64,000 nucleotides of DNA from a virus, in IMG/VR virus record IMGVR_UViG_3300028873_000014, positions 1 through 64,000 of that record; one strand, given 5' to 3'. Each line of letters starts with the position of its first letter. Position 1 is the first letter of the stretch. A model generated the notes under the pieces. That model ran no database searches, was not told the DNA's origin, and saw nothing but the letters and a program-made list of their open reading frames with translations. Of the stretch, positions 1-64,000 are shown piece after piece. Made by a program: the position numbers and the translations under genes.

Positions 1-9
1 GCACTACTG

Positions 10-243
10 ATGTTAGTTGACTTTCTTAGAGAAACAGAAGGAGATATAGTAAATTATCTAAGTGATGATAGTTATATACCCAATCAAGTAGCAGAAATAG
101 CAACAAGATTGAAAGTACAGTACCTAAATAACCTTCCCCCAACACAGAATGTTGAACAACTTGACCTGGAAAAAGCAATTGAAGAAATACGTAAGGATAA
201 ACCTTCTTGGGATAAAATGGATAAAAAATACAGAAAACAATGA
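10..243 (+). CDS. hypothetical phage protein (may be 5'-truncated by the window edge)
   Basis: Frame is open from position 1; stop overlaps the next start (ATGA). Confidence 0.6.
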   Translation: MLVDFLRETEGDIVNYLSDDSYIPNQVAEIATRLKVQYLNNLPPTQNVEQLDLEKAIEEIRKDKPSWDKMDKKYRKQ

Positions 244-584
244 ATGAAGAAAAGGGTTTATGGGGGAAAATGAGAGAACAAGGTAATAGGGTAAGTTTTG
301 ATCTGTCTAAACCAATATCAGAAGAAGAACTAATAGAAACCTTTGAGTTGTTACGAAAACAAGATGAAGAGCGAAGGAAAAGAATGGATAAGGAGTATAC
401 CCCTATAGAACAAATAACGCTGAAGGATATAGAGGATGAATTAGCTAAATGGGGAAATGATCTACCAAGATCATTAATGGCAAAAGTTAAAATAGCTGGT
501 ATGTATAGTGATTTACCAATAGGAGTTGTAAAAGTTTACCTAGAAGCAGTACAAAGAGAAGTTGATAAACTAAAACTGAAATAA
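240..584 (+). CDS. hypothetical phage protein
   Basis: 114-aa ORF with start/stop overlaps on both sides. Confidence 0.7.
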   Translation: MNEEKGLWGKMREQGNRVSFDLSKPISEEELIETFELLRKQDEERRKRMDKEYTPIEQITLKDIEDELAKWGNDLPRSLMAKVKIAGMYSDLPIGVVKVYLEAVQREVDKLKLK

Positions 585-931
585 TGGAACTGACTAAAGA
601 AGTACTAGTAGAATTAGGATGGAAGTTTCACGGAGGTTTCTACTGGGAACTTACCTGGAACACAGATTGTGATGAAATATCCAATAGAGGACTATCCTGG
701 AGATTAAACTTCGTAAACCCCAATAGAGCATTGCATATAGACTGTTATGAAAGAAATGCATTTGAATGGGAAAGGTGTTATCAAGGTCCATGTCATACTG
801 TAACTGATTTGCTCACTATCATGGGGATGCTCAAATTAGAAAACAAGAGTGAGTTATATACAGAAAATGATGCCTCTTGGACAGATAATACAGAATCTAC
901 AGAAAGAATAAGTGAAGATTACCCAAATTAA
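584..931 (+). CDS. hypothetical phage protein (LTxExLxxxGW N-terminus)
   Basis: TAATG coupling; N-terminus resembles that of 6907..7218. Confidence 0.7.
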   Translation: MELTKEVLVELGWKFHGGFYWELTWNTDCDEISNRGLSWRLNFVNPNRALHIDCYERNAFEWERCYQGPCHTVTDLLTIMGMLKLENKSELYTENDASWTDNTESTERISEDYPN

Positions 932-941
932 AACCAAAGAA

Positions 942-1388
942 ATGAACAAGATACTAAGTATAGATCCTGCGACAAAATTAGGGTGGGCCGTAAGTAATAG
1001 TTTATATGGTATGGAAAACCTGAAAACACAAAGTGGTGAGAGTAGTGGGTTCAAGCTTATAAAGTTTAAGTCATTTCTACAGAAGATAATAGATACAGAA
1101 CAAATTAGTTGTGTGGCGTATGAACGTCCTGGGGGAAGATTCAAGAACGATATAATGAGTCATGCAAAGTTTGTAGCTATTATAGAAACAGTCTGTATAG
1201 AAAACGGTATAGAATATAAGGCGTTTTCTCCATTAGAGATAAAATCTTTTGCTACAGGTAAAGGAAATGCTAATAAAGAAATGATGATACAAGCAGCTAA
1301 GGATAAGTATGGGTATACAGGAAATGATGATAATATAGCAGACGCGTTACATATCCTAAATCTTGCTAACAAAAACTATAATGAATGA
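942..1388 (+). CDS. ruvC: RuvC-like Holliday junction resolvase
   Basis: ILSIDP..LGWA, YE, P..IKSFATGKGNANK and DNIADA motifs; likely ATG start at 942 (track start 912). Confidence 0.85.
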   Translation: MNKILSIDPATKLGWAVSNSLYGMENLKTQSGESSGFKLIKFKSFLQKIIDTEQISCVAYERPGGRFKNDIMSHAKFVAIIETVCIENGIEYKAFSPLEIKSFATGKGNANKEMMIQAAKDKYGYTGNDDNIADALHILNLANKNYNE

Positions 1389-1948
1389 TAACAAATGACA
1401 ACGAAAAGAAGTTACTCAGGGATGGGTATATAGAAGAGTACAAAAGGCTTACAGGACATAAGTTATTATGTGTAGAACAAAAAAGGAAGAGAAGGATAAC
1501 AAAGTACCAGGGAGTAGCAAGAAAACATATCCTGTTAGTAGCTGCAGAGTATTCCGGAATACCCCTCGATGACATAATAGGTAAGAGCAGAAGGAGAGAA
1601 ATAGTTGCTATCAGGCAGTTGATCAGTTTCTTATTACGCGAAATGCGAATAACCCTGACAGAGATAGGTAGGATAGTAAACAGTGACCACACAACAGTAA
1701 TGAGTACTATTGACCTGCTCACGGGGAGAATGAGTGTAGATAAGGAGTTTAAGGCGGAGTATAGAGAGTTCAAAGAGTACTGCCTGGAAAAACTCGATGG
1801 TAATAGAAGAACACTCCTGGACACTCATCAAAAAAAAGCAATAGTTGATAGCTATCGGGGAGGAGGAATATCATCTAAGGAACTAGCTGAGATATATAAT
1901 GTGGATCAATCAACAATTAACAGAATTTGCCAAAAAACAAAGAAATGA
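1385..1948 (+). CDS. DnaA domain IV (Bac_DnaA_C)-like DNA-binding protein with C-terminal HTH
   Basis: SRRREIVAIRQLISFLLRE..LTEIGRIVNSDHTTV matches DnaA domain IV; C-terminal SSKELAEIYNVDQSTINRI is an HTH; no AAA+ domain. Confidence 0.8.
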   Translation: MITNDNEKKLLRDGYIEEYKRLTGHKLLCVEQKRKRRITKYQGVARKHILLVAAEYSGIPLDDIIGKSRRREIVAIRQLISFLLREMRITLTEIGRIVNSDHTTVMSTIDLLTGRMSVDKEFKAEYREFKEYCLEKLDGNRRTLLDTHQKKAIVDSYRGGGISSKELAEIYNVDQSTINRICQKTKK

Positions 1949-2262
1949 TACTAGAAGAAGCACTTAAGAGTATTGATGAAAAAGAAGATCAGATAGATAA
2001 ACTAAAAGAAGAAATCTCTGATCTTAGAAAGAATTTAATAAACATAACCCCATTTACTAAAGGGGAAAAAGTTAAAGTCATACAACTTAGAAACAAATTC
2101 TATAAAGAAGATAAGGATAAAGAAATAGAATGTTTTATAACAGGAGTAGACTACACATGGGGTAAGACACTAAAGTATCAGTTTAACAAGATAAAGAAAG
2201 ACGGTACTATAAGTGCCCAAAGTGCTGGTATTTATGGATATGATAAAATTGAAAAGATATGA
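1945..2262 (+). CDS. hypothetical protein (N-terminal coiled coil)
   Basis: ATG at 1945 overlaps the upstream stop (track start 1927). Confidence 0.7.
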   Translation: MILEEALKSIDEKEDQIDKLKEEISDLRKNLINITPFTKGEKVKVIQLRNKFYKEDKDKEIECFITGVDYTWGKTLKYQFNKIKKDGTISAQSAGIYGYDKIEKI

Positions 2263-3377
2263 ACCTGGCACCAAAACAAAGTCAAGAAAAAATGACAGAG
2301 CGCGATTACCGATCCATTAAAGATAGGGTAAACTACAGTGCCTTGAAATTACTAAATGATGATAGAGAAAAGTTTTTTCGTCAACTGGTCCTAGGGGAAG
2401 TAGGAAAAGAAAAACAAAGTGTTTCTATAACTATGGGATCGATGATGCATTCTCTTTTGTCCGGCATAAAAGAGGATTTTGATACTAAGTTTCATGTATC
2501 ACAAATCATCCCCCCGAGTGAAACAACACATATGGGTATGTTAATAGACGCACTCTATTCACGATACATGCAAAGTGTAAACGAGTTCCATGAACAGCAA
2601 GATAGTTTTAAGGTAATCTTCAATGATGCTCTACAAAAAGTTAAGTATGACGCTAGTGGCCAACAGGTAACCTTTAAAAAAGCAAAAGATGATGCCGCAA
2701 TACTGGCAATGTTTGAAGGAACCAATAATGAACTATACTTTAAAGAACTTATTGAGAATTGCGACAAGACTACTGTTACTATACCTATGATAGAAAAGGC
2801 AGAGAGACTAGTACAGAAGGTGAAAGATCACCCCGTAACAGGCATGTATGCTAACTGCTACAACGGACAGGATGACGGGTTAATTGAGGTACACAATGAA
2901 TTACCGATCCTTTTCGATATAGGGGAACTAAAATGTAAATGCCTACCGGATAAGTTAATCATAAATCACGGGGAAAGTGTTGTAGAACCACTTGACTGGA
3001 AAACGACTTGGGTAGCATCAGAGAGTATAGAAGGGGTTTATACAAAGTACGGATATTACCTACAGGCAGCGTTTTACAACCTGGGAATTAAGGAATGGAT
3101 GAAACAAAATAATCTAGGGAACTACACCTTAGAACCAATTAAGTTTGTATTTTGTGATACAGGTGGTTTCTCGGACCCCTTTATATTAAAACTCTCTCAA
3201 GATGATTTAGAAAGAAGCATGAGAGGCTTTAAAATACGTGGATATAGATATAAAGGTGTTGAGAGATTGTTAGAGGAGTTACAACATCACCTATCTACAG
3301 GAAACTGGACAAGTTCGTACGAAGAGTATAAAAACAAATCAGTAATATCACTAAACTTGCAGTATGGTAGCAGGTAA
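2259..3377 (+). CDS. PD-(D/E)XK nuclease (exonuclease VIII/RecB-like)
   Basis: HNELP..KCLPDKL..DWKTT..YYLQAAFY motifs; N-terminal YSALK..GSMMH. Confidence 0.8.
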   Translation: MNLAPKQSQEKMTERDYRSIKDRVNYSALKLLNDDREKFFRQLVLGEVGKEKQSVSITMGSMMHSLLSGIKEDFDTKFHVSQIIPPSETTHMGMLIDALYSRYMQSVNEFHEQQDSFKVIFNDALQKVKYDASGQQVTFKKAKDDAAILAMFEGTNNELYFKELIENCDKTTVTIPMIEKAERLVQKVKDHPVTGMYANCYNGQDDGLIEVHNELPILFDIGELKCKCLPDKLIINHGESVVEPLDWKTTWVASESIEGVYTKYGYYLQAAFYNLGIKEWMKQNNLGNYTLEPIKFVFCDTGGFSDPFILKLSQDDLERSMRGFKIRGYRYKGVERLLEELQHHLSTGNWTSSYEEYKNKSVISLNLQYGSR

Positions 3378-3400
3378 TTAAATAACAAAAACAAATAAAT

Positions 3401-4183
3401 ATGGAAACATCACAAGTCGCAACAACACAACAGAAAAAGAAGAAAGAAATTAAATGGTGGTATCCTGGTAAGAAACAAAGGGATTATGATAATGACTGGG
3501 GAAGTGTTTACTTTAGAAAGTTTAAAAATCCCACTATTGCTATTAAGATGGGACCAGCATCCTATTTTGATAATAGGTTAAGTATTCACATAACCTTGCT
3601 CTGGATAAGTATCTTTTTACATCTTCCTATTTATAGTAAAATAACAGATGAGTGCGAGACACCTACATTTGGGTTCTACTATCATAGTAATTCATTAGTG
3701 TTATGCTGGAACATGAAAAATAAGTTCATTCACATGCCTTGGGATATGGATTGGGTTAGAACAAGCAAGTTACGTAGTGATGGTACTTGGTATACAGAAA
3801 GAAAAGGCGATGTAAAAAAGTGGAAGAAGAATAATCCAGGGAAGTCGGTAGGTGAAAGATGGGAAGCAGAAAAGTTACTAGAAGGAGAACTTTGGAAAGA
3901 AACGCATCATTACTATTACAAAACCAAGTATAAAGAAGAGCAGGATGATATAGATGCTACTATAAGAGTTAGTGAAATGGAATGGCGACCCAGATGGTTT
4001 AGATGGACAAAATTATTTGCTAAAATAAGAAAGAGCATTGATGTAGAGTTTAGTAAAGAAGTCGGTAGCGAGAGAGGTAGTTGGAAAGGCGGATGTACAG
4101 GATGTGGTTACGAAATGCTACTGGGGGAACAACCTATAGATACTTTGGCTAGAATGCAAAAAGAAAGAACTTTTGACCGATAA
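3401..4183 (+). CDS. hypothetical Trp-rich phage protein
   Basis: 260-aa ORF with A-rich leader. Confidence 0.75.
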   Translation: METSQVATTQQKKKKEIKWWYPGKKQRDYDNDWGSVYFRKFKNPTIAIKMGPASYFDNRLSIHITLLWISIFLHLPIYSKITDECETPTFGFYYHSNSLVLCWNMKNKFIHMPWDMDWVRTSKLRSDGTWYTERKGDVKKWKKNNPGKSVGERWEAEKLLEGELWKETHHYYYKTKYKEEQDDIDATIRVSEMEWRPRWFRWTKLFAKIRKSIDVEFSKEVGSERGSWKGGCTGCGYEMLLGEQPIDTLARMQKERTFDR

Positions 4184-4199
4184 TAAAGATTATAGAAAA

Positions 4200-4319
4200 A
4201 TGATAATAACGTTAACCAGTGCATTTAATTATATTAAGTCAGTAGATAAAATGCATTTAATTCCAAGTAATAATGTTATGGAAATTATACAATTCGCAAA
4301 TCAATTACTAACATTATGA
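4200..4319 (+). CDS. small hypothetical protein (39 aa; possible TTG start at 4173)
   Basis: Read manually (MIITLTSAFNYIKSV..); fills the gap and its stop overlaps the 4316 ATG. Confidence 0.4.
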   Translation: MIITLTSAFNYIKSVDKMHLIPSNNVMEIIQFANQLLTL

Positions 4320-4516
4320 TAGTACAAGAAACCTACTTAGTAGAGTATTTGAATAGAGTAATTCCTCTGTATATAGGAAGAGATAAACAAACTGCAGTAT
4401 ATAGATACTATGCTCAATTTGGTAACACAAGTGAATTTGATGGAGCACAGATAGTAGAGTTTGAGGAGATAAATGAAGAAACTGCACAAGAGTTAATCAA
4501 AAATAGTTCGATATGA
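4316..4516 (+). CDS. hypothetical protein
   Basis: ATGA-coupled small ORF. Confidence 0.65.
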   Translation: MIVQETYLVEYLNRVIPLYIGRDKQTAVYRYYAQFGNTSEFDGAQIVEFEEINEETAQELIKNSSI

Positions 4517-4737
4517 GAACTTGGCAGGAAATAATCGAAATAGAAATGATGGATTGTGATCACCGAGATATTGAAAAACTTATAGAAAACCCATTAGTAG
4601 AATGGGCTATGCGATTATATGCAAAAGAAGTAGTAGAAGATATGGAAGAAAGAATGTGGGAGTTTGTCGATCCAAGAGACTGCCCAGGGGGGTGGGATTA
4701 TACAGAAGAATATAAAGATTGGAAACAAAAACTATAA
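4513..4737 (+). CDS. hypothetical protein
   Basis: ATGA-coupled acidic small ORF. Confidence 0.65.
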   Translation: MRTWQEIIEIEMMDCDHRDIEKLIENPLVEWAMRLYAKEVVEDMEERMWEFVDPRDCPGGWDYTEEYKDWKQKL

Positions 4738-4747
4738 AATCACACAC

Positions 4748-5101
4748 ATGAAAAGATATTGGTTATTTCAAGCAGATCAATACTATCCTAATGGGGGAAT
4801 GAGCGACTTTATAGGGGACTACGATAGTGTTTCAGAGTGTGAGGGGGCAAGAACAGCAAACTTTGATCCAAATCTTAGTCTTAATGATGTAGTAGAACTA
4901 TGGAAAACATTACAAAAAACAACCCCGCTAGAAGAACTTAAAAAGATAAGACCTAATTATCAGGAGATGTTCAAACAAGTAGAGAGAGGTAGAGATACCG
5001 GGTATCATATCTTAGATATCCAGGAAAGAGTAATAGTACAAGGATGGGATCAGTTTGAGAAGAAAGTAATAGAAAGAACACCATTAACAGAGTTTAAATA
5101 A
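4748..5101 (+). CDS. hypothetical phage protein (YYPxGG motif)
   Basis: Likely ATG at 4748 (MKRYWLFQADQYYPNGG); track start 4664. Confidence 0.7.
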   Translation: MKRYWLFQADQYYPNGGMSDFIGDYDSVSECEGARTANFDPNLSLNDVVELWKTLQKTTPLEELKKIRPNYQEMFKQVERGRDTGYHILDIQERVIVQGWDQFEKKVIERTPLTEFK

Positions 5102-5111
5102 ATCATACACA

Positions 5112-6155
5112 ATGGCAGGTAAAAAGAAAGATGATGAAGAAGTAAAACAGAAGGACCCCTTTGCTGCAATGAATGAAAAATACGGAAAAGGTTCTGTGAT
5201 ACTGGCAAACTCAAAAGGGTTTGACAAGGTAAAAGAAGTTACTTCTACAGGCAGTTTAACTTTAGATATAGCAACTGGTATTGGGGGAGTTCCTAAAGGG
5301 GGTAAAATAACTCAAATAATAGGAGGGGAGAGTGCATCTAAAACAACTTTATCATTACATATAATTGCGGAAGAGCAGAAAAAAGGAAATTTATGTGCCT
5401 TTCTTGATGTGGAAGGGACATACTCGTCAGAGTATGCAACTTCAATCGGTGTGGATGAATCAAAGCTCTATATAGTCAATGTAGAGACTTTCCTAGATAA
5501 GAAAAAGGAAAGTGAGACAAAAGCAATATCAGGTGAAGAATGGTTAGAGATATTAGGTGATCTATTAGATACAAAACAGTTTGGTATTATAGTGTTGGAT
5601 AGTGCTGCAGAGTTATGTCCGAAAGCAGAGTTAGAAGGAGGACAGAGTTATTCTGGTATAGGGGTAATGGCAAGAATGATGAGTAAAGGATTAAGGACAA
5701 TTACGGCAAAACTGTTACCGACGAATACAGGTCTGGTAATATTGAATCAGTATAGAATGTCCCCTGGAAAGTATGGTGACCCTCGTGTGGAGGCGACAGG
5801 TGAAGCCTTGAAGTTCTATACAGCACTTAAAATTGAGATCAGTAAGTCACTGGATAAAGATGGAGATGGTGTATATGGCATACAGGTAAAAGCAAAAATT
5901 ACAAAGAGTAAAGTTTCTGCACCGTATGGAACTGCAAGTTACTATGTAGAATTTGGTAAAGGTATACAGAGAATAGATGAGATAATAGATCTGGCGATAG
6001 AGCACAAGATAATAAAAAGTGCCACAGGGCATTACAGTTACAATGAAGAGAAGTTATGTCATGGGTTTGATAAACTGAAACAGTTGTTTATTGACAACAG
6101 CGAGTTTGCAACAGATGTTGAATGTAAAGTGTTAGAAAAGCTAAAAGAGATATAA
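5112..6155 (+). CDS. recA: RecA recombinase (phage-encoded)
   Basis: STGSLTLDIATGIGGVPKG, variant Walker A GGESASKTT, IVLDS, ARMMS, NQYR and GEALKFY motifs. Confidence 0.93.
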   Translation: MAGKKKDDEEVKQKDPFAAMNEKYGKGSVILANSKGFDKVKEVTSTGSLTLDIATGIGGVPKGGKITQIIGGESASKTTLSLHIIAEEQKKGNLCAFLDVEGTYSSEYATSIGVDESKLYIVNVETFLDKKKESETKAISGEEWLEILGDLLDTKQFGIIVLDSAAELCPKAELEGGQSYSGIGVMARMMSKGLRTITAKLLPTNTGLVILNQYRMSPGKYGDPRVEATGEALKFYTALKIEISKSLDKDGDGVYGIQVKAKITKSKVSAPYGTASYYVEFGKGIQRIDEIIDLAIEHKIIKSATGHYSYNEEKLCHGFDKLKQLFIDNSEFATDVECKVLEKLKEI

Positions 6156-6601
6156 TGAGTGAAGAGAAAAAAGAATCAATAGTAAGTTCTCTCTACGCTC
6201 AAAAGAGGCATCATGAAAGTAAGATAACCTACTGGAAGAAGCAGAAGAAAGATGTGGATGAAAATCTTAGGAAGCATTTAGAACAACTATCTGCAGTAGA
6301 AAAGAAGTTAGAGAAAATTGTAGGTAGGGAGATCGTAATTACCAGTCACTTCATAAGTCGCTACCATGAACGTATAAACCCCGTGAGCACTATAGATGAT
6401 ATGAGGCAGCATATACTAACAGAACAGTTTATTAACATGACGAGTACCCTGGGAAATGGTGAATACCCTATAGATGATGGCAAGTACAGAGTAATTTTTG
6501 AAGATAATAAATTACTCACAATCACTAAACCTTTCTCGGGGGAAGAATTAAGAGAACATAGGAAAGTTAATCGTAAAAAATATGGAAGAGAACATAACTG
6601 A
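6155..6601 (+). CDS. hypothetical protein (coiled coil plus HxxxRYxER domain)
   Basis: TAATG coupling; ITSHFISRYHERI motif. Confidence 0.7.
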   Translation: MSEEKKESIVSSLYAQKRHHESKITYWKKQKKDVDENLRKHLEQLSAVEKKLEKIVGREIVITSHFISRYHERINPVSTIDDMRQHILTEQFINMTSTLGNGEYPIDDGKYRVIFEDNKLLTITKPFSGEELREHRKVNRKKYGREHN

Positions 6602-6905
6602 TCAAAAACCTGTTAAGCCACATGAATCTATTCTATTTGAAAATGAAATGGCAATGAGGTTACAGGAAAGCATAACTGATAGCTATAACAAGTGGAGTGA
6701 TTTTATGTGTGATGCATCGGCTAAGTATTGTCAAACAGTCGAAGGGTCACATAGGTTTACGTTGTATGGATTACATCAGGAATTAATAAAGTTACGTAAA
6801 AGTATAAGCAAAGATGCCCCTACACAAGCAGTAATAATTGATCATCTGCTCAAGGGGTTACAAAACTCTATAGACGCAGGAGAAGATATAACTAAACTGA
6901 TATAA
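6582..6905 (+). CDS. hypothetical protein
   Basis: 107-aa ORF in operon. Confidence 0.65.
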   Translation: MEENITDQKPVKPHESILFENEMAMRLQESITDSYNKWSDFMCDASAKYCQTVEGSHRFTLYGLHQELIKLRKSISKDAPTQAVIIDHLLKGLQNSIDAGEDITKLI

Positions 6906-6906
6906 C

Positions 6907-7218
6907 ATGGAAAAGAAACTAAAACCACTCGAAGAAAAGAAAGGTAAAAGAATATCAAAAATGATAACTAAAGAAGAAATAATAGAATGTGGATGGGAAT
7001 ATAACCAAAACATTTGCGATCTACCTGAGATAGGTTTTCTGTATGAAATAAATAGAGGATTTACACAATGGGAAATGCATTATAACTCTGAAAATGGAAA
7101 AATGCAGATAGAGAAAATATTTGACAGTGGAGTAGAAGGAATTGTTTTAGATTGTAAAATACATAACAAAGAAGAACTTCTAGGAGAAATGGCCTGGTTA
7201 AATATCAAGCAAAAATGA
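6907..7218 (+). CDS. hypothetical protein (alternative start 6961)
   Basis: MITKEEIIECGW resembles the start of 584..931. Confidence 0.65.
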   Translation: MEKKLKPLEEKKGKRISKMITKEEIIECGWEYNQNICDLPEIGFLYEINRGFTQWEMHYNSENGKMQIEKIFDSGVEGIVLDCKIHNKEELLGEMAWLNIKQK

Positions 7219-7583
7219 ATAGAAAACCAATGAAACGCTCTGGGGGAACTCTAAAGAAATCAGGGAAAATAAGAACTAAACCTACTCCCCCCGAGAAGAA
7301 GAAAGAACAACAAGAGCAGAGAGAAAAAGATTGGGAGTTTTACAGAGAAATTTGGAATGAACGTGAGCACAAATGTCAAGTTACTGGGGAATGGTTAGGG
7401 AATGAACTAAAGAGTATTTTTGTGGAACATCTTTTGGAAAAAAGTGTGTTTCCTCAGTTCAGGTATGAGAAAAGAAATATAGCTTTGGTATCGGGCGATA
7501 TACATATGAGAAAGACTAACGGTTTTCCTCATCCTATCCATCAGCAACTTATAGAAAAAGCACGCAAAGAACTACTACTATGA
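7215..7583 (+). CDS. HNH-like nuclease
   Basis: CQVTG..EHLLEK..FPQFRY..RNI..H pattern; basic N-terminus. Confidence 0.55.
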   Translation: MNRKPMKRSGGTLKKSGKIRTKPTPPEKKKEQQEQREKDWEFYREIWNEREHKCQVTGEWLGNELKSIFVEHLLEKSVFPQFRYEKRNIALVSGDIHMRKTNGFPHPIHQQLIEKARKELLL

Positions 7584-7661
7584 AAATAAATAAAAATTCA
7601 TTAGATCCCACAAAAGGCTAAGAAACAATGGAAATAAACAAAATATTAAAAGAGATATTTA

Positions 7662-8345
7662 ATGGATGAAGTATTATATAATAAATTATTAAAAGCTGCA
7701 AATGGTATAGTGAATAACTATAGAAATAAGTTAAATAAATCGGCAACATGTGATCTTACTTTAACAGCAGAAGATCTTATAGCTGATATATTTATTACCC
7801 TCTCTGAAAGAGGTGAGGAAATGACACATGATTCTTTTAAGGCAGAAATTTATAAATCCTTATCAAAAGGCCAAACTCAGTACAGAAAAGATATCCATTA
7901 TGATAAAATTTATACAGATATAAAAAGATTAAAACAATGGCAACAAGATAATCCTGAAAAAGTAAAAGAATATTCAAAAATTCACAGCAAAGAATTATCC
8001 AAAAGAGCTAATTTGTGGAATAAAGAAAATAGAGAAAAATGCAGAAAAAATCATAAAAATTGGAGAAAGGAAAATAAAGAAAGAATAAAAGAATACTATT
8101 ATAAAAGAAGTAAACAAAGTACAATAGATCAAGTTAATCGATTTAAGGCTAAAAATCCAAATAGATGGTTGGAGATTCAAACTAAATCTAAAAAAGATAT
8201 GGTGCAAAATTTGAGAGATAGTTATGTAAGAGGAATTATAAAATCGGAAAATAAGAAAAATGGAAATCTTAGTAAAGAAATAACTAAAGACGAAATAGAA
8301 AAAAGAAGACAAAAAATTATAGAAAGAAGACTTAATAAGAAATAA
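7662..8345 (+). CDS. basic hypothetical DNA-binding protein, AT-rich gene
   Basis: Repeated W..(D/E)N.E(K/R) segments; very Lys-rich. Confidence 0.65.
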   Translation: MDEVLYNKLLKAANGIVNNYRNKLNKSATCDLTLTAEDLIADIFITLSERGEEMTHDSFKAEIYKSLSKGQTQYRKDIHYDKIYTDIKRLKQWQQDNPEKVKEYSKIHSKELSKRANLWNKENREKCRKNHKNWRKENKERIKEYYYKRSKQSTIDQVNRFKAKNPNRWLEIQTKSKKDMVQNLRDSYVRGIIKSENKKNGNLSKEITKDEIEKRRQKIIERRLNKK

Positions 8346-8361
8346 TTAGTACTTTAGTTAC

Positions 8362-8631
8362 ATGACAGATACACAAAAAAGAATACAAGCACTTGGTTTA
8401 CCAGAAGTAACAGAAATCATAACTGATATCATTAGCTTCTATAACCAAGTGCTTGATCTGGAAGGAGACCCAGAAGAGATAAGTGCTGTTCTTATCAAAG
8501 AGTTACGTACCTGTTACAAAAAAGAACTGCAGACAGAAAAGGTAATTGCTAAACAAAATGCCCTCGAACAACTTATAGGAAATCTTGTCAAGAAAGAGAA
8601 AACATCTACTATAGACCACTTATTCCTTTAA
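8362..8631 (+). CDS. hypothetical protein
   Basis: 89-aa ORF. Confidence 0.65.
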   Translation: MTDTQKRIQALGLPEVTEIITDIISFYNQVLDLEGDPEEISAVLIKELRTCYKKELQTEKVIAKQNALEQLIGNLVKKEKTSTIDHLFL

Positions 8632-8905
8632 CTGTTTCTTCCAGGTCCTTAAACTCTACATAACCATTATCCATAGCTTCTTTATGTATAGCAGAGAGCA
8701 ATGTGGAAATAGTTACAATAGCTTGTTCCGGACCTGTAAGTTGTTCCTTATTCTCTATCTTAACTTTAATCCTTTCTGCATCTTCTTTAGTCTTACCTTC
8801 TAATAACCAGGCATACATAACCTGTAGGTTGTTGATAATAGCAGTACCTACAACTATAGGTATCTGCGCGTTTGCTTTAATGTGAGGTATCTTTGAATTA
8901 TCCAT
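8609..8905 (-). CDS. hypothetical protein
   Basis: Likely ATG at 8905 (MDNSK), downstream of a TAnnTTTG element; track start 8932. Confidence 0.7.
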   Translation of the reverse strand: MDNSKIPHIKANAQIPIVVGTAIINNLQVMYAWLLEGKTKEDAERIKVKIENKEQLTGPEQAIVTISTLLSAIHKEAMDNGYVEFKDLEETVKGISGL

Positions 8906-8922
8906 AATGTAATTTATCTTTG
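8892..8922 (+). promoter_or_regulatory. Bacteroidota-type primary sigma promoter (-33 TTTG / -7 TATCTTTG)
   Basis: TTTG 8892-8895, 19-nt spacer, TATCTTTG 8915-8922; 19 nt upstream of the UDG-like ATG. Confidence 0.65.
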
Positions 8923-8929
8923 TAAGATA

Positions 8930-8937
8930 CAAAAGTA
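8930..8937 (-). promoter_or_regulatory. Bacteroidota -7 element TACTTTTG (divergent promoter)
   Basis: TAnnTTTG match upstream of the minus-strand ATG at 8905. Confidence 0.5.
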
Positions 8938-8941
8938 ATAA

Positions 8942-9595
8942 ATGATCACTACAGAACTAGATATTCCCGAAATAGTTTCAAGAATAAAGAGTAAATTAAT
9001 GGCTAGTGGGTGGGATGAAGTACTCAAGTACTTTCTTAACTCTTATGACTTTGAAGAGATACTTAACCAACTTGCTGATCTAAAGAAAGATCATCTGTTC
9101 TTTTGTCCAAAAGTAGCAGATGCCTTTAACTGGTTAAAAGCTACCCCGGTACACAAAGTTAAAGCAGTGATCTTCATAGATTCTTGTAGTAGGAGCATAG
9201 AGTATGCTACAGGTATTCCCCTGGATAACCCATCGGAGTTTATGAGAAAGATACTAGATACAGCAGCCCCTAAAGCAAGAAGTCCACAATGGGCAAAACA
9301 GGGAGTACTTCTTATCCCTTTAAGTCTTACAGCAAACGTTGGTACAGGAGCAGAAAACCACATATCTATCTGGAAACCGTTAATCAGTTACCTGATCAAC
9401 AAACTCTTTGAAGAGTACCCCGAAATACCCATCCTTCTGGTGGGGAAAAAGACCTATAGCTACTTACCTATGATCAGGTCAGCAAATGTCAAAATACTAA
9501 AGATATGGCCCGAAGTAGACACAGAACTAAAGTGGGCAGAGTGGATGAATGAAATAATAGTAGCTAGTGGTAAGAAACCGATTAAGTGGGATTAG
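8942..9595 (+). CDS. ung: uracil-DNA glycosylase family-1 fold protein with degenerate catalytic motifs
   Basis: GW..VL, P...FN....TP..KVKAVI, WAKQGVLL...LT and H...W scaffold present; GQDPY and HPSP absent. Confidence 0.7.
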   Translation: MITTELDIPEIVSRIKSKLMASGWDEVLKYFLNSYDFEEILNQLADLKKDHLFFCPKVADAFNWLKATPVHKVKAVIFIDSCSRSIEYATGIPLDNPSEFMRKILDTAAPKARSPQWAKQGVLLIPLSLTANVGTGAENHISIWKPLISYLINKLFEEYPEIPILLVGKKTYSYLPMIRSANVKILKIWPEVDTELKWAEWMNEIIVASGKKPIKWD

Positions 9596-10061
9596 AAAAG
9601 TATAAATCAGCTTCTTTGATTCTACGGGCAACTAAACCATTTAAAACCTTTCCCCCCCCTTTGTTCCACATGTAAATAGCTGATCTGATATTAGGGTCAG
9701 AAGGGTTAATGTTTACTTCTCTAAGTACTGTAGAACTCTTGAAATTATCAGTACCTATGTTATATACGAACGACCCAAGTGCGTTTAGTTGATTCTGGTT
9801 AATATCACTTGTAATACTTTCCTGTAGACAAGGAAGAGCAACTTTATCTAAATAACAAAGTAATTGTTGTACAGCATAGTCTTTTGTCCAGGGGGGATTA
9901 CTCATAGTAACCTTAGCACCATCACAGGTAAAAGTACTACCATACCCTTGTGTTATAGGTTCTGCACCTGTCCCGGGGTCAACATATGGAGAAGCAGAAA
10001 ACCCCTCTACAGATGTAATAAGGTCAGTACACCCTTGTGAAAATGTCATAGTATTATCCAT
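9582..10061 (-). CDS. endolysin, GH24 phage lysozyme
   Basis: EGF...PY.D....T.GYG, FVYNIG, WNKGGGKVLNGL..RR..E motifs. Confidence 0.9.
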   Translation of the reverse strand: MDNTMTFSQGCTDLITSVEGFSASPYVDPGTGAEPITQGYGSTFTCDGAKVTMSNPPWTKDYAVQQLLCYLDKVALPCLQESITSDINQNQLNALGSFVYNIGTDNFKSSTVLREVNINPSDPNIRSAIYMWNKGGGKVLNGLVARRIKEADLYFSNPT

Positions 10062-10393
10062 TACTGCCAGATTATATATTCCAGATAAGAAGAAGTACCC
10101 TTACACATACTCTCGGGTTTACCTATACGAGACATAAGTGAATTAGGAATAATTTGTTTGGTATTAACATTTACCTGATAAAAATATCTAAGTCCTGACT
10201 TAGGGAAACATTGTTTATGACCAGCAGGAACAACAAACTGTGTATTAGGTAATCTACCTTCTGTGCAAGTAGTTTGTCCTGGTTCTAATTGGTTAGAATG
10301 TTTTGACTTCATTGTCCCTAAAATAGGTTCACCATTTTGGTTCAAATTGCAAAAATAATAAGTACACGGGTTAGTTACATAAGATTCTGGCAT
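10061..10393 (-). CDS. hypothetical protein with two internal repeats
   Basis: YYFCNLNQNGEPILGTM and RYFYQVNVNTKQIIPNSL; likely ATG at 10393 (track start 10459). Confidence 0.65.
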   Translation of the reverse strand: MPESYVTNPCTYYFCNLNQNGEPILGTMKSKHSNQLEPGQTTCTEGRLPNTQFVVPAGHKQCFPKSGLRYFYQVNVNTKQIIPNSLMSRIGKPESMCKGTSSYLEYIIWQ

Positions 10394-10413
10394 GACAAAG
10401 TAATTTAGCTGCC

Positions 10414-10422
10414 GTAAAGATA
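10414..10422 (-). promoter_or_regulatory. putative -7-like element TATCTTTAC
   Basis: Same 9-mer as at 35463-35471; lies upstream of ATG 10393. Confidence 0.4.
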
Positions 10423-10493
10423 AGAAAAAGTTTAGTAAAACAATCAAAAATACATACACGCACTATAAATTTACGGAACAATAGCGTAAATTT

Positions 10494-10913
10494 ATGGTAA
10501 TAAATACAGATAATATGAGAGATAAAGTTAAGATAATAGAAAATGGAAAAGGTGCTGTACTAACGATATTAGATGATGATAAAGAGATTTATGGAGTGGT
10601 AGATGTGCAGCAACAGGAGCAGGTTACCGAAGTAACCCCGCAAGGGAAAAGGTTGCAGACATACTTGCGAAATGCGAAAATTACCGGGAATTTACGGGAT
10701 ATGGTGCATGTAGGCTATTTACCCAATGAACGATTATGTGGACATATAGTAGTTAGAGATAGTACAGAACCTATCTTTACAGATGACCCGGAACATGGTC
10801 TTCTTTGGAGAAATGGAGTAGTAGCCAGAACAGAAAAAGGAGAAGCCATTTACCGTACCAGTTACTACTCTGAAAATGGTGCAGATAAAGATGAGTTACT
10901 TATTAATCCCTAA
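10494..10913 (+). CDS. conserved crAss-like protein, possible ssDNA-binding protein
   Basis: YG.V.VQQ, GHIVVRDS.EP and G..IYR..Y pattern recalled from crAss-like phages; preceded by TAAATTTAC at 10466-10474. Confidence 0.55.
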   Translation: MVINTDNMRDKVKIIENGKGAVLTILDDDKEIYGVVDVQQQEQVTEVTPQGKRLQTYLRNAKITGNLRDMVHVGYLPNERLCGHIVVRDSTEPIFTDDPEHGLLWRNGVVARTEKGEAIYRTSYYSENGADKDELLINP

Positions 10914-13900
10914 TATACTACCTCCATAATCACTTTCTCTATCAAAGTCCTGCCACTTCTTAAATGCTTTTAAACCAGGTACTGCGTTTTCAGTAGCTCT
11001 TCCCGCCTTAGAACTTCCTGCAAATGGTCCATTCTTGTAATCACGATCATCGTCATCCTGGAATGGCCATTCTGCAGTAAGATATAGTGCTTGTGCAAAA
11101 CTCTTAAGTGTTGTAGACATAGCTATCGGATTCTGTATATACTCAGCAAGTGTTACAAAACCTAATCCTGGGGTATACATCTGGTTTTCAAAACGTATAC
11201 GGGAAGTGGTGTATGCAAAAAAGTTTAACCATCTCTTTTCTGTAGAACTTTCTTCTCCTAAATCTTTAGCCCATTCTCTAATAACTGCAGCAACTGCAAG
11301 TAATGTCATACCCATCATTAAGTCCATAGCACATAGATATAGGTTTTTCTTCTGATAGTCTTTCAGGTTATTCCATCCACCTTTCATAGAGTCAGTCCAA
11401 TGACCATCGAACTCTCTAACTAAATTGATATAACTAAGAACTGTTCTCCAGCTACCTTCAGTCTCCCCAAGCATTAAGTTATTATACCTGCTGCCTATTC
11501 GGTCTGTCATTGTAGTAGGGAAGTGTCTATGAAATTGCATGAGCATCTGACCAAATAAGTTTTCTACAACTTCCGGTTGATCAACTTTTTCAAAGTTACC
11601 CTGTGTAATAGTTTGTATACCTTTACCTTTAAGTATGATCTTGTTAATATCTACCTGGTTAATACCTTCTTTAAGAGTCACCTTTCCTGTAGTGGGGTCC
11701 CATACATGAGCACCGTCCCATGCATTTACATCTTCCCCTGTAATAGAGTTATGTACTTGCTCTGATCTAAGTAACCCTGAGAGTAACGGGAATTGAGCAA
11801 AGGTAATTGCTAACCCTTCCCCTGAATAAGCAATATCTAACCAGGAGTGCCCCTTTTTCCCCTGTAGCTGCATCCTTTCTTCATTACCTATACCATAGTG
11901 ATGCATTACTGCTTCCATAAATGAACCAGGTCTTTTATCGAGATAAGTATCTTTTTGGGATATAAACTTCTTACCAATCCCCGCCAGGTAGTCTGTTAAA
12001 AACTCTTTACCTGCAATTGCATAATATTTACCAGGGTAATAACGGGAAACAATAGTTACTCTTGCATTAAGAGTTTGATACAATGCCATATTATTTAAGT
12101 TGTTAAAGGGATTTCCCATAACGCCAAGAGATGTAATTTCTTGTAACTTTTTTATCAATGCGCCTAACTTACCCTGGTCTATCGATTGACCATAGAGAGC
12201 CGTTCTGACCATATGTTCCAGTCGCTTAACAGTATTGGTATCATTAGGGTTTAATCTTACAGGAGTCCCGGAAGTATCTGTAATTACTTTACCTGCGATA
12301 TTAGTCTTAAGATAGTGCCGCCCGGAATCGTCATTATCAGGATCACTAAGTATCTTACCTGCAGCAGCATCTTTAAGAGCAAGTATTTGTCCTTCTATAG
12401 CAGCCTTGTTCTTATATACCTTGGATATACCTACATAAGCAATTAACTGCTTAATAGGATCTCTTTCCATATCCTCTACAGAAGTTTTCCTGTTCTCTTC
12501 TGCAAGTTGCTGTACAAGAGCTTTCTTTTGTTCCAGGTACTTGAACTTAGGTAAAGGGGAACCATCAGTATCTTTAAGTTGTTTAGCCGTAAAGTTACTG
12601 TTCAGCTCGTTAATCTTAGCCTTAATATCAGCAACTTTCTGTTCATTCCTAAAGTTATTCAAGATAGGTTTAGATAACTCCATACGGGTAAGACCACTCT
12701 CATTAATCTTTTCTGTACTTCCCGGAACTCTGGTGAACGGTTCAATAACATTCTGTGTGAGAAAAGGAAGTAAACCACTTTCACTAGCACTTTTAAATAA
12801 TTTATTAGAATATGCTAATAAGTTACCTTCTTCTATATCCCTTTCTCCTTTTTCCCCCATATCATGAGAAGCAGCTACAAAATGTTTTACATACCCTGTA
12901 TATACAGCTAATTGTGCTTTCTCCAGATCAGTTACGGGGTTATGTAACTTTACATGTCGGGGATCTCTGAGATCAGTTTCACCAGCAAAGTCATTGATCT
13001 TAATATGTTCTTTGTTAGGGAAGTGACCATTTTTCTTAGTAATTGTACCAATAGGTTCTTTAGTCTTGGGGTCTTTATCCATAGACCAGTATTCTGTCCA
13101 TGTCTGGTATCTGTTCCTGAAAGTAATCACACTAGGACTTTCTTCAGTTAACCCTTCCCGTAATTCTTTTCTATAAAAGAGTACACTACCGTCATATCCT
13201 TCTACGGGAACCATGTGCATTACTTTATCTTCAGCAGCTTTGTATTCATCCGATAAATGATGATACAAACCATCTTTACCATCTTCATCTTCTGCCTGTC
13301 TGAATTTTCTAAGTGGTTCTTTTTTATAATAAAGCTCGTTATTAAACTCAAGATCTTGCGGAGAAGCACCGTCTTTAGTAATTACTTCCCGGTATTGAAT
13401 CGGTTTACCTGTAATGGGGTCTTTAACCGCATCTTCTAACTTATCTCTAACTGCACGATAATGATCTCCTATAGGTCTAAGTAATCTTTTACCATCTGCA
13501 CTATACATAAACTGCCAGTCTTTCTTAGGGTCAACTTTCCTACCAAGTGCTTTCTCAAAGTCATGTCCTAAAGGAGCAAGTTCATTAGTAATTGCCTGGT
13601 GTGCTTCAAGATCACCAAGCATTTCAGCATGTTTAATCACTATACCTATATGTTGTACTAGCTCATCACTAATTTGTGTAGGAGCATTGAACATTCTTGC
13701 GACATATGAAGTATCTGTTATATCCTGCCAAATGATCTTTTGTAGCTGTTCCTTATTTACAAATGGGTTTAGGTTCCCACCTTTTTCTTTTACAAACTCA
13801 CTGGCTTTAATATTAGCATCGATGTTAAGATTATTAATTTGTCTGCGAACATTATCAAATTTTAACTTATGGGCATCGTCTAGTATATCTCTAAGATGTT

Positions 13901-16900
13901 CAGGTAAAATAACAAGATCAGAATTAGCAATTAATATACACTCTTTTAAATAAGGGTAAAACTCATCCTTACTAAACCAGTTTTTGTTATTTATGAACCT
14001 AGAATATTGATCTACAGTATCCCGGATATGATTAAGTACAGCATTTAATGCTTCTGTTTTCTTACCAATACTTGTAAGATTTTCAATAGTCTTTGCTACA
14101 AAAGCTAATTGTTTGTATGTAGTGGGTTGTGCAGTAGATGGTAAAGTAGAAGTTCTTGTACTAAGCACTTCCCACATCTTTTTAAGAGCTTTATCTAGTA
14201 TTATGGTACTATCTGCAGCAGCTTCTCCTTCTGCCTTATAGTCAAATCCCCCTGTAGCCTCACTATCTGGTGGGGGTAAGATATTACCAGTAGCAAGTGG
14301 ATCTTGTGGTCCTAGTATCTTATCTACAAATACCTGGTTACTATCAAGAGAGTGCTTTACAAAATCTTCCTGGGTAAAACCGGATAAGTTACCTTCATGA
14401 ATATCCATTCGTAAGTGATAGGTCTCGGGGTCTTCCAGTTTCATATGCCCCATCTTTTCCAGTAACCTACTGTATGTAGCTACCTGAATACCTTGTTGCT
14501 GACGGGTAGTAAGTTTTCCTGATAACCGCGATCCTTCATTTGGTTCATGTCCTGCAGTGGTGTAGTTACTATCATATACACTGTTCTTAGATGTCTTAAG
14601 GTCATAAACTTTAAGTGTACCATCTTTGGTAATTTTTAGCAGATCAATTGACCCCGCTACCTTAGAAACAGGATCAGATACAATAACCTGGGTAAGAACT
14701 ACAGAACCATCTTCCTTAATATCATTATATATCTTTTGTAGGGTGTTGTAGGCATCTGCTTTAACCTTCTCGGGGATAGCAATAGTAGGTATGTCCTGGG
14801 CTTTTTTACCAAGGATAATGCCCTGTAGAATACCATCAAAATCATTACCCCAATCCCTATTTAAACGATATACATCATCTTCAAACCTTCCCTTAATAGC
14901 AGTAGTTACAGATAGATAGGTATTACCTTTAGTATCTTTGTACTCATGGTTCTCGGGGTTAAGCGTAACTCTGTTAATAGGGTTTAGATATAGATCATCA
15001 ATAGCTTTCTTCTGTATATCATTAGCCTGTTCCTTCATCTTCTCTACAAACTCTTTATCTTCCGGGGAAAGTTGAAAGTATATCTCCCCACGAGAGTTAG
15101 CTTCTTTCATAGCAGCAAGGTCAAGTTTTGATAAGTTACCTTCTGTAATATCTTTAGCTGCTTCGGAATAACTATCTAACCTCTCTTTACCCGCAAACAA
15201 GTTCTTTACCCATTCCCATAATCTTGCCCACCACTTTTTACCAGTAGCATTTGAAGTACGTCCAACAATAGTTTCACCAATTAACTTACCGATAGCTTCT
15301 TTCTTAATCTTCTCTTCATCTGGTGTGCCGTCACTATTCTGGTAATAGGGGTTATCTTTATACTCTTCAAAAGTTTTATCATAGATAGGTTTATCCTCAA
15401 TATTCTTCATCATATCCCGCAATAGTAATGAGTTCTCGGGTAACCACTGTACATAGATATGAGCAGCTTCTTCCGGGAGAGTAGTAGCATCTGCCTTACC
15501 TGTAACTACATCTACTGTTCTGTTAATAACATCTGAAACAGCAACTGCATTTACGACTTTACCATCTACTATTATCTGTGAGACATTTCTTATTCTTCCC
15601 CCAAGAGAGTTGATAAAGGCGGTAATTTTTCTAGTAATTTCTTTCTCTTCTGAGATTCTTCTTTCAGTCGTTTGACTTGTGATCGGGCTTCTTCTAAAGT
15701 AGTCGGTTGCTGTTTGGATAGTATCTCCCTTTGTTTTTCTGCTAGTTCCTGAAATGGAGTTTTTGAGTTCATTTTGTGTATTTTTATCTATTTGTAAATA
15801 ATTATTTCTTTCTAAGTCTTTATAAAAAGCATTACTTATATTAATTATAGGATCAATAAAATAAGGAACATTATCTTTAAAGAATACATTGCGAGGGTAA
15901 AGATCATCTATAGTAATTCTTAACTCTTTATTTTCATATTCTCCATCTTCTTTACTTTCAAAACCATAATCAGATAATACATTATCTATACTTTCCTGAT
16001 TAAATAAAGAATCAGTTTTTATAAAGTCTTGTTTTAAAACTGGAGTTATCGAAGAATCTGTCCTTTTAAAACCAAGAAGATCGTATCCCGTTTCTGGAAA
16101 AAAGTAATTATGAACAATTAATCCTTTTAGATACATGTCTATTTCAGCAGGATGGAAATCATGTTTTACTTTCGTAACAGATTTTCCATCATTAGATATG
16201 TAAATAGTATGTTCACCTCCTTCAGCTAATTCCATAGCGGGGTTCATATCTTCTTTTAATTCGTAATTTCCATCTTGGATTTGTTTCCAGAGCGTTTCCA
16301 AATCTTGTCCCGTTCCTTGGCTTTCATATCTTGCTCTTTCGCCTCCTTTAAAGTAACTGATGGCTGATTTAATAAATTCCTCTTTGCGTCCTGATGGTAT
16401 TGCTGGATCGAAGATGGCTTGTATGTCATGTTTTATAGTTTTATTAGTTTTTTGTTGAAAATAAATAGTAGACTTATCTCTAGCGGGGTTTGTTTTTAAT
16501 TGATACCACTCATTACCATGTTCATCCTTGATACGTTGTACATTGTTCTTACCGTAAGTCTTATCTAAGGTGTTCTTTACTCTGTTCTCATAGAAGTCAT
16601 AAATAGGTTTGAGTGCAGCAAATCCTTCAGTTTCCACTCTCTTGAGTTCTTCTTGAAGTTGTTGCTTTTCTATTTCTTTGAGTTCTATGTTATGTTTATA
16701 CGCTTTATCAAACTCTTCCTTTGTAGCTGCTCTCTGTGTACCTCTACTAGAACTGGTAAAATAATATGAAGAATTATTTATATTTTCATCTCTCCTATAA
16801 GTTCCTGTATTTGTTTTTATAAAACCTTTTTCTAGTTGTTTATTTAACGTAAATAAATCACTATCTAAACTTTTTATCCTATCCTCTTTCTGTTTCTTAA

Positions 16901-19322
16901 AGTCCTCCAATGTCTGATGACCTTCTACCTTACTAGCTGTATCACCAGTTGGGAACAACACATTCTCATAACCTTTCTTAGCACTATCTTGTACTATAGA
17001 CTTAATAAAGAAAGGAATCCAGTTATCATCCTTAGTAAGTAATTGTAAGAATGAGTTTTTCTGTAACTTATTGTTCTCATACTCATTTGCCCTTCTCATT
17101 AATTCTTCCTTACTAATTTCATCTCCCTCATTAGATTTTAGAAAGTACTCTAAACCTTCTTCAAATGGGGAATTTGCAAGTAATCCTTTACTTTTATCTG
17201 ATGTGAACTTTTCATAAGCCTTATCAAATTCCTGTTTACTTATAGGTTTATTAGTTTTAAAAGGTTCCCCAGAGATATGTTGACCTTCATATATCTCATA
17301 TGTAGGATTATTATTTGTATCTTTTCCTTTTATATATCTTGTTCCATCAACAATAAAGTTATTTTTAATCTTCTGGAACAAATCACTCTGTACTTCAAGT
17401 ATTCTACGTGTTTTTACTTGTTCCTGCAATAAATCAGACAGATATCCAGTAGTACTAATAACCTTATTAGAATCTACTGTGTTTATAGTATTATCTATAT
17501 CTGACTTCCAGTCCTCGAATCCGTATGTAGAACCTCTTTTATCAAATCTCTTTTTAAACTCTTCTTTAGGAATTGTAATTACTTTGTCAAAATCCTGCAT
17601 TCTCTCTTTAAGAATATTGGTATTAGATACAAATAGTAATTTATTCTCTTTTCTCGCTTGCTGTTTGAGCCTGTCAAATAGATTAAGCATGAACTCATTA
17701 TACTCTTTAGGTTTAGCACCTTTATATTCCTGCCTTGTTCTAGAACCTCTATGCGTATCAATAAAGTTATTCACTTCATTAGCATAATCATCGTCAAGTG
17801 TTATAAATCTACTATCTCCTTTCTCTTTTAGGAAACTTTTACCAATAGTAGGGTGACCCCATATAATTCTATCACTAGGTTCTAGTACATTATGAATAGC
17901 AGATTCTGAGTCTATCCATTCTGCATTATCCTTCTTCCATCCTTTAACTACAGGATATTTATCATCACTTCTAAACCAGCCAATTCCGTTTTCCGTAGAG
18001 AACTGGGCATGACCCTTAATAGATGGTACTATACCTGGAGTAGCTATCTCATTCTCAGTATAGTTAGTACCTCCTGGAACGGTTAAATTAGAATAATGTT
18101 GTGTAGGCTTTGGTTTATCTAATCCTGTTTCTTCATACGCTTTTTGATAAGCTACTTTAGGTATTTTATTACCGTCTTTGAAGTATTCTTGAGTAACGCC
18201 ATCTTCTGCATAATAAGATCTATACCTTGAACCATTTACTTCAAATCCCCCGGAACCAGTTGATGATGAATCTCTTACTTGTTCTTTAGCAATATTAATC
18301 TCTACTGTATAAGAATACTTAGCAGCTAAACTTGTTGCTAAGTCATTTAATGATTTTGGTTTATCATTATTATATATATCTTTTATTAACTCTTTCTGTT
18401 CTTTAGGGAATTGGGCATTTTGCAGAAACTGATCTATAGTAATGTTTCCCTTTTGTAGTTTATTCCATTCTTGTTGTGCTTTAGGGGTTTGGAATATCTC
18501 AACTGATTTTAAAGTTGCATTTACTTCATTAGGTGCAAGAAAAGAGTTTTGATATTCATAACTTTTCTCATAATCTTGTCTTTCCCTTATCTGATTTTCG
18601 TAATGACTATCGGGAATATCAAAGGGTTGTTTCTGTAGTATCAGATCACTGGTATGTAGTGCTCGGTTTAATGGAGAGGTGTATAGTTCTGATATAGGTA
18701 TGGTACTTAGTTCTTTTCCTGCTGATATAGCTTGTTTAATCCCTTTATCTGTAAGATCAGTTAATGGTCCTCGCAAGTTACCCTTAGTGTTATCATCTGT
18801 CTCCCCATGACGCACTACATAGATATGCCCATTATCACTTTTAAACTTTTCTACATCCCCTGTATGGGTTTGTGATTCTGTATATTCTTTAGCATTAACT
18901 CTATAACTATCTGGTCTTCCTTCTTTTTCCCAGAGGTTAAGAAGTTTAAGTATTGAAGAGTGCGTAACTATTACTGTATTATCTGGTGCTGAGTGAAGTA
19001 GCTTATCAAACTTTGTAAGTACTCTATCCTGAAAACCATTAAAAGATTCGGCATTGTTTACAGGTATATCGGGGTGGTTAAGAATATGATCATCTATCAT
19101 TTTCTCATAATCAGGCTCATACTTACCTGCTATATCCCCGAAATCCATAGTAACAAAACTATCATCTACATGTACTGTACCAGGGTAAAGTTGTTCCAGT
19201 GCTTTACCTGGTTCCGGGAAAGTTTCTCCTGCTAATTTCCACGCACTATACGCACCATCTTCACCGAATAGTTTTTCGAGCAGTTTATACCTGTCATCAT
19301 TTTTCTGGGGGCAGTTTGCCAT
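10896..19322 (-). CDS. giant polyvalent virion cargo protein (permuted His-phosphatase, P-loop, protein kinase, zincin-like, PD-(D/E)XK nuclease, C-terminal hydrophobic region)
   Basis: RHGET/SPLNRA; GHPTIGKS; EGGEH..HNYFFPET.Y..DLYPRN..FIDP; EEAAH; AGSIDLL..DLKT..Q..Y; immediately downstream of the vRNAP gene. Confidence 0.85.
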   Translation of the reverse strand: MANCPQKNDDRYKLLEKLFGEDGAYSAWKLAGETFPEPGKALEQLYPGTVHVDDSFVTMDFGDIAGKYEPDYEKMIDDHILNHPDIPVNNAESFNGFQDRVLTKFDKLLHSAPDNTVIVTHSSILKLLNLWEKEGRPDSYRVNAKEYTESQTHTGDVEKFKSDNGHIYVVRHGETDDNTKGNLRGPLTDLTDKGIKQAISAGKELSTIPISELYTSPLNRALHTSDLILQKQPFDIPDSHYENQIRERQDYEKSYEYQNSFLAPNEVNATLKSVEIFQTPKAQQEWNKLQKGNITIDQFLQNAQFPKEQKELIKDIYNNDKPKSLNDLATSLAAKYSYTVEINIAKEQVRDSSSTGSGGFEVNGSRYRSYYAEDGVTQEYFKDGNKIPKVAYQKAYEETGLDKPKPTQHYSNLTVPGGTNYTENEIATPGIVPSIKGHAQFSTENGIGWFRSDDKYPVVKGWKKDNAEWIDSESAIHNVLEPSDRIIWGHPTIGKSFLKEKGDSRFITLDDDYANEVNNFIDTHRGSRTRQEYKGAKPKEYNEFMLNLFDRLKQQARKENKLLFVSNTNILKERMQDFDKVITIPKEEFKKRFDKRGSTYGFEDWKSDIDNTINTVDSNKVISTTGYLSDLLQEQVKTRRILEVQSDLFQKIKNNFIVDGTRYIKGKDTNNNPTYEIYEGQHISGEPFKTNKPISKQEFDKAYEKFTSDKSKGLLANSPFEEGLEYFLKSNEGDEISKEELMRRANEYENNKLQKNSFLQLLTKDDNWIPFFIKSIVQDSAKKGYENVLFPTGDTASKVEGHQTLEDFKKQKEDRIKSLDSDLFTLNKQLEKGFIKTNTGTYRRDENINNSSYYFTSSSRGTQRAATKEEFDKAYKHNIELKEIEKQQLQEELKRVETEGFAALKPIYDFYENRVKNTLDKTYGKNNVQRIKDEHGNEWYQLKTNPARDKSTIYFQQKTNKTIKHDIQAIFDPAIPSGRKEEFIKSAISYFKGGERARYESQGTGQDLETLWKQIQDGNYELKEDMNPAMELAEGGEHTIYISNDGKSVTKVKHDFHPAEIDMYLKGLIVHNYFFPETGYDLLGFKRTDSSITPVLKQDFIKTDSLFNQESIDNVLSDYGFESKEDGEYENKELRITIDDLYPRNVFFKDNVPYFIDPIINISNAFYKDLERNNYLQIDKNTQNELKNSISGTSRKTKGDTIQTATDYFRRSPITSQTTERRISEEKEITRKITAFINSLGGRIRNVSQIIVDGKVVNAVAVSDVINRTVDVVTGKADATTLPEEAAHIYVQWLPENSLLLRDMMKNIEDKPIYDKTFEEYKDNPYYQNSDGTPDEEKIKKEAIGKLIGETIVGRTSNATGKKWWARLWEWVKNLFAGKERLDSYSEAAKDITEGNLSKLDLAAMKEANSRGEIYFQLSPEDKEFVEKMKEQANDIQKKAIDDLYLNPINRVTLNPENHEYKDTKGNTYLSVTTAIKGRFEDDVYRLNRDWGNDFDGILQGIILGKKAQDIPTIAIPEKVKADAYNTLQKIYNDIKEDGSVVLTQVIVSDPVSKVAGSIDLLKITKDGTLKVYDLKTSKNSVYDSNYTTAGHEPNEGSRLSGKLTTRQQQGIQVATYSRLLEKMGHMKLEDPETYHLRMDIHEGNLSGFTQEDFVKHSLDSNQVFVDKILGPQDPLATGNILPPPDSEATGGFDYKAEGEAAADSTIILDKALKKMWEVLSTRTSTLPSTAQPTTYKQLAFVAKTIENLTSIGKKTEALNAVLNHIRDTVDQYSRFINNKNWFSKDEFYPYLKECILIANSDLVILPEHLRDILDDAHKLKFDNVRRQINNLNIDANIKASEFVKEKGGNLNPFVNKEQLQKIIWQDITDTSYVARMFNAPTQISDELVQHIGIVIKHAEMLGDLEAHQAITNELAPLGHDFEKALGRKVDPKKDWQFMYSADGKRLLRPIGDHYRAVRDKLEDAVKDPITGKPIQYREVITKDGASPQDLEFNNELYYKKEPLRKFRQAEDEDGKDGLYHHLSDEYKAAEDKVMHMVPVEGYDGSVLFYRKELREGLTEESPSVITFRNRYQTWTEYWSMDKDPKTKEPIGTITKKNGHFPNKEHIKINDFAGETDLRDPRHVKLHNPVTDLEKAQLAVYTGYVKHFVAASHDMGEKGERDIEEGNLLAYSNKLFKSASESGLLPFLTQNVIEPFTRVPGSTEKINESGLTRMELSKPILNNFRNEQKVADIKAKINELNSNFTAKQLKDTDGSPLPKFKYLEQKKALVQQLAEENRKTSVEDMERDPIKQLIAYVGISKVYKNKAAIEGQILALKDAAAGKILSDPDNDDSGRHYLKTNIAGKVITDTSGTPVRLNPNDTNTVKRLEHMVRTALYGQSIDQGKLGALIKKLQEITSLGVMGNPFNNLNNMALYQTLNARVTIVSRYYPGKYYAIAGKEFLTDYLAGIGKKFISQKDTYLDKRPGSFMEAVMHHYGIGNEERMQLQGKKGHSWLDIAYSGEGLAITFAQFPLLSGLLRSEQVHNSITGEDVNAWDGAHVWDPTTGKVTLKEGINQVDINKIILKGKGIQTITQGNFEKVDQPEVVENLFGQMLMQFHRHFPTTMTDRIGSRYNNLMLGETEGSWRTVLSYINLVREFDGHWTDSMKGGWNNLKDYQKKNLYLCAMDLMMGMTLLAVAAVIREWAKDLGEESSTEKRWLNFFAYTTSRIRFENQMYTPGLGFVTLAEYIQNPIAMSTTLKSFAQALYLTAEWPFQDDDDRDYKNGPFAGSSKAGRATENAVPGLKAFKKWQDFDRESDYGGSILGINK
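15590..15772 (-). CDS. nested +1-frame ORF (60 aa), putative overprinted peptide B
   Basis: ATG with A-rich leader; helical sequence sharing L..Q...TL.EA..Q with 16256..16429. Confidence 0.5.
   Translation of the reverse strand: MNSKTPFQELAEKQREILSKQQPTTLEEARSQVKRLKEESQKRKKLLEKLPPLSTLLGEE
16256..16429 (-). CDS. nested +1-frame ORF (57 aa), putative overprinted peptide A
   Basis: Translated manually: MTYKPSSIQQYHQDAKRNLLNQPSVTLKEAKEQDMKAKERDKIWKRSGNKSKMEITN; A-rich leader. Confidence 0.5.
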   Translation of the reverse strand: MTYKPSSIQQYHQDAKRNLLNQPSVTLKEAKEQDMKAKERDKIWKRSGNKSKMEITN

Positions 19323-19324
19323 AA

Positions 19325-22300
19325 CTATATACAGTCTTTTATACCTTGTAAAATCTCGTAATCAGATACTTTTCCTTGTAACCTGCGATATACACCTCTT
19401 GCTTTTTCAAGAAACTGCTCTTTATCTACCCCCTTACCCTTCTGTTCATAAACTTTATCTATTTCACTTTTCCAATCTATAGGGGCAATATCTTCACTAT
19501 ATTCATCCATGTAGTTTTCTTGTGCTAATTGACCTAACCCCGAGAGAGCAGAAGATACAACACTTCCTTTATCATCATATCTGGTCACATTACCATGTTT
19601 ATCTGTAGCTGTAAAGATACTATTATCTGTGGTAGCTTGTTCGTGTTCCGGAACTTTTGTAGTAATAGTCTCTGCAATTTCTTTCTGTCCCGGGGCATTA
19701 TCTGCGTATGGGGGGTTAGTAATTTTCTTTGTCCCCGGTAGCGCAACTGCATCTGGTAATGGTCCTAGTATTCCAGCAGCTTTCCACTGTCCTCTACTAC
19801 CTTTAGGGGTAATCTTCTCATAAACAGCGGTTACTCCTTTTGGTATGGTTTCCCCTTTAGCAATTAGTGACAGAGGTTCTCCTTTACCTTCTTCTTTACC
19901 TACACTCCGAAGTTGATAAGTACTACCATTCACCTTAACCGAGTAAGGAAACTCTATCTCTGTTTTCTTACCAGCAGTAGTTGTGTTAAAACCTGATGCC
20001 TCTATAGAACCAATATTCTTGGTCATTAGTGCCTTTTCTGTAGCATCGTACTTACCTGTTTTCTTAAACCCTTCTATGGCTATACCTTGAGTGTTAATAG
20101 CTTTTTCCTTAGTGCGAATAGCATTAAAGATATCTACTGACATAGTGCCCCCCGATAGCTGAACAGGTGAGGTAATTGCTTTTTTAACACGGTCTATATC
20201 AACTTTCTCCCCTCTATCATTAGTAGCTTCGGGTACATATCCAGAAACTTTAGGTATTATAGTCTTTAGGAAAAAGGTATTTCCGGTATGAGTAGCATAA
20301 CTAACCATAATATCATTCATCACTTTTTCAAGACTATCGCCAAAAACATCTTCTCCTTTCTTTTCGTCATAGTGAGTAGCAGAAAGTAATTTATTAACTT
20401 CAGTAACCCTATCGGAGAAATCTTTAAAAGCAAATGTCGGTAAGAACTTAATGAATGAACCACTTTTGAACTGACCCCCATCTTTAACTAAGAGATAGTT
20501 AAATAATGCAGTTGCATCATTACGTGTCTTGGGGGAGTTGTAAAGAATAGTAAAACTATCTACTAACCTCTGTTGTTGTTGTTCTGATAACTTTGCCCAG
20601 GTATTACTTTCAGCCTTGTTGATCTTATCTCTATTAGTCTTTTCCCCGGCAGCAACTAATCTTAGGAACTTGGAGATAAGGTAATTCCTGTTCTTTCCGG
20701 TAAGTGTGTCTCGTAATCTGTTAACAATATCTACGATACCTTCTTTACCAGGAGTATCATAAATCATACTATGGTCCAGGGTAGATAATGTACCTATTTG
20801 TCCAGTCTTCTGTAGCCAATTGATATATGCCTTAACTGCTAATGCCGATATTACATCACCCTTTAACGTCTTATTAAACTCTTCCTGCTGGTTCCTTCTT
20901 ACATCAAAGTTATTACCAACTATACTCATTATCTTTTTAAAACCATCTGTCTTTTCCAGGAAGATAGCTTTAGATAATTCGTTGATCTGTGTAACCATCT
21001 TAACATAGTTTCCATAAACAGGACTATGATCTTCTTTTGGAGAAGTAGTATCATCTGCTAATATCTGCCGGATATCTATAGGTATATCCATTTTAGCAAA
21101 TGCCTTATCACTAATCTGTTCACCATTAACTATACCTAAACTACGAAGAGGGTCTATGATATCACTTTCTGCATCTTCCCATGAAGGGGGTAACCCCTGG
21201 TTAAGTTTAATAACCTTGGAAATATTAGCCATTGTATCGGCATTCTTTTTAACCGAAAGAAGATCACGTACAGCAGCAAGTTCTAAAGTAGCATCTTTGC
21301 CATTATCTATAATGTTCTGTACTAACATATCCTTAGTCAAGGTAGGTAGTTCAGCACTTTCCTTACCTGGGTTTTGAGTAACTGCCTCTTTTAGTAACTT
21401 TTCGTACGCTTTTTCTAAAAGACCTGTCTTAGACATTCTTTGTTCAGCAGGAGTTTTGAGTACCCCCGAAAGGTTAGAAAGTTCTTTAAAGTACTTACGG
21501 ATAGCTGGTTGGAACATATATAAAGCCGCAATATCCTCGTTCATGCCCAAAGAAACCATAGTAGATACATACCCCACAGCCTCGATATTCCATCCAAGTT
21601 TTGCAGCTAACCGTAATTTAGCATTATCGGTCATGGTGTTAACTATAGCACTAAGAATTGAGAACTTTCTTTTACCATTTTCTGTAAAGTGGTTACTAAA
21701 ATCGTTGTACATTTTACCATCAAAAGTTATTCCTTCCGATGTCTTTTTCTCATACTGATTAAGTAGTGAATATACCAACATAGAATTTACAGCAGCACCG
21801 ATATTACGCTGTCCTTCCATATTATCTACAAAGGCTTTCTTTTTACCAGTAAGCGTATTTATCTCTGTATCGGGGTCTTTAAGCATATCCAGTACTATAT
21901 CCGCACCTTTTTCCCCGGTATGGGGATTGAGCAGGTCCTTAATCGTACTGGTAATATCTTCTACTATCTTAGTATCAGTAGGTTGGTTGATAATAGCATC
22001 TTTACCACCACCGGATATATCCTTATTGTTTAATAAAGCAATACGGGCAGCAAGGGTAATATTGTTAAGTACTCCATTATTCAATCGGTCTCCCCCCGAT
22101 GCAACAAACTGTTCTATGGTACTTGGCATCTTTAGTTCCTGCAAACAAGTCTTGTATAACAAGTCATTATTAGATAACTTGAACATATCTGCAATATCTT
22201 CATCAGATACAGGGCCATCATTAAGGTCCATAGTTATCTCATCTGTATCAGGGTTATACAGACCTCGTAATTCGCGTAACTTTCTTTTAAAGTTCTTGTT

Positions 22301-25300
22301 GTTATCTATCTGCCATTTTATATACTCATCGAACTTATCCTTATCTGTAGTAGCAGTTCCATAAGCTACCCGTGTACCATCTTTTCTGTATGTATCAGCA
22401 ATAGTATTGTAACCTTTATCTATATCAAAGTCAGCACCAGATATTTCTGTAAGTTCTGCAGGGTGAATACCTATAGAACCATAATACGCAGGTAAGATAT
22501 CTACCGTTGTAGTAGTAAGGTTAGAGTGTTTATCGTCCAGGGGAATACGTGTGATAAAACTATCTTTAAGTGCTGGTATAACAGTACCATTTGCCTCTTC
22601 TTTAAAATGTGCAGGACGTATCTGTTCTGAGAAAAATCCTAAAGAGTTACCTTGTTCATCAAATCGTTCAAAGTTATGACGAAGATCATCCAGGAAATAA
22701 ACAACTTCTTTAGTAGGATCAGGTAAACCTGCAAATGTTCTGGCTTCTTTATTATCCCACTTGTGATAGTTACTATACTTTTGGGGGTTATCTTTATACT
22801 CTCTATCAGTAATAACTGTCCATCTTTTTGGCTGACCAAGATCATTAAGTTCGTGTACCTGTTTAATCCTCTTAACACCATAGTCACTTGTCAAAGTAAG
22901 AGGTATACCTGGTACTTTTTCAGACATTACCCCTTTAGAGAAATAAGATAAGTACATCTGGGTAAACTTTTCTCTGGTTGCTGGTAAGTTAGGATCATAT
23001 ATATTCTCTCCATCTCTTGTTTCTGTAAAGCCTAAAGTTTGTACATCAGACCCTGTAGCACGTAAAGTATCCCGCATTCCATCAAAGAAGTTACCAAGAG
23101 TAGCTTTAACATGTTCTGCAGAGATATCTGAGTTAAGTTTTATCCCTCCGCTATGATCAAATAACTCATTAGCAGCAGATACATAATTATTCATTAACCT
23201 ATCTGCTACTCCTGATAGATACATCTCTCTCATCCTACCTACAGTAAATGGTTTACCATCTGTATCATGTGCTACTCCCATGAAAGATATAGGAGTATCA
23301 TCGTTCTGTTCAGCAAGTAACTGACCCCTTAACTGAGTAGGGTCAGTTATTACCAGCTTGTTAGAAGGATTCTCTGACTGTAAGCGCATGTACTGTGCCT
23401 GTTTCTGATTAAAGTACTTGCTATCTATGTCCTTGACCCCAGGGGCCATAGGTTCCTTCATAGCCTTACTTGCTGTTGGGGGGTGCGCAAAAGTTATAGT
23501 AGGTGTACCTGCAGTATCCATATCTTCTTCAAACTTTTCTAAAGACTCCCGAAGATGGTGCAGTTCTTCCATATATGGAAGAGGTTCCCACTTACCATTG
23601 ATCTTAATAGAAGTGTAATCCTTAAATAATGGAAAGGAAGAGCACTTGAGATAAGTCTGCCCATCAAAGTACACATTTTTCAATGAGTTAAACGCATCTA
23701 CTTTCCTGTTTAGTCCGCCAGCATCTATGAAAGCCTTTTCTGCTACAGGGGAACCTTTCTTAATCAGATCAAGAATATCCGCCTGTGCTTTAGTTAACTT
23801 ACAGAAACCAAATAGCATGTATCGAAGAGCTTTCTCTGTCATATACATCTGAGCATCTGCCTTATCCCCCTGTGTACCATCGAACTTAGTAAACTTTGGT
23901 TCAGGTATCATTACATGATGAAAAGTAGTAAGAGGATGAGTAATACCTAGTTCCGGGGCAATTACAGAAAACTCCACAGATCTACCTGTAGCATTAGCTC
24001 CTTTTAATCTTTTCGTCCAGTCAACAGCACCTTTAAATGACTTTGCTTCATCACCATAAAGTAACTGCACCATACCTGCGGTATTCAGGTAATCATTCAT
24101 AAATACCTGGGAGATATTATGCAGAAAGTTATCTTTTTCAAGATTCATCTTCTCGTTACGTTCCTTACTGGAAAAACCTGTAAAGAGAAAACCCGGAAGT
24201 AACTTGTTCTCTATTTTATCACCTTTCTTTTCTATCAATCCTTCATCTGCAAGTTGTTGTATAAACTCATCTCTCTGTTTTCCCCAATAGGTACGAAGTT
24301 GTCTTTCTATCTCATACCTTTTCAGGGGAGCAGGTTCTTCTCCTTGTGCGCCTTTTTCTATATCATCTGCAAGATCACCTAACATCTTAGCAGTCCGGTA
24401 AAGTTTTAAACCTCTCTTCTCTCCTGTATGATACCCCAGGAGGATCTTAGTATCTGGTTCTCTACCCTCTTCCTGTGCCTTTTCTATCTCGGCAATCTCT
24501 TTAGTAACACGGGCTATTCTATCTACTTCATTAGTTACCTGGTTGTATAAGATATCTATAGCATCTTTAGATAACTTTGGTTTACCAGTAGTCTTATCTG
24601 AAAAAACTGCATGTACTACAGGTGCCCGGAACATATGGGCAGTACTATTAGTCTCCATCACCCCTATGATGTGAGGAGTAGCATAAAAATGACCACCGTC
24701 AGTTGTTTGTATTCTTGCCCCTTCTTCTATGCCATAATTAGATAAAGCAGTTGTATATAGCTCTCTACCATTGTAGTCACCAAAAGAAGAACCTTTTTCT
24801 CTGTTAACCTCTAAGTTCTTGGTAGCAAATAACTCTTTCTCTCCTTCAGGTGTTTCCACATCCCCTGTACTATGTAATACCTGGCGTAAACCATCTATGG
24901 TCTCTACCCGTAACTTACCCTGGTCAGACATAGCAATAAACTGATCGGAAGAGAGCAGATGACTACTTTGTGTATCGGGGTTATTACTAAGTTCTATAAT
25001 CTTTTCAGGGTTATTTAATGAGAGTAATGCTGTCATATGATAGTTACCTTCCTGGTAACCGAACCTTTTTTCACCATCTGCTCCGATGTAAGACATGGTA
25101 TTTACAGTTTCATCAAAGTTACTATTACCTGCAAAAGTTCTCATTAACCTTGCAGCAGCACCTTGTGATTTTTCTTCTTCTCCTTCATTACTGGCAAAGA
25201 TGTTTTCCCCCTTGAGCATAGAACTTTCTATACCATATAGTTCATCATAACTTAAAGGAGGTACTCCACGATTAGCATTAACTGATTTCTGCTGTTTCTT

Positions 25301-28300
25301 TGTTCTTACCCCGGCATCTTTTCCTAGTGATATAGAATAAGTGATATAGTCAGGATGATAAGAAATACCAAGATTAGCTTTCATCCTATTACTAGTATCT
25401 ATGGATAACTTTTCAAGATCATCATCTGATATAGCTACAGAAGTTTTGTCCTTATTCGATATCTGATTTTGCAAATCGTGTATTGGGGAAAGTTGTTTAA
25501 TGATAAACTCTTTCTTTGCCTTTCTGTTATCTGCAAACTTTTCCAGGGCACTTAGATATATAGCAGCGTGTGATTGAGCAGATTGTTCAAACTGGGTTTT
25601 AGCACTATCTCTACGATTAGCACCAAATACACGTACAGTACCCTTAGTAGGATCAATTTCTGTAAATAGAGGATTTGTGGTAAACTGTTTAAACCCTTTA
25701 ACTACCTGGTTAAACAACAATCCATTTTTGGTAATAGACCAAACCTTAGTAGTGGCATTTCGTTCAAACCCTGTTTCAATAAATACTCTATCTATGAATG
25801 CAGCACTGTCCGGGTTATTACTATCCCTGATCTGTTCCATTTTGGTAATAACATCTTCTTCGGTAATACTATTAGCTATCCCCTTAAGCAGACCATTGTA
25901 TACACGTACAGCACTTACCCCCTGGACCAATGGAGTACCGTCCAGGAATTGCTTATTACCAAATTCATCTGTATAGGGGATAGTTGTTGAACCTATATAC
26001 TCCCGTAAAGACTTGGAAAGTGAGTCATATCCTCCAACACTATCTGCAGCTTTATCAAAACCTTTAAACTCTTTACCATGTTCTGCTTCCAGTTCTTCCT
26101 GATAATCTTCTTCCAACTTCTGTTTATACCCCATGATCTGCAGGTGAGTATCAACAGATTCTTTAATGGACTGTCTGATAGCAGGATTAGAAAAAATCTG
26201 GTGTTTATCCCGCAACTTAGTTAACCATTCTACTCTTGCAGCAGGGTTAGAAATACCATTTGCTCTTTCTATATACTTATCCCGCCGGGGGTTTAATAGA
26301 TCACGGTACTTATCTAAGATATTATCCAGTACTTTATTCTTATCATGTGGACCTTTACCGTTAACTTCTTGATGATATAATGCTGCTACAGTAGAAGATA
26401 ACTGATCTCCTTCCATCTGGTTCATGTTCCGGGGAATGTCAAAGGTCTTTCCGTTACCATCAGTTATCTGCTGTTTACCAAGTTCTATAACCTTCATAGC
26501 AGGGTCAGTTATAGAAAACTCACTATCCCTGGTAAAGTCATTATCCTGCAAACCTCTCTTTTTGTATGCCCCTCTATCTATATCAGTAAATATAGATTCG
26601 AGTTTTGACCCTGTAAGCTGGGAAAAGACATTCTTTATCCAATCCCATATACGAGCGAAGAATCCTTTAATTACGGGATCGGTCTTGACATTTTTATCAG
26701 TTTTCCACTGGTCAAACCTATCACCTAAATACTCTTCATAAAATAACTTAGTAAGGGCATCGTGAGAAAGGTTTTGGTAACTTGGGTGAAGTGCTTTAAA
26801 AGTTTCTAGTCGTGAAGAAGTGGCAAGTCTTTCTTTTTTAGCAAGAGATAATAAGTGGTCACGTTCTTCCTGTGTAGAAAGTAACCGGAAAATGGCATGA
26901 ATTGCTTCATGGTACTTACTTGGAGCATTTTCATAGGTCTTAATAGTACCAGTAACTTTACCAAGAGTATTCAGATGCGTAACAAACTCCCCCACTACAG
27001 TATTAGTAGCTACAAGATTCTCTTTAAGTATACCTAAGTTCTGAACAGTTACCAGACCTTCAGGGAAAATATCTCTGCAATACTGTATGAAATTATCTAT
27101 GTTCTCTATAGCATGTTCATCAAAAGGTTGCCCTTTACTGACTACTTTCATGGCACCTGCCTGTTTATCTAATAGGTCAAGTATTGCCATAGGATCTCCC
27201 CCTGAAGCAGCAGCTATCTCTTCAGGAGACATAGAAGTGAAAGTGAACCCGGGTATATCACTTTTGCCCATAGCAGCACCTTCTGTAATATTTACAGCAG
27301 GAACTACTTCTATAGGAATAGTACTATCTACAGGTTGATAACTTAGATAATAACCTTTGGTAATATTTGTAGATACAGTACTTTGCATACCCATTATCTC
27401 ATCTTTGGTAGGAGCAGTACCAATACTCCGTGACAAGTTCTCTGGTTTAATAGATACTCTCTGAAACTTACCATCTTTCCACACACCAGGGAATTTTGTA
27501 GCACCAAGTTTTGATAGTTTATAGTTAACCTCTTTTTCTATCCTGGCTACCATTTCTTCCCCATTACCAAACTGCATAGGAGTATTCTCATTACCCTTTC
27601 CTGAGTTTATAGAAATATTTGCCCGGTCTGTGGTATTAGTATCATAAACATTTACAGAAAGATCGCCCTTATCGCTGAGTTTAATTTTTATCTGAAGATT
27701 AGTACTGGCTGGTTGTTTAACGAATAAGGAAGAAAGTAAGTCACTTGCCTGTTTAGCAAGTTTTGGGTCTTTACCTTCAGTAGTACTTTTTATCTGTGAG
27801 GCAATTCCTTTATCACCAAAGATAGTATTGGTTAGTGTATCTATAGTCTCTTTAGTAACAGAACCTGCCTCTAAACCTATTTTATGTACATCACCATTAA
27901 CCATCTTTACAGAAGCAGTGTATCTACTCTGTGAAGCAGTGTTACCTGTAGTAACTATACCAGCAGAATTTCCATATACATCTTTACCAGTTTCATTATC
28001 TACTACAGCAAGTATTTTCTTACCAGTAGCTTCTATAGCCTGTACAGTAGGACGTAGGGCTTTCTTATCATCATTAAGATAATCATAACCATTAAACAGA
28101 GTAGAGATGGTCATAACTTTCTCTAGTTCTGCCCCCGAGAGTGAAATGGTATCTCCTTTCTTAGGTACTAAGTTATTTAAAGCCTGTTGTAAGGTCTGTG
28201 ACTTTTTATACTCATCCTGAAAAGTACGTAAAGCAGTTTCAGCAGTCTCGTTTGCTTTAACATGATATACCTTCTCAAACTGTTGTGGGGTAAGATCAGG

Positions 28301-31300
28301 AATAGGTATCTGTTTACTGTCTATTACAAAATTATATCTATTAGGATTAGTAACAAAACCAAGTGTCTCCCCCCCATACCTGACATCCATAGTAAACTCT
28401 TCTGTAGGATTGTATTGTATAGCAGGGTTATCTCCTAGTTGGTTATGTGTTCCGGGGGTTTTTCTGGTAATAGTTACAGATAAGTTTTCAGCAAACCCTT
28501 CTTTGGGTATATTCCGGAGTTTATTATCAAAATTGTTCTGAGCAACTTTTATAACATAATCTCTAATAGATTGTTGCGCTGCAGTATCTGTAGTAAATTC
28601 TTTATCTTTAATAAGTTCCGGAGGGTTTTTTCTAAGATCGAGTACCTGAAACTTAGTATTGTCGGCATTAGCTTGTACCTTAAACTTTTTACCTAACTCT
28701 TTATCAGTAATAGGATATATTCTTACCTGGTCGTGTAACTTACTAATCTTAGTATTTGGTTCAGTAGTAGTAGTTTCAGTAGGAGTAATATCTTTTTTAT
28801 CTAAGGAATATCCATCAATACTCTTTACCTCTTTAGCAGAATTACCAGATACCAGTTTTAAATAACCATTCTTTAGATCAGTTACTGTCCATCCTTTACC
28901 TGTGTTATCATAGATAACCTGGCCTTTTCTAACTTCACCAAGTAACTTAGGGTGTTCAATATCTACTATATCACCAAGTGCTCTATTTGCACTAGCGGGG
29001 TTTTTATAAATATCAGTACCGACTTTACCATCTTTCTCTATTCGATAATCACCCTTTTTAACTTCTACTACATGGGGATTACTTTTAAGATTAGGAAAAG
29101 AGGCAAGTTTCTGTGTATGATCAAAGTGATCATTTATAGTATTCTTAATAACTGATATAGCCTTTTCTGGTTCATTAGCATATACGGCATGTATAGCATT
29201 TAACTTTTCATGCAGGTCTTTACCATTAGAATCTTCTGATAAGTATTTATTAGTACTATCTGAATAACCTGTACTACCATGATCCATAGCATCTGCAGAA
29301 AAATCCCCGGCATCTACAGTAGGCATCTCAAGAGTAGATAACATATCTCTACGTATCTCTTCTTCATTAAACTTTTCTATAGGCTTTGGTTCAGAAGTAA
29401 CAGGAGTTTCCCCGGTAGGAGTAACTACAGGTTTATCTTCTGTAACAGGAGTAGTTTCAGTAGGTTTGTTACTTAATAACTTATCAGCAGCAGCTTGTGC
29501 AGCTTTATTGGCTTTAACTGCTTCTTCTGTTTTAGCCTCCAGTACAGAGTTATGAAAAGCATCCAGGAACTTCTGTCTGCCAGCAGGGTCCATAATCCTG
29601 TTAAGTGTATCTAACAAGTTATCATGTTCTACCCCGAGACGGTAGTAATCAAGGTATGAGTCAGCTATTTTATCCAGTGCCTCTATATCTAATTCACTAT
29701 CATATCCTGTTTTACCTTCCTGTAAAAGATGGTTATTGAATAACTTGGTAAGTAGGTTACGAATAGGACCGTGATATTCCCCGTGTAGAGCATTCATAGC
29801 AATTGCCCTTTCTTCAGGATCGTCTATTCCAAGTGCAGCATTGTACTTACCATTATATCCATTTACAGCTTCCTTATACTTATTCAGTAAATCGATCTGT
29901 TCTTTAGTAGTCTTTAGTGATTTAGCTTCTTTAAGTGTTCCGGGGGCACTTTCTGAACTTTTAAGGGTAGCAAGTAGAGATAACTGTTCCTGCATACGAG
30001 GGACAGATGCAAAAGTAGATACATCATAGAAAGGAATATCTTTAACTTTTCCCCGTAAGCCAGTAGTAACATTATCTCCATTAATGATCTTGTTCTGCCT
30101 GGTAAGTTTATCTATAGTAGATGCTTTAAAGAAAGAGGCAAATCCTATAGCTTCCGTATGTTCTGCATTTAGTTGTTCTGCAGCAGCTCTTTCTTTACTA
30201 CCTTTTGGGAATTTGTTAGGGTCAGTGGGTAGAGGAAATGCTTTTTGCATATCTCGATATGTCTTAGTCATACCATGAGCCTGTTCCATGAAGTCAGTAA
30301 TTTTCTGCTGCATTTCTGCATGACTCTCTTCTGAGAACTGTGGTTTGTTTTCAACATTTGCATATATGGCATCATGTAACTCCTGGGGGGAAAGTGAAGT
30401 AACCTGATCCTGCAACTTAGCGAGATATGGATCAATCATCTTATTCCTTGCAGCAGATATCAGGAACTTAATACCTGCATCTGATCTGCTATCTTCTTCA
30501 CTCTTTCTATCTTTAAGTGCAACCGAAGCAGCAATTTTATCATTCCATACTCCTTGCAGGATAACATCAGACATATAGTTTCCAAGAGGGTTCTTCCACT
30601 GATCATTAACAGCTTTTACATATTCTTCTGCAGCAGTTTGTTTAGTACTCCTATTCGTGTTAAATTCTTCTATCTGTTCAGGGGTAGCGTCTTTAGGCAA
30701 TTTCTTCTCTGCAACTCTATCACCAACGGCTTTAATACCATGACCTCCGGCTTCCATAAGTGGAGAGATAATAGCACCTGTCATAAACCCCGAGATGAAA
30801 GTTTTTGCACCTTCTGGGGTAAACTGTTTATCTATAGCGTTACCAAGTGCTGTCTGCCAATCAGTATTTTCATGACCGTATTGGGCCTGGTAGTAACTTT
30901 TAATAGCATCATCTACAGTAGCCATAGAAGACATAGTTAACCCAAAACCTGTTCCATGTGCAGCAGCTTCATAGTAATTAGCAGGGTCTTTAAACCCTTT
31001 AACCGATCTAAGTGCCCTTGCTCTAAAACTATCCCATCCATCCTGTTTAACAGCAAGTCTTTCCCCTGTAGCAGCAAATTCTTTATCTGAAGTAACTCTT
31101 GCAAATTTTGAAAACTCATCAGGAGCTTGTGATAGTAAGGATTCTTCCAGGGCGGAAGAACCTTTAAGTAAATTACCAAAGGCGAGTTTGTTAGTGTATA
31201 GAGCCACAAAGGTGTTAAAAGCACCATCTTTTTTAGCAGCTTCCATAGCATTATCCTGTATGTTCTTCAAGTCAAGTCCTACAGGATCTTGCCCATTTGC

Positions 31301-32374
31301 TTTTTTGTAGTCATCTACCTGAGACTGTACTAGGTCATGATACATAGAAGAAGCATTACCCTGACCCATAGAAATAGCAAGGTTCAGATCACGGGCATCG
31401 TTATAAAATGCTCCTACCCCTCTACCAATAGTAGATATGATATCACCTGCCCTGGAACTTTTTGCAGCGTCTATTGCAAAATCAGCAGTATTGCTCAAGG
31501 GGAGTAACCCTTTACCTACAGTACCGAGCACATCTGCTGTATATCCAGTACCGTACTTTAATCCTTGTTTAGCAACATCCAGTGCATTTTTAAAAGTACT
31601 TGATTCTTTGTAGGAATCGTATGCACCTCTGATAGCAGCAGTCTTATCCAGGGTATTTACAATCTTAGCTGTTTCCCCGGTAAGTTCTCCTATAGATAAA
31701 GCATCTTTAGCAAGTGCAGTAGTTTCTAACCCGGAAGCAGCTCCAAAAGTAGCCCCAATAGCAGCAGTAATAGCAATCTGTTCTGCAGTAATTTCTGCAG
31801 CAGCACCTACTATACCACCAGCATCCTGAATACCTTTAGCAATACCATCCCAGGAAACAGCACTTTTGCTCGTGGGGTCGGTGTATATATGATAACCATT
31901 CTCTTCATCCTGTTGGTTCTTTTGTATCTCTTCTAACTCATTCTGTTTAAAAACTGGTCCCATTCCTGGTAGAACAGAAGCAGTATTTTTCCAACCTTTA
32001 AGAAGATCAACAAACCCATACGCAGCCTTTTCACCAAATCCTTTAACTACATCTCCTGCAACATCCCAACCTGTTTGAAGGTTATGATATTTTTCTTCAT
32101 TACCTTGTCCGAGATCAGGATCGAACCCTAAAGACTTATAGTTTTTACTATCTACAAATTCTCCGGCATTCGTTTTATCCCAATCAAATGTCTCAGGTGC
32201 AAGTTTTGCATTTAATGAAGATGGTTGGTCAGCAAAATCACTAAGAGTTAACTGCTTCTGTTGAGGACCTTCAAAAGAAGTAGCTATTGAAGGTGCAGGT
32301 GCAAGATTAAGTTTCCCCAGAGAAGTATCTGAAGTATCAGGAACTACTGGAACAAATGAGTCTAAAGTTGCCAT
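19325..32374 (-). CDS. virion-packaged RNA polymerase (crAss-like vRNAP) with N-terminal hydrophobic region and zincin domain
   Basis: Catalytic GADFDIDK near 22415-22438, preceded by TRIP; HEAIH near 26897-26911; 4349 aa. Confidence 0.88.
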   Translation of the reverse strand: MATLDSFVPVVPDTSDTSLGKLNLAPAPSIATSFEGPQQKQLTLSDFADQPSSLNAKLAPETFDWDKTNAGEFVDSKNYKSLGFDPDLGQGNEEKYHNLQTGWDVAGDVVKGFGEKAAYGFVDLLKGWKNTASVLPGMGPVFKQNELEEIQKNQQDEENGYHIYTDPTSKSAVSWDGIAKGIQDAGGIVGAAAEITAEQIAITAAIGATFGAASGLETTALAKDALSIGELTGETAKIVNTLDKTAAIRGAYDSYKESSTFKNALDVAKQGLKYGTGYTADVLGTVGKGLLPLSNTADFAIDAAKSSRAGDIISTIGRGVGAFYNDARDLNLAISMGQGNASSMYHDLVQSQVDDYKKANGQDPVGLDLKNIQDNAMEAAKKDGAFNTFVALYTNKLAFGNLLKGSSALEESLLSQAPDEFSKFARVTSDKEFAATGERLAVKQDGWDSFRARALRSVKGFKDPANYYEAAAHGTGFGLTMSSMATVDDAIKSYYQAQYGHENTDWQTALGNAIDKQFTPEGAKTFISGFMTGAIISPLMEAGGHGIKAVGDRVAEKKLPKDATPEQIEEFNTNRSTKQTAAEEYVKAVNDQWKNPLGNYMSDVILQGVWNDKIAASVALKDRKSEEDSRSDAGIKFLISAARNKMIDPYLAKLQDQVTSLSPQELHDAIYANVENKPQFSEESHAEMQQKITDFMEQAHGMTKTYRDMQKAFPLPTDPNKFPKGSKERAAAEQLNAEHTEAIGFASFFKASTIDKLTRQNKIINGDNVTTGLRGKVKDIPFYDVSTFASVPRMQEQLSLLATLKSSESAPGTLKEAKSLKTTKEQIDLLNKYKEAVNGYNGKYNAALGIDDPEERAIAMNALHGEYHGPIRNLLTKLFNNHLLQEGKTGYDSELDIEALDKIADSYLDYYRLGVEHDNLLDTLNRIMDPAGRQKFLDAFHNSVLEAKTEEAVKANKAAQAAADKLLSNKPTETTPVTEDKPVVTPTGETPVTSEPKPIEKFNEEEIRRDMLSTLEMPTVDAGDFSADAMDHGSTGYSDSTNKYLSEDSNGKDLHEKLNAIHAVYANEPEKAISVIKNTINDHFDHTQKLASFPNLKSNPHVVEVKKGDYRIEKDGKVGTDIYKNPASANRALGDIVDIEHPKLLGEVRKGQVIYDNTGKGWTVTDLKNGYLKLVSGNSAKEVKSIDGYSLDKKDITPTETTTTEPNTKISKLHDQVRIYPITDKELGKKFKVQANADNTKFQVLDLRKNPPELIKDKEFTTDTAAQQSIRDYVIKVAQNNFDNKLRNIPKEGFAENLSVTITRKTPGTHNQLGDNPAIQYNPTEEFTMDVRYGGETLGFVTNPNRYNFVIDSKQIPIPDLTPQQFEKVYHVKANETAETALRTFQDEYKKSQTLQQALNNLVPKKGDTISLSGAELEKVMTISTLFNGYDYLNDDKKALRPTVQAIEATGKKILAVVDNETGKDVYGNSAGIVTTGNTASQSRYTASVKMVNGDVHKIGLEAGSVTKETIDTLTNTIFGDKGIASQIKSTTEGKDPKLAKQASDLLSSLFVKQPASTNLQIKIKLSDKGDLSVNVYDTNTTDRANISINSGKGNENTPMQFGNGEEMVARIEKEVNYKLSKLGATKFPGVWKDGKFQRVSIKPENLSRSIGTAPTKDEIMGMQSTVSTNITKGYYLSYQPVDSTIPIEVVPAVNITEGAAMGKSDIPGFTFTSMSPEEIAAASGGDPMAILDLLDKQAGAMKVVSKGQPFDEHAIENIDNFIQYCRDIFPEGLVTVQNLGILKENLVATNTVVGEFVTHLNTLGKVTGTIKTYENAPSKYHEAIHAIFRLLSTQEERDHLLSLAKKERLATSSRLETFKALHPSYQNLSHDALTKLFYEEYLGDRFDQWKTDKNVKTDPVIKGFFARIWDWIKNVFSQLTGSKLESIFTDIDRGAYKKRGLQDNDFTRDSEFSITDPAMKVIELGKQQITDGNGKTFDIPRNMNQMEGDQLSSTVAALYHQEVNGKGPHDKNKVLDNILDKYRDLLNPRRDKYIERANGISNPAARVEWLTKLRDKHQIFSNPAIRQSIKESVDTHLQIMGYKQKLEEDYQEELEAEHGKEFKGFDKAADSVGGYDSLSKSLREYIGSTTIPYTDEFGNKQFLDGTPLVQGVSAVRVYNGLLKGIANSITEEDVITKMEQIRDSNNPDSAAFIDRVFIETGFERNATTKVWSITKNGLLFNQVVKGFKQFTTNPLFTEIDPTKGTVRVFGANRRDSAKTQFEQSAQSHAAIYLSALEKFADNRKAKKEFIIKQLSPIHDLQNQISNKDKTSVAISDDDLEKLSIDTSNRMKANLGISYHPDYITYSISLGKDAGVRTKKQQKSVNANRGVPPLSYDELYGIESSMLKGENIFASNEGEEEKSQGAAARLMRTFAGNSNFDETVNTMSYIGADGEKRFGYQEGNYHMTALLSLNNPEKIIELSNNPDTQSSHLLSSDQFIAMSDQGKLRVETIDGLRQVLHSTGDVETPEGEKELFATKNLEVNREKGSSFGDYNGRELYTTALSNYGIEEGARIQTTDGGHFYATPHIIGVMETNSTAHMFRAPVVHAVFSDKTTGKPKLSKDAIDILYNQVTNEVDRIARVTKEIAEIEKAQEEGREPDTKILLGYHTGEKRGLKLYRTAKMLGDLADDIEKGAQGEEPAPLKRYEIERQLRTYWGKQRDEFIQQLADEGLIEKKGDKIENKLLPGFLFTGFSSKERNEKMNLEKDNFLHNISQVFMNDYLNTAGMVQLLYGDEAKSFKGAVDWTKRLKGANATGRSVEFSVIAPELGITHPLTTFHHVMIPEPKFTKFDGTQGDKADAQMYMTEKALRYMLFGFCKLTKAQADILDLIKKGSPVAEKAFIDAGGLNRKVDAFNSLKNVYFDGQTYLKCSSFPLFKDYTSIKINGKWEPLPYMEELHHLRESLEKFEEDMDTAGTPTITFAHPPTASKAMKEPMAPGVKDIDSKYFNQKQAQYMRLQSENPSNKLVITDPTQLRGQLLAEQNDDTPISFMGVAHDTDGKPFTVGRMREMYLSGVADRLMNNYVSAANELFDHSGGIKLNSDISAEHVKATLGNFFDGMRDTLRATGSDVQTLGFTETRDGENIYDPNLPATREKFTQMYLSYFSKGVMSEKVPGIPLTLTSDYGVKRIKQVHELNDLGQPKRWTVITDREYKDNPQKYSNYHKWDNKEARTFAGLPDPTKEVVYFLDDLRHNFERFDEQGNSLGFFSEQIRPAHFKEEANGTVIPALKDSFITRIPLDDKHSNLTTTTVDILPAYYGSIGIHPAELTEISGADFDIDKGYNTIADTYRKDGTRVAYGTATTDKDKFDEYIKWQIDNNKNFKRKLRELRGLYNPDTDEITMDLNDGPVSDEDIADMFKLSNNDLLYKTCLQELKMPSTIEQFVASGGDRLNNGVLNNITLAARIALLNNKDISGGGKDAIINQPTDTKIVEDITSTIKDLLNPHTGEKGADIVLDMLKDPDTEINTLTGKKKAFVDNMEGQRNIGAAVNSMLVYSLLNQYEKKTSEGITFDGKMYNDFSNHFTENGKRKFSILSAIVNTMTDNAKLRLAAKLGWNIEAVGYVSTMVSLGMNEDIAALYMFQPAIRKYFKELSNLSGVLKTPAEQRMSKTGLLEKAYEKLLKEAVTQNPGKESAELPTLTKDMLVQNIIDNGKDATLELAAVRDLLSVKKNADTMANISKVIKLNQGLPPSWEDAESDIIDPLRSLGIVNGEQISDKAFAKMDIPIDIRQILADDTTSPKEDHSPVYGNYVKMVTQINELSKAIFLEKTDGFKKIMSIVGNNFDVRRNQQEEFNKTLKGDVISALAVKAYINWLQKTGQIGTLSTLDHSMIYDTPGKEGIVDIVNRLRDTLTGKNRNYLISKFLRLVAAGEKTNRDKINKAESNTWAKLSEQQQQRLVDSFTILYNSPKTRNDATALFNYLLVKDGGQFKSGSFIKFLPTFAFKDFSDRVTEVNKLLSATHYDEKKGEDVFGDSLEKVMNDIMVSYATHTGNTFFLKTIIPKVSGYVPEATNDRGEKVDIDRVKKAITSPVQLSGGTMSVDIFNAIRTKEKAINTQGIAIEGFKKTGKYDATEKALMTKNIGSIEASGFNTTTAGKKTEIEFPYSVKVNGSTYQLRSVGKEEGKGEPLSLIAKGETIPKGVTAVYEKITPKGSRGQWKAAGILGPLPDAVALPGTKKITNPPYADNAPGQKEIAETITTKVPEHEQATTDNSIFTATDKHGNVTRYDDKGSVVSSALSGLGQLAQENYMDEYSEDIAPIDWKSEIDKVYEQKGKGVDKEQFLEKARGVYRRLQGKVSDYEILQGIKDCI

Positions 32375-32378
32375 TTTT

Positions 32379-35300
32379 TTATTTTAGAACAGGAGCATTA
32401 TCTGGTATATTAATTTCTTTTGTCTTTGCATCACTTACTATACCATTAAGATGTTGTGACAAAAGTGCATTAGTAATAGCGACTAACTCATCAGGAGTTT
32501 TAGCCCTATCTCCTTTAAGCATATTAAAAGTACTCTGATCTATAGGAACCCAGGTAGTTTGTCCAGGGTGTTTGATATCAGGGATAGCCTTTTGTATCTC
32601 TATATCACACTTAGTATTTTTACCGTCTATAGGGGCGTATGGATGAATAACACTTTTAAAGCCAGATGCTTGTATAATGGGGTCACTTACAGTAGGTTTG
32701 GTGTTATATAGTAAATCACTATGTACATATTGACCAGAACTTTGAGGAATACTGTTTAGATATGGGGCATTTGCATTAGGAGAAAGAGGTAATACGTAAG
32801 TTTTCCCCGCAAGATCAGAAATCTTAACTCCATCCACACCAACAATTTTATCAGGAGCATTTGCTTTGAAAGTGTATGCATATGCAGGTATTCCTTCCGG
32901 GGTAATAGTTCTTTGCGGTCCTGATGTATAAGTAGCCATATCATCTTTACTAAAGATAATACCACGTACTGCATCTATAGCCTTTTTCTGATTTGGTGTA
33001 TTATTAGGTGTGAAACCTTCCTGATATGCGGTAGAGGCATCTATATTAGCAGGATTGGCAAGTTCTTTAGATACACCAACTGCCATATCCATTTGACTCT
33101 TAATCGCAGGGTCAAAACTAAGATTCTGTGCAATTAACCCAGTTTCGTATCCTTTGAGATGAGGAACTACTGCAGCAGATGCTTTCTTTTGTAAGTCACT
33201 GAACTCTCCAGGTTCTCCATACTTATTTTGTATAGAGTTTTTATTAACCTTCATGATCTTTTCAAGTTCTACACCAGCAGGTGCTCCCCACATACCGGGA
33301 TGCTCACCATTTATTCCCACCACACCAAAAACTTTGCCATCTACTTCCAGTGCATTTTGTCCTATAGGTTTAACTTTACCTTCTCTATATAACTGAGCAA
33401 ACTCTAACGGAGAAAGATCCTTAACCTTATTCCCATTATTATCTCCAAGTTGTACAGAAGGAAAATCCTTTGCCATATCTACAGGAGTTATATATCGCTT
33501 TGTACCATCAGGATTAGTAGTTATCATCTTACCGTAAGTTTCCGGATGGGAAAATATCTCACTATTTACTGCCTGATCATATGTTCTCTGGTTAGCAAGA
33601 ACAACATCTCTATCCTGAGAAATGTTTAGATAATTATCTATAAGTTGTTTACCTTGAATAATCTTATCTGTATTACCACTATGTAATAATTTTCCAGCAG
33701 CTAGTGCACTATATTGAATAAGTGCCTGTTGCATCTCTTGTGGGCCATGAATATCGTTAGTAGGTATACCATTATTACTAAGCACCTGTTTGACCTTGTT
33801 CCAGGCATTTGCCTGATCAGTAGTAGGGTGCTGACCATTCATACCTGCTTTTGCACCTTCTGTAAAGTTGATAATATCTGATCTACTTAATCCGTCAACC
33901 CCAAGAGCACCCGCAAGACCTTCGGGGTTATACACACCATTACTTACTCTATCTATGTTCTGTTTCTGAATAGTAGTAACTATATCTAATCCTTGTGGTA
34001 AGTGGGCTATATCCGCAGTTGCTTCTCCTGTAAACGAACCTGTACCAGGATTAGGAATTCCTGTACCTGTACCATCTGCATTGCCAGTTCCTTTATCACC
34101 ATACCATCCGGAAGAGCGAGAGGGATCAAACCCCGGTAGTGGTTCCCCTTTAGTAGTACGTCCAGTACTCTTTCTGTATTCTTCTTCAGTCTTCCAGTTT
34201 TCAGCAGATACCTTAGCAGCCTCTATTTGTCTTTCTAACTGTTTATCATGTTCTGTTTGATATGCCTGCCATCTGGGGTCAAGGTCTACCTTAGTGTGAG
34301 TATCCATAACAGACATACCAGATGCCCAATTATCTGCCATGATATTCTTCTGTATATTAGCAAGATAATCTTCCGGATGTTCTGTAATGTCCTGTAATGT
34401 CTTTTGGTAATTATCAGAAGTAGGATCTCCAGCACCATACTTCTTAAACTCATTGCTGTACCCAAGTACCTGTTCCTGATAAGTTTTTACCTTATCCTGA
34501 TAAGTATTTAAGCTACTTACCTGTTCGGGGGTAGCTCTTTTACCTGGCTGTTTTTGTATTTGTGTATATAGATCATTATATTTTTGTGACCACTGATCAG
34601 TAAGTTTTGAAAAAGAATCAATATTACCTTGGTATAGACTATTTAACTTACCTAATTGTTCTCCTGCAAAATGTTGGTTAAGAGTCTGTTCATCTATCCC
34701 GGGGTTAGCTTTAAGTATCTCATCCTTCTGGTTCTGTACCTTCACTGCTTCTGTGATATATAACTGTGGATCGTACTTACTACCTAATTTTGATAAGTAC
34801 CAGGCTTTAAAAGCATCCTTGCTCTTGATACCATTATGTTCAGTAACTATACCATTCCCCGAAACAGAAGTAGTGTCTACTCCCTTGTCTCCTTCTTCTT
34901 TATATGCGGCATCTATGTCACTATCTATATCATAAAAAGGTACAACACTTCTCCTCTGTAATTTACCGATATTACTTCTATCTGTAGTGGCTAACTTATT
35001 TAACCCCTGTTGGATATACTGTGCGTTATATGGACTAGACTGTGCCCGTGTTGCTTTATCAGTACTACTGTTCCATGCATCGTTTTTAGATAATTCCCCC
35101 TGAGCATACTTAGTATATGACATATCCTGTAACATGGGAGTGTCCTGCCAAAAAGGTGCATAGAGATTCTCTGCCTGTGCAACATTCTGGGGAAGAGAAA
35201 GATCAGTAGGTGCTACTTTCTTAAGACCATCCTGTATCTGTGAGATGTACTGTTTACGTTGTTCAATATTATCATTATTCGTCAGGGGGGCATTTACTAT

Positions 35301-35444
35301 AGAACTATAATCACTACTTACCTTATTTAACCCTGCTTCATACTGTTGGTTACTCCGCATCAGTTGTGACTGGAGAAAACCAAAATCTTCTGTAAAAGGT
35401 TGGGTCTGCAGTCCGGTATCTCCTTGCGAATAGGGATTTGCCAT
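32379..35444 (-). CDS. virion cargo/ejection protein
   Basis: 1021-aa helical protein directly upstream of the vRNAP gene; crAss-like gene order. Confidence 0.65.
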   Translation of the reverse strand: MANPYSQGDTGLQTQPFTEDFGFLQSQLMRSNQQYEAGLNKVSSDYSSIVNAPLTNNDNIEQRKQYISQIQDGLKKVAPTDLSLPQNVAQAENLYAPFWQDTPMLQDMSYTKYAQGELSKNDAWNSSTDKATRAQSSPYNAQYIQQGLNKLATTDRSNIGKLQRRSVVPFYDIDSDIDAAYKEEGDKGVDTTSVSGNGIVTEHNGIKSKDAFKAWYLSKLGSKYDPQLYITEAVKVQNQKDEILKANPGIDEQTLNQHFAGEQLGKLNSLYQGNIDSFSKLTDQWSQKYNDLYTQIQKQPGKRATPEQVSSLNTYQDKVKTYQEQVLGYSNEFKKYGAGDPTSDNYQKTLQDITEHPEDYLANIQKNIMADNWASGMSVMDTHTKVDLDPRWQAYQTEHDKQLERQIEAAKVSAENWKTEEEYRKSTGRTTKGEPLPGFDPSRSSGWYGDKGTGNADGTGTGIPNPGTGSFTGEATADIAHLPQGLDIVTTIQKQNIDRVSNGVYNPEGLAGALGVDGLSRSDIINFTEGAKAGMNGQHPTTDQANAWNKVKQVLSNNGIPTNDIHGPQEMQQALIQYSALAAGKLLHSGNTDKIIQGKQLIDNYLNISQDRDVVLANQRTYDQAVNSEIFSHPETYGKMITTNPDGTKRYITPVDMAKDFPSVQLGDNNGNKVKDLSPLEFAQLYREGKVKPIGQNALEVDGKVFGVVGINGEHPGMWGAPAGVELEKIMKVNKNSIQNKYGEPGEFSDLQKKASAAVVPHLKGYETGLIAQNLSFDPAIKSQMDMAVGVSKELANPANIDASTAYQEGFTPNNTPNQKKAIDAVRGIIFSKDDMATYTSGPQRTITPEGIPAYAYTFKANAPDKIVGVDGVKISDLAGKTYVLPLSPNANAPYLNSIPQSSGQYVHSDLLYNTKPTVSDPIIQASGFKSVIHPYAPIDGKNTKCDIEIQKAIPDIKHPGQTTWVPIDQSTFNMLKGDRAKTPDELVAITNALLSQHLNGIVSDAKTKEINIPDNAPVLK

Positions 35445-35462
35445 TGATTAAATGTTGTAAGT

Positions 35463-35471
35463 GTAAAGATA
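35463..35471 (-). promoter_or_regulatory. putative -7-like element TATCTTTAC for the cargo/vRNAP operon
   Basis: Lies in the 91-nt intergenic gap, 18 nt before ATG 35444. Confidence 0.45.
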
Positions 35472-35535
35472 GATAGTAAACAAATAAGATAATAAAAAAC
35501 CTTGCAGGTGCATACATTTTGTATATGTACTCTTT

Positions 35536-37467
35536 TTATTTTACTTTTCCTCCGTTTACAAACTTCTTAAGTTGGTGATTGGTCATACCTCCAAACTTTC
35601 TATTAACCTGTCCCCCGAACTTTTGTCCTTGTGGTCCTGCATAGATACCTGTAAGGGTCTGGCTTTTTGGCATACCAAAACCTGTCTCATTAAGTCTTTC
35701 TCTTTCCCGTACACCTGCCTGTTCTTGTGCAAGCATCAGTGCTTGTTTCTTACCCTCATCTGTTTGGTAAGCAGGTTGTTTGATCAATTCCTGGTAAATA
35801 GCATTAACTCTTTCCCCTTGACCCGAAGAATAGTTTCCTGTTTTACCTAGAACCTGGTTGTTAAATGCTGCCTCTGCTTCAGGAGATTTAAATCCTCGTG
35901 CTCCCGTAACTGGATCTACAGTAAAATAGGGAGAGGTTTTATTTAAAAAGTCATAGGTCTGCCTGTCCTTCCAGTTCTGTTCTGCCTGTCTGGTAATATC
36001 ATTACGTCCTTCCCTGGTAGCATTATCATATTCCTGGTTAGCTATAACATTCCCCTGATAAAGTTTATTTAACCTCTGTGCCTGTTCTGCCTGTAACCTA
36101 TTGGAGATATCTGTAGTTGTTGCAGATGCTCTATTTGCTATATCAACATTTTCGTTATTGTACTTACCTACTATATCTGCAGCAGTTCTACCAGTTTCCC
36201 CCTGAATAGCTGCTGATGATGCTCTTGATGCTCTACTATTACCCGATAGTGCAGCATTGAAACTTTGTGAGTTAGCTGCCTCACTATTAGCAGCAAGTGC
36301 CCTGGTAGGGTCAAGAAATACCGTATCGGGAGTAGTAGCACCTATAGGAGCTTCCCATGCAGGATATTTATGAATAGTAGCAAGGTTATAGATACTATTA
36401 GCAAGTGCCCATTTATCTGGTGTAGGGGAAGTAAACGGAACATCAGTTTTTCCTGCAACAGGCAAAGAACCAAGGTTATTCCCCGGTACAGGAACACCCT
36501 GTATGTTTAAAGGATCAGGTACTGGATCAGTAGAGTAGTTAGGTAATTTATCCAGATACTCATTAGGTGGTTTCTGCCAAGTACCTGCCCTTATACCATT
36601 CTCATTCATGCCAGATACCATATCTGTTCTTGCTCCCCAGTTACCATCATCAAACTTTCCAGCATTAGGTTCTCCGGCAAGTGTAGTTGCCATTGCTACA
36701 CTATTGGGTTTATTAGCCATTAACCACTGTTGGTAAGAATTAGTAGAAGGATCGGCATTTTGATCAAACCGGAAAGAACCACCATCCTGTGCTATAGGTT
36801 GACTCTGTTGTGGCATACCCTGTTGAGGCATTTGTGGTACTTGACCATCTCCTTTGCCCATTTTCTCCTTCATTCCTTCCTGTACAGCCGCGAGTTGAGA
36901 AAGTTTTTGGGTATAATTATCAACCATCATCTGAGCAGTCTTCTTTTCCGTATTATCGCTATCGGGGTTAGATAAGACTTTGGTAAACTTTTGCAAATCA
37001 TACTTAGTAGCTATTTGTGCAGGAGTAGCAGCTTTTGGTTGATTAAAGAACTTTAGTATCTCAGGGTCTTTAATCTTTAGTGATTTGGTATCGCTGAAGA
37101 TGAAGGAATTTGGAGGTACTGAAATATCTTTACCTCCTTCTGTATGAGGTGGACCATCAACATTCATAAGGGAAGGTAATCCATCTGCAGTAAAGTTACC
37201 TAGTACTTTTTCTTGTTTTTCAGCGTTCACGTTTGACATACCTGGTTCAGCTTCTGGTAATGTCTTACCTACTCTTCCATATGGATCAGGATCAGGATTC
37301 ACACCTGCCATTCCCTGATAGGTATCTGGGTTCCAGCGATTATCCAACGCTTGTGTCCCTGGAATAGCCATCCCGTATTTTGCCATAGGGGGGTTACTAC
37401 CATTATCAGGTGGAGTAATTCTTACTCTTTTATTCTGGGTAGGTGCTGTTATTCGTACTTTTGGCAT
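35536..37467 (-). CDS. virion cargo protein with possible peptidoglycan-binding motif
   Basis: NAEKQE..GPPHTEGG..FIFSD domain typical of crAss-like virion proteins; DDGNWGART; xxGG motifs. Confidence 0.65.
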   Translation of the reverse strand: MPKVRITAPTQNKRVRITPPDNGSNPPMAKYGMAIPGTQALDNRWNPDTYQGMAGVNPDPDPYGRVGKTLPEAEPGMSNVNAEKQEKVLGNFTADGLPSLMNVDGPPHTEGGKDISVPPNSFIFSDTKSLKIKDPEILKFFNQPKAATPAQIATKYDLQKFTKVLSNPDSDNTEKKTAQMMVDNYTQKLSQLAAVQEGMKEKMGKGDGQVPQMPQQGMPQQSQPIAQDGGSFRFDQNADPSTNSYQQWLMANKPNSVAMATTLAGEPNAGKFDDGNWGARTDMVSGMNENGIRAGTWQKPPNEYLDKLPNYSTDPVPDPLNIQGVPVPGNNLGSLPVAGKTDVPFTSPTPDKWALANSIYNLATIHKYPAWEAPIGATTPDTVFLDPTRALAANSEAANSQSFNAALSGNSRASRASSAAIQGETGRTAADIVGKYNNENVDIANRASATTTDISNRLQAEQAQRLNKLYQGNVIANQEYDNATREGRNDITRQAEQNWKDRQTYDFLNKTSPYFTVDPVTGARGFKSPEAEAAFNNQVLGKTGNYSSGQGERVNAIYQELIKQPAYQTDEGKKQALMLAQEQAGVRERERLNETGFGMPKSQTLTGIYAGPQGQKFGGQVNRKFGGMTNHQLKKFVNGGKVK

Positions 37468-37478
37468 AAGTTTTTATT

Positions 37479-39875
37479 TTATAGGTACTCTACTTTATAC
37501 CCCATTGATTTTAATCGAATTATTTCGTGATCAGGTAAGTCAACTTCTTGTGCTCCCATAGACACACCACCACCATTTTGCATATATCCCCCATACCTAC
37601 CTTGTGGGGCGTAATACATACCTGGAGCACTTGGAGTATTATCAGAAGGACGGAAAGTACCTGTATTTGGGGTGTAGTCACCTCTGTTTCCTTGGGTATT
37701 TAACCTCTGTGCCCCGAAAGTGTTATCAGATAATCCTTGGTTCTGGGTAAACTGGTGTAGCTGTCTTTGATTCTTTTGATCATTAAAGTAGGATGCAGTT
37801 ACTAAACCTGCTCCCAGTAAGTTATCAAACTCATGATTAGCAAAACCTAATCCGTTATTACCTCTATGAGAACTTCCCCCAGGACCAGACTGTGATGTTG
37901 TCATAGGTGCATTTTGTACCATCGGTTGAGTACTAGGTGTAGTAGGAGATACCATTGGTTGATTGTTATTATCTACCTGTGGTTCATTTGCATACGCTGC
38001 AGTTACAGGATTATTAGGGTCTGTAGCAGGGTTATATCCACCATCTTGCATGAATTTCTGTAGACCACCATATTCTTTTTTTGACCAAGATTTACTGTTC
38101 CTGGCAAAATTGGCCATCTGTCGTACATGTGGGTCAGAACTATGTAAAGCCTCTTCTGTAGTTTTACCTGTCCTTTTTTTATATGCAGTAAATTTACCTT
38201 TGTTCTCAGGCTTAATTTTAATACTACCACCATCTTTCATCTCTTCTGCCATACCTCCTTCCTGATAGCTCATACCACCAGTACCATATCTGTCTACTAC
38301 TCCTCCATTAGCAAGATATGCATACTCCATTGGTTCGGGCAGATAACCACCGAACTTTGACCAGGAAGTACCATTCATAGTAGAACCTCCTTTTCTTGGT
38401 TGCCCTGGTCTTTCTTCATTCCTTGTATCATCTATAAACTGTACCCCACCACCATTTTGATAATTAGGCATTGGGGCATAGGTATTTTGATAAGATAAAT
38501 ACCCCCCAAGTTCAGCACCCATCATACCGTTCTGTGTTCTCATAAACTCATGAGGACGTACTTGTGGGTTAACATAGTTAGGGTCGTTATTAGTAGCAAA
38601 GAAAGGTCCACCGAGTTTTGCAAGACCTTGTTGCTGTCTAACAGAGTCTATGGAATAATCGGTATCTTCCCCTGTATGCCAATTATCCTGTTGGGGTCTT
38701 GACATACCTTTTGGCGTAGGAGAATACCCCGCATTAGTATTACCTGCTACAGGGGAAGGTTGTTGGTATTGAGGGGGATAGTTATTATCTCTTGGATAAT
38801 ATCTAAGACCTTCTTTATCACCAGCATCATACATATCCCCATAATCCTGGAAACCTTTGAGCATATTACCAAGGGCAGATACTCCACCACCCTGTTGCAT
38901 CTTTTTACCAGACATGTATTTTTTCATGGTCGGATCAGTTTTAAGTTCCTGTATACGTTTATTAACCTTATTTGCATAGTCGGGATCACCAGGATTATAT
39001 CCGGCAATACCTTTCTGTTTGATATAGTCAGCAGTTAAGTCCATCAAAGGTACTTTACCTTGAGGGATTTTAGCACCTTGTGTATTACGATAAGTATCTA
39101 TTAGTTGTGGGTGTTGGCGTAGGTAACTTTCTGTACTATCGGCATTTGTGATATTAGCCCCCATACCAGTATTATCTCTTACCACATTTACCCCCGGGAC
39201 ACGATGATCTGCAAGGAAGAGTGTGTTATACTCAGGTTTGTACTTTTCAGCAACATTCCACCCACTCATTACCTGATTCTGATCAGTATTATTATATCCA
39301 TGTGATCCGAGAGCAGTTTCCTGTCCTGCAACACCTAACATGGTATAGGGGTCAACTCCTTTACGTTTTGCACTTGCAACTATATCATCAAGTAATTGAG
39401 TATCTACATTAGCTCCCCGGAAGTTACCATTATTAAGTTTAATGGTATTTTCTCCAAAGTACTGCTTATTATCTATATGATTCTGAGCCTCTGTAGATAA
39501 ACTATCCTGTATAGTAGATAACCTGTTAATATTAGGGTACTTCATACCATAGTTATCCATTGGCGCAGTAGTACTATTATCCACTACTTGTTTTACCGGA
39601 CCAGGTAGATATATACTAGGGGTTACACCTGAATAAGTTCCTCCTTGTTGATATCTTACAGGTATTTCTTTAACTACTTGGCCAGGAAATTTATAATCTC
39701 TTCCGGGGTACATCATAGAACTTGCTCCAGTATTATCTACCCCCAGAACAGGATGAGGTACACCTTTCATAGTAATATCTGAAGAGTTTATGTAGTTTAC
39801 AGAGTTATCTTTATCAGGCGAATCGTATTTAAAGCCCTCTATGGAAAACCCTCCTGTCTTAAACTTCTTCTTCAT
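37479..39875 (-). CDS. modular virion protein with xxGG linkers and lysozyme/SLT-like domain
   Basis: ITMKGV..PVLG..MYPG.DY.FPG module; AKRKGVDPYTMLGVAGQET..YN.G..Y; IKIKPENKGKFT module; likely ATG at 39875 (track start 39926). Confidence 0.7.
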   Translation of the reverse strand: MKKKFKTGGFSIEGFKYDSPDKDNSVNYINSSDITMKGVPHPVLGVDNTGASSMMYPGRDYKFPGQVVKEIPVRYQQGGTYSGVTPSIYLPGPVKQVVDNSTTAPMDNYGMKYPNINRLSTIQDSLSTEAQNHIDNKQYFGENTIKLNNGNFRGANVDTQLLDDIVASAKRKGVDPYTMLGVAGQETALGSHGYNNTDQNQVMSGWNVAEKYKPEYNTLFLADHRVPGVNVVRDNTGMGANITNADSTESYLRQHPQLIDTYRNTQGAKIPQGKVPLMDLTADYIKQKGIAGYNPGDPDYANKVNKRIQELKTDPTMKKYMSGKKMQQGGGVSALGNMLKGFQDYGDMYDAGDKEGLRYYPRDNNYPPQYQQPSPVAGNTNAGYSPTPKGMSRPQQDNWHTGEDTDYSIDSVRQQQGLAKLGGPFFATNNDPNYVNPQVRPHEFMRTQNGMMGAELGGYLSYQNTYAPMPNYQNGGGVQFIDDTRNEERPGQPRKGGSTMNGTSWSKFGGYLPEPMEYAYLANGGVVDRYGTGGMSYQEGGMAEEMKDGGSIKIKPENKGKFTAYKKRTGKTTEEALHSSDPHVRQMANFARNSKSWSKKEYGGLQKFMQDGGYNPATDPNNPVTAAYANEPQVDNNNQPMVSPTTPSTQPMVQNAPMTTSQSGPGGSSHRGNNGLGFANHEFDNLLGAGLVTASYFNDQKNQRQLHQFTQNQGLSDNTFGAQRLNTQGNRGDYTPNTGTFRPSDNTPSAPGMYYAPQGRYGGYMQNGGGVSMGAQEVDLPDHEIIRLKSMGYKVEYL

Positions 39876-39891
39876 GTTACCAAAGTTATGA

Positions 39892-42800
39892 TTATCTAGG
39901 TGATATTTGGTTATTCGTCTTGGCAAAAAGTATACTAATTGAGTTAATTCCCGGTAGTAACTTTCTTAAAAATATTCTACTGTTCCTGGCCCTCATTCTC
40001 TTTCTCTGTAGTGGGGGTTTAGCAGGATCTATATATAAACTGTTTATAGAAAAGGTATATCCGTTCATATCAGTGTTGAACATATTAACAACATCAAGAT
40101 CGAACTGCCCTCTATCGGCTGTCATATCATAGAAAGTGTTAAATCTCCATGTATTCTCTACCCGTGAATAAAGTATCTGTTGACCTGCAGCATCTGCAAA
40201 TGGGTAACTCTGTGCCAGATAAGGGTTATCCCAGGGTCTTAAATTCAATTGCAAGAGTCCACTATTTTGTTCCCTGTTCCAGATAATCGCTTCATCTACA
40301 AAATTGTTATAGTTAAGATACTTATCTGTATTATTCTGTCGGTAGAGATAGGATTCTATGATCACTTCAACGTTCTGTAAAGTAGTTACCGTAGGTCCGG
40401 TAGTTATAGGATATTCTATCTCAAAAGGAAACTGTTGTCCATAATAGTTACAGAACAGGTCTATCCGTTTGTTATGTCTCCATAACTCATTACCTGTACC
40501 ATAAGTAGTTTCAGTAGTGAGGAAGTGGGTTTTAGCAGCTATTATTAAAGAAGGATGCCAATCATGAAAAGAGACAAACTTCTTATCTTTAGGGGAGTAA
40601 CTAAGTGTCCAGGAACAGTCTATGAAATACTGTGAGTTGGTAAGTTCTATAGGTATAGGATGTGGTGCACGTACTTCTACTCCAGGTGTAAATGAAATAC
40701 CACCTGAGTAATAAAACTGATCACCGATAAGAGTTATAGAACCAGGGTTTATAGCATAGAAATCTTTCTTGGTTATATATACCAGTTCATTAATATTATC
40801 ATAGGTCATTTGCATACCTACCCCCGCTACAGGATTGTCATAGAGGGGGTAACTTGGAAATTGTTTGAGTAGATACGATGGCATATATAGAGAACACCAG
40901 TATTTCATACCGTCTTCTGTAATATCTATCATCGACTCACCTTTGTTATAGTAAGTTTTGTTAGGGGCGTAGTGGAGTATCTTACCAGTAGTTTGAGATA
41001 CCCACATAACTCCGTAAGGGGTAGAGATGATACCGTATCTGCTTTGACAGGAACCATACTGGTAACTATCATCCACGTTAGTAATACTCTGTAGTGCCTG
41101 ATTAAATAATGATCCTGTACCTATAGTATATTCAGTACCACTTTTACTACCCATTGTCTCCACCCCGGTAAAAGATTGAGGAGCCTGATCGTCCAGGAGA
41201 ATTAACGCACCTGTTTTATTAATATCCTTAATAGCTGTAACCTTAGTAGGAAAGTCCTTGTAGTTATTAGGTAAAAACATCTTCCAGTTATCCTTTCTTA
41301 GTTCTTCCTCCTGGGGCAGAGAATAAGTTATTCTTCTCGGGTAGTAGTTATAACAAGTATATGCAAGTACCGGGTTATAATCACGATCTAAGCATTTACC
41401 CCAAGACAGGAACTGATCCCAAAACTTGGAAGCAGATAATGAGTAGTCATACTTGTACAGAGTATCGCTCTTGATAATATCACTACGAAAAAGATATGCC
41501 AGTGATGTATACCCATATGGGTCATAGAACCTTTTCTCATCGACATCTTCCCAATCCCTAAATCCTACATTCACTTCACTCTCTACATAGAAATCCCTTA
41601 CACCATTATTGAACAGGTAGAAATAACCATTCTTTAGCCAGAATCCTGACGCAGTACTGGGACCTACTTCATCGAGATGCCAATTTGCACCAGCGTTATT
41701 CCAGAAATCGTAATAAACCTTGTTGTTGTTTATCCAATACCGGGGATAGGGAACATTTTCAACAGTAGTATAATCGTATTGAAAGTCTTCATTTTCTGAC
41801 ACTAGCCAATCATTGAAAAACATCATTGCGTTCTTCTCTGTATACCTGGTAATGTATATATCCCCACCAAAGATTACTCCAGTAGACATTACGGAATTAC
41901 TATACGTCTGCATACAGGAGATAAGTACCTGTTTGGGACTATCTACATCACCGTATTGAGCAGGTTGAGGAATACAATAAGCACCATACCAGGAAACTAT
42001 AGGTGCTGTATATGGGCCTATTATAGTTGAAGAAGCAGTTCCTGTAAATACTCTACCGTAACTATCAGCAATACCCAGGGTATTGGGGGCCTGACCCAGA
42101 GTAAATCTACTGGCATCTGCAAAAGGTGCAGTATTGTATGGAGCAGGTAAATTAGGTAAACCATCTATGTTCATTAATACATAGTTGTTCCGGTAGAGAT
42201 TATTAACATCATAGTTATTACCTACAACATCAGAGAAACTTTGAAGATGACCTCTTACATATTCGTAATTAGCCATTACTTCATAGTGTTGTCCTGTAAC
42301 TACCGGAGTATCATAAAACCCATGAGAATCGTATTGCCATGCATATTGTCGTGCAGGAACTAAACCATTAACAATGTTCAATATCTGCTGAGATATAACC
42401 TTAATTTGGATAGGTGCTAACATAGCTGTTACAGTTATTCCTACAGCAAGTCCTGCTATATAGATAGCATCTGAGGTTGCCCCTAATGATCCATCGGGAG
42501 CAACAGCATAACTTAAAGGTATTTCTATTGGTAAATCTCTGGTAGCAGCTAATTTTAAATTTGTACCACCTACTGTACCACTATTTAGTATAAGTAATAA
42601 CCCTTCTAAAATACTTATAGAATCAGCTAATACAGTTGCCATATTAGTAAGTACCTTAAACATAGGATGCTTATAACTTTCTGCAAAACTACCTACAGAA
42701 GTACCCGCAAGTGCCATGTATAGGTTTACATTACCTGTACCAAGATTAGGGTGTTGAAAAGAAGTATCAGGAGAATGAAAAGATACTAAGTTATTATAGA

Positions 42801-44574
42801 TAGTATCAGAAGTATTCCCCCTAGTAGGATCATCTGTGTCAACCCCTCCGACAGTAGCAATAGTTTGGGAAGTGGTCAGATATATATCAGGGTTAAGATC
42901 ATCATATCCATAGTTTTGAAAAAGCCCCAGAGAACCATCGGGGTTTGTATACCCCCGCATGTGGTTAAACATACCTTTGGCGATAATACTTTTATTCCCA
43001 TCACGTACCGCACGAAGTATCTCATATCCCTGAATATTGGGAATAACCACACCATTATTATCTACAGGAGGTTGGATATTATCAAAGTACACACCCATAA
43101 CAGTAATAGTATTTACTGTACCATAACCGTTAAAATGAGATAAGATAGTACCACCAAAAGTAGCCTGGTTAGGGAATTTATGATGCATGATGGGTTGACC
43201 ACAAAGGCTACCCCAAATAGTCGGCTCATTGTTAGGATAGGGAAGTACTGAGGAATACCCTGCAAATCTACCGGAAGCAATAGTTACCCCACCATCTCCT
43301 ACAGAAGGTCCTCCTAAGGATAATGTTGCGGGTGTTCCCCCAGGTAATCCCGGGATATGATAGGAAGCTGACTTATCTCCTGTTGTATAAACCCATCTTA
43401 CATAGTACGCATATACCTCATCCATAAGGTGAGACACATTCATGGGAGAGCCATTTAAACCCCCCTGATGGTAATAATCGCCAGGATATTGTACAGCTAC
43501 CCAATTTGCTATTATCTGGTTGGCAAGAGGTTGATAGTTAAAATCAGGTTTTTCATAAGTACCAACCCGTAGTAAGTAGTTGGAAACATTGTATATAGCA
43601 TCGCTCTTATCTATAATAGGATTAGAAATAGGTAAGATAGTAAGTGGTATATTTATAAGTTCTGGATTAAGATTTGGTATAGATATAGTCTGTAGGGTAC
43701 TATTAAATATGCCATATCTCTTAGCCTGTACCTGAAAGTTAGACATAGCAATTACTACTATTTCTATCTCGGGGAATATTATTGTAGTTTCAGTACTGAT
43801 ACCGGAAATATTTAAGATAAGTGACCCTGCGTTATTACTATGTGCAAAAGTAGATTGTACATTAGAAAGAGCTACAAAGTCAGTACAGGGTATACCATTA
43901 ATGGCATATCTCATACATACCTGGTAAGAACCATTAGGTAGTGATCCTGCCCCAGGAGCCTTAACTATTGTTAGACAAGGTATAGTAAACTGTGGGGATA
44001 ATCTAAGTTGTTCTATATCTATTAAGTTGGTATTTACACAAGTTATACAAGCTGCTATAGTAGTACAGTCTTGTACCCAGGGGTTTGGATATAGGAAAGC
44101 AGTATCTAACATTCTATCGGGGTTTAACCCCCCATCACTCCAATATACATCAAAGCCACAATCAAAGTTTCTACGGGCAGCTCCTGTAATTAAGTTAGTA
44201 GTATTAAACCCCAACCCCGGGAGACCTGATGATATGGTAGCAACATCATTGAGTAAAGTTGTATACATACCAGTACCTTCTACGTATAGTCCAATCTCTG
44301 AGTAAGTATTATTAGTAGAAAAAAGTATCCATTGATCTTGAGTAAGTAGTACAGAACCTATTAGGGTATAGGGGATAACAGTTTCCATAATATTCCCGCA
44401 CTCTGTATGTACCCCACTACCCGTTTGACCATCCGGAAGTACTATTGTGGCATTTCTGGCATGAGTATAACTATGTTGTTTCTCCTGACCATCTATGGCA
44501 TCTTTATATAACCCACCAGCAAGTTGCGTAGTAGTACCCGGAATCTGTTGCTGTTGTTCTTCTTTCTCTGCCAT
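39892..44574 (-). CDS. tail stabilisation/muzzle protein
   Basis: 1560-aa beta-rich protein with WSDG.NP.R, HHKFP, FGGD.YI and WTLSYS...FVSFHDW.P motifs; position in tail module. Confidence 0.75.
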   Translation of the reverse strand: MAEKEEQQQQIPGTTTQLAGGLYKDAIDGQEKQHSYTHARNATIVLPDGQTGSGVHTECGNIMETVIPYTLIGSVLLTQDQWILFSTNNTYSEIGLYVEGTGMYTTLLNDVATISSGLPGLGFNTTNLITGAARRNFDCGFDVYWSDGGLNPDRMLDTAFLYPNPWVQDCTTIAACITCVNTNLIDIEQLRLSPQFTIPCLTIVKAPGAGSLPNGSYQVCMRYAINGIPCTDFVALSNVQSTFAHSNNAGSLILNISGISTETTIIFPEIEIVVIAMSNFQVQAKRYGIFNSTLQTISIPNLNPELINIPLTILPISNPIIDKSDAIYNVSNYLLRVGTYEKPDFNYQPLANQIIANWVAVQYPGDYYHQGGLNGSPMNVSHLMDEVYAYYVRWVYTTGDKSASYHIPGLPGGTPATLSLGGPSVGDGGVTIASGRFAGYSSVLPYPNNEPTIWGSLCGQPIMHHKFPNQATFGGTILSHFNGYGTVNTITVMGVYFDNIQPPVDNNGVVIPNIQGYEILRAVRDGNKSIIAKGMFNHMRGYTNPDGSLGLFQNYGYDDLNPDIYLTTSQTIATVGGVDTDDPTRGNTSDTIYNNLVSFHSPDTSFQHPNLGTGNVNLYMALAGTSVGSFAESYKHPMFKVLTNMATVLADSISILEGLLLILNSGTVGGTNLKLAATRDLPIEIPLSYAVAPDGSLGATSDAIYIAGLAVGITVTAMLAPIQIKVISQQILNIVNGLVPARQYAWQYDSHGFYDTPVVTGQHYEVMANYEYVRGHLQSFSDVVGNNYDVNNLYRNNYVLMNIDGLPNLPAPYNTAPFADASRFTLGQAPNTLGIADSYGRVFTGTASSTIIGPYTAPIVSWYGAYCIPQPAQYGDVDSPKQVLISCMQTYSNSVMSTGVIFGGDIYITRYTEKNAMMFFNDWLVSENEDFQYDYTTVENVPYPRYWINNNKVYYDFWNNAGANWHLDEVGPSTASGFWLKNGYFYLFNNGVRDFYVESEVNVGFRDWEDVDEKRFYDPYGYTSLAYLFRSDIIKSDTLYKYDYSLSASKFWDQFLSWGKCLDRDYNPVLAYTCYNYYPRRITYSLPQEEELRKDNWKMFLPNNYKDFPTKVTAIKDINKTGALILLDDQAPQSFTGVETMGSKSGTEYTIGTGSLFNQALQSITNVDDSYQYGSCQSRYGIISTPYGVMWVSQTTGKILHYAPNKTYYNKGESMIDITEDGMKYWCSLYMPSYLLKQFPSYPLYDNPVAGVGMQMTYDNINELVYITKKDFYAINPGSITLIGDQFYYSGGISFTPGVEVRAPHPIPIELTNSQYFIDCSWTLSYSPKDKKFVSFHDWHPSLIIAAKTHFLTTETTYGTGNELWRHNKRIDLFCNYYGQQFPFEIEYPITTGPTVTTLQNVEVIIESYLYRQNNTDKYLNYNNFVDEAIIWNREQNSGLLQLNLRPWDNPYLAQSYPFADAAGQQILYSRVENTWRFNTFYDMTADRGQFDLDVVNMFNTDMNGYTFSINSLYIDPAKPPLQRKRMRARNSRIFLRKLLPGINSISILFAKTNNQISPR

Positions 44575-45845
44575 TATAATTGATCTACTCTTATAGCATG
44601 TCCAATCCTACCATAATATCTACTTAACGGATGCCAATATTGTCGGTTGTGGTTCCTTCTGATAGTTTCAATAGTTTTGATACAATCACGGTAATTAGGC
44701 ATATTAGATATAGATAATGCCTGATACCGATACTCTTCCTTCTTATCATGTGCATACCTAACTCTTTGTCCCATATCTTCACCATTGAGATACAGGTTCT
44801 CCAGGATAACTTCCTTAATCGCCCAGGTATAGTACTGGTTGATCTCCGGATGGTCCAGGACAAGTAAGTTGCCATCATCATCTTCCATCCCCCCGAGGTA
44901 GTTGATATATACCTTAGTACATTCCATATCGGGTACTTCCAAAAAATTACCGTTTATAGAACCGTGATACCTTCCTTCGTGTCTACTATCTCTAAACTGT
45001 CCTTGTCTGGAAAAAGCATCTGCCTGAATGAATGGTTCTATGTAGAGCCTTTCAAACTGTTCATAACATCTTACCTCACTTTCACAGTATTGGAGGATCT
45101 TAATATTTATAGTATCATTACAAATAGATCGTGTCTTTCCTAGTGGGTAAGGGTTAGTAACTAACTCAGGACAATCCCCAATATGAGTAATATTACAGAT
45201 ATCACAAGTTGTAGTGGGGGTAGGTGGGGAACAGGAATATGTACCGTCCGGGTTTACATAACAGCCTAATCCTTTAACTATACTATCTTTAGGACCAATT
45301 ACACAGGCAATACCCGCAGGAGTAAACCCTGACATAACATTTTGTGCACAGATAGTACTTACACCAGGACTTGTAAAACATTTAATTGACCAGTTACCAT
45401 TAGCATCCTGTACCCCAAGACTAGTACTGCCACTACAGGTATATGGAACACAGGTAATATTTTCAGTTAAGGTAATTGTCCAGCAAAATACAGTACCGGA
45501 AGGTGAGGGTAATGTGCCAGGACTAGTAGGAGAAGGTACTACCTGTTCTAAAAGCACATGCCCATTCCAGGGAGCATTTTGTACATGCCTGTAGTTATGA
45601 CAAATTAGAGCAAGGTTCATTTGATAAAAATCAGCAGGAAGTTTTGCCTTAAAGTGATCAACCTCAAGCATAGTTTCCTTCATGGTACGTATACGTAAAC
45701 CAAGTTCCCAGTTAATCCTTTGTGCTACTTTGATAAGATTTGCAGCATCTATATCACCAGCAGAGTTAAAGGATGAGAGATCCAGTCGGACTGAATCCAG
45801 TAACTCATCGAACGTGCGGTAGCTGACTTCTTTGATAGCGGCCAT
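44574..45845 (-). CDS. tail ring/tubular protein with Cys-rich insertion
   Basis: AKLPADF..; KVYINY.G..DDDGN.LV.D; adjacent to muzzle gene. Confidence 0.65.
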   Translation of the reverse strand: MAAIKEVSYRTFDELLDSVRLDLSSFNSAGDIDAANLIKVAQRINWELGLRIRTMKETMLEVDHFKAKLPADFYQMNLALICHNYRHVQNAPWNGHVLLEQVVPSPTSPGTLPSPSGTVFCWTITLTENITCVPYTCSGSTSLGVQDANGNWSIKCFTSPGVSTICAQNVMSGFTPAGIACVIGPKDSIVKGLGCYVNPDGTYSCSPPTPTTTCDICNITHIGDCPELVTNPYPLGKTRSICNDTINIKILQYCESEVRCYEQFERLYIEPFIQADAFSRQGQFRDSRHEGRYHGSINGNFLEVPDMECTKVYINYLGGMEDDDGNLLVLDHPEINQYYTWAIKEVILENLYLNGEDMGQRVRYAHDKKEEYRYQALSISNMPNYRDCIKTIETIRRNHNRQYWHPLSRYYGRIGHAIRVDQL

Positions 45846-45846
45846 C

Positions 45847-46524
45847 TTATCTATTAATATTTATATTATCATGTTCCTGATCACTTGGTATGTGCTGACT
45901 AAAGCCCAGGTCTTTTAATACATTGGCTTCAATTTCACTTAATAAATGATCAGGAACATTTAGTGATTGTTGTTGTCTTGGTTTGCACTTATCATCGTAG
46001 TTACACTTAAAAATAGAGATATCTTCTTCAAACATCCCCTCTATCCGAATTGCAGGATAGTCCACATCAGGAAAGTATATGCGGTCATTAAGATACCAAC
46101 AATACTTAGTCTTGTTGTACTTAAAGTTTTTCTGGTTAGAAAGAATTACATAATTATCCAGGGAAGTAAGTTGAAAGGGAGTAGAACCATCCAGGGAAGT
46201 TATCGATCTTACCATAGGTCCCCACTTACCTTCTGTAAATACAGGTATGGGCAATGTAGTCTTTCTGAAAGTCCTGTAACTCTTAACCCCTCTACAACCA
46301 GCTTCTATCCAATCACATTCCTCCAGTTGTACCCAGTCAAGTGTCTCAAAGACAGATGAAAATGCCATTAATCTACCTTTTTCATCTAATCTCTTAATAG
46401 ATAAAGAAGCATGTTTACGAAATAATGAATATAAGTATCGGTCAGTGATAAAGGCATCCTGACGGTTGGCTTTTATCAAACCCCGTAACCTGGAACAAAC
46501 ATCCCCAATTACCAACATGCTCAT
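45847..46524 (-). CDS. tail ring protein
   Basis: D..ITDR, ITSLDG, Y.WYLN.RIY and I.IEGMFE pattern; gene order. Confidence 0.6.
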   Translation of the reverse strand: MSMLVIGDVCSRLRGLIKANRQDAFITDRYLYSLFRKHASLSIKRLDEKGRLMAFSSVFETLDWVQLEECDWIEAGCRGVKSYRTFRKTTLPIPVFTEGKWGPMVRSITSLDGSTPFQLTSLDNYVILSNQKNFKYNKTKYCWYLNDRIYFPDVDYPAIRIEGMFEEDISIFKCNYDDKCKPRQQQSLNVPDHLLSEIEANVLKDLGFSQHIPSDQEHDNININR

Positions 46525-46527
46525 AAA

Positions 46528-47172
46528 CTAAAATTCAAACTCGTTATAATCTTCTTTAATCTTTTCCTGTATTTTCTTACGGTAATTCTTCTTACGATAA
46601 CTCTCTACTATATCTACTATCCTACGTGTAGAAGACATAAACCAATATCTTTTCCAGTCTACTTTATATACAGCAGCTATCTTATTTTTAAGATCTCTAC
46701 CCATCTCAAATGCCCAGAACTGAGCATTTTGATACATATTCTTAGTGTAGGAGAAATAGTCAGCATTCCACTGAGCACTATAAAATATCCCTCCCCCATA
46801 TCCCTCTGAGTGTGCATTTTTAAAGTGTACAAATTTACCTAGTTCGTCAGAGGTTTTAAGATCAACAGCTTTAGTCCTTTTACCAAGAGTAGCGACCATC
46901 ATATTCCCCATACGTAAAGGTAAGGTTATACCATCCTTATGCTCTACCATTAATGTGCAGGTAGACTTATTAAACTCTCTAATAATACACTTAATCTCTC
47001 TGTTAGTAAATCTACTTAACGCAGGGTCTTGTTTCTTAAGCTCTTTGTAAAATTCTCCGGTTGTAACATTCACTCCATTATGGTGACTTCTGATACTAAG
47101 TACATCATGGTACTTCTTTTCGTACCGGGGAGCTGTCTTATCTACACCTGGAAAATCTTTTAGCTCATTCAT
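46528..47172 (-). CDS. IHF/HU-like basic DNA-binding protein (crAss-like)
   Basis: IIREFN..GITLPLRMG..F.N.HSEGY pattern; position beside tail ring genes. Confidence 0.55.
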   Translation of the reverse strand: MNELKDFPGVDKTAPRYEKKYHDVLSIRSHHNGVNVTTGEFYKELKKQDPALSRFTNREIKCIIREFNKSTCTLMVEHKDGITLPLRMGNMMVATLGKRTKAVDLKTSDELGKFVHFKNAHSEGYGGGIFYSAQWNADYFSYTKNMYQNAQFWAFEMGRDLKNKIAAVYKVDWKRYWFMSSTRRIVDIVESYRKKNYRKKIQEKIKEDYNEFEF

Positions 47173-47176
47173 ACAA

Positions 47177-47185
47177 GTAAAGTTA
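47177..47185 (-). promoter_or_regulatory. putative -7-like element TAACTTTAC (near-leaderless)
   Basis: Only 4 nt before ATG 47172; AAGGTTT motifs upstream. Confidence 0.4.
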
Positions 47186-47246
47186 TAAAACCTTGTTTAC
47201 TTAGTTATAATAAACCTTATACATTAATACATCTGATACATAGCAC

Positions 47247-48224
47247 CTACCTAATTTGTGTACAGGTAGCTTCAATGTTATAAACTACTGTTGTATATGT
47301 ACCACTTGTTGTTTGAACAGTCAGGTTTGTACCTGCTTTACATCTGATATGTACAGGTATACCATTATAGGGAACTGCCCCACCAGCATTTGTAAGAGTT
47401 GTAGAAATAGTTCCGGCAAGATTACTAAAGCTGAGATTTTGTACTCTAGCTGTGTTAGTCTCATCTGTATAGTTTATAGTTACTCCAAAACTAAATAAAG
47501 TAGCTGTAGTGATATTAACATTAGCAGAAAGCACATAACTTGCATCTACAGCAGCTACACTACCACTTAATACACCACTTACCGCTGTTATCTGCCCTGT
47601 TAATCTATTACCAGCATTTGCAACACTGATGATACCTGTAGCATTAGGTAAGTATTGTATTTGATTACTACCAAGTATACTATTCGTTACCGTGACTGAG
47701 TTACCTGCACTATTAGTTACATCTATTATTTGCATCCCTGTTTGTGTTATATTCAGAGAGTTGCTTGCAGTATCCTGTAAGGATATAATTACAGAGGTTT
47801 GTGTGACTTGCATTAATGCAGAAAAATAAGGATTAAACCCATTAGAAGGACCTGCTGCCATATGTATAGCAGCTTGGGATAAAGCATCTGATGCATAAGT
47901 GTGAACAGCATAATAGTATACTCCCTGTGAGTTAGGCACACTCCATACTCGTATATCACCAGACCCATCTCCTTGAGCAAGATTTTGTCCTATTTGTACA
48001 GAACGGTAAGGAGTGCTTCCTGTAGATGGTCCAAAATACATATTATCTGTAGTCTGATTACCTTCAGTAAGTACTTGTTGTAAGGTTGGGGTACTTGTGC
48101 TCCCAGAGGTATTTGTACTAGTAGATATACCATTAACTCTACCTTTTAAGATATTTATGTTCTGTACACACCACCATAGTTTTTCCAGAAAACCTTCTGG
48201 TGGTGGATTATTAGGATTACCCAT
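47247..48224 (-). CDS. tail fibre-like structural protein
   Basis: TPTLQQVLTEGN fibre motif; QYLPNATG; S/T/N-rich. Confidence 0.6.
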   Translation of the reverse strand: MGNPNNPPPEGFLEKLWWCVQNINILKGRVNGISTSTNTSGSTSTPTLQQVLTEGNQTTDNMYFGPSTGSTPYRSVQIGQNLAQGDGSGDIRVWSVPNSQGVYYYAVHTYASDALSQAAIHMAAGPSNGFNPYFSALMQVTQTSVIISLQDTASNSLNITQTGMQIIDVTNSAGNSVTVTNSILGSNQIQYLPNATGIISVANAGNRLTGQITAVSGVLSGSVAAVDASYVLSANVNITTATLFSFGVTINYTDETNTARVQNLSFSNLAGTISTTLTNAGGAVPYNGIPVHIRCKAGTNLTVQTTSGTYTTVVYNIEATCTQIR

Positions 48225-48234
48225 AGTTCAAATT

Positions 48235-49203
48235 TTATAAAGTTGCTGGTGGAAGATAAAATGTTGTTGTGTTAATGGTACTACCATTTGCCCAGGTAGC
48301 TGTAATAGTAAATAGAGTACTCGATGTTAATGGATAACTTGAATTAGTTCTGGTTAGGGTAATAGTATTATTCCTTAGTCCTAAAGGGGATTGAGGGAAA
48401 GATACTGCCCCCACTACAGAAGTAGCCGGATCAGTGACTGCGAGTGTTACATTATCATAAATTCCAGTACCTCCACTAAATAAGCTACCTTGTATCCATG
48501 ATATAGCAAGATTACCTACCAATGCATTATTGTTAACATCCTGTTGGGTTACCTGAAAATTAGATAACACAAAAGAGGCATGGGATAAAGGAGAACCATT
48601 CCAGGGGGCTTTAGTACCAAAATAGAAACCAAAGTATTCAGGTGTAAGTAAGGCATCAAACTGTTGTAATCCCCCGCCATAGTCGAATTGTGGAGTTACG
48701 GCAGTAACTACGATATTAGATATAGAGTATGTGTTAGCAGTTGGTAAGGATATGGCAATTGTGGCACTTGTATTAATACTAGCTGCAGGGTATATAAGAT
48801 TGGTAAAGTTTACAGTAGTGGTTCCGGATGTAGCTCCCGAAGTAGTGGTTAATAAAAAGTTTCCTGATATATACGTAGCATAAGGGTTTCCGTATACAGA
48901 ACTAATAATAGCTTTGTAGTAAGAGTTTTGCCCTGGTTCCGGAATAATTTGTAAACCGAACCCAAGGTAACTATTTATACCAAAAGGTTGTCCTGGGGAG
49001 TTGTTACCAGAACAGCAATTACTCTGTATGACTCCTTCATAATTAGCAGGAGCAAGTACAGGAATAGTTACAGAAGTACTACCTGATGTAGTTCCGGAAG
49101 TAGTTGCTGTACTATATATAGGATATCCTTGCTGCCTATACAGGATATTATATCCACAAGCAGGTAAAGGGGCAGGATTAGTCCAAGTTAAACCTAAGTT
49201 CAT
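48235..49203 (-). CDS. structural protein with FN3-like N-terminus
   Basis: LTW.......GYNILYR..G...YEG.IQS.C pattern. Confidence 0.55.
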   Translation of the reverse strand: MNLGLTWTNPAPLPACGYNILYRQQGYPIYSTATTSGTTSGSTSVTIPVLAPANYEGVIQSNCCSGNNSPGQPFGINSYLGFGLQIIPEPGQNSYYKAIISSVYGNPYATYISGNFLLTTTSGATSGTTTVNFTNLIYPAASINTSATIAISLPTANTYSISNIVVTAVTPQFDYGGGLQQFDALLTPEYFGFYFGTKAPWNGSPLSHASFVLSNFQVTQQDVNNNALVGNLAISWIQGSLFSGGTGIYDNVTLAVTDPATSVVGAVSFPQSPLGLRNNTITLTRTNSSYPLTSSTLFTITATWANGSTINTTTFYLPPATL

Positions 49204-49213
49204 AATCGTTAAT

Positions 49214-49762
49214 TTATGCTAATGTTACTATAATGTTTTGAGGGTCAGGGCAACTTGATAAAATACTAGTAGTAAATGTATATATAAATGTCTTGGAAAA
49301 CTGATTGGCTGTAGGAGTAATAGTTAAGTAGTATTGAGTATTAGATGATAGTCCTACAAAAGTATCTGATATCAATGTTGTTGGAGATAAAGTATGTGTT
49401 GCTATAATCTCCCCGGGAGCACTAAAAAGTGATAGAGTACATACATAATCAGTTATGGAAGCACCTAAATTACCAAAGTAATACCCTACCGAACTATTAG
49501 TAGGACTGATTACAGGACCGGGGTCAGTAAAGTGAATATCCTGGATAATAGCTGATGTGGGGTTTCCAAGAGTAGCTGATACATTAACTACCTGTATATC
49601 ATATAGCGTATTATCTATTCCTACAAAACCTACAGGGGTTGCTGTTCCCCCTGAAGTCTGAAAGGTGGTCCATAGAGATGTACCAGATACCCGGTAAAGA
49701 TATTTGTATGCAGTTGTTCCTGAGTTATTATCTACTGCTACCGTTATTACAAAATTTGCCAT
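49214..49762 (-). CDS. FN3-domain structural protein
   Basis: Y.YLYR..G...W; NTLYDIQV; GLSSNTQYYLTI. Confidence 0.6.
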   Translation of the reverse strand: MANFVITVAVDNNSGTTAYKYLYRVSGTSLWTTFQTSGGTATPVGFVGIDNTLYDIQVVNVSATLGNPTSAIIQDIHFTDPGPVISPTNSSVGYYFGNLGASITDYVCTLSLFSAPGEIIATHTLSPTTLISDTFVGLSSNTQYYLTITPTANQFSKTFIYTFTTSILSSCPDPQNIIVTLA

Positions 49763-49787
49763 AATTATATGATCTTTAATATTTTTA

Positions 49788-50375
49788 TTAACAAGGTACT
49801 GGAGGTAATACGTTTCCTGTTCCTACCTGTATACAACAACCATTAGGGAAAGCCGATACAGGGCATTGACCACTAGCTCCAGGTAAGTTATAGATATATG
49901 CACCACCTGAAGTAGCAGGAGCACAACACCATGTACTTACAGTAACTATAGGAGTACCCTTAGTTGCCGGAGGACAAGCAGATACAATATTGCATAAGGT
50001 AGCTTGTAAGGAAGCACTTGTACTGATCTGTGATAATACTGTACCAGCTAATGTGTTACACATCTTTTGGAACATCGTTGTTACACTATCCCCACTATTA
50101 ATACCAAAACAGTTGATGCCATTCCCCTGATAGGTAACACAATCTGTATATGTACTATCTACACATGATCCACAAGGAATAGGTGTTACAGGATTACCAT
50201 TACCATCAGTGCACTGACCACTTGGATATCCTAATGAAGGAGGAGTATATGTAGCCCCCGGGGGGCAACACTGGCATAATACAGGTGCCGGAGTTATAGA
50301 ATAATCAGGAGGACAGTTACAACTCTGCCCATTCGCACAATTATTACAAGGATATGAATTATTACAGTTACACAT
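49788..50375 (-). CDS. Cys-rich structural protein
   Basis: About 23 Cys in 195 aa; TDCVTYQG..INCFGI..GD motif. Confidence 0.65.
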   Translation of the reverse strand: MCNCNNSYPCNNCANGQSCNCPPDYSITPAPVLCQCCPPGATYTPPSLGYPSGQCTDGNGNPVTPIPCGSCVDSTYTDCVTYQGNGINCFGINSGDSVTTMFQKMCNTLAGTVLSQISTSASLQATLCNIVSACPPATKGTPIVTVSTWCCAPATSGGAYIYNLPGASGQCPVSAFPNGCCIQVGTGNVLPPVPC

Positions 50376-50382
50376 AGTAAGT

Positions 50383-51579
50383 TTATCTAAAAGTGATTAT
50401 GTCAATATTTGCTGTTCCTGCTACAGAAATAGCCTGACCAAAGTTTATAACTACCCCACCAAGTATATATGAAAAATACGGTGCTTTACTAAGTATATAT
50501 GTAGCATCGTAATTATCCTTAGCAACTATAGTAGCAAACCTTGGAGTGTAGGATAATCCGCTAACAGCAGTTATAGCAGTAGTTCCTGATGTAACTGGTT
50601 GGTTATAGTTAGTTACGTCATACCCAATTCCCCCCGGAGTAGAACTTGCAGTGTATAGGGTTTCGATCACTACCTTACTGCAACTTTGACCTGTAGTGGG
50701 GTTACTAACATTAGAAGTAACCTGAACTGTATAAGAACTGGATGTTGGAGAAAGAGTAGTTCCAGAAGTAGATATACTAATAGGAGTATTGGATAAAGAA
50801 GCTGCTGTAATACTAAAGGCTTGTTGATAATTATTACCAGAAGCATCGGTAATTTTTATCTGGGATTGATTCTGACTATCCCCAAAACCAGTAGGTATGA
50901 ATGTGTACCCATTGAAGTATAGGTTAATAACAGGTCCTGATATCAATACTGCCTGGTATGCAACTTTAACCTGAGCACAAGTAGGAGTAATAGCAGCAAG
51001 GGCATTTGTGATACCTGCCCTTGCGTCCCCATATGCTATCCATTGGTTACTTTCAGAAGCAGCAATAGTAGTAGGATTAGTATTCCACCCCGATAGCCCT
51101 GACATAGTACTATTCTGTGAAAAGGCAGGTAAACTATTAAGATTTGTTGGTTGTGCAGCAATTGCCTGGGAAAGTGCTGTAGTAGTACCAAGAACATTGT
51201 TATACCCACATATATTAGCAACTGCATTTGCAACTACAACATTTATAGGAAGTACCTGGTTAACAGGACTACTTAAACATCCTGCATTAACCTGTGGTAT
51301 AGCAGTTGCACCAGAAGTTTGTATAGCAAGTACAGATGCTTGCAGGGTAGTAATTTCAGTGTTATATGTATTAAGTAATGCAACTACCTGGTTATAATTA
51401 TCGATCTGAGTACTAAGAGAAGCACCTATTAATGATATATATCCTGTAGTGGGGCTATCTGCAGGATATCCTACTGGATAAAGTTGCGTAACAATGTTGC
51501 CATTACTATCCTGGAATCTAAGATTCTTAGAAAGTTGTAAAGGAAAATTAGATACATATTGAGGAGGTGTATTGTTCAT
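50383..51579 (-). CDS. structural protein (coiled coil plus beta domain)
   Basis: 398 aa, S/T/N-rich, in structural module. Confidence 0.65.
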   Translation of the reverse strand: MNNTPPQYVSNFPLQLSKNLRFQDSNGNIVTQLYPVGYPADSPTTGYISLIGASLSTQIDNYNQVVALLNTYNTEITTLQASVLAIQTSGATAIPQVNAGCLSSPVNQVLPINVVVANAVANICGYNNVLGTTTALSQAIAAQPTNLNSLPAFSQNSTMSGLSGWNTNPTTIAASESNQWIAYGDARAGITNALAAITPTCAQVKVAYQAVLISGPVINLYFNGYTFIPTGFGDSQNQSQIKITDASGNNYQQAFSITAASLSNTPISISTSGTTLSPTSSSYTVQVTSNVSNPTTGQSCSKVVIETLYTASSTPGGIGYDVTNYNQPVTSGTTAITAVSGLSYTPRFATIVAKDNYDATYILSKAPYFSYILGGVVINFGQAISVAGTANIDIITFR

Positions 51580-51580
51580 A

Positions 51581-52249
51581 TTAAGTTAGATTAAAAGTTA
51601 TAGCACCAAGTGTTATAGGATAGTTGTATGAAATATTTGAAGGAGGCCCATCATAGTTTATCAAAACTTGCAGTAGTCCTCCAGGGTTTATAATAGCATA
51701 GAATCTAAGATATAAATAACTATTCTGTTGTCCTGGGTTAGGTATAGCAATAGAGTCTATTAGTCTTACCTGTGCTTTAGTAAATGTAGTTGGTAAACAG
51801 CTTGTTGAAACTGTACACAAGTTTATTAAAACATCCCCAACACTTCCAGATCCTACCCCGGGGTAAATAGTATTAAAGTTTATATCGAAACACCCCCGTA
51901 ATTTCAGGTCCCCCTCATTAGTGAACTTATACATAGGGTTATCACAAGTCACACCTAAAAAAGCACCACTATCCGTAAAGAAATTCTGTAATCCAAATAA
52001 TGACCATGTGCAATTTGCCCCTGCACCAGAAGTAGGAATACCTGCACTAAAGTCTTTCCATCCTGCAGCAGCACAAGGTCCTGTAGTATTTGAGCTATTA
52101 ACAAGTGTTACCAGACTATTTAATACATCTGTTATAGAAGCACCTGCACATAAGTTTAACCCTGGCAATTGGGTACTGAGTATGACACAATTTGACCCAA
52201 TAGGATCAGGACAACTTTTGCTGGTAATATTAGTAGTTACAGGTTCCAT
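51581..52249 (-). CDS. structural/fibre-associated protein
   Basis: SCPDPIGSNCV..LNLCAGASITDV N-terminal motif. Confidence 0.6.
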   Translation of the reverse strand: MEPVTTNITSKSCPDPIGSNCVILSTQLPGLNLCAGASITDVLNSLVTLVNSSNTTGPCAAAGWKDFSAGIPTSGAGANCTWSLFGLQNFFTDSGAFLGVTCDNPMYKFTNEGDLKLRGCFDINFNTIYPGVGSGSVGDVLINLCTVSTSCLPTTFTKAQVRLIDSIAIPNPGQQNSYLYLRFYAIINPGGLLQVLINYDGPPSNISYNYPITLGAITFNLT

Positions 52250-52294
52250 AATTTTATTTTATAATCAACATTTTTATTTATAACCAAGCTGTTG

Positions 52295-53344
52295 TTAAGG
52301 TCTCATAAACCACAATACAAGTGCTGAACCAAATATAACTGTTATTACTTGCGATGCATTACATCCTACTCCTGTAGTAGTATATCTAACAGTTGTAGTT
52401 CCAGCGGATACTCCAGTAACTATTCCAGATGAAGATCCTACTGTTGCGATAGCTGTATTATCTATACCCCATCCTCCACCTGTAACTCCAGGACTGATAG
52501 CAAGTGCAGATGTTCCAGTTCCGGATATAGTAAAAGTTCCAGTAATAACTGGAGTTGCGTTATCTGTTAATGTTTGAGTTGTTGAACAATGCGAGCCGGA
52601 TGCTGTATATGTTATTGTGCTAGTTCCTGTAGATACTCCTGTTACTAACCCAGATGTTGAATTTACAGTTATGTGTGCGCTACTGCTTGCCCATGTACCA
52701 CCTGTAAAACCAGATGATAATGTAGTTGTAGATGTCCCGCAAATTATAAATGATGTTCCTGTAATAACAGGGTTAACTAGAAACGAAGTGGTTATAGTAC
52801 ATCCAGATGCATTATATGTAATAACAGTAGTTCCAGATGATACACCATAAATAATTCCTGTTGTTGCTCCTGATGTAGCTACTGTAGTATTACTACTACT
52901 CCAAGTTCCACCTAATGTTGCATCAGATAATGTAGTTGTGAAGCCAGAACAAACTGATGCTGTTCCAGTTATAGGATCGGGTGTAGGATTTACAGTTAAG
53001 TTACCTGTATATCCATCATCTTCATAAGAACTCTCTGTATAATTAAAAACCCCTGTTTCGGTAACAACTACCTGATAAAAATTACCGTTGTCGCTATATG
53101 GTACAGATGTTAATGAATAAGTTGTATTTGTAGCACCAGTAAGATTGCTAAATGTACTTCCGCCATCTAATGATAGTTGCCATTGGTAGGTAAGTACATC
53201 TCCACCAACTATAGGACTTGCCGTTACTACGTAGGATGCATTTTGTCCAGCACAAATAGTTACATCTCCAGAAAATGAAGTAATAACCTGGGCTGATACA
53301 GACCCACTAAGGCACAATAGTAATATGAATAGTTTTAGTCTCAT
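52295..53344 (-). CDS. signal-peptide protein with tandem Ig-like (Big_2-type) repeats
   Basis: MRLKLFILLLCLSGSVSA|Q; TYQWQ.S.DGG Ig motif; three GG.W.S....ATV...G.V.GVS.GT..I.Y-type repeats. Confidence 0.75.
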   Translation of the reverse strand: MRLKLFILLLCLSGSVSAQVITSFSGDVTICAGQNASYVVTASPIVGGDVLTYQWQLSLDGGSTFSNLTGATNTTYSLTSVPYSDNGNFYQVVVTETGVFNYTESSYEDDGYTGNLTVNPTPDPITGTASVCSGFTTTLSDATLGGTWSSSNTTVATSGATTGIIYGVSSGTTVITYNASGCTITTSFLVNPVITGTSFIICGTSTTTLSSGFTGGTWASSSAHITVNSTSGLVTGVSTGTSTITYTASGSHCSTTQTLTDNATPVITGTFTISGTGTSALAISPGVTGGGWGIDNTAIATVGSSSGIVTGVSAGTTTVRYTTTGVGCNASQVITVIFGSALVLWFMRP

Positions 53345-55716
53345 TAGTATGTCGTATAAAGTTGACCAACCGCAAAAAATTCGCTATTATTAGCATTGTA
53401 TATCCACTGCTGAGTGATAACCTGCCCTATTACCGTTGTGGCTGCTGGTGTCAATGCGGTAGGCGATACCCCCGGTTTAAACTTAGTTCCGTAAGTGATC
53501 GCTCTTGCGGTTCCGTTGTCTTGGTAGGTGATAAATAATGCCTGATTGTTCTGCCAGCTCCCTGCAGGATTGTTTACCGTAATGGCTCCCGATGCTGCAT
53601 TTATTTCATAGCTGATGGGGATCACCCTATTTGCGACTGCCGAATAGGGGGTAAGGCTTGCCACGTAGGCAACACTACTGTCGGGTGAGGTAATTGAGAT
53701 CACACCACCCGAAATATTTATCGGGTACGTACTGGTATATGTCGTTGGGGCTGTTCCGCTTGATGCCGATGTTACCCGTCCTTTAGAATCTACAGTAACT
53801 GTAGAATAGGTATATGTGGCAGGTGAGGCGTTTACGGTAACTATCGTGGGGTTTGGATAAGACCCCGTTAAATCACCTCCTGCTGTACCTGAGGGTGCCG
53901 CTGTAATGGTATTGTTTGATCCATAGGTAATAGGGGTAGCGTTAACACTTGTTGCTGTAGTGGCGTTTGTACCACCATATCCTATGTCTAATTTAGTTCC
54001 CTGCCATGTACCAGTCCCAATAGTTCCTACACTTGTTAAAGAAGAGGTTACCACAGTCGGGTTAAGTGTCGTTGTTGTTAATGTATTCGCTGATGCTGTT
54101 ATAGTATAAGCATTACCCGTTGTCATTGGGGTAGTATTTACGGTTAGTGTTTGTGCTGCCGGAGCGATGTTAACAGTAGTTACCGATGTTACTCTACCTT
54201 GCGCATCTGTAGTTATTTCAGGTATCGTCGTACTACTTCCATAAGTTCCAGATGTTCCTACAGACGGCATAGATATCGTACCGGATGTAGTAATAGTTCC
54301 TCCAGATAACCCAGTTCCTGCTGTTATGCTAGTTACAGTACCACTTGCAGGGTTTACCCAAACATATCCAGTTCCACCAGTATTAACTTCAAGCATTTGG
54401 TTCGCACTACCAATGGGTATTTCTCCATAAACTGTCGATGAAGTTGCATAAGGAATAGCATATTGCGTTGTAGTTGATTTATTCAATCCTCCATTTGCTG
54501 TAGGTAAAATTCCTGTAACGCTAGTAACCAAAGATACAGGGGCAACATTAATAGCTTGGGTCATTGTATTATATGTCAAACCTGTTCCTATTTGTATCTC
54601 CTGATATGCTGTAGTATTACCAGAACCTAAGAGAACTTCATTAGTTGATGCTGGTTGTAATTTAGCATAAGTTACTGCATTATTAGCAATATCCCCTGTA
54701 ACAACTTGTCCCCAGGATGGATTACCTGAAGCATTGCCGTGTAAAAGAGTTGTATTAGTTCCCTGATTATTAAATAATGATGATGCTAATATAGGACTAA
54801 AATATGAAGGAGCACCGGATGACGTTCCCCCTAAGATAGTATTGGCTGATATTGGAGTTAGTGAATAAGATATGACAGGGGTAGTCGTACTTGTTGTTAC
54901 AGATGATGTAAATACCGGAGATAAGTTCCCGGATGAAACACTTGTTACTGTACCAGATCCACCTGATGTTATACTATATGATGTTACTCCGGTTATTTGA
55001 CCCTGAGCATTTACCGTATACCCAGGTATAGAAGTAGAACTACCATAAGTACCGGGAGTTACAGTAGTATTGGTTATAGCTACTGAATAAGAAGGTGTTC
55101 CAGATAAAGATTGCGAAGTATTACCACTTACCGTTATACCATTACCTGCAGTCACATTCATACTTCCTATAGGAGTAGCACTGATAGTATTGTTAGACCC
55201 ATAAGTTATAGGTGTAGTATTGATACTTGTTTGCACAGAGCTATTAGTTCCCCCATTAGCAATAGGAAGTATGCCAATAACCCCTGTAGTTAATGGTAAT
55301 CCTGTTTCGTTAGTACCAACTAAAGCAGATGGGGTTCCTAAGTTCCATGTTCCGGGTAATATACCATTGGTATATAACGATAAAACTGGTGTAGTTCCTC
55401 CAGTGCTGTTTATCTGGTTAGTAGTTCCGGACACACTAGTTACTCCACTCCCTCCCCCACTACCAGTATACCATGCCCCATTAGAATAGTAGTAAAAAGT
55501 ATTGTTGCTGCTATTTATATAAACCAGGCCATTTGTAACCCCATTACAAGATAAGGTTCCTACAGAAGGAACTGATGCATACACAGGTATACCAAGACCT
55601 AAAGAAAACGTTCCTCTATTCCAGGTATTACCATAGTTAGAAGAAGGCAAACAAGGTTGCTGCCCCTTTACAAAACAGGATATGAAAAGTAATATGATAA
55701 TTAAGTAGTATCTCAT
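53344..55716 (-). CDS. signal-peptide, repeat-rich tail-fibre-like protein
   Basis: MRYYLIIILLFISCFVKG|Q; repeats G(T)VTS(V/I), GILP.ANGG, TPITYGSNNTI (x2) and (G/A)TY....T....G.(I/V)T (x3). Confidence 0.7.
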   Translation of the reverse strand: MRYYLIIILLFISCFVKGQQPCLPSSNYGNTWNRGTFSLGLGIPVYASVPSVGTLSCNGVTNGLVYINSSNNTFYYYSNGAWYTGSGGGSGVTSVSGTTNQINSTGGTTPVLSLYTNGILPGTWNLGTPSALVGTNETGLPLTTGVIGILPIANGGTNSSVQTSINTTPITYGSNNTISATPIGSMNVTAGNGITVSGNTSQSLSGTPSYSVAITNTTVTPGTYGSSTSIPGYTVNAQGQITGVTSYSITSGGSGTVTSVSSGNLSPVFTSSVTTSTTTPVISYSLTPISANTILGGTSSGAPSYFSPILASSLFNNQGTNTTLLHGNASGNPSWGQVVTGDIANNAVTYAKLQPASTNEVLLGSGNTTAYQEIQIGTGLTYNTMTQAINVAPVSLVTSVTGILPTANGGLNKSTTTQYAIPYATSSTVYGEIPIGSANQMLEVNTGGTGYVWVNPASGTVTSITAGTGLSGGTITTSGTISMPSVGTSGTYGSSTTIPEITTDAQGRVTSVTTVNIAPAAQTLTVNTTPMTTGNAYTITASANTLTTTTLNPTVVTSSLTSVGTIGTGTWQGTKLDIGYGGTNATTATSVNATPITYGSNNTITAAPSGTAGGDLTGSYPNPTIVTVNASPATYTYSTVTVDSKGRVTSASSGTAPTTYTSTYPINISGGVISITSPDSSVAYVASLTPYSAVANRVIPISYEINAASGAITVNNPAGSWQNNQALFITYQDNGTARAITYGTKFKPGVSPTALTPAATTVIGQVITQQWIYNANNSEFFAVGQLYTTY

Positions 55717-56324
55717 TAGTATGCTGTAATTGTATATGTCTCTGTTGTGTTAAATAATCTTCCTCCAAGTAATGTAATACCTCCTGTAGTGCTATTGAAA
55801 GAATAGTCTACAGTATTAGTTAACGGTCCATATCCCGAAAGTTCTATAGATACTGACTTACCTTCCAGTAATGGTAATCCTGTAGTACTGTTAATCGGTA
55901 AAAATGTACTAGACCCATTAATAGGACCACCTACATTACCTACAGTAAATTGTTCTATAATCAATGATGAAACAGGAGTATTAGGTGAAGGTAAAACTAC
56001 CTGAACACTTTGTAAGTTAACATTCTGTATAGGGTTATAGCAACCCTTACTCTCATAGGCACTATCTACCTGGGGGAATGGCGACCCTCCATAAACAGGA
56101 TAAGCAATGATATTTACGATAGTATTCTGTGCAATTTTACAAAGAGTGTTTTGACAATCAGATTCTTTCTGCCAATCAGCAAGTACTTTCTTTCGATTAA
56201 TAGCATAATAGGAAACAGGATCATAACCAACCTTAACCCCCCATTCTCCTGCCATATACATAGCAAAATAGAGACTGGTGTAGTCACTGTTAATTGATCG
56301 TAACTCTTTCCTATAATTATCCAC
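55716..56324 (-). CDS. structural protein
   Basis: C-terminal DYSFNSTTGGITL beta motif. Confidence 0.6.
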   Translation of the reverse strand: MDNYRKELRSINSDYTSLYFAMYMAGEWGVKVGYDPVSYYAINRKKVLADWQKESDCQNTLCKIAQNTIVNIIAYPVYGGSPFPQVDSAYESKGCYNPIQNVNLQSVQVVLPSPNTPVSSLIIEQFTVGNVGGPINGSSTFLPINSTTGLPLLEGKSVSIELSGYGPLTNTVDYSFNSTTGGITLLGGRLFNTTETYTITAY

Positions 56325-56529
56325 TGTTTCTATTCTTTAAAAGTTGTTCTATACTTTGTATCAAACTCTGTTGCATACTAACGTTTTGTGTACTTTGTAC
56401 TATAGCTTGTGAACTTCTTTCTACTCCTGTGTAGCACTTACTACAGCATTTAATTCCTGAACTGGTAGTCATTTCTCTACAACCTGTACAACTGCAACAA
56501 TCAGTTCGGCAACTCGGACACAATGCCAT
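56317..56529 (-). CDS. small Cys-rich (putative metal-binding) protein
   Basis: CPSC...CCSCTGC........CCSKC. Confidence 0.6.
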   Translation of the reverse strand: MALCPSCRTDCCSCTGCREMTTSSGIKCCSKCYTGVERSSQAIVQSTQNVSMQQSLIQSIEQLLKNRNSG

Positions 56530-56532
56530 ATA

Positions 56533-57096
56533 CTAATAATTTACACAATTTGGTTTACGCCTACTCATCTTTTCCATAAGAGCCAATGCATAACGGTATT
56601 GATTAATACCGTCTTCGCACTGGTGTTTATCATTCACATTTACCTGTCCACTGATTAAGTAGTTACGTATAGTATCTATATTCTTAAGATAATACTCTGT
56701 TTCTGTATCAGGTAAACAATCCCCGAGATCAACTTCACACAAAAGATGGTTTAGCCTATTTATAGCATGGGTGATCCTAAGGTATTGATACTCTACCCAT
56801 ACCTGAGTATTGGGGGAAACAGAATATCGCAGGTTATATATGCCATCTGGCAGATTAGGGCATATATCATTACATCCCCCGGGAGCAGCTACTCCTATAG
56901 TACAGGCATTAAGTACTAAACGAAAGTTCTGTTGGGTAATACTGATTATAGTAGGTGTGCCATAACCAGGAGGGGTTATCTGTAGGTTCTGACAGGTTAC
57001 AGGAATATTAGCAGCATATATAGAAATATCCTCTACAATGAAAATACCTTCATTGTATACCGGAGGAACTTCAAGTTGTAAGATATGTTTTGCCAC
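56533..57096 (-). CDS. conserved crAss-like structural protein
   Basis: LQITPPG and LPDGIYNLRYSVSPN motifs; GTG start. Confidence 0.65.
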   Translation of the reverse strand: MAKHILQLEVPPVYNEGIFIVEDISIYAANIPVTCQNLQITPPGYGTPTIISITQQNFRLVLNACTIGVAAPGGCNDICPNLPDGIYNLRYSVSPNTQVWVEYQYLRITHAINRLNHLLCEVDLGDCLPDTETEYYLKNIDTIRNYLISGQVNVNDKHQCEDGINQYRYALALMEKMSRRKPNCVNY

Positions 57097-57110
57097 TATT
57101 TTTAGAAATT

Positions 57111-57146
57111 AAAAGAGGGAAAAGGAGTTTTTATCCTTCTCCCTCT
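57111..57146 (-). terminator. rho-independent terminator
   Basis: Minus strand AGAGGGAGAAGGA-N7-TCCTTTTCCCTCT followed by TTTAATTT, just after the 438-aa gene. Confidence 0.75.
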
Positions 57147-57165
57147 GTTTATAAATACTTACTTT

Positions 57166-58482
57166 TTATATAGTCTGTAACTGTATAAAGTTTGCAGATA
57201 ACGTCAAACAGCTATTTATCAAAGTGGTAAATGGTGTGATCACCGTACCTGTTGGGAAATAGATTGTTATTGCATACTCATCATTATCTGTAACAGACTG
57301 GCTATTATATGGGCGGAATACGTTAAACTTTAGATACAAACTATCGTATAGACCCTGTAGAGCAACATTAGGCATAACCCAATCATCCTCAATAGTCCTC
57401 ATCCTTAAGCTACCTACCCATTGGTTATCGGGGAAATCCTCTTGTTTGTACCTATTCCACTCTATTAAGTTACGGGCAACTTGCTGACCTATACCACGAA
57501 CCTGTAAAGGAGCAGTAATCTGTGTCCACATAGTAGGTACTGATGTATCAATAGTAGTGTTTATTACACAAGGATCAGCAGTTTGTGAGAACAATGAACC
57601 TTCTACGTAAAGCGGTTCTATTGTATATAGATCAGTTGGAGAGAAAGTACAAGTCCCAAAAGTGGTCTGTACATATGCTACAGTTATCTGTAACCCCGCA
57701 ACAACAGATATAGGATTAGATGTATTAGGTACATACGCACCTGCATTTAATACAGCAGTCTGTAATGCGGCGTTACCTGGAGTACCTGGAGGCGGTGTAC
57801 CATAAGTACCTGCAGTTGCCCTAATCACATCATATGCAGAGAATACTTCTACTGCTGTACCTGCTGATGTTTGTATGAATACCTGGGGATAGATAAAGCT
57901 GGTTTCATAAGGATCTTGTGTAATACCATCCTTCCACTGCAACATTACTGATGCAGCATCCACATTACTGGTAGTGCAGCCAGAAGTACATCCTGTACCG
58001 CAACATCCTGAAAATGCTGTAAATGATTTATAATATTGATGGTTCAGAAACTGGAGAGCAGGAGCACCAAGTAACTCTAACTGAAATTGATAGGTAGTAC
58101 CACACTGGAAAGCTGGCCCTACTGTAGAACCAGAGGTAAGATTCCAACCAAATACCGATACCTGATTTTGAGGTGCCTGTGCTTGGGTATAGATAAAGGC
58201 AGTTACCCTGGACCAATCTATGATCTTGGTATAGTCAGGTTCTTGTAAACCCCCCCATAGCGGAGTAATCTGATCTATTAAATGCCATGACCCAGAAGCA
58301 ATGATACATGGTGTTAAAGTAGCTGCACTAATTGCAGTACCATAAACTCCTGTTTGCGGGGGGCATGTAAATATACCAAGTTGCCCTTTGGTAAGAAGAT
58401 CTGTAGTTCCTGAAGTTGTGTAGTTAACAGTGTTGCTAACTGGGTTGTTTAACAGGTACGGTTGAAAACTATCTGGTAGCAT
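57166..58482 (-). CDS. abundant structural protein (auxiliary capsid-like)
   Basis: 438 aa; followed by a strong terminator; gene order. Confidence 0.6.
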   Translation of the reverse strand: MLPDSFQPYLLNNPVSNTVNYTTSGTTDLLTKGQLGIFTCPPQTGVYGTAISAATLTPCIIASGSWHLIDQITPLWGGLQEPDYTKIIDWSRVTAFIYTQAQAPQNQVSVFGWNLTSGSTVGPAFQCGTTYQFQLELLGAPALQFLNHQYYKSFTAFSGCCGTGCTSGCTTSNVDAASVMLQWKDGITQDPYETSFIYPQVFIQTSAGTAVEVFSAYDVIRATAGTYGTPPPGTPGNAALQTAVLNAGAYVPNTSNPISVVAGLQITVAYVQTTFGTCTFSPTDLYTIEPLYVEGSLFSQTADPCVINTTIDTSVPTMWTQITAPLQVRGIGQQVARNLIEWNRYKQEDFPDNQWVGSLRMRTIEDDWVMPNVALQGLYDSLYLKFNVFRPYNSQSVTDNDEYAITIYFPTGTVITPFTTLINSCLTLSANFIQLQTI

Positions 58483-58631
58483 GTGTATATTGTTTTAGCT
58501 TTCATAAAATTAGTATTAAGTTCTATCCCCGATATGAATAGTTATTGAAAACACCTTACAAATATTCATCCCATTACTAAAAATAATTCAGTTTTAGTAG
58601 TTATCTTTAATTCTTAATCAAGAACATAAAA

Positions 58632-59081
58632 ATGAGAACTAAAGCAAAATATGAAGGAAAGCATTTTGGGCTGTTAACTGTAATGGAATGTTTAATAGAT
58701 TCTGATGGTAAGAATAAAGGAGGTGTATGGTTATGTAAATGTAAGTGTGGTGGGACTATCAGTCTTGCAGGGTATCGTTTACATAATAGAGATAGCTGTG
58801 GTTGTCTTACTAAAAAAGCTACTGAGATACGGGCAAAGAATAATAAAAAGCCCCAGGAGGAAAAAGATATCACAAAGGCATATAGTAATTACAAAAGAAA
58901 AGGTGGAGAACTAACTAAGGAAAAATGGTTAAAAGCTATTAAAAAACCCTGCATCTTTTGTGCAAGCACTTTACTTAGGACAGATACTACAATATGCAAT
59001 ACCTGTTTCACTATGATGGGAAATCTTTCAGAAAATAAATTCCTGGAACAGGTTAAGATAATAGCGAAAGTTAGTTGTTAA
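58632..59081 (+). CDS. degenerate HNH homing endonuclease
   Basis: G.HFGLLTV..W.CKC.CG..SCGC N-domain; CxxC..CxxC flanks without the catalytic core; opposite strand to neighbours. Confidence 0.65.
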   Translation: MRTKAKYEGKHFGLLTVMECLIDSDGKNKGGVWLCKCKCGGTISLAGYRLHNRDSCGCLTKKATEIRAKNNKKPQEEKDITKAYSNYKRKGGELTKEKWLKAIKKPCIFCASTLLRTDTTICNTCFTMMGNLSENKFLEQVKIIAKVSC

Positions 59082-59778
59082 ACTCAGCATTTTGAGAAAG
59101 TACTTGCTTCTTGTTATAGTTATCTAAGTCCATAGAAAGAATAGCAGCAGCATCATCTATGATCAGTTCTATAACGTTATCCGGTAATTCACAAAGAACA
59201 TCTACCGTAGAAGTAGTACCGTCATCAGGATTAGTAGCACCTGCTATTTGTATATGTACAGGTCTGTGATAGTAAATAACTAATGGGTCTACTATATTAA
59301 ACTCATCATTGGTCCATATCTTAAAAGTATTCCCCATGACAGTCGAAAAGGTAGTTGCCCATGCGTAGGAAGGTTGTCTATTAACATCAGGGAGATATGT
59401 ATCTACATCGGCCTCATTACCTTCATAGATAGTCAACTGTCTTGGGGGGCAAGTATTACAACTATCTTGTGCACAAGCACTGATTCTGCACCATTCCAGG
59501 TAATCAGTAGGGAATAAATCAGACTGCCAGTATAATCCTTTATCGGTAAAGTTACCTGTCCAGGTACTAAGTAAACATTGCAGATCATCTATTCTTCTGG
59601 TAGATGCCTCTGCTCCTGTTTTTGTCTGATTTATTCCCTCTAATTGTCTCCTGACCCATTCATCCATACCTTTGTTAAAAGCCTCTATTTCCATAAAGGG
59701 TTCAAGGTTAGCATAATCGAACGAACTCAATTTGTTCACCCGCTGCTCCAATTTCAGTTGAATGGTCTGGTTGGTCAT
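59071..59778 (-). CDS. head-tail ring/connector protein
   Basis: VNKLSS, RRIDDLQ.L, YYHRP and CELP....I.D.A motifs. Confidence 0.65.
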   Translation of the reverse strand: MTNQTIQLKLEQRVNKLSSFDYANLEPFMEIEAFNKGMDEWVRRQLEGINQTKTGAEASTRRIDDLQCLLSTWTGNFTDKGLYWQSDLFPTDYLEWCRISACAQDSCNTCPPRQLTIYEGNEADVDTYLPDVNRQPSYAWATTFSTVMGNTFKIWTNDEFNIVDPLVIYYHRPVHIQIAGATNPDDGTTSTVDVLCELPDNVIELIIDDAAAILSMDLDNYNKKQVLSQNAEFNN

Positions 59779-60872
59779 TATTCTCTCCAGTGGCGTTCAA
59801 CTTCCTTATCTAAACTAAGTTGAACAGATTCATTAAGTTTGTTTTTCAAATATTCTACTATATCTTCTATAGTCCTTCCCATAGGAACATCCATCTTGAG
59901 ATAGTATAATTGCCCATCCCCTTTAGGTTCGATAAGATGCATTTCTGTAGCATCTTTAACAATAGCTCTTACACGTAATGCGTCTATCGGCATATCGTAG
60001 TAATCGAGAAATCTCTGAACAGTTACCCGGGTATCATGTTCTACAGTTTTACCATCCAGGTAATTACACACATCGTCATACATCTGATCTGCAGGAGTAT
60101 AGTTAGGACCACCTTTCTTGTACATAGATGCCCCCGATGTAGCAGTAAGTTTAGCTATATAAAATAGTTTATTCTGGTCATTGGTTAACATGGTGTCCAT
60201 ATACCCGCCAGCCTTATTACGTAGTTTCTTAAACTTCGTTTTGATATCTGAAGTTTCTTCTGGTTGGTCCAGATAGAAATTATACCCAGGTTCATTAATA
60301 GCTATCTGCATAGAGGGGGCTACTAATGATAATCCACCCGCTTCTATAGCATGAAAAATAACAAGATCGTGAGGATTAGTAAGATCAAGTTCTTTACCAT
60401 CATTACTGATCTTCAACTCTACTTTATCCCAGTAAGTCTCAATACGATCACCTTTAGCATCAAACTTATCAGGTCCTGTACTATTAAAAGTAGTTACCTT
60501 CTTCCAAAAATCATCTTCCGGAGTACCATACTTTTCAAAACAGGTCTCCTTGGAAACATCATAGTTATTAGCTATGGTATTTTCCAGGTATGTAACAACC
60601 TCACGTATGCTTCTGATCTTTGCTCTTTTTTCAGCATCTGGCAATCTTTGTACCTCTGCAGTTTTTTCATCAAGACCTGTGATATAGGTTTTGTAACCAT
60701 TCTTTTCTGTAAGTCCAATGTGGTCATACTGAAATGTACCGGGGAATAATGCTTCCCCATACTTTTCAAGACCCATCTTCTCCTCTCCTGATGAATAAGG
60801 CTTAATGGCTATACGACCTCTTACCCTATTGATCTTTGGGGCTTTTAACTCTTCTAATTCTAAGTCAGGCAT
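59778..60872 (-). CDS. conserved crAss-like morphogenesis-region protein
   Basis: YITGLDE, FW and LDL.NP.D motifs; likely ATG at 60872 (track start 60899). Confidence 0.65.
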   Translation of the reverse strand: MPDLELEELKAPKINRVRGRIAIKPYSSGEEKMGLEKYGEALFPGTFQYDHIGLTEKNGYKTYITGLDEKTAEVQRLPDAEKRAKIRSIREVVTYLENTIANNYDVSKETCFEKYGTPEDDFWKKVTTFNSTGPDKFDAKGDRIETYWDKVELKISNDGKELDLTNPHDLVIFHAIEAGGLSLVAPSMQIAINEPGYNFYLDQPEETSDIKTKFKKLRNKAGGYMDTMLTNDQNKLFYIAKLTATSGASMYKKGGPNYTPADQMYDDVCNYLDGKTVEHDTRVTVQRFLDYYDMPIDALRVRAIVKDATEMHLIEPKGDGQLYYLKMDVPMGRTIEDIVEYLKNKLNESVQLSLDKEVERHWRE

Positions 60873-60896
60873 AAAGTAATAATTTGGTTTGAAAAC

Positions 60897-60904
60897 CAAA
60901 GGTA
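60897..60904 (-). promoter_or_regulatory. Bacteroidota -7 element TACCTTTG
   Basis: TAnnTTTG match 24 nt upstream of ATG 60872. Confidence 0.5.
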
Positions 60905-60931
60905 TAACGGATTATTTTATTATACAACTAT

Positions 60932-61354
60932 TTAAGTTGTTGCTGGTAAAAATAATTGCTGAACATCATCAATATATTCATCGATAGTTTTTACACTACC
61001 ATCAAGAATACTGGTAATCTCTGCAGCAAGATGATGAAGAGCACCATTAAAGATGGTGGCATCACCTACAGCATTTTTAAGATAAGGAGCAACACGATTA
61101 AGTACTGCTATGATCTCATTCAGATAAGTAGTACCATTTGGTAGTAAAGAAGCTATTTCTGTAACAAAAGGACTTTCCAGGTCTGCAATAACTACGGGTT
61201 CTATAGTAGTTGCATTCTGTACAAGATTAGCAAACTTATCTACTATATTCGTAGCAGATAGAGTAATGTCTACAATACCTGTATCTACCTTTTGTTCCAG
61301 GTTCGCTAATTCTGTCTTAGCATTAGTAAGGAGTGTTCTGAAATTGATTGACAT
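60932..61354 (-). CDS. hypothetical helical protein
   Basis: 140-aa ORF with A/T-rich leader. Confidence 0.65.
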   Translation of the reverse strand: MSINFRTLLTNAKTELANLEQKVDTGIVDITLSATNIVDKFANLVQNATTIEPVVIADLESPFVTEIASLLPNGTTYLNEIIAVLNRVAPYLKNAVGDATIFNGALHHLAAEITSILDGSVKTIDEYIDDVQQLFLPATT

Positions 61355-61380
61355 ATATTTAATTTTTAAGAGTTAACTAT

Positions 61381-61965
61381 TTAATTTTTCTTTTTTCTAC
61401 CCCATACTATCCATCCTAGTAATACCCCCACTAATATGCCACCTACCCATCCTATCCAGGGCACGGAGAATAGAGAAACACTTACGGAAGTACTACCTTT
61501 AACATCTGTTTTGACATTACTCTTTTTGGCAGAAGATGAATCTATATTAGACCTTTTATGATCATTAATAGTTATATCCTTTTTATCAAACTGTAATTTA
61601 AAGGTTGTGTCACGAACTACCAAGTTAAGAATAAGTTTACCATGATCGTAAATAGCAACTGCAGTTGCATTTTGTACGTTCTTAACTGCTCTTAGGGGTT
61701 TAGAACTATACGTAATTACCCCGGTAGAAATAGTAATAACGTTAGCAGTTGTTGTATCAGAACCGTTAGAACCAGTAATACCAACTGTAGTATCTGCAGT
61801 CTCCTCTTGTATATGAGTAGCTTTTTGATCATCTACTTTTGCTTCTACAGCCTTTTGTGTATTATCAGTTACCGTTGCTGTAACATGGGAACTGTGAGAA
61901 AACTTTGCTCCTATGCACCCCGAGAGTAGACATAAGATAACTGAGATGTAGAATAGTTGTTTCAT
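61381..61965 (-). CDS. putative unimolecular spanin (lipoprotein with C-terminal TM)
   Basis: Lipobox LSGC; beta-rich middle; C-terminal hydrophobic segment followed by RKKKN; beside holin-like genes. Confidence 0.6.
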   Translation of the reverse strand: MKQLFYISVILCLLSGCIGAKFSHSSHVTATVTDNTQKAVEAKVDDQKATHIQEETADTTVGITGSNGSDTTTANVITISTGVITYSSKPLRAVKNVQNATAVAIYDHGKLILNLVVRDTTFKLQFDKKDITINDHKRSNIDSSSAKKSNVKTDVKGSTSVSVSLFSVPWIGWVGGILVGVLLGWIVWGRKKKN

Positions 61966-61984
61966 GTTATAGTTGTTTTGTTTA

Positions 61985-62221
61985 TTATATTATTTTATGT
62001 TTTTCCATTTCTGATATAATCATTTCCCACTTTTCTTTACTGTCATATTCGTACAGTATTGTTGCATCCTTCGTTTGAATCTCAATAGCATAATATGTCC
62101 TGTCTACCTGCCATGATTGAAACGATTCTATATCTCTTTTGATAGACATTTGAATTATTCCATCGAATTTTATTCGGAATCGATCAAATGTTGTTTCAGA
62201 AGTTATCGTCATATCACTCAT
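61985..62221 (-). CDS. hypothetical protein
   Basis: 78 aa, ATGA-coupled. Confidence 0.6.
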   Translation of the reverse strand: MSDMTITSETTFDRFRIKFDGIIQMSIKRDIESFQSWQVDRTYYAIEIQTKDATILYEYDSKEKWEMIISEMEKHKII

Positions 62222-62499
62222 GGTTGTTTTGTCGGTATAAATTCAATGTCGCCTATGCCGCCGCCAGTTCGATAATCATCAAAGTCTGCATCTTGCCAAC
62301 GTTGATAGTTGTCGCCTTCATCTAAATCCATCTGTGAAAGCTCATTCCATAATTCGCGTTTTTCTACTGGTATCATATACCAATGGCAGAAATCATCTTG
62401 GCTAAAAAAGTATGCTTGTTTCATGTTGTTTGCCTTATTAATAAGGTCAACATTATTTAATGCCAGTTCTGAAATAATATCTAGATCGGTGATTTTCAT
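62218..62499 (-). CDS. hypothetical protein (QDD.CHWY.IP motif)
   Basis: 93 aa, ATGA-coupled. Confidence 0.6.
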   Translation of the reverse strand: MKITDLDIISELALNNVDLINKANNMKQAYFFSQDDFCHWYMIPVEKRELWNELSQMDLDEGDNYQRWQDADFDDYRTGGGIGDIEFIPTKQP

Positions 62500-62867
62500 A
62501 CTGGTTGTTTTATCTCTAGCGAAGATACATCAGTTTTTGTTACAGTAGTAGTATTGGGGCTATTACCTTTCCATAAACTAATAACTTGTGCTACAGTAGC
62601 TACCCCAAGAAGGAGTAAGATAAATGCAAGAAAGGCATACATATGCCCATCTACAAACTCCTGTTTTTTAATAGTGTTGATAATTTCACATGTACAGGTA
62701 GTTAAGGTAAATAGAAAAGCACAAAGTCTTTTAGCACTGGGACTATCCCCTTCACTGAGTGCTCTACTTATCCAATTCCATTTTGTAAATAAAAAGATAA
62801 TAGCAACAATACCTGCAATAGCAAGTATGGTATAATCAGCATATACAAAATTATGAGTCGGAGTCAT
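62496..62867 (-). CDS. holin-like membrane protein
   Basis: Three hydrophobic segments; SE...PSAKR motif. Confidence 0.55.
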   Translation of the reverse strand: MTPTHNFVYADYTILAIAGIVAIIFLFTKWNWISRALSEGDSPSAKRLCAFLFTLTTCTCEIINTIKKQEFVDGHMYAFLAFILLLLGVATVAQVISLWKGNSPNTTTVTKTDVSSLEIKQPV

Positions 62868-63195
62868 CTTTTTTCATATCTAGTTTAAATATCTTACTAA
62901 CAGCATATCTCCAATCTATGACAGTAACAAAGAGCATAACATCTCTACTGATCAGGGAAGCAAAAGGTACTATTATCCCTGGGTTAAAATTAGTGTGTTG
63001 AGTACACCATCCCCAAGACAAAAAGCCTATACAGAAAGCTACACAACTTGTACCAAAGACATACCAAAAGCTGATATGTTTTTTGGTCACTATATCAAAC
63101 CCAAACTTTCCTAACAGCCCTATAGATACATAAGCTAAAAATGCTCCCCATTTAGACAAAAACTCTAGGATTTCTTCGTATGTATCTTTGTGCAT
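62851..63195 (-). CDS. holin-like membrane protein
   Basis: Two to three TM segments, charged C-terminus; likely ATG at 63195 (track start 63219). Confidence 0.55.
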   Translation of the reverse strand: MHKDTYEEILEFLSKWGAFLAYVSIGLLGKFGFDIVTKKHISFWYVFGTSCVAFCIGFLSWGWCTQHTNFNPGIIVPFASLISRDVMLFVTVIDWRYAVSKIFKLDMKKDDSDS

Positions 63196-63512
63196 TTTAT
63201 GATTCTGAATACTGTCCATAATGTAATTAAAACTCCAAATGTTTTTTCAATCGCATCAAAGTTATATGGATTGCCAAGAGCTTCATCAAAGAAGTTATTA
63301 AAAGCAAGCCATCCAACCCAAGTCCAGAGAATTATAACATACTGGTTATTTTTTCTACTGTTTGCCCCTATAGCCATTAACAAAAACGATAGTGCCTGCA
63401 TCTTACAGAAGAAATCCCCGAACTCCTTACTGGGAATATGTGGAATCCACCTTGGTATCGTATTAACTAATACACACGTAACTATACAGAAAATATTAAT
63501 AGTCTGCCGCAT
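63165..63512 (-). CDS. membrane protein (lysis cassette)
   Basis: Four hydrophobic segments; NNFFDE..GNP. Confidence 0.6.
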   Translation of the reverse strand: MRQTINIFCIVTCVLVNTIPRWIPHIPSKEFGDFFCKMQALSFLLMAIGANSRKNNQYVIILWTWVGWLAFNNFFDEALGNPYNFDAIEKTFGVLITLWTVFRIIKCTKIHTKKS

Positions 63513-63513
63513 T

Positions 63514-63789
63514 TTACCTGATAATAATTGGTCTACCTCCTACAAATGAGTTTCCGGTAATTGTGTATGGACCTTGCTGACTAGTAAAACTAGCACTGAT
63601 ATCTCCTGTAGTGGGGAGAATAATAGTACATAACTGTTGATTATTATTACTATCCGTATCTATAAACCACTGTGGGTTATCCGAAACTAAAGTACTAATG
63701 GCAATATTATCAAAAGAAGCATCTCCGCAAGAAGATATAGTATCTGTTGATACATTAACCCCTGGAAAAGAAACACATTGAATTTGCAT
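63514..63789 (-). CDS. hypothetical protein
   Basis: 91-aa ORF, directly adjacent to the next gene. Confidence 0.55.
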   Translation of the reverse strand: MQIQCVSFPGVNVSTDTISSCGDASFDNIAISTLVSDNPQWFIDTDSNNNQQLCTIILPTTGDISASFTSQQGPYTITGNSFVGGRPIIIR

Positions 63790-63807
63790 AGTGTGTGATT
63801 TTAAAAG

Positions 63808-64000
63808 TTAATAATTATTCGGTAATGATAATAACTCTAAATACTTTTGGTACTTTCTATCCAGATAAACTGTGGCATCTTTATACAGTAAATTCATTAT
63901 TTGCATTGCTGGTTTTCCTGTAGAATCCATACTATATAACTCATTTTCTCTTGGGGCTTTCTTTGTATTAGATGCACATGTTATACCCGATATCTTTATA
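63808..64000 (-). CDS. C-terminal fragment of a LAGLIDADG-type homing endonuclease (truncated by window)
   Basis: Translated manually: ..ELYSMDSTGKPAMQIMNLLYKDATVYLDRKYQKYLELL..; LY.DA.(I/V)YL.RK resembles LAGLIDADG C-termini. Confidence 0.55.
   Translation of the reverse strand, partial: IKISGITCASNTKKAPRENELYSMDSTGKPAMQIMNLLYKDATVYLDRKYQKYLELLSLPNNY

Follow-up and report, generated by a model that had tools for sequence, protein, structure and literature searches.

Active-site blockade by a small partner protein is known from kinase toxin-antitoxin pairs such as epsilon/zeta (PezAT) and Phd/Doc. Small genes are also found inside larger ones, as in phage lambda, where Rz1 lies wholly within Rz in the +1 frame. 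Polyvalent proteins of phages and conjugative elements, with Kinase-PolyVal among their domains, were reportedly described by Iyer et al. in 2017. In the HipBST system, the HipT kinase is neutralised by HipS, and a small protein thereby blocks the active site of a kinase (PMC10627512, PMC6581861). No account of a second reading frame within Kinase-PolyVal, a domain named in a Legionella kinome survey, was found in a literature search, which also gave nothing relevant on polyvalent proteins with overlapping genes or on embedded antitoxins.

The window analysed here (i.e. positions 1 to 64,000 of the IMG/VR virus record IMGVR_UViG_3300028873_000014; 64,000 nucleotides) contains a gene for a protein of 2808 aa. 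As in other polyvalent proteins, Kinase-PolyVal is present in this protein among several enzyme domains, and the gene lies in a virion gene block, its neighbours matching PHROG 'virion structural protein' families. An earlier note on this DNA had proposed that two ATG-started ORFs of 57 and 60 aa (i.e. ORF1 and ORF2) in the +1 frame of this gene form dual-coding cassettes that bracket the kinase domain. Both ORFs were found as described, with the Pfam match (nt 15834-16277) lying between them. Comparison with homologues establishes a conserved, unnamed helix-loop-helix family of which ORF1 and ORF2 are members, and the codon patterns indicate that both reading frames are under selection.

The kinase module and the overlapping ORFs of the window

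The kinase of the window keeps the invariant alignment columns E108, K122, D211 and N216 and the nearly invariant D228 (numbered in the window fragment, in which residue 1 is host aa 930). We take these residues to be the glycine-loop Glu, the beta3 Lys, the catalytic Asp and Asn, and the metal-binding Asp, respectively. A single Kinase-PolyVal of this type is present in the 100-kb record. Coordinates of the features are given in Table 1.

Table 1. Features of the host gene, its kinase module and the overlapping ORFs in the window
Feature	Position (nt)	Strand	Description
Host gene, multi-domain polyvalent protein, 2808 aa	10896..19322	(-)	His_Phos_1 aa 167-247; Kinase-PolyVal aa 1016-1163; exonuclease-like aa 1431-1640
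Kinase module N-terminal part, aa ~962-1015, dual-read	16278..16439	(-)	Aligns to N-termini of stand-alone kinases
Kinase-PolyVal catalytic domain, Pfam PF18762, aa 1016-1163	15834..16277	(-)	110 bits (gathering cut-off 27); 115.7 bits in a second search
Second host-frame copy of N-terminal motif (NELKNSISG...IQTATDYFRRS), aa 1184-1221	15660..15773	(-)	30.5 bits with host-frame profile
ORF1, 57 aa, ATG, +1 frame, over kinase-module N-terminal helices (host aa 965-1023)	16256..16429	(-)	Positional orthologue of the conserved overlapping peptide
ORF1 A-rich leader, A at -3	16430..16449	(-)	20 nt, 65% A; within the top 1.5% among 196 ATGs of the gene
ORF2, 60 aa, ATG, +1 frame, second cassette past the kinase (host aa 1184-1245)	15590..15772	(-)	Better-conserved copy
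ORF2 A-rich leader, A at -3	15773..15792	(-)	20 nt, 70% A; within the top 0.5% among 196 ATGs of the gene

The host-frame stretch under ORF1 had been regarded as a linker. It corresponds instead to conserved N-terminal kinase helices: stand-alone kinases start at this point, and their region homologous to 16278..16439 is modelled by AlphaFold2 as helices with pLDDT values of 95-96. The same host-frame N-terminal motif is placed ahead of the kinases of loci L003 and L005. A second copy of the motif is absent from the site aligned with ORF2 in L001, L002, L003 and L005, where the +1 frame contains 4-7 stops. The similarity asserted between the two overprinted host-frame segments was not significant (P 0.09-0.19). 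The Y(F/L)Q residues ahead of both ORFs are a separate feature of the module junctions of the giant protein. Searches of a phage collection with the window region gave neither a DNA nor a protein match, and searches for related loci with P0006 and P0008, two of the closest giant-protein relatives, found none.

Taken by itself, the window contains +1 ORFs of a length expected by chance. When the gene was shuffled synonymously, its longest ATG-started +1 ORF had a mean length of 64.5 aa, and the probabilities of a longest ORF of at least 60 aa and of a second ORF of at least 57 aa are 0.57 and 0.23, respectively. The peptides of ORF1 and ORF2 exhibit a modest similarity to each other (Smith-Waterman score 43, P about 0.01), and BLASTP found no match between them. 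The quoted motifs and the A-rich leaders are present, and the leaders are unusual in their A content as compared to a gene mean of 37%. In L005, a Shine-Dalgarno-like GGAGG lies 6 nt upstream of the internal ATG. The significance of ORF1 and ORF2 derives from their homologues.

Conservation of the +1 frame among homologues

About 500 Kinase-PolyVal homologues were identified. The homologue set examined at the DNA level comprised 157 stand-alone Kinase-PolyVal genes of Bacteroidota, three large phage proteins and one distant phage subfamily; examples of phage giant proteins with DNA numbered four. In every member of the set, the initial ~50 codons of the kinase module are overlain by an ATG-started +1 ORF of 41-50 codons with a conserved end point. 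The ORF is present in 157 of the 157 stand-alone genes (i.e. in 131 unique genes, where it starts with ATG and spans 41-50 codons, and in 21 genes whose kinase frame is broken), and the start codons of kinase and peptide are 4-40 nt apart, mostly 7-19. Both the ATG and the TL.EA..Q motif are retained in the +1 frame of the homologues. At the host codon contributing the 'AT' of this ATG, NAT (CAT, AAT, TAT or GAT) is always found and NAC never; NAC accounts for 28-39% of such codons downstream.

Given the host protein, the probability of an open +1 frame has a mean of 0.10, and the product over 12 representatives of <60% identity is 1e-12, although shared ancestry means that these are not fully independent. 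Among control windows of 50 codons downstream, 0.5% are open in the +1 frame. Conversely, the probability of an open host frame given the +1 protein is 0.014 while ~93% are observed to be open, a comparison that is likewise not fully independent owing to shared ancestry. For the phage giant proteins, the probabilities of an open +1 frame are 0.014 (ORF2), 0.005, 0.003 and 0.042.

Variation within the overlap follows the second frame. Synonymous entropy drops to almost zero across columns 12-58 and is back at the expected level past the +1 stop. Where amino acids are identical, codons agree at a rate of 0.80 within the overlap as compared to 0.44 within the kinase body. Base entropies for host codon positions 1, 2 and 3 are 1.08, 0.69 and 0.71 in the overlap as compared to 0.80, 0.56 and 1.41 downstream, and the most variable base of the overlap is the wobble position of the +1 frame. 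Amino-acid entropy within the overlap is 1.27 in the +1 frame and 1.75 in the host frame. The comparison of homologues suggested in the earlier note favours its proposal of dual-coding cassettes, with synonymous variation suppressed exactly over the overlap, and these codon patterns strongly support dual coding of this region.

A profile of the +1 peptide was generated from the 131 stand-alone peptides and scored alongside a host-frame profile on the same DNA. The +1 and host-frame profiles gave 67 and 38 bits for L006, 30 and 21 bits for L005, and 26 and 21 bits for L003, respectively. For the distant subfamily (i.e. L007-L013), the +1 profile gave ~22 bits and the host-frame profile scored nothing. 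ORF2 matched the +1 profile with 52.4 bits (E 6e-15) as compared to 30.5 bits for the host frame, and ORF1 with 17.0 bits (E 7e-4) as compared to -0.6 bits; no further match was observed in the six frames of the window. ORF1 also aligned with the +1 peptide of L005 (Smith-Waterman z 8.6; host-frame z 7.0). The probability of an open frame given the host amino acids is 0.24 for ORF1, which is not significant, and 0.014 for ORF2; with its 17 bits and this probability, ORF1 is weakly conserved. The ORF2 peptide, modelled by AlphaFold2 as a helix-loop-helix with a pLDDT of 85, is 50-55% identical to those of L006 and of stand-alone types (35-55% across the stand-alone peptides) and 27% identical to that of ORF1, and no kinase is present downstream of it. 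ORF1 is the cognate copy, and ORF2 is a better-kept second cassette of another subtype without its own kinase. The second copy had been suggested to be a relic of a lost kinase module, a suggestion that fits with this difference in subtype, with the lack of a following kinase and with the single kinase in the record.

Family members are ~49 aa long when encoded by stand-alone genes and 42-67 aa long in the copies of phages, and 115 clusters of free peptides of 43-86 aa were detected in the protein database. RefSeq contains 'hypothetical protein' entries of 48-49 aa that belong to this family, with 84-89% identity to the L039 peptide, including WP_175556804.1 and WP_165768437.1 (Flavobacterium johnsoniae) and WP_153301305.1 (Elizabethkingia), all annotated without a name, family or function. 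Searches of the peptides against Pfam, NCBIfam and PADLOC gave no significant match. A hit of ORF1 (P0001) to LPD23, a domain linked to polyvalent proteins (PF18838; E 0.051, 13.8 bits, cut-off 27), was obtained for one of 56 family members and was attributed to chance. A scan with P0002 gave loci L180 and L181, whose product is an unrelated protein of 178 aa; a helical stretch in it resembles the query, which was judged a coincidence. Alignments A1 and A5 are conserved too loosely for pattern scans.

Modelling of the peptide on its kinase

The earlier note had also envisaged a peptide that acts on the kinase. A modelled complex was obtained for a stand-alone pair (i.e. L039, and not ORF1 or ORF2), with an ipSAE of 0.89 in three runs as compared to 0.01 for the best of three controls. 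This ipSAE mark is reached by 58 of 80 solved complexes and by 2 of 110 mismatched pairs, a calibration that is roughly valid, own alignments having been used. The runs exhibited at least 93% contact agreement, a partner pLDDT of at least 85 and an interface of 105-107 contacts in which nearly all peptide residues take part. Foldseek searches of the PDB recovered distant kinases only (e.g. CK2 alpha and Lpg2603; best E 2e-3). The complex score is unlikely to reflect model memory because no close solved structure exists.

The modelled contacts on the kinase include V72, V80, L82, V88, F139 and L186 as well as E178, D179, H181, D182 and E183. Helix 2 of the peptide (L26, A29, R30, Q32 and A33) is placed among residues lining the adenine pocket and touches the catalytic loop, the assignment of these contacts to the ATP pocket being drawn from general kinase architecture. 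The peptide is therefore predicted to span the catalytic cleft of its kinase. Such a placement fits an inhibitor; a substrate, an activator or an obligate subunit could lie there too.

Kinase decay and alternative explanations

A single premature TAA or TAG was found in 21 of the 157 stand-alone kinases. None of the 157 peptide ORFs was broken, as compared to about 4.9 breaks expected at equal rates. The stand-alone gene is solitary amid unrelated housekeeping genes, and a PADLOC defence-system search with stand-alone kinase and peptide gave no match; this gene could be an ordinary regulator.

Several explanations of the +1 ORFs were weighed. If they were chance open frames, their likeness would stem from the repeated host-frame motif or from a nucleotide element such as an RNA structure, and both the chance-level ORF lengths in the window and the two host-frame occurrences of the N-terminal motif would agree with this. 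Among homologues, however, the +1 frame is conserved above the host frame, the open frame and start codon are maintained far past expectation and variation exhibits +1 codon periodicity; RNAalifold, moreover, detected no consensus structure in the overlap (0 pairs, likewise in a control region). A chance origin or a by-product of the host-frame repeat was rejected after these codon-level tests and is exceedingly improbable. It is also very improbable that the +1 ORF serves as an alternative N-terminus, with a -1 shift near its end producing a peptide-kinase fusion. In its favour, a fusion of this kind exists in the database (P0273), the modelled peptide packs tightly on the kinase, the region is A-rich and ten stand-alone genes have a stop in the kinase frame within the overlap and an intact kinase body. 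Against this, no conserved slippery heptamer was detected in 131 genes (the +1 stop overlaps TTA, CTA, ATA or CTG), the kinase frame is open across the overlap against a probability of 0.014 and its N-terminal helices are modelled confidently, and the kinase frame of the giant proteins runs on from upstream domains. The one fused form stands against 115 clusters of free peptides, the other longer proteins holding the peptide in frame being two read-through artefacts. No start codon overlapping the +1 stop was found.

A more substantial rival, although we consider it unlikely, is that the peptide is real and binds the kinase yet is no antidote, being instead an obligate subunit, an activator, a substrate or primer, or a translation regulator like mok for hok. 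The very large modelled interface would be in keeping with a permanent subunit no less than with an inhibitor, the close spacing of the start codons could give the products a fixed ratio, and the setting of the stand-alone gene amid housekeeping genes with no defence-family match points the same way. By contrast, the modelled position of helix 2 among adenine-pocket residues and the catalytic loop would exclude ATP, the frequent breakage of kinases but never of the peptide is what a toxin and its antidote would be expected to show, and the phage retains ORF2 without a kinase for it.

Proposed role and significance

Our preferred reading, to which we give slightly more credence than doubt on the basis of the codon comparisons and the modelled complex, is that a conserved +1 family over Kinase-PolyVal encodes a built-in ATP-competitive inhibitor that travels with the module and keeps the kinase silent in the producing cell. 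This putative antidote would be produced by separate initiation at an internal AUG behind the A-rich leader. As part of the coding sequence of the kinase module, it would co-travel when domains shuffle among the giant proteins of phages and the stand-alone genes of bacteria. In the producing cell, the peptide would silence the phage kinase, and the giant protein would depart to the next cell without the peptide. A further reading, which we regard as improbable, holds that Kinase-PolyVal is an inseparable effector and antidote and that ORF2 is an orphan antidote of the stand-alone subtype, kept by the phage to disarm a host kinase (i.e. counter-defence by mimicry).

The overlap constitutes a well-supported addition to the few overlapping genes described from bacteria and phages. 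A protein domain would here carry its own partner gene in a second frame, an arrangement conserved in hundreds of genomes of Bacteroidota as well as in giant proteins of phages. Annotation pipelines overlook or mislabel the +1 peptide gene. If the peptide is an inhibitor, its presence would explain how a packaged, host-directed kinase can be made without poisoning the producing cell, and how kinase modules move between proteins and genomes with the antidote never left behind. The system is testable, as the genetically tractable Flavobacterium johnsoniae has the stand-alone form.

Comparison with described systems

Like HipBST-type pairs, Kinase-PolyVal and its peptide form a self-contained two-product cassette in variable neighbourhoods, breakage is frequent in the kinase and absent from the small partner, and the small protein is located, here by prediction, on the kinase at the nucleotide and catalytic site. 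Unlike HipBST, epsilon/zeta and Phd/Doc, the peptide matches HipS, epsilon and Phd neither in sequence nor in family, and the kinase is a Kinase-PolyVal rather than a HipA, zeta or Fic fold. The arrangement also differs from the two-gene operons of type II systems, as the partner is encoded within the kinase gene's own first 50 codons, in the +1 frame. In this respect, there is a likeness to lambda Rz/Rz1, in which a small gene likewise lies inside a larger one on the same strand in the +1 frame and the products are expected to interact. The function is another one and no homology exists; in contrast to Rz/Rz1, the overlap described here belongs to a mobile domain module that is found both in bacterial stand-alone genes and in giant phage proteins.

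Two +1-frame ORFs around the kinase domain

The 2808-aa gene (i.e. the host gene, encoding a giant multi-domain phage protein) contains two +1-frame ORFs, ORF1 (P0001) and ORF2 (P0002), which exist as described in an earlier note and flank the Kinase-PolyVal domain. Further parts of this protein are a His_Phos_1 domain and an exonuclease-like region, and its block includes genes matching PHROG 'virion structural protein' families. A 4349-aa ORF stops 2 nt short of the start of the 2808-aa gene, so that the two giant genes run back to back over 21.5 kb of the structural block.

Features of the giant gene and its surroundings
Feature	Window position (nt)	Strand	Remarks
Host gene, 2808 aa	10896-19322	(-)	two ATG-started +1-frame ORFs inside
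ORF1 (P0001), 57 aa	16256-16429	(-)	ATG start, +1 frame of host gene
ORF2 (P0002), 60 aa	15590-15772	(-)	ATG start, +1 frame of host gene
Kinase-PolyVal	15834-16277	(-)	Pfam match, aa 1016-1163
Y[FL]Q site	16455-16463		host aa 954
Y[FL]Q site	15792-15800		host aa 1175
Y[FL]Q site	15072-15080		host aa 1415
Domain after ORF2	15423-15660		ITAFINSLGG ... LPEEAAHIYVQW
4349-aa ORF	19325-32374	(-)	upstream giant ORF

Against an expectation of 0.61, the 2808-aa protein has three Y[FL]Q motifs (P 0.025), one directly ahead of each of its kinase, ORF2-cassette and exonuclease-like modules. Relatives carry PFYQ(L/I) or GWYQL ahead of a shared downstream domain. These sites could serve in processing of the polyprotein or be a motif of its junctions. 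The domain after ORF2 is 50-64% identical in loci L001 and L002, with no kinase matched beside it, and in L003, a large phage protein with Kinase-PolyVal, it lies upstream of the kinase and not downstream. The order of modules is shuffled among the window, L001, L002, L003 and L005.

The window sequence alone gives the two ORFs no significance. Their lengths were at chance level in 2000 synonymous shuffles of the host gene, where the longest +1 ATG ORF averaged 64.5 aa (P = 0.57 for a longest ORF of >=60 aa and 0.23 for a second of >=57 aa). The two peptides aligned with a Smith-Waterman score of 43 (P about 0.01 versus shuffles), a score reached or exceeded by 0.9% of 465 other pairs of +1 stretches (best 50), and BLASTP reported no match between them. 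The similarity claimed for the overprinted host-frame stretches was not significant. In alignment, stand-alone kinases of ~210 aa start with the motif K.ELQNLISG...IQT...YLRR, which is present twice in the window host frame: the copy before the kinase is degenerate and the one after it is good. An initial explanation of the +1 resemblance, as a side effect of this host-frame repeat, was overturned by the homologues. The A-rich leaders were borne out: the 20 nt before the ATGs of ORF1 and ORF2 are 65% and 70% A versus a gene mean of 37%, ranking in the top 1.5% and top 0.5%, respectively, of the host gene's 196 ATGs.

Conservation of the +1 ORF in homologues

Three large phage proteins with Kinase-PolyVal (L003, L005 and L006) contain an ATG-started +1 ORF of 42-50 codons in the same register, with the common core LSKQ.P..L.EAK.Q. 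An ATG-started +1 ORF is likewise present in a distant stand-alone phage subfamily (L007-L014), although the open frame of L014 (56% GC) is uninformative at P(open) 0.84. This subfamily has proteins of ~278 aa with the host motif DRIPSGAEQGY, and its +1 ORF is longer, at ~64 codons, and has SKLPP.SLTEAMNQ as its core. Sampling of 160 stand-alone kinase loci from Bacteroidota genomes and metagenomes yielded 157 genes, all of which (157/157) contain the +1 ORF. Among the 131 unique intact genes, the ORF is 41-50 codons long (mostly 49), starts 4-40 nt past the kinase ATG (mostly 7-19) and has the consensus MNYKISFQE.A.LGME.LSKQ.P.TLEEAR.Q...LK..SSSK.KKQR. The host codon supplying the 'AT' of the +1 ATG encodes His, Asn, Tyr or Asp and is always NAT and never NAC, versus a 28-39% share of NAC for such codons downstream. 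The internal +1 ATG of L005 has a Shine-Dalgarno-like GGAGG 6 nt upstream (1540-1560), within the giant protein's codons (IEEVK).

Openness of the +1 frame was assessed against an expectation conditioned on the kinase protein sequence and the codon usage of these genes. An open frame was expected in 10% of sequences (median 8%) and observed in all, as compared to 0.5% of control 50-codon windows downstream; the joint probability was 1e-12 for 12 representatives whose kinase bodies share <60% identity. Synonymous entropy was near zero across alignment columns 12-58 (e.g. 0.06 bits versus 1.74 expected for an invariant Gly; 0.07 versus 2.34 for a Leu) and returned to expectation right past column 62, where the +1 frame stops. 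Where amino acids were identical, codon identity was 0.80 in the overlap versus 0.44 in the kinase body. Base entropies at host codon positions 1, 2 and 3 were 1.08, 0.69 and 0.71 in the overlap, where position 1 (the +1 wobble position) is most variable, and 0.80, 0.56 and 1.41 downstream, where position 3 is. Amino-acid entropy in the overlap was lower for the +1 frame (1.27) than for the kinase frame (1.75). The kinase frame, given the +1 protein, was expected to be open in 1.4% of cases and was open in about 93%; both frames are therefore under selection. The +1 frame thus stays open with its core motif and with synonymous variation suppressed over the overlap, and openness, synonymous constraint and codon periodicity support the proposed dual-coding cassettes, demonstrating, at the level of sequence, a conserved overlapping gene family in Kinase-PolyVal genes.

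Membership of ORF1 and ORF2

When all six window frames were searched with a profile built from the 131 +1 peptides, ORF2 and ORF1 were the only matches. ORF2 scored 52.4 bits (E 6e-15) versus 30.5 bits for a profile built on the host frame of the same DNA, and ORF1 scored 17.0 bits (E 7e-4) versus -0.6 bits. The corresponding +1/host-frame scores were 67/38 for L006, 30/21 for L005 and 26/21 for L003, and in L007-L013 the +1 frame alone was detectable. Against the +1 peptides of L005, L003 and L006, ORF1 gave z values of 8.6, 4.0 and 3.5 as compared to 7.0, 2.2 and -0.1 for the host frames. The probability of an open +1 frame given the host protein was 0.014 for ORF2, 0.24 for ORF1, 0.005 for L006, 0.003 for L005 and 0.042 for L003. 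These comparisons argue strongly for membership of ORF2 in the +1-peptide family and moderately for that of ORF1.

ORF2 is 50-55% identical to the peptide of L006 and some stand-alone peptides and 27% identical to ORF1. The 100-kb IMG/VR record holding the window has a single Kinase-PolyVal match, and no second kinase was found in it; ORF2 is therefore an additional cassette, which belongs to another subtype and lacks its own kinase. Its cassette is absent at the aligned position in L001, L002, L003 and L005 (4-7 stops in the +1 frame). The suggestion that the second copy may be the relic of a lost second kinase module fits these data.

Peptide identity and predicted kinase binding

Searches with the +1 peptides gave no significant match in Pfam or NCBIfam and none in PADLOC, and a literature search found no publication on an overlapping +1 gene of Kinase-PolyVal modules. 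Gene callers do report the peptide, as a 48-49-aa 'hypothetical protein' in numerous genomes (115 clusters, e.g. WP_175556804.1 of F. johnsoniae). AlphaFold2 predicted a helix-loop-helix for ORF2 (pLDDT 85) and gave a pLDDT of 92 for a stand-alone kinase, with 95-96 for its kinase-frame N-terminal helices.

The proposed peptide-kinase complex was modelled for a stand-alone kinase (L039) with its own overlapping peptide, giving an ipSAE of 0.89 in three runs versus 0.01 for the best of three controls, a result that applies to this stand-alone pair. Of 80 solved complexes 58 attained this ipSAE mark, as did 2 of 110 mismatched pairs; these figures are approximate owing to the use of custom alignments. 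The runs shared >=93% of contacts with partner pLDDT >=85. No close solved structure was found, so a memorised structure is an unlikely source of the score. The model supports binding of the peptide in the cleft of its kinase. Modelled kinase contacts include V72, V80, L82, V88, F139 and L186, which from general kinase architecture we take to line the adenine pocket, and E178, D179, H181, D182 and E183 of the catalytic loop, so the contacts would map to the ATP site. On the peptide side they comprise L26, A29, R30, Q32 and A33, of which L26 and Q32 are nearly invariant or invariant.

Possible functions of the overlapping peptide

Chance open frames or an RNA element are contradicted by the openness, synonymous, periodicity and profile tests and by RNAalifold, which found no consensus RNA structure in the overlap. 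A -1 frameshift producing a peptide-kinase fusion is improbable: a conserved slippery site is lacking, the overlap maintains an open kinase frame, and one fused protein stands against the 115 clusters of free peptides. That protein (P0273, 112 aa, from one Logan contig), which starts with the first ~39 residues of the +1 peptide and continues in the same frame as kinase, could reflect an indel, an assembly error in A-rich sequence or a sign of frame slippage.

The very large modelled interface would also suit a peptide that is an obligate subunit, activator or substrate of the kinase, which is possible. The stand-alone kinase gene is isolated, with unrelated housekeeping genes as its neighbours. 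Of the 157 stand-alone kinases, 21 (13%) had one premature stop, always TAA or TAG, which lay in the overlap in 10 cases and in the body in 11; all were from MAG or metagenome contigs and the frame was otherwise intact, whilst none of the 157 peptide ORFs was broken (about 4.9 expected at equal rates). This pattern suggests that the kinase has been inactivated repeatedly and recently and, with the isolated genomic setting, fits an antidote role for the peptide. As an antidote, the peptide would be made by separate initiation, would inhibit the kinase and would be kept out of the virion.
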